Source: an uncultured Candidatus Saccharibacteria bacterium (GTDB lineage Bacteria; Patescibacteriota; Saccharimonadia; Saccharimonadales; UBA4665). Taken from it: DNA of 38,227 nucleotides. The stretch covers positions 1-38,227 of the forward strand of contig CAYWOA010000002.1 of the NCBI GenBank assembly GCA_964459795.1, given 5' to 3'. The notes beneath the pieces are model-generated. The model ran no database searches. It saw nothing but the letters and a program-made list of their open reading frames with translations, and had not been told where the DNA came from. A program made the position numbers and the translations under genes. Positions 1-38,227 of this stretch are shown here, piece after piece (positions within the stretch are counted from its first letter, which is position 1; every line of letters starts with the position of its first letter).

Positions 1-1134
1 AGCGAGCACTGCGCGCTGATCGTGGACAAGGCCGTGGGCGCGGTGCCCGGCGTGATGAAAATCAGTGGCTTTGGCGAACTTGCTGTGTACCGGGACGACG
101 TTCTTCTTATCACGGGCAACTTATATCCGACACGCGGCGGCAAACAAGCGACGATGAGCTATGCCCAGATTACGCGCATCGGGAGCCACCAAACATTCAT
201 TGATGAACTGCGGCGGCGGTTTGTTGCCGGCATGCAAACAGCTCTACCCGAGCCAGCTGCTTCATTTGGGCTTGGTCTGCTCGTGGGACAGCGAAATACG
301 CTGCCATATGCGACGAGCCAGGCACTGCTCATGGTAGGGCTGACGCACATCATCGCTGTGAGCGGCTACAACCTCACGATTTTACTGAATGGTGCCCGGC
401 GACTTACCGGCGAGCGGTCCAAACGCCTCACAACGATAATCGGCGTTGGTCTGATGCTATTCTTTCTGCTTTTCACGGGGATGAGCGCTAGTATCGTCAG
501 AGCGGCGGTGGTGAGCAGCCTGGGGTTGGCGGCGTGGTACTTTGGTCGCAGGCCGCGGCCGATGGTGTTATTGCTGCTGACGGCGATGCTCACGACTTAT
601 GCCACCCCGACGTACTTTTGGTCCGATATCAGCTGGTGGCTATCTATGCTGGCGTTTTTTGGCATCCTTGTTATCGCGCCCCAGCTACTGGCCAGGCTTT
701 TCCCGAGGCGCGAGGCACCGTCAGTGGCCGTGATTGCTGTAGAGACGCTTAGCGCTGAGCTCATGACCATCCCTCTCGTGATGTTTATATTCGGTCAGGT
801 CTCGCTCATCGGTCTGCTTGCAAACGTACTCGTCGCTAGTCTCATACCGCTTGCCATGCTGCTCAGTTTCATCGCTGGACTGGCTGGCATGATGGTCCCA
901 CTCCTGGCTGGGTGGCTGGCTTGGCCGGCGAAGCTACTGCTGACATATATGCTCGATGTCGCTACGCTCCTCAGCCGCATCCCCCACGTTTTTCAAACCA
1001 ATGTGTACCTGAGTGCGCTCGACGTTGCTTTCTGCTACGGCGCTATTCTACTGCTGGCCGGACTGTTTTATCGCAAGAAACGAGTGTGGTTTAACGACAT
1101 TTCGCCTAGCAGAGATCTCACAAAGCTTAGATAA
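1..1134 (+). CDS. comEC: ComEC/Rec2 DNA-uptake channel protein, C-terminal part (the gene starts upstream of the window)
   Basis: Frame 1 is open from nt 1. Polytopic membrane protein with the ComEC competence-domain pattern (GLLVGQRNTLPYATSQALLMVGLTHIIAVSGYNLTILL) followed by many hydrophobic helices. Confidence 0.8.
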   Translation, partial: SEHCALIVDKAVGAVPGVMKISGFGELAVYRDDVLLITGNLYPTRGGKQATMSYAQITRIGSHQTFIDELRRRFVAGMQTALPEPAASFGLGLLVGQRNTLPYATSQALLMVGLTHIIAVSGYNLTILLNGARRLTGERSKRLTTIIGVGLMLFFLLFTGMSASIVRAAVVSSLGLAAWYFGRRPRPMVLLLLTAMLTTYATPTYFWSDISWWLSMLAFFGILVIAPQLLARLFPRREAPSVAVIAVETLSAELMTIPLVMFIFGQVSLIGLLANVLVASLIPLAMLLSFIAGLAGMMVPLLAGWLAWPAKLLLTYMLDVATLLSRIPHVFQTNVYLSALDVAFCYGAILLLAGLFYRKKRVWFNDISPSRDLTKLR

Positions 1135-1161
1135 TCAAGCGAGCCATACTATACTAAGTAT

Positions 1162-1851
1162 ATGGAAAGCAGTCTTGATGAAAAAGAACGATTCGGCAGA
1201 CTCTCCTTACTCCAGCCGCACGGCGTCCTGCGGCGCTATCCTAAAAAGCGTACCATTATCTTCCAGGGCGACGCTCCCCAAGGGGTCTATGTAATCAAAA
1301 GTGGCCTCGTCAAAGTCTATGGCATCACTAGTGAGGGCGACCAACACACTGTGACCTTGCTCAGCGCGGGTGATGTCTTTCCGATGTCCTGGGTGTTTGG
1401 CAAAACGAGCGTATGTATGTACTACTTCGATGCTGCGTCTGACTGCCAGTTGCTTATCGTACCGAAGAAAGACTACCAGCGCATACTTGAGTTGGATGTG
1501 GAGCTGAAAGAGCAGATATTTCAGAACTACCTGTCACACTATGTCGCTGCGACGATGCACGTTTTCGCACTCGAGCACTCGCACGCTCAGGATAAACTCA
1601 TCTACATTTTGCAGTATCTGACCACTCGCTTCGGCGAGAAGCAGCCTGGTGGTATGACAAAGATAGATCTGCGCCTTAGCCACCAGGATATCGCCGAAAT
1701 GGTCGGCATCACACGCGAGACGGCGGCAGTCGAGCTGCACAAGCTGAAAGACAAAGGCTACATAGACTACCAGCGGTTCATCTACTCGGTCGATATTCCG
1801 AAGCTGCAGCGGCTGAAGGGCGATGAAGATCTCGGCGAAGTCAATATGTAG
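1162..1851 (+). CDS. Crp/Fnr-family transcriptional regulator
   Basis: 229 aa. N-terminal cNMP-binding-type barrel (TIIFQGDAPQGVYVIKSGLVKVY...AGDVFP) and C-terminal HTH (SHQDIAEMVGITRETAAVELHKLKDKGYI). Confidence 0.8.
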   Translation: MESSLDEKERFGRLSLLQPHGVLRRYPKKRTIIFQGDAPQGVYVIKSGLVKVYGITSEGDQHTVTLLSAGDVFPMSWVFGKTSVCMYYFDAASDCQLLIVPKKDYQRILELDVELKEQIFQNYLSHYVAATMHVFALEHSHAQDKLIYILQYLTTRFGEKQPGGMTKIDLRLSHQDIAEMVGITRETAAVELHKLKDKGYIDYQRFIYSVDIPKLQRLKGDEDLGEVNM

Positions 1852-1958
1852 CCTTATGCTACTCATCAACGCTGCGTGCTGAATCCCTCGTTAGAAGCCT
1901 TGTAACAGGGATGCTATACTGTACATAAAGCCTAAAGAGGCAGGCCCGAGGAGGAACA

Positions 1959-2681
1959 ATGTCAGGACACTCAAAATGGTCGACGATTAAACGCGAAAAA
2001 GGCGCCAAAGATGCTGCCCGGGGAGCTATTTTTACCAAACTCGGCAATGCTATCGCCATCGCTGCTCGTAGTGGTGCGGACCCGGAAACGAACTTTGCCC
2101 TTCGCCTCGCCATCGATAAGGCCAAGGCGGCCAATATGCCCCATGCCAACATTCAGCGTGCTCTCGACCGGGTGAAAGACAAGGGAGCGGCCGAGTTGCA
2201 AGAGGTGCTGTACGAAGGGTATGGCCCGGGTGGTGTCGCCATATTGGTCGAAGTTGCGACTGATAACATTAACCGTACCTACCCAATGGTGAAGCTCGCT
2301 TTTAGCAAGCACGGTGGTAATATAGCCGAGAAGGGCGCCGTAGCCTTCCAGTTTGCCCGCAAAGGCCTGGTGCACGTAAAAGCAGCCGGTGACGACTTCA
2401 TGCTCGAAGCCCTCGACACGGGCGCTGAAGACGTCCAGGAAGAAAATGGCGAAAGTGATGTCTACACAGCCGACACCGACCTTGCAGCAGTGCGCGACAG
2501 CCTGAAAGAGCGTGGTTACGAGATTACCGAAGCGGGCCTGACATACGTGCCCGGCACCACTATCGAAATAACCGACCGCGATACTGCCGGTAAAATCATG
2601 CGCCTCATGGATGCGCTCGACGACATTGACGATGTGACCGACACGCATGTCAATTTCGACATCGACGAAACCCTGCTATAG
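1959..2681 (+). CDS. yebC: YebC/PmpR-family transcriptional regulator
   Basis: 240 aa. N-terminus MSGHSKWSTIKREKGAKDAARGAIFTKL is the hallmark of the YebC family, and the length is typical. Confidence 0.9.
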   Translation: MSGHSKWSTIKREKGAKDAARGAIFTKLGNAIAIAARSGADPETNFALRLAIDKAKAANMPHANIQRALDRVKDKGAAELQEVLYEGYGPGGVAILVEVATDNINRTYPMVKLAFSKHGGNIAEKGAVAFQFARKGLVHVKAAGDDFMLEALDTGAEDVQEENGESDVYTADTDLAAVRDSLKERGYEITEAGLTYVPGTTIEITDRDTAGKIMRLMDALDDIDDVTDTHVNFDIDETLL

Positions 2682-3101
2682 TGCCTGAAAAGCAGGATAT
2701 AGCTGGCGTTGTGGTACGCGATGAGCGGGGTCGATATCTGATGGTACAAGAGAAGCGTAAAGACGTTTGCGGTAAATGGAACCTGCCTGCAGGATGGGTT
2801 GATCCTGGTGAGGCGCCCGAGGCAGCGGCTATTCGATGGGCGCGTGAAGAGACTGGCTACGAAGTTGAAAATCATGGGAGCCCCACTCTTCGAAGGTTTC
2901 ATAGAGCTTGCTGATCGCACGTTTCATATCTACGCAGCGAGGATAATTGGCGGTGAACGCACCATTGACCCAAACGAAGTACTGGATGTGGCGTGGCTCT
3001 CATATGAAGAAATTACCTCGCTGCATGCCAAGGGCCTGGTGCGGGCCGAGCACTTTTTCGACATTATCACGACGTTTGGGCAGCACGCGCGCGCTGAGTA
3101 G
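2681..3101 (+). pseudogene. NUDIX hydrolase split by a 1-nt frameshift (or assembly error) near 2867-2872
   Basis: ORF 2681-2914 carries the Nudix box (GWVDPGEAPEAAAIRWAREETGYEVE) and then stops after 11 odd residues. The remainder of the fold (IMGAPLFEGFIELADRTFHIYAARIIGGERTIDPNEVLDVAWLSYEEI) continues in another frame (ORF 2799-3101). The frames switch at the run GAAAAT. Confidence 0.65.
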
Positions 3102-3136
3102 TCGCGGCAACGTCTGCGGCGTGCTACTATGACGGT

Positions 3137-3568
3137 ATGAAGCGATCAAAGAAAACTCTCGTAGTTGTCCTCATATTACTCGCGGTGGCAGCTGGACTTA
3201 GCCTGGGGTTGAAACAGCGGCAATTCTCTGTTAGCGTGCCAAAAGGCTTCGGCTTCGGCGCGCCGAATAACCAGACATCCGTGCGGGCAGGGGGTATGTA
3301 CAGCATTACCTACTTCGGCTATCCTTCTCCCTACAAAGTTCGCGAAACCTTCCGTCCTACGAATGACAAGTTCAACACGCTTTCGTACGAAACGGTCCCG
3401 CTGAATTGGTTCTTTGTCGCCTCAAACACGGTGTTTTGGATGGCGCTGCTGACGCTGCCATTGCTGCTCGTGCTGTTGTATCGGTCATCACGAACTAAAC
3501 GGGGGGCCACAGAAGCAACGCTGCCGCCCGGTAGGCCCCAGGAGAAGCATGCGAACACTCGGGATTGA
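3137..3568 (+). CDS. hypothetical membrane protein (N- and C-terminal TM helices)
   Basis: 143-aa ORF with an MKRSKKTLVVVLILLAVAAGLSL anchor and a second helix (WFFVASNTVFWMALLTLPLLLVLL). It overlaps the ruvC start by 20 nt. No recognisable family. Confidence 0.5.
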   Translation: MKRSKKTLVVVLILLAVAAGLSLGLKQRQFSVSVPKGFGFGAPNNQTSVRAGGMYSITYFGYPSPYKVRETFRPTNDKFNTLSYETVPLNWFFVASNTVFWMALLTLPLLLVLLYRSSRTKRGATEATLPPGRPQEKHANTRD

Positions 3569-4022
3569 TCCCGGCACCGGTATACTCGGCTTCGGCGTCA
3601 TCGATGTCGTAGGCGGTAAACCACAGCTGGTCGATGCCGGCGTCATCCGAACCCCCGCGCACGAGGATGACGCAGTGCGCCTGCAGACAATCTTTGATGA
3701 GCTGACAGATATCATCATGCAGACAAAACCGACACATATGGCAGTCGAAAAGCTATTCTTCGCCCGTAATGTCACGACGGCGATGGCGGTCGCCCAGGCC
3801 CGCGGCGTGGTGCTTCTCGCAGGCAGGCAGGCCGAGCTGGAACTCTACGAGTACACGCCGCTCCAGATAAAAATGGCTATCACCGGCTACGGCCGGGCAG
3901 ATAAAAAACAGATGCAGGAAATGGTGCGACTTCATCTGAATCTCGCCGCACCGCCGCAGCCCGATGACTGTGCCGATGCCCTTGCGGCAGCTCTCACCCA
4001 CGCTCAATCTCGAAAACTCTAG
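3549..4022 (+). CDS. ruvC: crossover junction endodeoxyribonuclease RuvC
   Basis: 157 aa. MRTLGIDPGTGILGFGVID (catalytic Asp motif) and C-terminal DDCADALAAALTH. Confidence 0.9.
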   Translation: MRTLGIDPGTGILGFGVIDVVGGKPQLVDAGVIRTPAHEDDAVRLQTIFDELTDIIMQTKPTHMAVEKLFFARNVTTAMAVAQARGVVLLAGRQAELELYEYTPLQIKMAITGYGRADKKQMQEMVRLHLNLAAPPQPDDCADALAAALTHAQSRKL

Positions 4023-4047
4023 CCCCTATCATCCACGCGGGGGAAGA

Positions 4048-4078
4048 CCTATGCTCAAGGACAGTCCTTGAGCATAGG
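4048..4078. repeat. REP-like perfect palindrome, family 1 (CCTATGCTCAAGGAC-A-GTCCTTGAGCATAGG)
   Basis: The 15-nt arms are exact reverse complements around one central nt. The core GCTCAAGGAC-N-GTCCTTGAGC recurs at 4741, 6208 and 24408. Confidence 0.85.
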
Positions 4079-4107
4079 GGCGAACGGCGAACGCAGACAT
4101 GGGCGCG

Positions 4108-4728
4108 CTATGAATGAGCGAGATCTACATCAATCAGGTCGAGAGATTTCTTGTAATCTTCGTGGTCGGCGATAAATCTGAGATATTGACGTCGATCATT
4201 ACCGAAAAGTTCAAGAACATGGCTTGCGCTAAACCAATCAGAAGACGCCTTTCCTTGGAAGTATTTAAGACTTGAATAAGGATAGTCACGCCACGAGCGG
4301 GGGTTAAGATGGATGTAGCGTGATATATGGAGCAGATACGGTTCACTCGTTATGCGGGACGCCAAATAACGGCTTTGAAAAAGAGGTCCGACCCGCTCGT
4401 GCTTCTGATTGAAATATCGACTATAGCTCGTCATGACAGCGCTCATGAACTCGCGAATCGCCTTTTCATTCTGGTGCTGATAGACAAAAAGATGCACGTG
4501 GTTCGGCATGAGGCAGAAGGTTAGCAGATCGATTTCCTTCGAGAAGGTACGATATGGTGCGTGTTTTAGCCTGGCTACGGGGTGTGGTGAAAGGTAGCGT
4601 TTGAGCAGCGACAGAAAGAACGCATAATCGTCATCGTCCAAGAAAATCTTGCGCTTGTTTACGCCTCTGGAGTAGAGGTGATAATACGAGGCGGGCAGGT
4701 ACACTTTAACGGCATTTCTTGTTGGCAC
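4108..4728 (-). CDS. REP-associated tyrosine transposase-like protein (IS200-like Y1/HUH transposase family)
   Basis: 206 aa. HUH motif in CLMPNHVHLFV and a catalytic-Tyr region ISRYIHLNPR. The N-terminal YYHLYSRGVNKRKIF is typical of RAYT/transposase_17-like proteins. Flanked by REP hairpins. Confidence 0.8.
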   Translation of the reverse strand: MPTRNAVKVYLPASYYHLYSRGVNKRKIFLDDDDYAFFLSLLKRYLSPHPVARLKHAPYRTFSKEIDLLTFCLMPNHVHLFVYQHQNEKAIREFMSAVMTSYSRYFNQKHERVGPLFQSRYLASRITSEPYLLHISRYIHLNPRSWRDYPYSSLKYFQGKASSDWFSASHVLELFGNDRRQYLRFIADHEDYKKSLDLIDVDLAHS

Positions 4729-4740
4729 CCATGCAGTATA

Positions 4741-4763
4741 TGCTCAAGGACAGTCCTTGAGCA
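4741..4763. repeat. REP-like palindrome, family 1 (TGCTCAAGGAC-A-GTCCTTGAGCA)
   Basis: 11-bp arms that are exact reverse complements, 13 nt from the RAYT start codon. Confidence 0.85.
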
Positions 4764-4776
4764 AGAGGGCTGCGGG

Positions 4777-4782
4777 TATAAT
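4777..4782 (+). promoter_or_regulatory. TATAAT box 6 nt upstream of the ruvA ATG (possible leaderless or short-leader promoter)
   Basis: TATAAT at 4777-4782 and ATG at 4789. No properly spaced SD, because GGGAG ends 1 nt before the ATG. The only -35 candidates lie inside the REP hairpin and are poorly spaced. Confidence 0.3.
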
Positions 4783-4788
4783 GGGAGT

Positions 4789-5361
4789 ATGATCGCGAGT
4801 ATACGGGGGTTGGTGGAGAAGACGGTCAATGGTGTCATCGTAGAAGCTGGCGGTGTAGGCTATGGCCTCAGTGTGACAAGCGAGGATTTCGGCAAGCTGG
4901 CTGATGGCAAAGAAGCGAAACTGTATGTGTATGAGCACATCCGCGAGCAGGGCCACGACCTATTTGGCTTCCTACTGCCGGATACAAAGGAACTGTTTGA
5001 GCAGCTGTTGGGGGTGAAAAATGTCGGACCGCGCATGGCCATGGCCGTTCTTGACATTGGTTCGACGGCGCAAGTTCGCAGTGCTATCGCGGCTGGCGAC
5101 GTAAAGCTTTTGCAGAGCGCCAAAGGTGTTGGCAAACGTGCCGCCGAGCAAGTGGTGGTAGAACTGCGCGATAAAGTTGGTCTTGCTGCTGGTGCCACCG
5201 CCGAGAGCATCGTGAATCGTCCTGGAGTCAGCTTACAAGATGAGGCTGTCGAGGCGCTCGTCGCCCTGGGCTACAGCCCACAGGACGCCGCAATGGCGCT
5301 GCAAAAGATCGACCCGTCTCTCTCTGTCGAAGAGCGAATCAAACTCGCATTGAAAGGATAA
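4789..5361 (+). CDS. ruvA: Holliday junction DNA helicase subunit RuvA
   Basis: MIASIRGLVEK... is the typical RuvA N-terminus. HhH region LLGVKNVGPRMAMAVL / LQSAKGVGKRAAEQVVVEL and C-terminal domain III (ALVALGYSPQDAAMAL). The track ORF starts at 4678, but that extension translates the REP hairpin. Confidence 0.85.
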   Translation: MIASIRGLVEKTVNGVIVEAGGVGYGLSVTSEDFGKLADGKEAKLYVYEHIREQGHDLFGFLLPDTKELFEQLLGVKNVGPRMAMAVLDIGSTAQVRSAIAAGDVKLLQSAKGVGKRAAEQVVVELRDKVGLAAGATAESIVNRPGVSLQDEAVEALVALGYSPQDAAMALQKIDPSLSVEERIKLALKG

Positions 5362-5363
5362 AC

Positions 5364-6185
5364 ATGGAGCGAGCTCAATCCCTGGTGTTACATAACGGCC
5401 AAAAGATTCCGTATATTGGGCTCGGGCTCTGGATGGTGAGGGGCGAGGCGGAGTTTACTGCATCGTTCGATGCCGCAGTCGAAGCTGGTTACACCCATTT
5501 CGATACCGCACAGGCGTATGGCAATGAACAGCTGCTCGGTGCCGCTTGGCGGCGTCGCGGACTAAAGCGCGAGGATATCTTTATCACGACAAAAATTCGG
5601 GTCGAAAACATCACCATCGGCCGAACGGCATCGAGCTTCGCGAAGTCACTTGAGAATTTGCAGACTGACCACATCAATCTCATATTACTTCATTTTCCGG
5701 TGACAATCGGGCGTAAGAAGGCGTGGAAAGAGCTGGAGAAAATTTACGTAACAGGGAAGGCAAAAAGCATCGGCGTCAGTAATTACACCATCAAACATCT
5801 GGAGGAGATGAAGGAATACGCCAATATCCTGCCGGCAGTAAACCAGGTGGAGCTGCACGTTTTTCTGCAGCAGCCGGAGCTGCTCGAGTATTGCCGCGAT
5901 AACAGCATTGTCGTAGAAGCCTACAGTCCGCTGGCGCACGGCAAAAAGATGGACGACCCGACAATCATCGCTGTTGCTCAGAAGCATCATAAAACGTACG
6001 CGCAAATCTTGCTTCGCTGGCTGCTGCAGCAAGGCTGTGTAGCGCTCCCTAAATCGGTCAAGCCAGAGCGGGTACGACAGAACATCGATATATTTAATTT
6101 CGAACTCGATGATGAAGACATGCACCGACTTACCCAGCTTGACCAAAACTTACGCACCTGCTGGGACCCCACCCACGTGCCGTAA
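5364..6185 (+). CDS. aldo/keto reductase (2,5-diketo-D-gluconate reductase-like)
   Basis: 273 aa with GLGLW, GYTHFDTAQAYGNEQLLG, SIGVSNY, NQVELH and LRWLLQQGCVALPKS motifs of the AKR superfamily. Confidence 0.85.
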   Translation: MERAQSLVLHNGQKIPYIGLGLWMVRGEAEFTASFDAAVEAGYTHFDTAQAYGNEQLLGAAWRRRGLKREDIFITTKIRVENITIGRTASSFAKSLENLQTDHINLILLHFPVTIGRKKAWKELEKIYVTGKAKSIGVSNYTIKHLEEMKEYANILPAVNQVELHVFLQQPELLEYCRDNSIVVEAYSPLAHGKKMDDPTIIAVAQKHHKTYAQILLRWLLQQGCVALPKSVKPERVRQNIDIFNFELDDEDMHRLTQLDQNLRTCWDPTHVP

Positions 6186-6207
6186 AGCACACGAGCTGAC
6201 AATTTGG

Positions 6208-6252
6208 GGATAGTTCCTTGCTCAAGGACTGTCCTTGAGCAAGGAACTATCC
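6208..6252. repeat. REP-like perfect palindrome, family 1, with a 22-bp stem (GGATAGTTCCTTGCTCAAGGAC-T-GTCCTTGAGCAAGGAACTATCC)
   Basis: Exact reverse-complement arms. Lies in the 107-nt gap between the AKR gene and ruvB and could also act as a terminator or attenuator. Confidence 0.85.
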
Positions 6253-6292
6253 TTTGGTATGCGCTATGCTCTATTCTTGATACACTACTACT

Positions 6293-7327
6293 ATGGCAGT
6301 GGAGCGAATTACCCAGCCGGCAGCACAGCCGGATAATGTAGAAGAGCAGGAGTTTGAGGTCAAGCTGCGGCCGCATGATTTTGCCAATTACATCGGTCAG
6401 GAACGTATAAAAAAGAATTTGCAGCTCGCAATTACGGCCGCGAAAAAGCGCGGCGAACCGCTCGATCACGTGCTTTTGTACGGTCCACCGGGGCTCGGCA
6501 AGACGACGATGGCCATGGTGATCTCCAATGAAATGGGTGCTCAAATTCGGGTAACGTCTGGTCCGGCGATCGAACGGGCAGGGGATCTGGCCAGTTTGCT
6601 CACGAACCTGCAGGACGGCGACATTCTCTTCATCGACGAAATTCACCGACTGCACCGCACGGTCGAAGAGGTACTGTACAGCGCAATGGAAGACTTCAAG
6701 CTTGATATCATGCTCGGTAAGGGTCCCAGTGCCCGCAGTCTCAGGCTTGATTTGCCGCAGTTTACCCTCATCGGTGCCACGACACGCACAGGTGCGCTGG
6801 CGGCACCACTACGTGACCGGTTTGGGCATATCCATCGGCTTGAGTTTTACACACCGGAGGAAGTGCAGCACATCATTACGAGAGCTGCGAGCATTCTCGG
6901 TGTCACTATAGACAAAAAAGCTGCCTTGCGTCTGGCAGAGCGCAGCCGCCTGACGCCGCGCATTGCCAACCGACTCCTGAAGCGCGTCCGTGATTATGCG
7001 GATGTGAACGGCGACGGTATCGTCGATGCGGATATCAGCACGCGTGCCTTGGAGCTGCTCGAAATCGATGAGCTCGGGCTTGATCCCGCTGACCGTCTCA
7101 TATTGGCGGCTATTATCGATAACTATGCCGGTGGTCCGGTAGGAGTTGAGACTATCGCGGCTATGACAGCCGAGGAGCGTAGTACTATCGAGGACTTTAT
7201 AGAACCCTACTTACTCCAAATAGGCCTGCTTGAGCGCACCCCCCGCGGTCGTAAGGCAACGCCAAAGGCCTACCGGCATCTCGGCAAAAAACCCGAAAGT
7301 TCGGCCGATCAGGCTAAACTGCTATAA
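6293..7327 (+). CDS. ruvB: Holliday junction DNA helicase RuvB
   Basis: 344 aa. [19 protein letters not shown], Walker [10 protein letters not shown], Walker [10 protein letters not shown] and sensor regions. Full-length AAA+ RuvB pattern. Confidence 0.95.
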
Positions 7328-7342
7328 TTGGCGTAACACACT

Positions 7343-8098
7343 ATGAACAGACATGTTTCACAGGCTGAGGATAGAATGTGCCATCAGCGTTTACCGATGG
7401 GCGACGAAGAGTGTGTGCTTGCAGTCTACCGCCATCATTGGTTCGCTTACGTCTCAATCTTGTTTTTTACTATTGTTGTCGACCTGTTACTCCTTGGGAT
7501 GGTTGCGCTATTAGTTGGTCAGGGCGGTACATCCAACCCGTTTGAGCACTATCGGGAAGCGATTATTGGCGCCACACTTGCGTTGGCAGTCGTCGTGTTA
7601 CTTTTCTCGCTCATCCCGATCTGGTTGCGTTCACAGGAAAAGCTTATCCTGAGTGACGAAGCACTCTACCAAACTCTGCGCCCGAGCCTATTCTCAAGCA
7701 AGGTCTCGCAGCTCAATCTCGTTCACCTTGCGGATGTTACTTCGCGTCAAGATTTCTTCGGCACCATCTTTGGGTTTGGCCATATCACTATCGAGACACC
7801 CGGCGAACAGGACAACTATGAATTCGACATATTGCCGAATGCGAAAGACGCCGTGAAGGAAGTCATTGAAGCACATGAGAACTTTCAAGCGGCGCTCGAG
7901 AGTGGCCGCTTACCGACCACATTCAGGGGTAGGCCGGCCGTTACGAGTGATGGGCCGCAAGCACCGGTTGTCGTTGACCCCGAAGAGTATCAGCAGTTTC
8001 TCGCGTTCCAGAAGATGCAGCGCGCCCAAGCAGCCGAAGAGGCCGCCGAGCAATCAGCCGAAGCCGCCGGTACGTCCACACCGCCAGAGCAGCAGTAA
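7343..8098 (+). CDS. membrane protein with a bacterial PH (YdbT/bPH_2-like) domain
   Basis: Two TM helices followed by LILSDEALYQTLRPSLFSSKVSQLNLVHLADVTSRQDFFGTIFGFGHITIETPG, which matches the bPH_2 pattern. The start may be an internal Met (7376 or 7397). Confidence 0.5.
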   Translation: MNRHVSQAEDRMCHQRLPMGDEECVLAVYRHHWFAYVSILFFTIVVDLLLLGMVALLVGQGGTSNPFEHYREAIIGATLALAVVVLLFSLIPIWLRSQEKLILSDEALYQTLRPSLFSSKVSQLNLVHLADVTSRQDFFGTIFGFGHITIETPGEQDNYEFDILPNAKDAVKEVIEAHENFQAALESGRLPTTFRGRPAVTSDGPQAPVVVDPEEYQQFLAFQKMQRAQAAEEAAEQSAEAAGTSTPPEQQ

Positions 8099-8407
8099 CT
8101 ATTCCTGGAACGGATTCTGCCTGGCCTCGTTAAAAATCGCTTGGACTCGGCCGCTGTTATCTTGCAAACCTTGAAGTTTCTCGACAGTTTCTTTGGATAT
8201 TTTCGGCGTGCTGACGCTTTGCTGTGCGGTCGCGAGGTCAGCAGTACTTGGTGGTGCGGTACTGAGAACATTGATGCGCCACACGATATAGCCGTACAAG
8301 CTGGTCAGCAGGATAAAGAAGATAAACCCGCGGTACGACGCTGCTATGCGGAACGTTTTCTGCATAGCAGTGGTGATTGATTTGAGATCTAGGTTACCTT
8401 TTTTCAT
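8099..8407 (-). CDS. small single-pass membrane protein, last gene of the pilMNO operon
   Basis: 102 aa with one TM helix (GFIFFILLTSLYGYIVW). Its start overlaps the pilO-like stop by 4 nt. No family recognised. Confidence 0.45.
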   Translation of the reverse strand: MKKGNLDLKSITTAMQKTFRIAASYRGFIFFILLTSLYGYIVWRINVLSTAPPSTADLATAQQSVSTPKISKETVEKLQGLQDNSGRVQAIFNEARQNPFQE

Positions 8408-8994
8408 GGTTTTATGTATTCGTTTACCGTTAATGTGAAAGACACGTTATTCGAGTTTTTCGAATCGGGCTGAATGCTGATGGCGCTGACTTGAGCGGTG
8501 CGGCGATTATTCTCGAGCTTCTGCAAGAACGTGATGAAGTGCGAGTACGGCACAGCGTCTGACGAATTTTGTGTGATGGTGATGGGCAAGAGATAGACAC
8601 CCGAAATACCCGATGTCGTGACCTGCGTCATGCCATTGACCGTCTTGCCGGTGCCGCCGAGGGTCGAAGCCGGGAAGGTGATGGAGCTAATATTGGGAAT
8701 ACCGCTCGCACTGGCGATACGGACGACTTCATTGACCGTTTGTGCCTGGTTTTTGTCCTGCGGCACAACCGCTTTTGCAATCTCGTTGAGTTCAGAGTAT
8801 TTTGCAATATCCGCCTTGTCTTTCTTGATTGTGTCCTGCTGATCGAGCGTGACCTCACTCTCGGCCTTTAGTTTGCTTAGCTCGGCAGACTTGTGAGTCA
8901 GAATTGTGTTTGCAACTATGCCCGAAACAAAGAAGCACAGGCCGAGCACAATCGTGCCGGCTATGAGTAGGTAATTTAATTTTTTCGCGTTCAT
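8404..8994 (-). CDS. pilO: PilO-like type IV pilus assembly protein
   Basis: 196 aa with an N-terminal TM, a coiled-coil segment and a C-terminal globular part. Translationally coupled downstream of pilN. Confidence 0.55.
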   Translation of the reverse strand: MNAKKLNYLLIAGTIVLGLCFFVSGIVANTILTHKSAELSKLKAESEVTLDQQDTIKKDKADIAKYSELNEIAKAVVPQDKNQAQTVNEVVRIASASGIPNISSITFPASTLGGTGKTVNGMTQVTTSGISGVYLLPITITQNSSDAVPYSHFITFLQKLENNRRTAQVSAISIQPDSKNSNNVSFTLTVNEYIKP

Positions 8995-9584
8995 TACTTC
9001 GTGCTCGCTGCTTTACTCGTTACGATGTATGGATTATCTGAGGCAAACAGGGCCCTTAGCTGGATTGTACAAGGGTATGAATTGGTGCCGCCGCAGTTGA
9101 TGCTCAGTATATCAGCCTTGCTGAAAAGCTTGTTGTCCGGGTCGCTCAAATTGACCTGAATCTGGGTGGCAGAGCTATAGTTTTTCGCTTCCGCAGAAAT
9201 ATCGATAGCGCCTTCTGTTTGCGAAATAGATAACCCGGTGAGGTTCGTTTCTGCAGGCATAAGGGCGCCGAGTTTTTGGAGGAGGCCAGAGAAAATAATC
9301 TGCTTTGACAGAACCTCAACAACCAAGTTGAGATTGCTAGAGATCTCTTTAACCTCTTGCTGAACTTTGTCGAGATCCTGTGCTGCGAGCTGCTGCCGTG
9401 AAGTTTCTATTTGCGTTCTATAGTTATTTGCTGTCTGGTTCATATATAGGTAGCCGAAAGCGGTGATAACCGCTGCGCCCAAGATACCAGTGACACAAAC
9501 GAGAATCCAGCGCACCAGATGGCGGTTTACCCGCGCTGCGCGGTAGGCCTGCTTTAGGTCTGGAGGCAAGAGATTGATCATCAA
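8994..9584 (-). CDS. pilN: PilN-like type IV pilus assembly protein
   Basis: The N-terminus MMINLLPPDLKQAY... followed by a TM helix is the PilN/fimbrial-assembly signature. 4-nt overlap with pilM. Confidence 0.7.
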   Translation of the reverse strand: MMINLLPPDLKQAYRAARVNRHLVRWILVCVTGILGAAVITAFGYLYMNQTANNYRTQIETSRQQLAAQDLDKVQQEVKEISSNLNLVVEVLSKQIIFSGLLQKLGALMPAETNLTGLSISQTEGAIDISAEAKNYSSATQIQVNLSDPDNKLFSKADILSINCGGTNSYPCTIQLRALFASDNPYIVTSKAASTK

Positions 9585-10660
9585 AAAGCCTCCCCGGGCG
9601 TTATTAGGCTCAAACCAGCTGCGGTGACGTATGACATGCGATCACCGACGCTGATGGGCTGAAGATGACCGAAATCGATAAAATTCGTCGGGTCGAAAGC
9701 GCGCACAGGCATGCGCAGGGCGTTCGTCATATAATCTGCCAGGCCCGGCATGTTGGCACCACCGCCCATGATAACGATCTGTGCGATTTTGCGTTTGCTC
9801 TTGGAGCGTTCTTCGTAGTAGCGTACACTTCGGAGGACTTCTTTCATGAGGCTACCGAAGGTCGGTTCAAGAACTTTCTCGATCTGCTTTTGCTTCTTGC
9901 TGTAGCTGAGACCATACTTTGTTTTGATAATAACTGCCTCACGACGGCTGACATCGAGAGCTTGTGCAATCAGGTTTGTGATTTCCTCGCCGCCACACGC
10001 TACCGTGCCGCTGACGACAGGGTTTTTATCGAACACGGTAATATCGGCACTGTCGCTGCCGAAGTCAATCAGTACACTCGGCAAACTACTCTGACTATCG
10101 CGGGCGAACAGGTACGCCCCAGCTCCGCTTGAGGTCTGCACGGCAACGGTCTCGAGACCAAGCAGCCGGCAAAGTGTGACATAGGAATCCACAATCTGCC
10201 GCGGCATAGCGACGATGAAAGTTGCCCACTTGTTCTTGCCGGTTTGCGCAGTGCTATAGTCGATATATAAGCTCTCGGGAGCGGCGGGAATATACTGCTC
10301 TACCTCTGTACTGATGGCCTGGGCGAGCTCTTTCTCGTTGAGATTCGGTAGCTCAATCGAACGAGTAAAGGCTCGTGATATAGGTAGCGCGATAGCCACA
10401 CGGTTCGTCGTAATATCGCCGACAAGGCTGTGTTTAAACAGCTGCTGGATCGAGGCGGCTAGCTCTTCGTGCCTGACGATGACGCCGTTCTCGATGACAG
10501 TGGGCTTAAACGCAATTTCACCGTAGCCGATAACTTTTGGCCGCTGTCTACCGGGCACTAGCTGCATGACTCGGACGGTGCTATGTCCGATATCTAAGCC
10601 GAAAAGGGGCTTGTCCTCGTACAGATACGGTACGGAATGTGTCTTTTTCATGCTGCCCAT
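9581..10660 (-). CDS. pilM: type IV pilus assembly ATPase-like protein PilM
   Basis: 359 aa with an actin-like fold pattern (FGLDIGHSTVRVMQL ... IDFGSDSADITV ... VIMGGGANMPGLADY). Confidence 0.85.
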   Translation of the reverse strand: MGSMKKTHSVPYLYEDKPLFGLDIGHSTVRVMQLVPGRQRPKVIGYGEIAFKPTVIENGVIVRHEELAASIQQLFKHSLVGDITTNRVAIALPISRAFTRSIELPNLNEKELAQAISTEVEQYIPAAPESLYIDYSTAQTGKNKWATFIVAMPRQIVDSYVTLCRLLGLETVAVQTSSGAGAYLFARDSQSSLPSVLIDFGSDSADITVFDKNPVVSGTVACGGEEITNLIAQALDVSRREAVIIKTKYGLSYSKKQKQIEKVLEPTFGSLMKEVLRSVRYYEERSKSKRKIAQIVIMGGGANMPGLADYMTNALRMPVRAFDPTNFIDFGHLQPISVGDRMSYVTAAGLSLITPGEAF

Positions 10661-10771
10661 CTAAGCATTGCCATTTCTACTACGGTTAAGCATAGCACAA
10701 AACAGTGGTTTCACCTATGTCACATGGCGGTGTTCTCGCTCATGGTTACATGAGCTATACTTAAGGGTAAG

Positions 10772-12328
10772 ATGACAACACGTAGGGCGGGCGAAGCGGG
10801 ATTTACATTGGTCGAGTTGACGGTTGCGCTCGTGGTGATTAGTATCTTGATGATTGGGCTATTCAGCCTATTCAACTCAGTTATTCGGAGTATCATCATT
10901 GCGCGGCGTCAGTCGGTCGCACTGACCCTGGCAACAGATCAACTTGAGTATCTTCGGTCCTTGCCGTATGACAGCCTCGCAGTGCAGGGCGGTTCGATCT
11001 ATGCTACATCGCTACTGCCAGCGACGAAAACTCAGACAGTCAACGGTGTCAGCTATACGACCACGACGAGCATCGGTTACGTCGATGATGCCTATGACGG
11101 CTGCGCTGTATATCCTGATACAGCAACGAAGCAGAAGTACTGCCGCAATTACCCGCCGCCGAGTGGCGCACCAACGACCGATACAAATCCCGCCGACTAC
11201 AAAATCGCCCACGTTGTGACCAAAGATAAAACGGGTATGCAACTTGCTGCTGTCGACACTGAGATAACGGCCCGCGTCGCCGAGACGGCTAGTACGACCG
11301 GTGCACTTTTTGTCACAGTGGTGGATGGTAGCGGCGCGCCCATCTCCGGTGCGACCGTATCGGTGAATAATACGACGATTACACCGGTAGCGAGCCTCGG
11401 GGATTCGACCGACGAGAACGGTAAGTCAATTTTTTACAACCTCCCGCCTGACTCTGGGAATGACTACATCATTACCGCGACCAAAGACGGCTACTCCAGT
11501 CTGACGACCATTGGGGTGAGCGGCAGTCTGCAGCCGACGTACCCGAGTCAAAAAATTATCGCGCAGGCATCATCCTCCGTAACGCTAACGATTGTGCCCA
11601 TGACTGCAAATAGCCTGGTAATCGAGACAACCAACACGGCTGGAACCGCTCTGGCTGGTGCGAAAGTCTATGTGAAAGGGGGCTACAAAAAGTACACTGC
11701 AACCACTGACTTCAGTTATTACTACGACACGCTGTCACCGAGTGACATCCGGCCGACCACTGATGCAAGTGGTCTTGCGGCGCTCACAAACCTGGTACCG
11801 TACAATGGTTACGTCTTCTGCGGTGAACTCGGCGACTCAAACTGCAAGGTCGGCTCGACGACATATTATCTGGCGGCCGCGGTCCCATACGGCGGTACAA
11901 ACTCGCTGTCGCCAATTACCGTGCCGACATATCCGTCTACAAGCCCGCCCGCTATGCCGTATGCGTACGGCAGCAACAACTATCTGCAAAAAGTGCGGCT
12001 CATGCTGACGACGAGCTCTAGCTTCCCGCGTATTTTTAAGATGTCGCCGTACGAACTCAGTCTTGCAAGCAGCAGTCTCAGCAGCTTCACCGTGAACCTA
12101 ACAGGCAAAAACCTGTCTGGTGCGACGGTTAAATTTACTCAGGGGAGTTCGACGTACGCCGGTACGTGCGGTTACAGTACGGCGACATCTCCGGCCTACG
12201 ATTTGCTCAACTGTACGTTCAACCTAACCGGTGTTACAGCTGGTCAGCTGCAGCTGTCGGTAACGAACGCTAGTGGCACACTGACGCTACCTACGTCGCC
12301 GCTCGGGGGTTTCAATGTTGCGCCGTGA
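10772..12328 (+). CDS. large prepilin-type protein (minor pilin or putative tip adhesin) with CarboxypepD_reg-like beta-sandwich modules
   Basis: N-terminal class III signal (AGEAG|FTLVELTVALVVISIL). Internal modules LFVTVVDGSGAPISGATVSVNN...TDENGKSIFYNLP...YIITATKDGY and VIETTNTAGTALAGAKVYVKGG. Confidence 0.75.
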   Translation: MTTRRAGEAGFTLVELTVALVVISILMIGLFSLFNSVIRSIIIARRQSVALTLATDQLEYLRSLPYDSLAVQGGSIYATSLLPATKTQTVNGVSYTTTTSIGYVDDAYDGCAVYPDTATKQKYCRNYPPPSGAPTTDTNPADYKIAHVVTKDKTGMQLAAVDTEITARVAETASTTGALFVTVVDGSGAPISGATVSVNNTTITPVASLGDSTDENGKSIFYNLPPDSGNDYIITATKDGYSSLTTIGVSGSLQPTYPSQKIIAQASSSVTLTIVPMTANSLVIETTNTAGTALAGAKVYVKGGYKKYTATTDFSYYYDTLSPSDIRPTTDASGLAALTNLVPYNGYVFCGELGDSNCKVGSTTYYLAAAVPYGGTNSLSPITVPTYPSTSPPAMPYAYGSNNYLQKVRLMLTTSSSFPRIFKMSPYELSLASSSLSSFTVNLTGKNLSGATVKFTQGSSTYAGTCGYSTATSPAYDLLNCTFNLTGVTAGQLQLSVTNASGTLTLPTSPLGGFNVAP

Positions 12329-12926
12329 CCCAGATAACCATATTGACCAAGCTGGCTTCACGCTCGTCGAGCTACTCATTACGTTCACACTCATCATTAT
12401 CATCGGTACGACATTCTTCGTACTCTTTAAGTCGACACTTTTTAACTTCGTTAACTTGCAGTCGGATGCCTCTAGCTCGGTACAGCTCAATACCCAGGCA
12501 AACCGCGTCGCAACGGTACTCAGAGGCGCTACGGGCATCAATAGTGCAGCGGCAAACGACCTGGTGGTATATTCGTACTTTTACCCATCCGACACCTATG
12601 TGTCACTGCTCCACTATTACTTGCAGACATCAGGAGGTCACACAAAACTTATGGCTGATCTTACGCCGATGACGGCCAATCCTCCGACTGGTACGCCCAT
12701 TACAGCCAGTAAGCGCACATTTACGATAATTGATAACTATTACCAGGCAACTGGTGTCAATCTCTTCACGTACCTCGATGCTAACGGCTCCGCACTATCT
12801 TTGCCAATCAGCGATCTCCAAACCATTAAAGGAATCCAGGTTACGTTGACAGCCAAGACATCGAACAATGCAAATCAAACGCTGAGCGTGCAAGTCAGTT
12901 TGCGCAATAGGAAGACGAACTTATGA
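12315..12926 (+). CDS. prepilin-type N-terminal cleavage/methylation domain protein (minor pilin)
   Basis: DQAG|FTLVELLITFTLIIIIG leader. 203 aa. Overlaps both neighbouring genes. Confidence 0.7.
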   Translation: MLRRDPDNHIDQAGFTLVELLITFTLIIIIGTTFFVLFKSTLFNFVNLQSDASSSVQLNTQANRVATVLRGATGINSAAANDLVVYSYFYPSDTYVSLLHYYLQTSGGHTKLMADLTPMTANPPTGTPITASKRTFTIIDNYYQATGVNLFTYLDANGSALSLPISDLQTIKGIQVTLTAKTSNNANQTLSVQVSLRNRKTNL

Positions 12927-14512
12927 GACGCATACATATTCACCGGCATGGCCACTGTAAAAAAGCGGCGCCAATGGCTGCCCAGGCTGGCTATATTCTC
13001 CCGGCGGTGCTGTCACTGATTATCGCGGTCAGTTTCTTTGCGACCGCGCTTCTCATGATTACGATCAATAATTTCTTCGTCGTGGGCAATAACGTGCGCA
13101 GCCAGCAGGCTTTCAATATCGCTGAAGCTGGCGTCAATTACTACCTCTGGCACATGGCACATAACGGTACCGACTACAAAGACGGTCAGTCAACCCCCAC
13201 GACGCCGGATGCTACACTTGGCTATGGTCCATATGTGCATACCTACACGGACAGCGAGGCTGTCCAGACCGGTACCTTTACTTTATGGATCAAGCCTCAA
13301 GGCAATGGCTCGACCATCGCAACCGTTCGTTCAATCGGCAAGGTGAACGGTTCGAATATCACACGAACCGTCGAAGCGCAGATTGGTGCCGCATCGTTTG
13401 CGAGCTATGGTCTGGTGTCGAATGAAGAGTTCTGGTTTGGTAGCAATGAGGCGGCGAACGGACCAGTTTTTTCAAATGTCGGCATCCATATGGACGGCGC
13501 GAATAGCGACACAGTAGGGGCTGCCAATGCAACTTATGTGCCCGATAGCGCTTATGGGGGCAATGGCAGCACATCGCATTCCGGCGTCTGGTGCAGCACG
13601 ACCGTCACCTCGCCCGTTAATTGCAGCACTCGAGATAAGAGCAACTGGTTGTACCCGAAATCATCCGTTGATTTCAACCAAGTATCAAACTCGCTGTGCT
13701 TGATGAAACAGACCGCTCTCGGCTCCACGAGCTCCTCAGTCTGTAGCACAACGCCGACGACACGTACGGCATCATATGTACCGCAGTACAGCACCAGCGG
13801 TAGCTATAGTGTTAACCAGGGGTATCTCATCCAACTTAATGCGAATAATACCTATGATCTGTATAAAGTTAGCGCCGAAACCGACACCGCGTCGACCTAC
13901 AGCGCCGCGCTTACGAAAACTGCCGTCGCGACAGGTATCGCCGTGCCATCCTCGGGAGTGATATTTGTCGAGGACAATGTCTGGATACGAACTGCGTCGG
14001 CGTTTACTAGCCGAGTAACGATTGCCTCGGGTCGCCTAGCGACTAACTATAGTACCAATATCACCATTGCCGACAATGTGTTATACAGCGCAAAGGATGG
14101 CAGTGCCGCCATCGGCCTAGTGGCCGAAAACAATGTCGTTATTGCGCCCTATGCGCCGGGGACGAGTGGCTCGCTCGAAGTCGATGCCGCCATGCTGGCT
14201 ATGAACGGATATGTGAGTTGGCAGCAGTACTACGAAGGGACGAGCAATTGCACCAAGGGCTGGACGGCGAGCAATCAGACCTTTACTTCATACGGATCCA
14301 TTGCCAGCAAACTGAATTGGACGTGGAACTTTAGTAGGGGCAGCAGCTGCGGCAGTGCCGTAAAAGATTCTACCTCTGGCTACTACTACTCAGGCATCAT
14401 GCGAACGACGACGAGCTACGACTACAATATGCTCTATTCGCCGCCGCCGAGCTACCCAGTCACTGGAACGTACAACATCCTGAGCTGGCGCGAAGTCCTG
14501 ACAAAACCCTAG
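12923..14512 (+). CDS. PilX-N-like pilus-associated protein
   Basis: A hydrophobic N-terminal helix followed by RSQQAFNIAEAGVNYYLWHM resembles the PilX N-terminal domain, with a large Ser/Thr/Gly-rich extracellular part. The start may be Met at 12974. Confidence 0.5.
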   Translation: MRRIHIHRHGHCKKAAPMAAQAGYILPAVLSLIIAVSFFATALLMITINNFFVVGNNVRSQQAFNIAEAGVNYYLWHMAHNGTDYKDGQSTPTTPDATLGYGPYVHTYTDSEAVQTGTFTLWIKPQGNGSTIATVRSIGKVNGSNITRTVEAQIGAASFASYGLVSNEEFWFGSNEAANGPVFSNVGIHMDGANSDTVGAANATYVPDSAYGGNGSTSHSGVWCSTTVTSPVNCSTRDKSNWLYPKSSVDFNQVSNSLCLMKQTALGSTSSSVCSTTPTTRTASYVPQYSTSGSYSVNQGYLIQLNANNTYDLYKVSAETDTASTYSAALTKTAVATGIAVPSSGVIFVEDNVWIRTASAFTSRVTIASGRLATNYSTNITIADNVLYSAKDGSAAIGLVAENNVVIAPYAPGTSGSLEVDAAMLAMNGYVSWQQYYEGTSNCTKGWTASNQTFTSYGSIASKLNWTWNFSRGSSCGSAVKDSTSGYYYSGIMRTTTSYDYNMLYSPPPSYPVTGTYNILSWREVLTKP

Positions 14513-14722
14513 CAATTTCCGAGTGATTTCTAAAGTGTTTGGGTATATGCACTTCGGTGGCTATATGTTGGTCGGCGCAAGTCGCTGCTCGGCTGCTGGC
14601 AATGTGTTATATCACAATCCCTTCGGATTCTAGCTGCTCGTGCACAGCCCGTTATTGAGCAGCAGAGACGTAAGCTGTATTTGCTGGGGCGGCCACGACG
14701 ATTGATAAGTTGTACCTGGATA

Positions 14723-14755
14723 GTAAAACCGACCCGGTTTATGGGTCGGTTTTAC
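14723..14755. terminator. bidirectional hairpin terminator downstream of pilA
   Basis: GTAAAACCGACCC-ggtttat-GGGTCGGTTTTAC, a perfect 13-bp stem with A/T-runs on both sides, 24 nt past the pilA stop. Confidence 0.6.
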
Positions 14756-14778
14756 CTTTGCAAGCCTAGTAGTAGAAA

Positions 14779-15258
14779 CTAGTTACTGCTCTTGGTGTAG
14801 ATGGCGTCGGTGCCAGTCTTGCCTTCAAGCGATGCGGTCAGGGTGAACTTTGTACATGCGGTGTCATCCGCGGTACCGGTTGCCGAGCAGGCGGTTGTCC
14901 CGTCGTCATGCGTTGCAACGTAGCCATAGGTGTAGGTGCCAGCTGTAGCAGCACTGTTAGCGATGTCGTTACCTTTCGGGTCGACCAAGGCTGCTGCATC
15001 GAGGCCTTTCATGTTTGCTGCGCGCCATGTTGCGTCATTGAGCTGTGCGAATGTCGGATAGTTGCCCGACTGTGCGTAATACGCCTCGACGTGGCTGTCG
15101 ATTGCATTGATGTCAGTTTGACGCTGACTGTTACGTGCTTTTTGCTGAATACCGGTAAAGGTAACGATGACTAATGTCGCCAAAATACCGATGACCACTA
15201 TCACGATCAAAAGCTCGACAATCGTGAAGCCCTTGTTCTTATGTTTTAGTGAGACCAT
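14779..15258 (-). CDS. pilA: type IV major pilin (PilA-like)
   Basis: 159 aa. Leader MVSLKHKNKG|FTIVELLIVIVVIGILATLVIV with Glu+5. Strong SD (AAGGAGGGTG), and has its own promoter and terminator. Confidence 0.85.
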   Translation of the reverse strand: MVSLKHKNKGFTIVELLIVIVVIGILATLVIVTFTGIQQKARNSQRQTDINAIDSHVEAYYAQSGNYPTFAQLNDATWRAANMKGLDAAALVDPKGNDIANSAATAGTYTYGYVATHDDGTTACSATGTADDTACTKFTLTASLEGKTGTDAIYTKSSN

Positions 15259-15327
15259 AGAAGCCCACCCTCCTTATGATTTTTTTGCTGATTGCTTGCC
15301 GGGTATATACCCGTAAGTCTGACTATG

Positions 15328-15355
15328 ATTATAGCCATAAGTAGTATGTCGTCAA
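15328..15355 (-). promoter_or_regulatory. sigma70-type promoter of pilA (TTGACG-16 nt-TATAAT on the minus strand)
   Basis: Reverse complement of 15350-15355 is TTGACG and of 15328-15333 is TATAAT, with a 16-nt spacer. Roughly 70-nt 5' UTR containing the palindrome CGGGTATATACCCG (15300-15313). Confidence 0.55.
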
Positions 15356-15390
15356 GCGTGTTTTTACTCGGTCGTAATCTTCGTGTGCGT

Positions 15391-16608
15391 TTAGCTGCCG
15401 CCGACGTTATTGCTCAGGCTAGCAATCGGCCCCATAACACTGGCGGCAATCAGCCCGACTCCGGCGCCGAGGAAGATAATCATAATCGGTTCAATAACAG
15501 AGGCGAGCCCATCGATGGCGACAGCAACCTCCTCTTCATAGAAATCAGCAACCTTGATGAGTACAGTGTCGGTTGAGCCCGTCTCTTCACCGACCGCGAG
15601 CATTTGCGAGACAATCTTGGGGAAGTGGGGACTATTTGCAAGTACCTCAGAAAGCTGTTTGCCGTTTTTTACCTCTACGGCAGCATCGGCGAGCTCTTTT
15701 TCAATAACTTTATTGCCAATGGCGTTACCGGTTACGGCCAGCGCATCGAGTACACCCACACCGGCCGACATAAGTGAGGCGAAGGTGCGCGAGAAGCGTG
15801 CAATTGCAACCTTGGTGATGATCGACTTCACGACCGGTGTTCGGAGCATAAGTGAATGGAACTGATACTTGCCCTTCGGGGTATTGATGTACCGTCTGAG
15901 GCCCCAGATTATTAGCACCGCGCCAGGGATGATGATGTAGGCGTACTGGCGGCAGAACTGACTGAGGTCTATCAGCATCTGGGTATAGAATGGCAGTTTT
16001 GCGTCGGGTCCGCCGAGATCTTGCAATATCTTGGCAATCTTCGGCATGAGGATGAACATGATGCCGAAAAACGCGATGACGGTGATACTCAGGATGACGA
16101 CCGGGTACGTCATGGCACTTTTAACGCGCTTCTTTATGCTGGCATTCTGCTCAACTTGCAGCGCGAGGCGTTTTAGAATTTCGTCGAGAATGCCACCTTC
16201 TTCGCCGGCCTTGACCATATTCACATACACTTCATCGAAGACGTTCGGATACTTGCCAAATGCATCGCCGAGCTGCGTGCCGCCCTCGATATCCTTTGTA
16301 ACTTTGCCGAGCACCTCTTTAAAGTAGGGCGTATTTGCACTTTCCTGCAAAGTGGCGAGACCGCGGGCAATTGGTACGCCGGCCGAAATCATGGTCGAAA
16401 GCTGACGGGTAAAAATGACCATATCGCTGGTTTTTACCTTCTTGCCGAGCCCGAGCGAAAATTTATGACCAGTTTCCTCGGTGACGAGCAGTGGATGAAG
16501 GCCTTGATGATTGAGCGCTGCCATGGCCGCTTCGCGGTTCGTGGCTTCGATAACACCTGAGACGTCGGTATTGTCTTTATTGCGGAGAGCCTTGTAGGTA
16601 AATTTCAC
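15391..16608 (-). CDS. pilC: type IV pilus inner-membrane platform protein PilC (GspF family)
   Basis: Two T2SS-F repeats (FTRQLSTMISAGVPI... and FSRTFASLMSAGVGV...). I place the start at GTG 16608, which is preceded by AGGGAG with a 6-nt spacer just after the pilB stop. The track ORF extends to another GTG at 16644 that overlaps pilB by 23 nt. Confidence 0.85.
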   Translation of the reverse strand: MKFTYKALRNKDNTDVSGVIEATNREAAMAALNHQGLHPLLVTEETGHKFSLGLGKKVKTSDMVIFTRQLSTMISAGVPIARGLATLQESANTPYFKEVLGKVTKDIEGGTQLGDAFGKYPNVFDEVYVNMVKAGEEGGILDEILKRLALQVEQNASIKKRVKSAMTYPVVILSITVIAFFGIMFILMPKIAKILQDLGGPDAKLPFYTQMLIDLSQFCRQYAYIIIPGAVLIIWGLRRYINTPKGKYQFHSLMLRTPVVKSIITKVAIARFSRTFASLMSAGVGVLDALAVTGNAIGNKVIEKELADAAVEVKNGKQLSEVLANSPHFPKIVSQMLAVGEETGSTDTVLIKVADFYEEEVAVAIDGLASVIEPIMIIFLGAGVGLIAASVMGPIASLSNNVGGS

Positions 16609-16621
16609 CAGTCGCTCCCTA

Positions 16622-18451
16622 TCACGCCTTCTCTGCGGTGACACGCAATATTTCTTCTATGGATGTCTGGCCGCGCAAGGCTTTGACGAGGCCGTCAATC
16701 TGCATGGTCAGCATACCATCCTGGATGGCTTGTGCCTGCAACTTCTCGCTGGTTGCGCTGGCGACGATAAGCTGTTGAATTGCGGACGTATTACGCAGCA
16801 CCTCGTAGATGCCCATACGCCCCCGGTAGCCGGTGTGATTGCAGTTGTCACAGCCATCTTCGTGTGATTTCCAGAGCCGCGCAATGTTGCTGCTGGTGGT
16901 GCTTAAGTCGCTCGTATTAGTATCTTGCTTGGCAGTTTTGCTGGTGCTCGCGGCGCCGACACCTGCTGCCAGGGCGGCTTTCTCGAGTTCGTTCAGCCTT
17001 GACATGACACCGGCCTCTTTGAGCTGGAAGACCCTATTCAACTCAGCGAGTCGAGCTTCATCAGGCTTGTACGACTCACGGCACTCGCTGCAGAGCCGTC
17101 GTACGAGCCTCTGACCAATGACGATCCGCACCGTGCTGGCGATAAGGAACGGTTCGATATTCATGTCCAGTAAACGGGGTAGGCAAGTCGCGGCGTTGTT
17201 CGTGTGGAGCGTGCTAAACACAAGGTGCCCGGTAAGCGCGGCCTGCACAGCCAGGTCGGCCGTTTCCCCATCACGCACCTCTCCCACCATGATGATATTC
17301 GGATCTTGGCGGAGGAGGGCGCGCAGGCCACTCGTAAATGTCATGCCGGCGACCGGATTAACCTGGGTCTGATTGGCGCCAACGACGCGGTACTCAACGG
17401 GGTCTTCCACGGTGCTGATATTCACCCCTGGGCTATTGAGCATACTCAGTACGCTAAAGAGGCTGGTCGATTTGCCTGACCCAGTCGGGCCCGTCACGAG
17501 GATCATGCCGTGTGGTTGCACGATGGCTTGCTGCACGGCTTCGAGCGAGTAACCCCAGTAACCGAGCTCTTCGAGTGTCGCGGGGCGGCTTGACTCGTCC
17601 AATATACGCATGACGACCTTTTCGCCGTCGACGATGGGCAGGGTAGAGACGCGGAGAGCATACACGTGGTTGCTGACGACGATTTTGAAACGACCGTCTT
17701 GTGGCGCACGGTGTTCGTCTATTTTCAGATTTGCCAAGATTTTGATACGCGAGACCAATGCCCCGAGTACCTTACGTGGCAATTTATTGACCTCGCGCAA
17801 AATCCCGTCGATACGGTAGCGCACGACCACGAAATTTTCGCGCGGCTCTATATGGACATCGCTGGCACCGTTGCGTACGCCGTAATCGATGATGAGATTG
17901 ACAGTCTGCGCAATAGGGGAGTCTTCTGCAACATCGGCTTTATCGACGACCTCGTCAGTATCGTCCTTCTCTTGGATGGCGATGACTTTCTCTATCTCGT
18001 TACCAACACTGCTACCATCTCCGTCGTACTGATCGAGGGCCGACTGTATGGTGCTCGTCGTAGCGATATGAACTCGCACAGGTTTGCCGAGCTGCTTTTG
18101 GAGAAAGCTGATGGCCGGCACATCGTCCGGATCTTCCATGGCGACAAAGATAGTACCATCTTGATCGATGTCAAAAGCGATAGCGCGGTACTGACGGGCA
18201 ATCCGTTCCGGGATGAGCTCGAGCACCTCTCTTCGCAGTTGTTGAGGGGCAAATTCAACGAATGGTACATCAATCTCCTTGGCATACAACTGGGTAAGTT
18301 CTTTCTCGTTGAGCGTGTTGGTACTCACCACGATGTCTTGGAGTGGTTTTTTCTCACTTTTTCCTTGTTTGTGGAGAGACTCGAGCTGTTCGGCGGTAAA
18401 TTTGCCGGTCGACGTCAGCAGCTTCTCCACCAAACTATCTGATACGCGCAT
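16622..18451 (-). CDS. pilB: type IV pilus assembly ATPase PilB (GspE family)
   Basis: 609 aa. N-terminal T2SSE_N-like domain, Walker A GPTGSGKST, MVGEVRD, TGHLVFSTLHTN, and a CxxC...CxxC zinc motif (CSEC...CDNC). Confidence 0.9.
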   Translation of the reverse strand: MRVSDSLVEKLLTSTGKFTAEQLESLHKQGKSEKKPLQDIVVSTNTLNEKELTQLYAKEIDVPFVEFAPQQLRREVLELIPERIARQYRAIAFDIDQDGTIFVAMEDPDDVPAISFLQKQLGKPVRVHIATTSTIQSALDQYDGDGSSVGNEIEKVIAIQEKDDTDEVVDKADVAEDSPIAQTVNLIIDYGVRNGASDVHIEPRENFVVVRYRIDGILREVNKLPRKVLGALVSRIKILANLKIDEHRAPQDGRFKIVVSNHVYALRVSTLPIVDGEKVVMRILDESSRPATLEELGYWGYSLEAVQQAIVQPHGMILVTGPTGSGKSTSLFSVLSMLNSPGVNISTVEDPVEYRVVGANQTQVNPVAGMTFTSGLRALLRQDPNIIMVGEVRDGETADLAVQAALTGHLVFSTLHTNNAATCLPRLLDMNIEPFLIASTVRIVIGQRLVRRLCSECRESYKPDEARLAELNRVFQLKEAGVMSRLNELEKAALAAGVGAASTSKTAKQDTNTSDLSTTSSNIARLWKSHEDGCDNCNHTGYRGRMGIYEVLRNTSAIQQLIVASATSEKLQAQAIQDGMLTMQIDGLVKALRGQTSIEEILRVTAEKA

Positions 18452-18513
18452 TGTGCTTCAAATTATACCTTAAAAAACCACAAGCGCCATAGTCTCCCTC
18501 CTCCGTTGTAATT

Positions 18514-18534
18514 TTGTGAGGACTGTCCTCTCAA
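18514..18534. repeat. REP-like palindrome, family 2 (TTGTGAGGAC-T-GTCCTCTCAA, one T/T mismatch)
   Basis: Inverted repeat 26 nt upstream of the second RAYT gene. Shares the inner AGGAC-N-GTCCT with family 1. Confidence 0.75.
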
Positions 18535-18559
18535 TACGTTTTGGCGTATACTTTTCGGC

Positions 18560-19171
18560 ATGCCACGGCGAAATGTTATTCGTATGGATGCGCCAGATAG
18601 TTACTACCACGTATATGCGCGCGGTAATAGTCGCAATCGAATATTTCACGACGAGCAAGACTACATTACCTTTTTAAACCTTCTCGAGCGCTATCTCTCT
18701 CCCGACGAGGCGCACAATGAATTCGGCGTTTCTTACCCCAATTTCTACAACCGCGTCGATCTGCTCGCCTATTGCCTGATGCCGAATCACTTCCATCTTT
18801 TTGTTTTTCAGCGGCAGCCAAAAGACCTAACCTCACTGATGCAAAGTGTTATGACAAGCTATAGTCGGTACTTCAACAAGAAGTACAAACGCTCTGGCCC
18901 TCTGTTTGAGTCTCGGTACCGTGCCTCGCTCATCACGGATGATGTGTATCTTGAACACATTAGCCGCTACATCCACCTCAATCCACGCGACTGGCGCACG
19001 TACGCGTACTCTAGCCTGCCGTATTATTTGCAACGCGATGAAGTGTCGTGGGTGCGGCCGCAGCGCATTATTTCTTTGTTCGAGAGCCCAGCTGCCTATG
19101 AGAACTTTGTCGCGGATTATGAAGAAAATAAGAAGATGCTTGATATTTTAAAGCAAGAACTTGCTAATTAA
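18560..19171 (+). CDS. REP-associated tyrosine transposase-like protein (paralogue of 4108-4728)
   Basis: 203 aa. YYHVYARGNSRNRIF, CLMPNHFHLFV (HUH) and ISRYIHLNPR (Tyr motif). About half of the positions are identical to the first RAYT by eye. Confidence 0.8.
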   Translation: MPRRNVIRMDAPDSYYHVYARGNSRNRIFHDEQDYITFLNLLERYLSPDEAHNEFGVSYPNFYNRVDLLAYCLMPNHFHLFVFQRQPKDLTSLMQSVMTSYSRYFNKKYKRSGPLFESRYRASLITDDVYLEHISRYIHLNPRDWRTYAYSSLPYYLQRDEVSWVRPQRIISLFESPAAYENFVADYEENKKMLDILKQELAN

Positions 19172-19189
19172 TTCTCGGTAAAAAACGTT

Positions 19190-19210
19190 TTGAGAGGACT
19201 GTCCTCTCAA
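19190..19210. repeat. REP-like perfect palindrome, family 2 (TTGAGAGGAC-T-GTCCTCTCAA)
   Basis: 10-bp arms that are exact reverse complements, 19 nt past the RAYT stop. Confidence 0.8.
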
Positions 19211-19325
19211 TATAGTTTTGAGTTTGCAATTGGGTGGAGTGGGGCGTAGTGTGGCTGTACAACATTATTTTAGGTTCAGGCCGCCGCCGAGACGGCCGTA
19301 GACGAAAGGACGACAGGTACGAGAC

Positions 19326-20360
19326 ATGGCGAAAGCAGCCGATAAAGTCGATAATACAAAAACCGAAAAACAGGAGGGCGAAGGCAAGGCAAAGGCGCTA
19401 GGTCTGGCACTCGAAACTATCGAGAAACAGTTTGGCAAAGGTTCCATAATGAAGCTCGGTGAAGCGCATGAGGCGGATGTGGAAACGACACCGACCGGTA
19501 GCCTGAGTCTAGACCTGGCCCTGGGCGGCGGTATCCCCAAGGGACGCATCGTGGAAATCTACGGCCCGGAATCGAGCGGTAAGACCACACTGACGCTGCA
19601 CGCTATCGCCGAAGTGCAGAAGCGTGGCGGCACGGCGGCCTTTATTGACGCCGAGCATGCGCTCGACCCGGCGTATGCCAAGCGTATCGGTGTGGATGTC
19701 GAAAACCTGCTGCTCAGCCAGCCGGATAATGGAGAACAAGCGCTCGAAATTACGGAGACGTTGGTGCGCAGCAACGCCGTCGACCTCATCGTGGTTGACT
19801 CGGTGGCAGCACTTGTGCCGCGGGCCGAAATAGAGGGTGACATGGGCGATAGTCACATGGGTCTGCAGGCTCGTCTCATGAGCCAAGCGCTACGTAAACT
19901 GACCGGCGTCATCAGTCGCAGCAAGACGACGGTCATTTTCATTAATCAGATTCGTATGAAGATAGGCGTTATGTTCGGCAATCCGGAGACGACCACTGGT
20001 GGCAACGCACTTAAATTCTACGCCTCGGTACGCATGGACATTCGGCGCATCAGCCAGATTAAAGCTGGTGATAGTGTCATCGGCAACCGAGCACGCGTGA
20101 AAGTGGTGAAGAATAAGATAGCGCCGCCATTCCGTGAGGCCGAGTTTGACATTATGTACAACCAAGGCATCAGTAAAGCCGGTGATATCCTTGACCTGGC
20201 CGTTACTCATGACATCGTCGAAAAAGCAGGCGCGTGGTTTGCCTATGATGGCAATAAGATTGGGCAAGGCCGCGAAGCCGCCAAGACGTACCTGGAGGAA
20301 AATCCAAAGGTTCAAGACGAAATCGCTACCAAAGTTCGCGACGCCGCCACGAAGGAATGA
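19326..20360 (+). CDS. recA: recombinase RecA
   Basis: 344 aa. [14 protein letters not shown], Walker [21 protein letters not shown]2 region [30 protein letters not shown]. Confidence 0.97.
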
Positions 20361-20394
20361 GCAGACCCAGCACTAAAGTCTCTGCAAGCAGCCT

Positions 20395-21006
20395 ATGAAC
20401 ATTACGGCGATTAAGGCGCAGGTCAAGCGAGAAGGCAGGTATTCCATCTTCGTCGATGGTGAGTACAGCTTCAGCCTGAGTGCGGAGATGCTGCTGGATG
20501 CTGGGCTGACGACGGGGCAGGGGCTAACCGAGGCAGACGTTAAAAAATTCCAAAAGCTGTCGGCTGACGACAAGGCGTACGGTCTCACACTTGCCTACGT
20601 GGCGCGGCGGATGCGCAGTCGCGGTGAGCTGGTCGACTATTTACGCCGTAAAAAGTACGCGCCAGAGTTGGTGACGCAGCTACTCAATCGACTTGAGCGG
20701 GCTGGTTTCGTGGACGACGTGGAATTTGCCAGGCGCTGGGTCGAGAACCGGCGGTTGCTAAAAGCAACGAGTACAAAGCGGCTGCGGTTGGAGCTGCGCC
20801 AAAAGAAGGTGAGCGATGATATCATCCGTCAGGTGCTGGACGAAGATAAGACGGACGAACGGCACGTGCTATGTGAACTAATCAATAAAAAACGGAAACA
20901 GACCCGCTATCAAGACGAGCAGAAACTCATCGCCTACCTTGCTCGGCAGGGATTCAATTACGGCGATATCAGGTCGGCACTTTCCGACGAAAATAGCGCA
21001 GAGTAA
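20395..21006 (+). CDS. recX: recombination regulator RecX
   Basis: 203 aa of helical-repeat protein directly downstream of recA (RSRGELVDYLRRKKY..., FVDDVEFARRWVENR..., RQGFNYGDI). Confidence 0.8.
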   Translation: MNITAIKAQVKREGRYSIFVDGEYSFSLSAEMLLDAGLTTGQGLTEADVKKFQKLSADDKAYGLTLAYVARRMRSRGELVDYLRRKKYAPELVTQLLNRLERAGFVDDVEFARRWVENRRLLKATSTKRLRLELRQKKVSDDIIRQVLDEDKTDERHVLCELINKKRKQTRYQDEQKLIAYLARQGFNYGDIRSALSDENSAE

Positions 21007-21148
21007 CGTAAATCCTAAATTCCCACTGCGGTCATATGCTGCAGGAAGCGGGCAATTAGTAGTTAGTAGTTGCAGACGAAGAAACCGCTCTCTCTATGGT
21101 CGTACTCCCGTTTGCATAGGGATGGTGAGTGTCTCGTGTCTGGATAGA

Positions 21149-21682
21149 TTAGGCGGTAGCGCCGGCGCTGACAATGCCGCCGTCCAGCAAGTCATTGATG
21201 ATAATCTTTTTGTCGGTGATTTCATTGATTTGACCACGGTCAATACCCAGGCTCCCGCGTGTTAGCCCTCGAAACATACCCTGCGAAACGTAAATTTTCT
21301 GGACATACATCGTTTCGAGCTCGACCGCGTAGTCAGTCACTTTGCCAACTCGCTGTTTACTAACAGTGATAACGGGTTTATCAATGAGCTCGAACCCAAT
21401 ATTCATAATCGCCTTCAGGCGCACAAGTTCGGCCGGTTCGCTCAGTACATCGTGGTCATTGATGACGATACCCTGTGGAATAATATCTCTGATATCTTGA
21501 TATAGAAGTACGAGCTCCTGCTTGTTAAATCGGTCTATGCAATACAGCCCCTCGACCTTGAAATTATCCGGGTTGAAAATGGCAGCCCGCGTTGTTGCAA
21601 CCTGCTGCCCTGTCCGCAAACTCATCACCGGTTGTCCAATGAGGCTATCACTCAGCTTTAACATAGCCATAGTATAGCTCAA
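21149..21682 (-). CDS. tandem PRC-barrel domain protein
   Basis: 177 aa. Two repeats of the PRC-barrel pattern (LIGQPVMSLRTGQQVATTRAAIFNPDNFKVEGLY and LIDKPVITVSKQRVGKVTDYAVELETMYVQKIYV). Confidence 0.5.
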   Translation of the reverse strand: MSYTMAMLKLSDSLIGQPVMSLRTGQQVATTRAAIFNPDNFKVEGLYCIDRFNKQELVLLYQDIRDIIPQGIVINDHDVLSEPAELVRLKAIMNIGFELIDKPVITVSKQRVGKVTDYAVELETMYVQKIYVSQGMFRGLTRGSLGIDRGQINEITDKKIIINDLLDGGIVSAGATA

Positions 21683-21788
21683 TCACTCCAGGTGGGCACG
21701 AAACGTCTGTCGTTGTAAATAAGAAACATATTTTAACATGCTGCTGCTTGCGCCGGCGTTTTATCTGAAGATACACTGAAAAACATCT

Positions 21789-23156
21789 ATGAGACCGTAC
21801 CGCTTTATTACAGCTGTAATTGTTACCTTTATCATAAGCTTCGTTCCGCTTGTGGCGTGGGCCGGTGCACCGGCCACTCCGCCGCTGTTGATTCGTGAGA
21901 TCAAGATAACCGGCGACGAGTTTGTCGTCTTGCAGGCAACGACGAATATCCCTGACCTCAGTGCCTACTGGGTTGGCTACAGCAGCAATGACACGGTCAA
22001 TCCCGGTACAATCGTACCGATCCAACAACTGCCCGGTTATGCGCTGAGCACCGGGCAGGCGGTTCTCATGACGAGCGATGGTGCAGATATATGCGATGCA
22101 GTCCTGACGACAAAACTCTCTGTGTCGTTGTCTGACACGAAAGGTAGTTTCGTGGTACGGCACCTGGAAAGCAGTGGCCTGACAAGTACATTTGTGACCG
22201 TCGACAGCGTGAACTGGGCCAAGCCAAGCACCACGGGCACGACGACGGCCGCGCTTGATTTGCGCAAAGAGGCGTCGCTCGCGTACCCAGTGTGGTACCA
22301 CGATCCAACTTTCGTGAATACTTGGCGTGTCGGCGCGCTCGCTGGCTGCACATTGACGCTGGCGGCACAGAGTTCCGGGGACACCGCTCAGACAGTTGAG
22401 TGGACGAAAACCGCCATCGAACCACCAGCAGTGATCGAGGAAGGCGTCCAAGAGCTAAATAACGCGCAAGTCACGGGTAATCTCAATGTCGGCCTTGCAC
22501 CGCCGCTCATCACCGAGCTGCTGCCAAATCCACTGGGCACAGGAAACGACGGGAGTGATGAATTCATTGAGCTCTACAATTCGAATGACACAGTTTTCAC
22601 GCTGTCGGGCTTCACGCTACAAACCGGGCTTTCCACGACACACTCTTGGGTTATCCCGAGCGGTGCGACTATTCCGGCAAAAGGTTTCAAAGTCTTCTAC
22701 GCGAGTGAATCGGGACTCAGCATGAGCAATACAAGTGGTCAGGTAGCACTTTTCGATGCTACCGGCACAAAGATTGCCGAGTCCGACCCATACGATTCCG
22801 CACCCGATGGCCAGGCATGGGCACTCGCAAACGGGACGTGGTACTGGACAACCAAGATGACGCCCGGCGCAACTAATGTTATCGCAAAACCCATTGCCAA
22901 ATCTGCGACCGGTGTGAAGAAACTAACCGTTGCCAAGAAAACGGCCGTGAAGGGTGCCTCTACGAAAAAAACGGCCAAGAAAAAGGCAGCTGCTGCCAAC
23001 TCGGCCGCAACGACATTGAGCTCGGTGCCCACGGCGGTACATGTCGCGCTGCACCCGCTTGTGCTTGCGACGGCCGCCGCGGCCGCGATAGGATATGGGC
23101 TGTATGAGTACCGTCATGACATTGCGAATACATTCCGCAGATTCCGCCGACACTGA
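21789..23156 (+). CDS. secreted lamin-tail-domain (LTD) protein with a Lys-rich spacer and C-terminal TM anchor
   Basis: Signal peptide (VTFIISFVPLVAWAGAPA). LTD motif LITELLPNPLGTGNDGSDEFIELYNSNDTVFTLSGFTLQTG, plus a weaker N-terminal copy (LLIREIKITGDEFVVLQA). K/A-rich stretch, TM helix and an RRFRRH tail. Confidence 0.6.
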   Translation: MRPYRFITAVIVTFIISFVPLVAWAGAPATPPLLIREIKITGDEFVVLQATTNIPDLSAYWVGYSSNDTVNPGTIVPIQQLPGYALSTGQAVLMTSDGADICDAVLTTKLSVSLSDTKGSFVVRHLESSGLTSTFVTVDSVNWAKPSTTGTTTAALDLRKEASLAYPVWYHDPTFVNTWRVGALAGCTLTLAAQSSGDTAQTVEWTKTAIEPPAVIEEGVQELNNAQVTGNLNVGLAPPLITELLPNPLGTGNDGSDEFIELYNSNDTVFTLSGFTLQTGLSTTHSWVIPSGATIPAKGFKVFYASESGLSMSNTSGQVALFDATGTKIAESDPYDSAPDGQAWALANGTWYWTTKMTPGATNVIAKPIAKSATGVKKLTVAKKTAVKGASTKKTAKKKAAAANSAATTLSSVPTAVHVALHPLVLATAAAAAIGYGLYEYRHDIANTFRRFRRH

Positions 23157-23571
23157 GGCATTTGGTGAACGGATCGGCCGCCGCTTGCGCGGCGGCGAAA
23201 CCATCGAACTTATCAGTGACCTCGGTGGAGGCAAGACGACATTTACCCGCGGTATCGTTCGCGGGACAGGTAGCCACGATAAAGTTGCTAGCCCGACTTT
23301 TACTGTCAGCCGCGAATACAAAACGCCGAGCTTCATCATCGAACACTTTGATTTCTATCGGCTCGCTGAAGCTGGCATTATGGCTGACGAGCTCAGCGAA
23401 TTTATAGGTGATCCAGAGTCGGTGATCATTGTCGAATGGGGGGAGGTGGTGAGAGACATCCTGCCGATCGAGCGGCTGAGCGTGCAGCTTGTCTTGGTCG
23501 CCGAGGAGGGTCGTGAGATTGTGTGTACTTATCCGGAGGCTTTGGCGTACTTATTGGAGGGCGAAGCGTGA
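23095..23571 (+). CDS. tsaE: tRNA t6A37 biosynthesis protein TsaE (P-loop ATPase)
   Basis: TEAFGERIGRRLRGGETIELISDLGGGKTTFTRGIV is the TsaE/YjeE motif. The true start may be Met at 23104 or 23116. The 5' end overlaps the preceding gene. Confidence 0.8.
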   Translation: MGCMSTVMTLRIHSADSADTEAFGERIGRRLRGGETIELISDLGGGKTTFTRGIVRGTGSHDKVASPTFTVSREYKTPSFIIEHFDFYRLAEAGIMADELSEFIGDPESVIIVEWGEVVRDILPIERLSVQLVLVAEEGREIVCTYPEALAYLLEGEA

Positions 23572-23957
23572 TCTTGACCATACGAACCGATAAGCCAGCG
23601 GCCGAAGTCGGGCTCTATGACGGTGAAGTGCAGCTGGGGTATGACATTTGGGCAGCGCACCGGCAACTGGCCGAAACGATTCATTTGCGAATAAAACACC
23701 TATTAGAAAGTCAGAGGAAGAACCTGCATGATATCGAAGGTATCGTGGTTTTTGCAGGACCAGGTAGCTTTACGGGGCTGCGCATCGGGATTACGATAGC
23801 GAACGCGCTCGCCATGGGTATCGGCGTGCCAGTAGTAGGTGCACAAAGCGAAAAGTGGATTCCTCGAGGTGCTGATAAACTACGACGCGGAATGAATGAG
23901 CATCCGGTGACACCAAAGTATGGCGCCGAGGTGCACATTACCCTCCAAAAAAAATAA
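23568..23957 (+). CDS. tsaB: TsaB-like protein, short form (N-terminal ASKHA domain only)
   Basis: GTG start at 23568 overlaps the tsaE stop (GTGA). Motif VVFAGPGSFTGLRIGITIANALA. Only about 129 aa. Confidence 0.7.
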   Translation: MILTIRTDKPAAEVGLYDGEVQLGYDIWAAHRQLAETIHLRIKHLLESQRKNLHDIEGIVVFAGPGSFTGLRIGITIANALAMGIGVPVVGAQSEKWIPRGADKLRRGMNEHPVTPKYGAEVHITLQKK

Positions 23958-23984
23958 TAGCTGAGCTGATGCTCAGCTATTATT
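23953..23984. terminator. hairpin terminator after tsaB
   Basis: AATAATAGCTGAGC-tgat-GCTCAGCTATTATT, a perfect 14-bp stem that includes the tsaB stop codon. Confidence 0.5.
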
Positions 23985-24093
23985 CTGATACATTACACTG
24001 GGCATTATCACCGGTGTAAACAACTTGCGTTTGAGCAGCCGGTGGTATATATTCTGACCTAGGCTATAAACACACAAAACAAGGAAAATAGAC

Positions 24094-24407
24094 ATGAAAC
24101 GTTTCCCCCGCGTTTTTTCGAGTACGTCGGTGGCGGTTCTCGCGCTTTCGTCGCTGCTCACGCTTGGTTTCACGGGAGTCGCCAATGCCGCCACAGTTGC
24201 ATGTATGTAGACTGGCGGCGGCTCGGACAGTAATTTCAGTGCAGCAGGAGGCTAATCGGGCCGTAATAATTAATAGTGCCGCACCACCCACTAAGTGGTA
24301 CCGACGATCTTATCTTCCCCACCGACAACAGTGCGCAAACTTTTTATCTGTCAACGATCTAACGGCGGCAACACTCAAATCAATCACCAGTGCGGACACG
24401 ACTTCCC
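24094..24407 (+). pseudogene. decayed 5' fragment of a secreted surface-protein gene
   Basis: SD AAGGAAAA plus ATG 24094 gives MKRFPRVFSSTSVAVLALSSLLTLGFTGVANA|ATVACM and then TAG at 24208. Coding-like sequence continues after the stop across 2 frames (TGGGSDSNFSAAGG, AVIINSAAPPT, GTDDLIFPTDNSAQTFYLS, VNDLTAATLKSITSADTT) with stops and frameshifts, and ends at the REP hairpin. Confidence 0.45.
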
Positions 24408-24446
24408 TCTCTGCTTGCTCAAGGACAGTCCTTGAGCAAGCAGAGA
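24408..24446. repeat. REP-like perfect palindrome, family 1, with a 19-bp stem (TCTCTGCTTGCTCAAGGAC-A-GTCCTTGAGCAAGCAGAGA)
   Basis: Exact reverse-complement arms. Sits at the 3' boundary of the pseudogene fragment, just upstream of the putative rny promoter. Confidence 0.85.
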
Positions 24447-24454
24447 AGCAACGA

Positions 24455-24484
24455 TTGACGGGTGCTTGCCGGGCGGCGTATTAT
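24455..24484 (+). promoter_or_regulatory. putative sigma70-type promoter of rny (TTGACG-18 nt-TATTAT)
   Basis: Hexamers at 24455-24460 and 24479-24484. This would give a ~130-nt 5' UTR before the SD AAAGGAA and the ATG at 24621. Confidence 0.4.
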
Positions 24485-24620
24485 TGAGGTAAGGCATTCT
24501 ACGGGAGTTTTCGGGAACGCCGACTAATCAATTTATGTTTGTATTTGGGTGGTTTGGAAGTGCAGCTAGAGAAGTGAAAGCGATTGCTGCCTATGAAGCC
24601 AGCCGAACGAAAGGAATACT

Positions 24621-26135
24621 ATGTTTCCACTTATCATGCTGCTCACAGTAGCAGGGGCTGGTGCTGGTTATGGCGCGAGCACGTACATTGCTAAGAAGAG
24701 ATCAGTTGAGGCCGAAGGTAAGGCCGAAAAAGAACTCGCCAAAGCCAAAAAAGAAGCCGACAAGCTTGTCGATGAAGCTCGCGCCGAGGCGAAACAGCTC
24801 TCCGATGACACACGTAAAGAAGAGCAAACTCGTCGCAATGAACTGAAAGACCTTGAAAACCGGCTCGTCCAGAGGGAAGAAGTGCTCGATAAAAAGCTCG
24901 ATGATCTCGACAAGCGAAGTGAACGACTGCGTGCGGGTGAGGACGAGGTCGAGGCATTGAAGAACGAAATTCGCGATATCCGCGTGAAACAGCAAGAGAA
25001 GCTGGAGAAGATCGCAAAGCTCAAGAAGTCAGAAGCGGCCGAAAAACTCATGCAAATGACCGAGCGCGATATCAGGAATGACCTGACGGGTCTTGTTGCC
25101 AAGCTCCAGAATGAAGCCAGGGACAACGCCGAGGAGGCAGCCGGGCTACTCATCGTGACCGCCATGGAGCGCATGGCCAGCGAAGTGACGGCCGAGCGAA
25201 CCCTTACGAGCGTCAAGCTCGAAGACGAGGAAATGAAGGGTCGCATCATCGGCAAGGAAGGGCGCAATATCCAAGCACTACAGCGAGCGACGGGCGTCGA
25301 TATCATGGTCGACGACACGCCTGGCTATATCGTGCTCAGCTCATTTGACCCGGTTCGCCGCGAAGTTGCTCGCCAGGCACTTGAGCTGCTACTGAAAGAC
25401 GGTCGCGTCCATCCCGGCCGCATTGAAGAGGTTGTCGAAAAAGCCCAAAAGCAGGTCGAGAAAGATGTCGTCAGGGCTGGTGAGGATGCCGCCCGCGAAG
25501 TCGGTGTCATCGGCGTGCCGAAAGAACTTCTGCACCTACTGGGTGAACTGAAATATCGCACATCGTATGGTCAGAATGTGCTCAAGCACTCGACCGAGAT
25601 GGCGCACATGGCCGGCATGTTGGCTGAGGAGCTTGGGGCCAATGTGACAGTGACCAAATACGCGACGCTTTTCCATGACATGGGCAAAGCATTGACACAT
25701 AAAATGGAGGGGAAGCACCATCACATCAGTGGTGAGATGCTACGTAAGTACGGTGCGCCTGAAGAGGTCGCGCTGGCAGCCGAGCAGCACCACGACGATA
25801 TGGAGGCGACAACCGTCGAGGCACTCATCGTTCGGGTGTGTGATGCAATCTCAGCTGCTCGCCCGGGAGCCCGCAATATCTCGGCCGAGAACTTTGCCGA
25901 GCGCATGAAAGAGTTGGAAAACATCGCCAATGGTTTCGCTGGCATCGAAAAGTCGTACGCTATCAGTGCCGGCCGTGAGGTTCGCGTCTTTGTCCGGCCG
26001 CAGCAAGTCGATGATCTCAGTGCTATCCGCCTGGCCCGCGATATCGCGACCAAGATTGAAAGCAGCATGAACTATCCTGGCACGATCAAAGTGAATGTCA
26101 TCAGGGAAACGCGCGCCATCGAATTTGCAAAATAG
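24621..26135 (+). CDS. rny: ribonuclease Y
   Basis: 504 aa. N-terminal TM helix, long K/E-rich coiled coil, KH domain (MKGRIIGKEGRNIQALQRATGVDIMVDD) and HD domain (NVLKHSTEMAHMAGMLA...LFHDMGKA). Confidence 0.95.
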   Translation: MFPLIMLLTVAGAGAGYGASTYIAKKRSVEAEGKAEKELAKAKKEADKLVDEARAEAKQLSDDTRKEEQTRRNELKDLENRLVQREEVLDKKLDDLDKRSERLRAGEDEVEALKNEIRDIRVKQQEKLEKIAKLKKSEAAEKLMQMTERDIRNDLTGLVAKLQNEARDNAEEAAGLLIVTAMERMASEVTAERTLTSVKLEDEEMKGRIIGKEGRNIQALQRATGVDIMVDDTPGYIVLSSFDPVRREVARQALELLLKDGRVHPGRIEEVVEKAQKQVEKDVVRAGEDAAREVGVIGVPKELLHLLGELKYRTSYGQNVLKHSTEMAHMAGMLAEELGANVTVTKYATLFHDMGKALTHKMEGKHHHISGEMLRKYGAPEEVALAAEQHHDDMEATTVEALIVRVCDAISAARPGARNISAENFAERMKELENIANGFAGIEKSYAISAGREVRVFVRPQQVDDLSAIRLARDIATKIESSMNYPGTIKVNVIRETRAIEFAK

Positions 26136-26147
26136 GACCCCTCTATT

Positions 26148-26975
26148 GTGTACCGTTCCGAAGTCGATCTTAACGCCCCAAGCATCTCACTTTTCTATGA
26201 GGGTACTACTGCGGCGATAAATCCAGCGGGAGCCTATGTCGAGTCTCTAGTTGCTCACGACGGTAGATCGCTAATTATGCCCCGCGATACGCAGACGATG
26301 AACGTGAACGGCGAGCTAAGGGATCGCGGCGGCATCCCCGTCTGCACGCCGTGGTTTGGCCCAGGCGAGTTACTTGGTTCGGAGCGTCAGCATGGCTTCG
26401 GCCGTAATCTCACCTGGAAGACGATGCCGACAGAGGGGGCAAACAATATTCATCTTAGCCTGCAGCACCTTGAGCTCCAGGGTACCTCCATCCCGGAGGC
26501 ATACAAACGAGCTGCCTTTGAAATGGATGTGGTCATCGATGTGGATGGTGATGGCAATCCTCGCTTGCTACAGGCGCTGACGGTCGGGAATGAAGGCCAC
26601 GAAGCTTTCGCCGAATTATCCGGGTTTCATCCCTATTTTCCGCTCGAGGAAGGTGCGGATGTGTCCGAGTACGCATTTGGTGATATGGAAACAGGGGATA
26701 GCGTTCGCTACACGCAGGATCAGCTAGTTGAGACTCAGAACCTACCGTTTAGGAGCGGCGATGTTACCCTACAAGGTCCCGGTATCAATGTCCGGATCGT
26801 GAGCGAGGGGCTACCGGTTACTTTTGCGTGGACGGATAACACGAAAGGTATTTGTCTGGAACCAACGGCCGCTGGCGTCGCAGACGAGACCAGCCCACAA
26901 AATCGTCTCCTCCAGCCAGGCGATAGTCGGACCTACCGTATGCAGATTACCTTTTTGCCGAAGACTGCCGTCTGA
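26148..26975 (+). CDS. aldose 1-epimerase-family protein (hexose-6-phosphate mutarotase-like)
   Basis: 275 aa with a GTG start. RGGIPVCTPWFGP...RQHGFGRNLTW resembles the YeaD/glucose-6-phosphate 1-epimerase motif. Confidence 0.55.
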   Translation: MYRSEVDLNAPSISLFYEGTTAAINPAGAYVESLVAHDGRSLIMPRDTQTMNVNGELRDRGGIPVCTPWFGPGELLGSERQHGFGRNLTWKTMPTEGANNIHLSLQHLELQGTSIPEAYKRAAFEMDVVIDVDGDGNPRLLQALTVGNEGHEAFAELSGFHPYFPLEEGADVSEYAFGDMETGDSVRYTQDQLVETQNLPFRSGDVTLQGPGINVRIVSEGLPVTFAWTDNTKGICLEPTAAGVADETSPQNRLLQPGDSRTYRMQITFLPKTAV

Positions 26976-27070
26976 ATTTTCCTCATCCACTCCCAACATG
27001 AGACGTATAAGTGCCATGTCCTATGGCGTACAGGAAGCTGCTATACTTAGGCATAAGAAAGATAAACACC

Positions 27071-28063
27071 ATGCGCATACGGGGGAACACAAGACTCTTT
27101 AGCCTGCTTGCCACGATATTGCTCGTCCTGGTAGTATGTGGCGCCAAGGTTCTGGCGGAAGATTATAATGTCAACGCTGTCGTGCCGTACCCGACGCCGA
27201 CCCAGGCGGCCACGGTCGATTCATTTGCGAACGGCGCGGTGGTTCATGATGCTCAACAGACGGTGAGTGGCACCTGTCAGGTTACAAGTCCGTCCAATGT
27301 TGTGTCGGTCTGGCGAGATAGTCAGCTGCTCGGTTCGGCGGCATGCTTAAGTGGTTCGTACTCTCTTAGTGTTGTGTTGCAGCTTGGGCAGAACAATCTA
27401 GTCGTGCGAACGGCAAACCTCAATGGCATATACGGACCAGATAGCGCACTGGCTATCATTTCATTTGAACGTCCTGTTACCGCAGAACCGCTTCCAACAG
27501 GAGTCAATCAGCCTACAACGACTATCCAACAGACAGGCGCTATCAATCAGGGTGGTCTGGCGAACCTCCAGATTACGACACAGACTCCATTCAGCGTGTT
27601 GTCTCCCGATAGTAGCCAAATAAGTATCCAGGTGGTGGTAGCTGGTGGGCAACATCCATATGTGTTGCAGCTGAACTGGGGCGATGGTAGTGTCGAATCA
27701 CGTACGATTGACCGACCTGGGGCATACGAATTCACTCACAATTACCGTGCGCAGCGGAGTTACACTGTCCGTGTCCAGGCACGCGATGTACTTGGGTCTT
27801 TTAGCGAGTACACGTACGCGGTTGTATCGAATAAAAGGGTTGCAGTACCGACCCAAAAATCTACCACCAAAGCAGGTACGGCAAGTGGCCACCGCGTCTC
27901 AACGCGGTGGTATATCTGGCTGCTAATTAGCTTCCTTGCATTGTTCCTGTTAACGAGCTACTGGCTCGGCTGGCAGCGAGCAAAACACCGCTATGAGCAG
28001 CTCACAAAACAAAAGTCTACCAAGCCCGCTGCAAAGCGCAAACAAGGAAAACGAAAGTCATGA
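27071..28063 (+). CDS. secreted Ig-like/PKD-domain protein with a C-terminal TM anchor and Lys/Arg tail
   Basis: Start at Met 27071 gives signal peptide MRIRGNTRLFSLLATILLVLVVCGAKVLA. PKD-like motif LNWGDGSVESRTIDRPGAYEFTHNYRAQRSYTVRVQARD. TM helix followed by QRAKHRYEQLTKQKSTKPAAKRKQGKRKS. Confidence 0.6.
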   Translation: MRIRGNTRLFSLLATILLVLVVCGAKVLAEDYNVNAVVPYPTPTQAATVDSFANGAVVHDAQQTVSGTCQVTSPSNVVSVWRDSQLLGSAACLSGSYSLSVVLQLGQNNLVVRTANLNGIYGPDSALAIISFERPVTAEPLPTGVNQPTTTIQQTGAINQGGLANLQITTQTPFSVLSPDSSQISIQVVVAGGQHPYVLQLNWGDGSVESRTIDRPGAYEFTHNYRAQRSYTVRVQARDVLGSFSEYTYAVVSNKRVAVPTQKSTTKAGTASGHRVSTRWYIWLLISFLALFLLTSYWLGWQRAKHRYEQLTKQKSTKPAAKRKQGKRKS

Positions 28064-28626
28064 AAAGACGCTGGATCATGGCCGTTCTGGCTGTCGTGCT
28101 ACTAGGCAGCGGATTCTGGGTGTACCGATGGTGGTATGGCCCGGCCGAGAGCGTGGAAGTGAGCTCGGCAGCGCAGACACAGACTGGCGTGCTTGGCAGT
28201 GAGAGTAAACTTCTGCCGTGGCAAACAGCATACTTTACCACACGTTACCCTGAGGATCTTCGCATTATCACCACAAACGAGGTTGTACACGGAATTACTG
28301 CCGGGCAGTATCTCCTTGGCTCGGTTTCACTCAAGCAAACCGATCAACTGGCGGTTACTGTTGGTAAACTCGGCACCATGACGCTCACAGAGCTGCCGGC
28401 AATTAAACTACGCAATCTTCAAGCAGCCACGTACCAGTCGGCGACTCGCACGTTCGTACCCGACGGCGCCGTGGTGTTTCGTAAGCTCGCCGGTGGCTAT
28501 GAAACTTCGGTGTTCTGGCAGAATGATGGGCAATATGCCGCGGTCGTCGTGAGCGGCTTATCAACGCGGCAGGCGGAGCTGGAGCAGCAGCTGGAAGCGG
28601 TTGTGTCCAGCTGGCAGTGGCGCTAG
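28060..28626 (+). CDS. N-terminally anchored hypothetical protein
   Basis: 188 aa. ATGA overlap with the upstream gene. Anchor MKRRWIMAVLAVVLLGSGFWVY. No family recognised. Confidence 0.5.
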   Translation: MKRRWIMAVLAVVLLGSGFWVYRWWYGPAESVEVSSAAQTQTGVLGSESKLLPWQTAYFTTRYPEDLRIITTNEVVHGITAGQYLLGSVSLKQTDQLAVTVGKLGTMTLTELPAIKLRNLQAATYQSATRTFVPDGAVVFRKLAGGYETSVFWQNDGQYAAVVVSGLSTRQAELEQQLEAVVSSWQWR

Positions 28627-28674
28627 CGCTTCCGTTCGCTCAGCGATGTCCGATGCGCTATACTGGGAGCTATT

Positions 28675-29718
28675 ATGCATAAGCTTTGGGGAGCACTACT
28701 ACCGGTCTTTCTGTTCGCCGCTGCACCGACTAGTACGAACTATACGCTGAAGACGTACAATATCGGCTCTGGTGGCAGTACTTCGACGAGCACAAACTAC
28801 GGCTTACAGGCCGGCACCGGCTCGCAGTCGGGCAGTGCCCAATCATCGACGAATTACAAAGCGAACAGTGATGGGAGAGGAGTGGTAAACGCCAATGTGC
28901 CGCCCGCCCCGACATTTACAAACCCCGCGAATTACTACGATCGCCTTAAGCTCGTGCTCGCAACGGGCAATAACCCCAGCGACACAAAATATCTCATCGC
29001 GATTAGCAGCGATGGTTTTGCGACGACCAAATATGTCCAGACAGACAACAGTATTGGCGCTAGCCAGGCCATCGCCAATTATCAGACGTACAGTACGTGG
29101 GGCGGGGCGAGCGGGTTTCTCATCGTTGGTCTATCGCCCTCGACCACCTATCAAGTGAAGGTTAAAGCACTGCAAGGTAAATATACGGGTAGTGCGTTCG
29201 GTCCGACGGCGAGTGCGGCGACGGTCGCGCCGTCGGTCAGTTTCAGCCTCACCACGACCCTGACTTCTACACCGCCTTTTGCGGTGACATTTACCGGTCT
29301 TACCGCTGGTACGGTAACCAACGGCAGCGCAGATGGGCTGATAGCCCTTACGACCAATGCCAACAATGGCGGCCTGGTGTATGTTAAAGACAGCTCGAAC
29401 GGACTATACAGTGCACTCGCTAACACAACAATTACCTCAGCAACGGCCGATCTCAGTAGCGCCAGCAGCGGCTACGGTGCGCAGGTGACGTCTACGAGCC
29501 AGTCGAGCGGTGGTCCGCTGAGCAGCCAGTCGCCGTTCAATGGCACGAGCAATAATGTCGGCGCACTGACGACTTCATTTCAGCCGTTTCTTAGTACCTC
29601 GGCACCGATTACCGGGGCCAGTGCCACACTTCGTCTAAAAGCAAAGACGGCCAATCTCACGCCCAGTGCTCCAGATTATGGTGATACATTGACGATTGTC
29701 GCATCGATGAACTTTTGA
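28675..29718 (+). CDS. secreted protein: S(T/S)NY repeats, an FN3-like module and a C-terminal beta-rich subunit domain (paralogue of 29835-30860)
   Basis: Signal peptide MHKLWGALLPVFLFAAAP. STNYTL/STNYGL/STNYKA triple repeat. FN3-like PPAPTF...LSPSTTYQVKVKAL. The C-terminal domain ends DYGDTLTIVASMNF. Confidence 0.6.
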   Translation: MHKLWGALLPVFLFAAAPTSTNYTLKTYNIGSGGSTSTSTNYGLQAGTGSQSGSAQSSTNYKANSDGRGVVNANVPPAPTFTNPANYYDRLKLVLATGNNPSDTKYLIAISSDGFATTKYVQTDNSIGASQAIANYQTYSTWGGASGFLIVGLSPSTTYQVKVKALQGKYTGSAFGPTASAATVAPSVSFSLTTTLTSTPPFAVTFTGLTAGTVTNGSADGLIALTTNANNGGLVYVKDSSNGLYSALANTTITSATADLSSASSGYGAQVTSTSQSSGGPLSSQSPFNGTSNNVGALTTSFQPFLSTSAPITGASATLRLKAKTANLTPSAPDYGDTLTIVASMNF

Positions 29719-29834
29719 CAACAGCTGAAAAACTGCCGCCGGCTGTGGATAACTCGCTTGCCGCGGCTTGTTTTTATCATGCTTATGCTCCATACTTACC
29801 CCCAGTAAAAGAGTAAACAAAGGAACAGTTAAAC

Positions 29835-30860
29835 ATGTACAAGCAAAAAACAGTACGATTTACTCCGCTAGCCGCGGCTTTGTCGTATATTACGGCAGTG
29901 ACAGGTGCGGTCGTCATAAGCTTTAGTGGTGCCGCTTCCGCCGCCGCCCTCAGCCAAGTCTCGGTTCGTTTCGATCGCATGAAGGCAGCAACTGCGACGA
30001 CCGGTACTGTCTGTGCTAAGGCTGCCAATGCTGGTCAGACATCAGTCTCCGTGACCTTCCCGACTGGCTATACCGTCAGTACGACCGTCGGCAACTGGAC
30101 AACAAGCACGACGAACCTGGCGTGGCCCACTGGCGCAAGTGCCTGGCCGACTATTGGCGCAACAGCGACAACAGCAACTGGTCAAGTCGTCACCTGGAGC
30201 AGTGGCGCCCTCGTTGCCGGTACGCTCTACTGCTTCAACTGGACTAACACTACTGCTCTTACCACCGCTTCAGCCGGCACCTATACTGGCACCGTTGCGA
30301 CCAACGTCGATAGTGCAACTCCTTATGCTACGGCGACCATTGCCGACGACCAAATCGTCGTCACTGCCAGTGTCGCTCCAACCTTTACCTTTGCTCTGAG
30401 CGGCAACACCGATAACCTCGGTACCCTGACCACTGGCGCTGTCGCCGTCAGTCCGACCCCACGCACTGCTACGGTCAATACCAATGCTAAGAACGGCTGG
30501 TACGTCTGGGCGAAGGATGCGAGCACCGGTCTAAACTCAGCTTTAGCTTCCGCTACTATCGCCTCCACCACCCCTGGCACTAACAGCACCCTTGCGGCCG
30601 GCACTGAAGGCTACAACACCGGCATCACGACGAGCCAAAGCGGTGGTTCTGGGACGCTCACCGTTGCCGCTCCGTTCGTCGGTGGCAGCACTGGCAAGGG
30701 CGGTGGTCTGGACACCACGCTTCGTACCCTCGTTTCCTCCAATGGTACTGCCAATAACGCAGTGGTGACACTCACCAACAACGCCGCTATTGCGTCGACC
30801 ACCTCAGCAGCTACCGACTACACCGATACCATCACGGTAGTAGGTGCAGGGCTGTTCTAG
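29835..30860 (+). CDS. secreted Thr/Ala-rich protein, putative major subunit of the surface module
   Basis: Signal peptide (...VVISFSGAASAAA). The C-terminal domain aligns with that of 28675-29718 (APTFTFALSGNTDNLGTL...NAKNGWYVWAKDASTGLNSAL...DYTDTITVVGAGLF). Has its own SD and terminator. Confidence 0.6.
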   Translation: MYKQKTVRFTPLAAALSYITAVTGAVVISFSGAASAAALSQVSVRFDRMKAATATTGTVCAKAANAGQTSVSVTFPTGYTVSTTVGNWTTSTTNLAWPTGASAWPTIGATATTATGQVVTWSSGALVAGTLYCFNWTNTTALTTASAGTYTGTVATNVDSATPYATATIADDQIVVTASVAPTFTFALSGNTDNLGTLTTGAVAVSPTPRTATVNTNAKNGWYVWAKDASTGLNSALASATIASTTPGTNSTLAAGTEGYNTGITTSQSGGSGTLTVAAPFVGGSTGKGGGLDTTLRTLVSSNGTANNAVVTLTNNAAIASTTSAATDYTDTITVVGAGLF

Positions 30861-30895
30861 ACATCGGAAACACCAGAGAAACGTTTACTCTTAAC

Positions 30896-30925
30896 AAACG
30901 GCCGCACTAAAGCGGCCGTTTTCTT
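30896..30925 (+). terminator. rho-independent terminator after the 29835-30860 gene
   Basis: AAACGGCCGC-actaaa-GCGGCCGTTT followed by TCTTAT. Perfect 10-bp GC-rich stem with a T-rich tail. Confidence 0.65.
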
Positions 30926-30979
30926 ATACGATGGTGCAGTATAGGCATAAGCTTGGTTACTCATGTACAATAGATTGTA

Positions 30980-32062
30980 ATGAACGTGCGAGGGGCAAAA
31001 CACTGGCTACGGTTTGGGGTAGGTATAGCGGCTATGTCTATGCTAATCACAACTCCGCTTACTCGCCACAGCGCTGCTCAGGCCGATGAAGGTTTTTCGC
31101 TCCAGGTTAGCCCGTCACCACTTGTTGCGACGGTATCACCTAGTACCGATTCAACACTTGACCTCCAGATACGCAATACAAACACGACGACGCAGGCACT
31201 CAAGATGGGTCTGCGCTCTTTCTCTATCGATGATACATCGGGCGAGGTGAAGCTCGGTAAAGATGCATCCAAAGAAGTGCAGTCACTCGTCAGCTTTGCA
31301 GCGCCCACTTTCTCGCTCGCGCCGGGCGAAATATTTACCCAGCACATCTATCTCCACCCCACATCGACATCTGGCTTTAGCTACAACTTTGCGACGACAA
31401 TCGCCCAGCAGAACCCACCACATGCTAGCGGCGGCAAAACGGCTATCGCCGGGTCGGTGGCAGTTTTTACGCTTATCAGTGTTGATAAACCTGGTGCTGT
31501 GCGCAAATTTGAGCTCGCTAGCGTTGCGGCCAGTAGGCATACCTACGAATATCTGCCGGCTGACATTCTCGTGAAGCTAAAAAACACCGGCAATGTCAAT
31601 GTGCAGCCTACCGGCACCGTCTATATCCAGCGGCATTCAAGTGATACATCTCCGCTCGCTGCATTGCCACTAAATAGCAGCGGCGGGTACATACTGCCAG
31701 GTACGTCACGGACCTTTACGGCAACCTGGAACGATGGGTTTCCGCATTACGAGACGACCCAAAATGGTGACAAAACGACCCGTAAACTCGTCTGGAAGGG
31801 TGGTATAGCAAATCTACGTATTGGTCGCTACGTTGCAAAAGTGGTTGCCATATATGACGACGGGCAGCGCGACGTACCGATTATGGCAGAAGTCAGTTTT
31901 TGGGTAATCCCGTGGCGGCTCCTGCTGGCAGCCCTTGCCATCCTGCTTTTACTAATTGTTGGTATCGTTGTCTTGGTGCGTTCACTTGGCCGTGCAGTCG
32001 GAGCGACATCGCGTAAACTTCAACGCTCTGGGCGCTCCACAAAGACCCAAAGAGATGAGTAG
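30980..32062 (+). CDS. signal peptide, two beta-rich domains and a C-terminal TM anchor (DUF916/DUF3324-like layout)
   Basis: 360 aa. Cleavable leader (...RHSAAQA), then GFSLQVSPSPLVATVSPSTDSTLDLQIRNTNTTTQAL, a second domain ILVKLKNTGNVNVQPTGTVYIQ, and TM LLLAALAILLLLIVGIVVLV with a basic tail. Confidence 0.55.
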   Translation: MNVRGAKHWLRFGVGIAAMSMLITTPLTRHSAAQADEGFSLQVSPSPLVATVSPSTDSTLDLQIRNTNTTTQALKMGLRSFSIDDTSGEVKLGKDASKEVQSLVSFAAPTFSLAPGEIFTQHIYLHPTSTSGFSYNFATTIAQQNPPHASGGKTAIAGSVAVFTLISVDKPGAVRKFELASVAASRHTYEYLPADILVKLKNTGNVNVQPTGTVYIQRHSSDTSPLAALPLNSSGGYILPGTSRTFTATWNDGFPHYETTQNGDKTTRKLVWKGGIANLRIGRYVAKVVAIYDDGQRDVPIMAEVSFWVIPWRLLLAALAILLLLIVGIVVLVRSLGRAVGATSRKLQRSGRSTKTQRDE

Positions 32063-33452
32063 AGTGCTGTACCGACGAAAAGCGCTCACACTCAGCTTGT
32101 TTGTAGGAGCATGGGTGTCTCTAGTATTTGCACCGGTGACCCATGCTGCAACAAATGCTGCACCCGGCTTTAGCGTGTCGCCAGCCCAGCTGCTTATGAC
32201 GATCAATCAGGCAAAACCCTCGCAGGAGACTATTGTAACCGTCAGCAATGACTACAATACGCCCCTCCGTCTCGACGTGGAAGCAAAAGCAATTGACGAA
32301 TCAAGCGCACGGCTTGTACCTGCCGGTTCGCTCGATAGTACGTTTGCGGCGGCGCTGAACCTATCGGCAACGCAGTTGACGGTTCCGCCGCACGGTAGCG
32401 CGCAGCTGAAAGTTGCGGTTCGTAACACCTCTGAGTTATCGCCCGGCGGTCACTATGCGAGCATTGTACTCACACAGCGGGTAGACAGTAGCGCTATCCC
32501 GGCTTTGCGCCCGGCAGTTGCTGTGAACCTGTTTGTTATTAAGAGCGACGGGGTGCGAACCGACCTACAGCTTGTATTGGTGGAAACAAAGCACACCATA
32601 TTTACGTTGCCTAGTAGGGTTACCCTAACATTCGCAAACCAGGGCAACACGCATGTCGTCCCCAGGGCAAGCGTCGGAATCTATAGCGATGACGGCTCGG
32701 TGCTATACAGCCAGGCAGTATTTAATCTAAACTCGGTGCCAATTTTTCCAGGCAAAGAAGCTTCGTTTGTCGGCCAGACGAAGTCGCTCGAAAAAACGTT
32801 ATTACCGCACCACCTACGAATGCACATAATGTATCGGATTGACGGCTCCGATATCGAGTGGATGCAGCAATCTCAGTTTTGGTACGTACCACCGCTCGGT
32901 GTGGTCTTGGTCGGTCTCATTTGTGGTCTACTCTGGTGGCAGCGCCGACTCGTTAGGCGATTTCTAAGGCTATGTATACGCACCGGAAAAGCCGCCACCC
33001 GTTTTCTAGAGAAGTTATGGCGCAAAGTAGCATCGAAAAAGGTGCCGCATACTGCCAAGCGGCATCAGGTCGTCAGCCAGTCTGCCGTCGAGGCTCATCA
33101 TACCATCGCACAAGCCCAGGTGCGTCAAAAAGCTTCCCGTGTGCTTGCGAGCTCGCTGCTCAGCAAACCAGAACCACCCATGGCGAAAAAGACTATACCA
33201 ATCAAGGTAGTAGCCCCACCAAAACCGTCGGAACCAGACACCTCGCGCAAGAAAGATCCGATAGGTCGCACCAAGGTGACTCGGGTAAAAGCGAAGACAC
33301 CGAAACCGATCAAAACGAAGACGACCGAATCGAAAAAATCGGCAAAAGCAACGAAAAAAGTTAAATCGACTTCCGCTGCCACGGGAAAACCACTGAAGGC
33401 AACGACATCGTCGTCGAGCAAAAAACGGAAAAAAACCGCAGCCAATCGCTAA
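32055..33452 (+). CDS. paralogue of 30980-32062 with a ~170-aa Lys/Arg/Ser/Thr-rich cytoplasmic tail
   Basis: Start at ATG 32055, an 8-nt overlap with the upstream stop. Signal peptide, then GFSVSPAQLLMTINQAKPSQETIVTVSNDYNTPL, LTFANQGNTHVVPRASVGIYS, TM VVLVGLICGLLWW, and a basic low-complexity tail from about 32940. Confidence 0.55.
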   Translation: MSRVLYRRKALTLSLFVGAWVSLVFAPVTHAATNAAPGFSVSPAQLLMTINQAKPSQETIVTVSNDYNTPLRLDVEAKAIDESSARLVPAGSLDSTFAAALNLSATQLTVPPHGSAQLKVAVRNTSELSPGGHYASIVLTQRVDSSAIPALRPAVAVNLFVIKSDGVRTDLQLVLVETKHTIFTLPSRVTLTFANQGNTHVVPRASVGIYSDDGSVLYSQAVFNLNSVPIFPGKEASFVGQTKSLEKTLLPHHLRMHIMYRIDGSDIEWMQQSQFWYVPPLGVVLVGLICGLLWWQRRLVRRFLRLCIRTGKAATRFLEKLWRKVASKKVPHTAKRHQVVSQSAVEAHHTIAQAQVRQKASRVLASSLLSKPEPPMAKKTIPIKVVAPPKPSEPDTSRKKDPIGRTKVTRVKAKTPKPIKTKTTESKKSAKATKKVKSTSAATGKPLKATTSSSSKKRKKTAANR

Positions 33453-33487
33453 ACGCGCCGACATTGGTCCATCATCAGATATAAAGC

Positions 33488-33516
33488 TTGAGCGAGATGC
33501 TCTTCGGGCGTATAAT
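33488..33516 (+). promoter_or_regulatory. putative promoter TTGAGC-17 nt-TATAAT upstream of 33530
   Basis: Hexamers at 33488-33493 and 33511-33516. The ATG at 33530 is only 13 nt after the -10 box and has no SD, implying a very short leader. Confidence 0.4.
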
Positions 33517-33529
33517 GATACACGTCACT

Positions 33530-38227: not shown

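Follow-up and report, generated by a model that had tools for sequence, protein, structure and literature searches.

Two RAYT-like genes of a Saccharibacterium, each flanked by its own type of palindromic hairpin

Introduction

Two genes for Y1 HUH proteins resembling TnpA-REP/RAYT lie on one contig of an uncultured Saccharibacterium, and each is accompanied by a pair of hairpins of its own. The question raised by this locus is whether enzymes and hairpins have changed together, or whether the hairpins are the ends of insertion sequences, regulatory elements of the host, or decayed copies of a single repeat. Here, the window means the whole stretch of DNA that was analyzed, 38,227 nucleotides long (contig CAYWOA010000002.1 of GCA_964459795.1). 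Together with 4.5 kb gained past its 3' end, 42.8 kb of the genome could be read; at the 5' end, all assemblies break within comEC. The host is a Saccharibacterium of wastewater and activated sludge. The window was seen in one labelled metatranscriptome only, with 5% of the sampled words.

We consider the window to contain two REPtron/TIRtron-like units, with a probability of roughly 0.7. In this reading, each unit consists of a class 2 Y1 HUH gene (TnpA-REP/RAYT-like) and two copies of a clade-specific perfect-palindrome hairpin, and the unit of RAYT2 is old and fixed, while that of RAYT1 is accessory.

Results

Two Y1 HUH genes and their family

The features of the two units are listed in Table 1. 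RAYT1 and RAYT2 are identical at 103 of 205 positions (50%; BLASTP, E = 2e-70); the HUH motif (H77-F/V-H79) is intact in the two proteins, as is the Tyr motif (SRY137IHLNP). The first-pass annotation, which had put the identity at about half with the same motifs, was right on this point, as it was on the location of RAYT2 between pilB and recA. H77, H79, Y137, and N141 are invariant over 34 homologues, and P142 is present in at least 90% of them, corresponding to the class 2 signature Y---NP. The window contains one gene copy per clade (clades are defined below).

Table 1. Coordinates of the two RAYT-like units, their neighboring genes and the solitary hairpins in the window.
Feature	Coordinates	Strand	Description
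ruvC	3549..4022	+	left neighbor of RAYT1 unit
F1 hairpin, 3' of RAYT1	4048..4078	.	beside ruvC stop; 15-bp perfect stem, CCTATGCTCAAGGAC-A-GTCCTTGAGCATAGG
RAYT1	4108..4728	-	206-aa Y1/HUH paralogue, GTG start (gene callers: 198 aa); clade 1
F1 hairpin, 5' of RAYT1	4741..4763	.	~25 nt ahead of ruvA start; TGCTCAAGGAC-A-GTCCTTGAGCA
ruvA	4789..5361	+	190 aa; right neighbor of RAYT1 unit
Solitary F1	6208..6252	.	45-nt perfect palindrome with 22-bp stem; aldo-keto reductase gene on one side, ruvB on the other
pilB	16622..18451	-	T2SSE ATPase, 609 aa; conserved left neighbor of RAYT2
F2 hairpin, 5' of RAYT2	18514..18534	.	TTGTGAGGAC-T-GTCCTCTCAA, one T:T mismatch
RAYT2	18560..19171	+	203-aa Y1/HUH protein, H77-F-H79, Y137 in SRYIHLNP; clade 2
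F2 hairpin, 3' of RAYT2	19190..19210	.	TTGAGAGGAC-T-GTCCTCTCAA, perfect
recA	19326..20360	+	344 aa; conserved right neighbor of RAYT2
Solitary F1	24408..24446	.	39-nt perfect palindrome, 19-bp stem; upstream of RNase Y gene

Both proteins match the Pfam family Y1_Tnp (PF01797) with 46.0 and 41.7 bits (cutoff 23). Among NCBIfam families, REP_Tyr_transpos (NF047646) fits best, with scores of 46.6 and 46.9 bits that fall below its equivalog cutoff of 80 bits. The motif sets are NHFH, FE, and YIHLNP for RAYT2 and NHVH, FQ, and YIHLNP for RAYT1. Those of subclass 2.1 are NH[YF]H or NHVH; FQ or W[EQ]; and Y[IV]HLNP (PMC6006769). In a comparison with the published table only (Table 1, PMC6006769), the motifs of both proteins fit Quentin's subclass 2.1 (TIRYT-like), which belongs to class 2 with Y---NP.

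PDB sequence searches were nearly empty: the single sequence retrieved no relevant entry, and a profile built from 34 homologues only ISDra2 (E = 0.04). A fold search was therefore needed. The AF2 model of RAYT2 has a pLDDT of 89 and places Y137 within a predicted helix (residues 128–139). Its best PDB match by Foldseek is 4ER8, the E. coli RAYT with its REP hairpin (E = 9.4e-7, 14% identity), followed by the TnpA proteins of ISDra2 and IS608 (entries 2XM3, E = 3e-5, and 2A6O, E = 4.9e-4). The C-terminal tail (residues 142–203) is predicted to be helical and has no Pfam match even at E-values up to 10; Bac_DnaA_C, HTH_23, and HTH_28 are absent. PHROGs gave no match, a scan of viral contigs found no relatives, and tRNA was the sole Rfam match.

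Hairpins of the two units

The general form of the RAYT1 hairpins (F1) is TGCTCAAGGAC-N-GTCCTTGAGCA, and that of the RAYT2 hairpins (F2) is TTG[T/A]GAGGAC-T-GTCCTCTCAA. They have a common core, AGGACNGTCCT (AGGAC-N-GTCCT), which occurs six times against 0.03 expected. All six sites fold as single-stranded DNA hairpins, with z-scores from -3.2 to -11.2. RAYT2 is bracketed only by F2 and RAYT1 only by F1. Thus the hairpin variants, their shared inner core, and the exclusive bracketing are as the first-pass annotation had described. The feet of the hairpins are TTTTG.../...CAATA in F2 and (A/T)TGC.../...GCA(T/A) in F1, and neither shows the GT[AG]G tag of canonical REPs. Since each flank is palindromic, the two flanks of one gene are inverted and direct repeats of each other.

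The 5' arm of the upstream F2 and the preceding TTGTAATTTTG are conserved at orthologous loci. The repeat unit of the downstream F2 extends over approximately 19186–19222, and a terminator scan found this hairpin terminator-like on both strands. A scan of 18380–19400 found no sigma-70 promoter. pilB, which adjoins RAYT2 throughout the sampled divergence, is the gene of the competence-pilus ATPase.

Enzymes and hairpins co-vary across the family

Matching flanking hairpins are present at 49 of 77 homologous loci (64%) and at 10 of 318 shifted controls (3%). The similarity of hairpin arms tracks the similarity of the proteins (Mantel r = 0.15, 0/2000 permutations), and in this comparison the arm mismatch rises from 0.37 to 0.75. 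Three Saccharibacterial clades can be recognized. Clade 1 (RAYT1 of the window and loci L103, L105, and L107) has hairpins of TTGC[T/C]CAAGGAC-N-GTCC..., clade 2 (RAYT2 of the window, L091, L093, L011, L109, and L110) has TTG..GAGG/AAGG-apex-CCTC/CCTT..CAA, and clade 3 (L112, L012, and L014) has GTTTCCAAGG... Judged from these sequences, the co-variation of enzyme and hairpin is real and family-wide, with one hairpin type for each of the three clades.

Within clade 2, 91.7% of the hairpin cells are paired versus 82.4% in shuffles (0/500), and 6 of 10 pairs have changed on both sides. Six genomes retain F2-type hairpins at the orthologous locus. A search of the window allowing up to 3 mismatches finds F2 twice, with 0.00 expected; solitary copies number zero in the 42.8 kb readable, and five orthologous 20-kb loci (~100 kb) contain no copy beyond the flanking pair. 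At the sequence level, F2 hairpins are nearly private to RAYT2 and drift by compensatory substitution. An extra 37-nt copy of F2 with constant flanks, CTCCACCACTGTTAGTAGTTCTTTTACTTC and AGGTTTTGGGCGAGGACGTGGTCGAATTCG, was found in all 8 of 8 runs at a depth of 0.6–1.4 times that of the main contig. Its co-occurrence and depth suggest that it probably lies elsewhere in the same genome.

The first-pass annotation had proposed two REP/RAYT lineages with co-varying enzyme and repeat. The co-variation stands, and F2 as a dispersed REP family does not follow from the copies found. The clade-discriminating positions D10Y, S24N, G56H, E117Q, D160A, E189D, and N203H are candidate specificity residues. 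E117/Q lies within the motif that Quentin et al. aligned with the region of E. coli TnpA-REP contacting GTAG.

A metagenome scan for TGAGAGGACNGTCCTCTCA found 7 stretches (5 distinct), several of them inside long ORFs and with no RAYT nearby. A rough estimate of the number expected by chance for 18 bases is at about the same level, and the scan missed an exact match in the JGI contig behind L091. Two copies of TGAGAGGACNGTCCTCTCA sharing 23 nt lie on a single 77-kb metagenome contig. A tblastx comparison of the metagenome stretches with the Saccharibacterial loci gave nothing. The hairpins were also considered as DNA-uptake sequences, which was rejected because they are too sparse.

Different histories of the two units

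The order pilB-RAYT2-recA is annotated in the strain of the window and around orthologues at 86, 80, 72, and 66% identity. Protein searches return far more close relatives for RAYT2 than for RAYT1, and a scan of genome contigs for protein homologues gave one close RAYT2 orthologue among the matches listed. From gene order and divergence, RAYT2 is an old gene that has been inherited vertically, with deep synteny, at a fixed place between pilB and recA. Because F2 copies are so few (two in 42.8 kb), RAYT2 may no longer mobilize anything.

Orthologues of RAYT1 at 74% identity show the same ruvA-RAYT1-ruvC arrangement, and their F1 core is identical. The ruvC|ruvA spacer of L111 is empty and only 20 nt long, and that of another relative is occupied by a third-clade RAYT. 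The inserted RAYT1 block starts about at the foot of one hairpin and ends at most 12 nt past the other. This comparison of spacers marks RAYT1 as an accessory unit of the ruvC|ruvA spacer. The earlier view of both units as insertions fits RAYT1 only, RAYT2 being no recent arrival.

Four perfect F1 23-mers are present in the window, at 4052–4074, 4741–4763, 6219–6241, and 24416–24438. The first two flank RAYT1, and the other two are solitary copies that the first-pass annotation, which knew F1 only as a flanking pair, had missed. The copy in the palindrome at 6208–6252 is flanked by the direct repeat TTTGG; L103 and L105 have its core hairpin at this site, and L111, a relative without RAYT1, has none there. 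The copy at 24408–24446 is missing from the orthologous spacer of L091. The presence of F1 thus goes with that of RAYT1, and F1 appears to have reached two or more further intergenic sites. The count of solitary F1 is two in 38 kb, and neither F1 nor F2 occurs in the 4.5 kb gained past the 3' end of the window. Read-based placement detects a 25-nt copy only where its contig has been anchored beforehand, and it missed the F1 at 24417.

The proximity of both units to recombination genes had been noted as a possible coincidence. It seems to be partly more than this, since RAYT2 keeps its place beside recA and two different clades have occupied the ruvC|ruvA spacer. Other members of clades 1 and 3 adjoin unrelated genes in other genomes.

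Discussion

How the units might work

By analogy with TnpA of IS608 and ISDra2 and with E. coli TnpA-REP, each enzyme would bind its own hairpin on DNA that becomes single-stranded in replication, repair, or transformation. It could read the conserved AGG/CCT segment of the stem together with the clade-specific outer stem. The single-stranded DNA would then be cut and rejoined near the foot of the hairpin by Y137 and a metal site formed by H77 and H79. On the model of the same enzymes, such cutting and joining may spread and maintain copies of the enzyme's own hairpin, and the need for recognition would make enzyme and hairpin change together. The RAYT1 unit probably came to occupy the ruvC|ruvA spacer within a sub-lineage, and F1 has probably spread to other sites. 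The downstream F2 probably also ends the transcription of RAYT2 ahead of the recA promoter.

Alternative explanations

Both units could instead be autonomous insertion sequences of the IS200/IS605 type. The hairpins would then be subterminal left-end and right-end structures of a mobile element transposing as one piece, instead of REP-like repeats on which the enzyme acts in trans. Like those of IS608, the two hairpins of a unit form direct repeats on one strand, the ruvC|ruvA spacer is polymorphic for presence and absence with block ends near the hairpin feet, and members of clades 1 and 3 are at unrelated loci elsewhere. The structural match to ISDra2 and IS608 TnpA is strong, although the best one is to TnpA-REP. 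An insertion sequence is not expected to stay at one syntenic site while diverging to 66% identity, as RAYT2 has done, and the sequence at hand has one copy per clade. Besides, the Tyr motif is Y---NP (class 2) and not the Y---Q of IS200 transposases, tnpB adjoins neither gene, and solitary hairpins exist without a gene. We regard this explanation as unlikely.

RAYT2 could also be a domesticated core gene of Saccharimonadia and not a transposase, its two private hairpins being sites for its own control or loading. As an HUH nuclease, the protein might process single-stranded DNA hairpins in natural transformation or RecA-dependent recombination, or might gate the expression of recA. The same functional link to recombination, and not chance, would account for the repeated capture of the ruvC|ruvA spacer by the two other clades. 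This view is speculative, and we hold it to be slightly less likely still.

The hairpins might be ordinary regulatory elements of the host, such as bidirectional terminators or operators, which flank by chance a Y1 protein functionally unrelated to them. The terminator-like character of the downstream F2 on both strands would agree with this, as would the location of the solitary F1 palindromes at gene 3' ends and the presence in the window of other long perfect palindromes with unrelated cores (23953–23984 and 37582–37622). Chance flanking is however difficult to reconcile with the same hairpin on both sides at 64% of the loci versus 3% of controls, with a hairpin type that follows the protein clade, and with the lack of F1 in the orthologous spacers of the relative without RAYT1. 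The upstream hairpin, moreover, cannot terminate the gene after it. Host elements are therefore an improbable explanation.

That F2 is a decayed F1 copy at one locus, within a single hairpin family of undiverged specificity, could be suggested by the common AGGAC-N-GTCCT core and by the count of only two F2 copies in the window, of which one is imperfect, and is already contradicted by the orthologous F2-type hairpins of six genomes with their compensatory stem changes, by RAYT2-clade genomes that have neither RAYT1 nor F1 (L111/L091), and by the far more numerous close relatives of RAYT2; the first-pass annotation had named this possibility as one that would overturn its proposal, and it is now extremely improbable.

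Comparison with known systems

The two REPtron/TIRtron-like units can be compared with three known systems. IS200/IS605 elements (IS608 and ISDra2 TnpA) share the Y1 HUH fold and subterminal hairpins in direct orientation on both sides, and insertion without obvious long terminal repeats is consistent with them. They differ in Y---Q as opposed to Y---NP, in having multiple near-identical copies per genome, and often in a tnpB partner, which is not seen beside either gene here. The genes of the window are single-copy and deeply syntenic, the paralogues are 50% identical, and hairpins without a gene are present.

Canonical REPtrons (E. coli TnpA-REP, PDB 4ER8, with REP/BIME; Pseudomonas RAYT/REPIN) provide the best structural match. 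In common with the present units, they have a single-copy gene that is inherited vertically and enclosed by its own hairpins, as well as intergenic hairpins without a gene. It is also explicitly published for them that one genome can carry several RAYTs, each paired with a separate repeat family. Unlike them, the present hairpins have no GT[AG]G tag, are perfect instead of imperfect or bulged, form no REPIN doublets, and are few in the 42.8 kb read versus tens to hundreds of copies. The HUH motif is NHxH here and DHLH there, and the similarity is weak (14% identity to 4ER8; NCBIfam scores below the cutoff).

The TIRtron/TIRYT system (Di Nocera et al. 2013, PMC3733652) corresponds to TnpA-Y1 subclass 2.1 (Quentin et al. 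2018, PMC6006769) and to RAYT Group 1 (Bertels et al. 2017, PMC5581495). It shares the motifs NH[YF]H/NHVH, FQ, and Y[IV]HLNP, a protein made longer than the core by a C-terminal helical tail, and low-copy genes flanked by gene-specific repeats without GTAG. Some TIRs are "partly or wholly self-complementary", and in Koribacter versatilis, as here, one genome has several differently decorated genes, of which only some have dispersed repeats. The flanks here are short perfect palindromes (10–15 bp stem, 1-nt center) in contrast to the GGGGWSAS-type TIRs of TIRYTs. The proteins are about 205 aa long versus a median of 238 aa, with no HTH domain (Bac_DnaA_C, HTH_23, or HTH_28) found in the tail. 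In the survey by Quentin et al., genes of subclass 2.1 had no REP-like structures next to them (PMC6006769), and the host here belongs to Patescibacteria, which those surveys do not mention.

The pairing of enzyme and repeat, with several RAYTs per genome each having its own repeat family, has already been published for RAYT/REP and TIRYT/TIR systems (PMC6006769, section 12; PMC3733652). The present finding is an extension of this known principle and not a new general rule; it is clean but expected. A literature search found no paper joining RAYT/TIRYT with Saccharibacteria or Patescibacteria, and the arrangement of enzyme plus hairpin is here extended to Saccharibacteria and other Patescibacteria. 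The fixed RAYT2 with almost no repeats and the accessory RAYT1 with its spread hairpin bear on the domestication of such genes. With perfect 10–12 bp stems, a shared AGG/CCT segment, a variable outer stem, three protein clades with three hairpin types, and natural single and double substitutions across orthologues, these units are an unusually simple system in which to test hairpin reading by Y1 HUH enzymes.

Two Y1 genes and their hairpins

The two Y1/HUH genes of the window, RAYT1 and RAYT2, encode proteins with 103/205 identities (50%, E = 2e-70). Both are above the Pfam threshold for Y1_Tnp, and both keep H77-x-H79 and SRY137IHLNP. The first-pass annotation, which described them as about half identical with the same HUH and Tyr motifs, is right on these points. 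Their top NCBIfam family is REP_Tyr_transpos, at 46.6 bits, which is under the 80-bit equivalog cutoff. The AlphaFold model, with 34 homologues as input, is confident (pLDDT 89.1, pTM 0.85). Its top PDB match is 4ER8 (E = 9.4e-7), in which the REP-associated tyrosine transposase of E. coli is in complex with a REP hairpin; the ISDra2, IS608 and IS200 transposases come next. The C-terminal 60 residues are predicted to be helical, and no Pfam HTH domain matches them. At the start of RAYT1 (4705-4728), gene callers choose a site 8 codons downstream, giving 198 aa; the GTG at 4728 gives the family-invariant N-terminus MPxRN.

Coordinates of the genes, hairpins and spacers compared
Feature	Position	Strand	Remark
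RAYT2	18560-19171	+	203 aa
RAYT1	4108-4728	-	206 aa, GTG start
F2 upstream of RAYT2	18514-18534		one T:T mismatch
F2 downstream of RAYT2	19190-19210		perfect
Solitary F1 copy	6219-6241		inside perfect palindrome 6208-6252
Solitary F1 copy	24416-24438		inside perfect palindrome 24408-24446
ruvC-ruvA spacer, window	4023-4788		clade 1 RAYT and F1 hairpins
ruvC-ruvA spacer, L111	9981-10000		empty, 20 nt, no Y1 gene
ruvC-ruvA spacer, L112	9303-10000		clade 3 RAYT and GTTTCCAAGGAG hairpins
GGAC-N-GTCC hairpins, L033	4155-4190, 4999-5035		double hairpin
GGAC-N-GTCC hairpins, L061	9917-9960, 10698-10720		

F2, the hairpin type bracketing RAYT2, has only two window matches when up to 3 mismatches are allowed, namely the flanking pair (0.00 expected). 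F1, TGCTCAAGGAC-N-GTCCTTGAGCA, has four perfect copies, two of which bracket RAYT1. The flanking pairs are as first described; the two solitary F1 copies had been overlooked. The core AGGACNGTCCT, correctly noted earlier as common to both types, occurs 6 times against 0.03 expected. In ssDNA folding, 6/6 hairpin sites are well beyond shuffled controls. The downstream F2 hairpin matches the sequence pattern of a putative bidirectional terminator.

The outer arms of the two palindromes holding solitary F1 copies are long and locus-specific. They may stem from insertion into stem-loops that were already there, or from lengthening of the palindrome by template switching. At the site of the 45-nt palindrome, L103 and L105, which have a RAYT1 orthologue, show the 21-nt core only, without outer arms. 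The 45-nt palindrome is flanked on both sides by the direct repeat TTTGG (6203-6257), perhaps as a target-site duplication, perhaps by chance.

Other perfect palindromes are seen. One of 41 nt (37582-37622; 20-bp stem, 1-nt centre, CACAGTAAAATACCTCAGCA-T-TGCTGAGGTATTTTACTGTG) begins at the last bases of tRNA-Pro (37507-37583). Its core is unrelated to F1 and F2, and it might act as a terminator or mark a site of integration. Another (23953-23984; 14-bp stem, loop TGAT, AATAATAGCTGAGC-TGAT-GCTCAGCTATTATT) overlaps the stop of ORF 23523-23957. In general, this genome seems to favour long perfect palindromes where its genes end.

Hairpins across the family

Close homologues are labeled Candidatus Saccharibacteria or Saccharimonadales, and runs from wastewater and activated sludge contain the window sequence. 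Scanning species-representative genomes yields at least 80 homologous loci, mostly in Patescibacteria. At 49 of the 77 testable loci among those listed, one flank has a perfect hairpin (7 bp or more) whose inner arm recurs in the other flank; with coordinates shifted by 3-7 kb, the count is 10/318. Throughout the family, flanking hairpins are the rule. Their sequence varies from locus to locus. Arm mismatch is 0.37 at protein distances below 30% and 0.72-0.75 above 55%, and arm similarity correlates with protein similarity (Mantel r = 0.15; 0/2000 permutations as high).

The stem segment (C)AAGG...CCTT(G) is common to many CPR hairpins. Two CPR homologues of 32-37% identity, L033 and L061, are flanked by hairpins whose apex, GGAC-N-GTCC, is also that of F1 and F2. 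Because it also flanks such distant homologues, this apex is maybe an old recognition feature. The distant cyanobacterial homologues L069 and L072 lie amid arrays of AGAAACC-N-GGTTTCT hairpins, in which the spacing is about 45-50 nt and the loop base alternates. This is the classic high-copy REP-array picture, in contrast to the sparse CPR hairpins.

Three Saccharibacterial protein clades have three hairpin types, so the co-variation of enzyme and hairpin proposed earlier holds. Clade 1 (RAYT1; L103 and L105, 74%; L107, 61%) has TTGC(T/C)CAAGGAC-N-GTCCTTG(A/C)GCAA. Clade 2 (RAYT2; L091, 86%; L093, 80%; L011, 73%; L109, 72%; L110, 66%) has TTG..(G/A)AGG-apex-CCT(C/T)..CAA. Clade 3 (L112, L012 and L014), with 62-65% mutual identity and about 50% to the other clades, has GTTTCC(A/G)AGG.... 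Seven protein positions tell clade 1 from clade 2, including E117/Q. Quentin et al. aligned the motif holding this position with the GTAG-contacting region of E. coli TnpA-REP (PMC6006769).

The RAYT2 locus

RAYT2 lies between pilB (T2SSE ATPase) and recA-recX, as first reported. It had been taken for an insertion. Annotation gives pilB, RAYT2 and recA in this order for the window strain and for orthologues at 86, 80, 72 and 66% identity, and the spacers of L011 (73%) hold conserved pilB-side and recA-side motifs. RAYT2 is old and fixed at its locus.

The downstream hairpin is a perfect palindrome at all six loci, with varying sequence: TTGAGAGGAC, TTTCAAAGGAC, TCTAGAGGAC, TTGGGAGG-TCCGT, TTGGGAGGTT-A. 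In the upstream hairpin, the 3' arm tracks the downstream copy. Among 12 aligned clade 2 hairpins, 91.7% of cells are paired, against 82.4% when shuffled (0/500) and 39-56% with slid partners, and 6/10 pairs are changed on both sides. Perfect pairing kept despite sequence change indicates that F2 is a maintained structure cognate to the RAYT2 locus. The alternative that F2 is a degenerate F1 present at one locus only is ruled out by these maintained, compensating palindromes at six orthologous loci.

In the spacer between hairpin and recA (19211-19270), the blocks TGAGTTTGC and (G)TACAACAT(T)A are kept in most orthologues (compared: L091, L093, L011, L110) and are probably a recA promoter or leader. 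TTGTAA(T/A)(T/A)TTG lies directly 5' of the upstream F2 hairpin (18503-18516) and is seen at 5/6 orthologous loci (window, L011, L091, L109, L110). RAYT2 or the divergent pilB might use it as a promoter element; a consensus promoter scan around it found nothing. One contig (run X1, record 6) matches the 3' part of RAYT2 (19006-19034) and the recA leader (19269-19310), with 234 unrelated letters between. Its source is another Saccharibacterium living in that sample, which has this gene order but a different spacer or hairpin.

Solitary F2 is absent from the 38.2-kb window, from 4.5 kb past its 3' end, and from five orthologous 20-kb loci. Among Logan contigs aligned at the downstream hairpin, a second contig appears in 8/8 runs, with 37 nt matching 19186-19222 (4 mismatches), constant foreign flanks, and 0.6-1.4 times the depth of the main contig. 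This contig probably comes from elsewhere in the same genome, which would give F2 at least three copies. Nothing points to a large F2 family, and calling F2 a REP family was an overstatement. One solitary F2-like hairpin, CAGAGGAC-A-GTCCTCTAG, is located downstream of greA in L105 (17933-17957), a relative with a RAYT1 orthologue.

RAYT1 and the ruvC-ruvA spacer

RAYT1 lies between ruvC and ruvA on the opposite strand. Its 74% orthologues share the order ruvA-RAYT1-ruvC, an identical F1 core, and one solitary F1 upstream of ruvB, in the position that corresponds to window 6220. L111 is on the same contig as L091, in the genome with the 86% RAYT2 orthologue. No F1 is found in its 34 kb syntenic with window 1 to ~24,000, a stretch that includes the orthologues of the spacers at window 6220 and 24417. 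L112 belongs to the genome of the 80% RAYT2 orthologue. By these comparisons RAYT1 is accessory, and F1 travels with it. The three states of the spacer point to either site preference or cassette exchange via homologous recombination. The natural transformability of Saccharibacteria makes the latter plausible (PMC10633639). Other members of clades 1 and 3 adjoin ATP synthase, pheT or surface-protein genes.

At the 5' end of the window (1-1134; compared with L113-L116), assemblies with its crp gene all break inside comEC at about the same place, 760-1000 nt upstream, which suggests a repeat or strain-variable segment there.

Possible mechanism and relation to known systems

If the solved complexes of TnpA and TnpA-REP are a guide, each RAYT enzyme would bind its own hairpin on single-stranded DNA, and cut and rejoin near the hairpin foot via Y137 and the HUH metal site. 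This activity might spread or maintain the enzyme's own hairpin, and enzyme and hairpin would then change together.

A full-text literature search found no paper naming RAYT/REP together with Saccharibacteria or Patescibacteria. The host lineage is new, as are the perfect palindromes without GTAG, the synteny of RAYT2 and recA over deep divergence, and the ruvC-ruvA spacer with its three states. The system itself falls in known kinds, REPtron/TIRtron and TnpA-Y1 class 2, and genomes with more than one RAYT, each having a separate repeat family, are already on record (PMC6006769). The motifs NH[FV]H, F[EQ] and YIHLNP fit class 2 (Y---NP), and this set is the second motif variant given for subclass 2.1 (Quentin et al., PMC6006769, Table 1). 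Subclass 2.1 corresponds to Bertels' Group 1 (PMC5581495) and most TIRYTs of Di Nocera et al. (PMC3733652), who described several TIRYT genes in one genome "decorated by different TIRs", with repeat families from some only.
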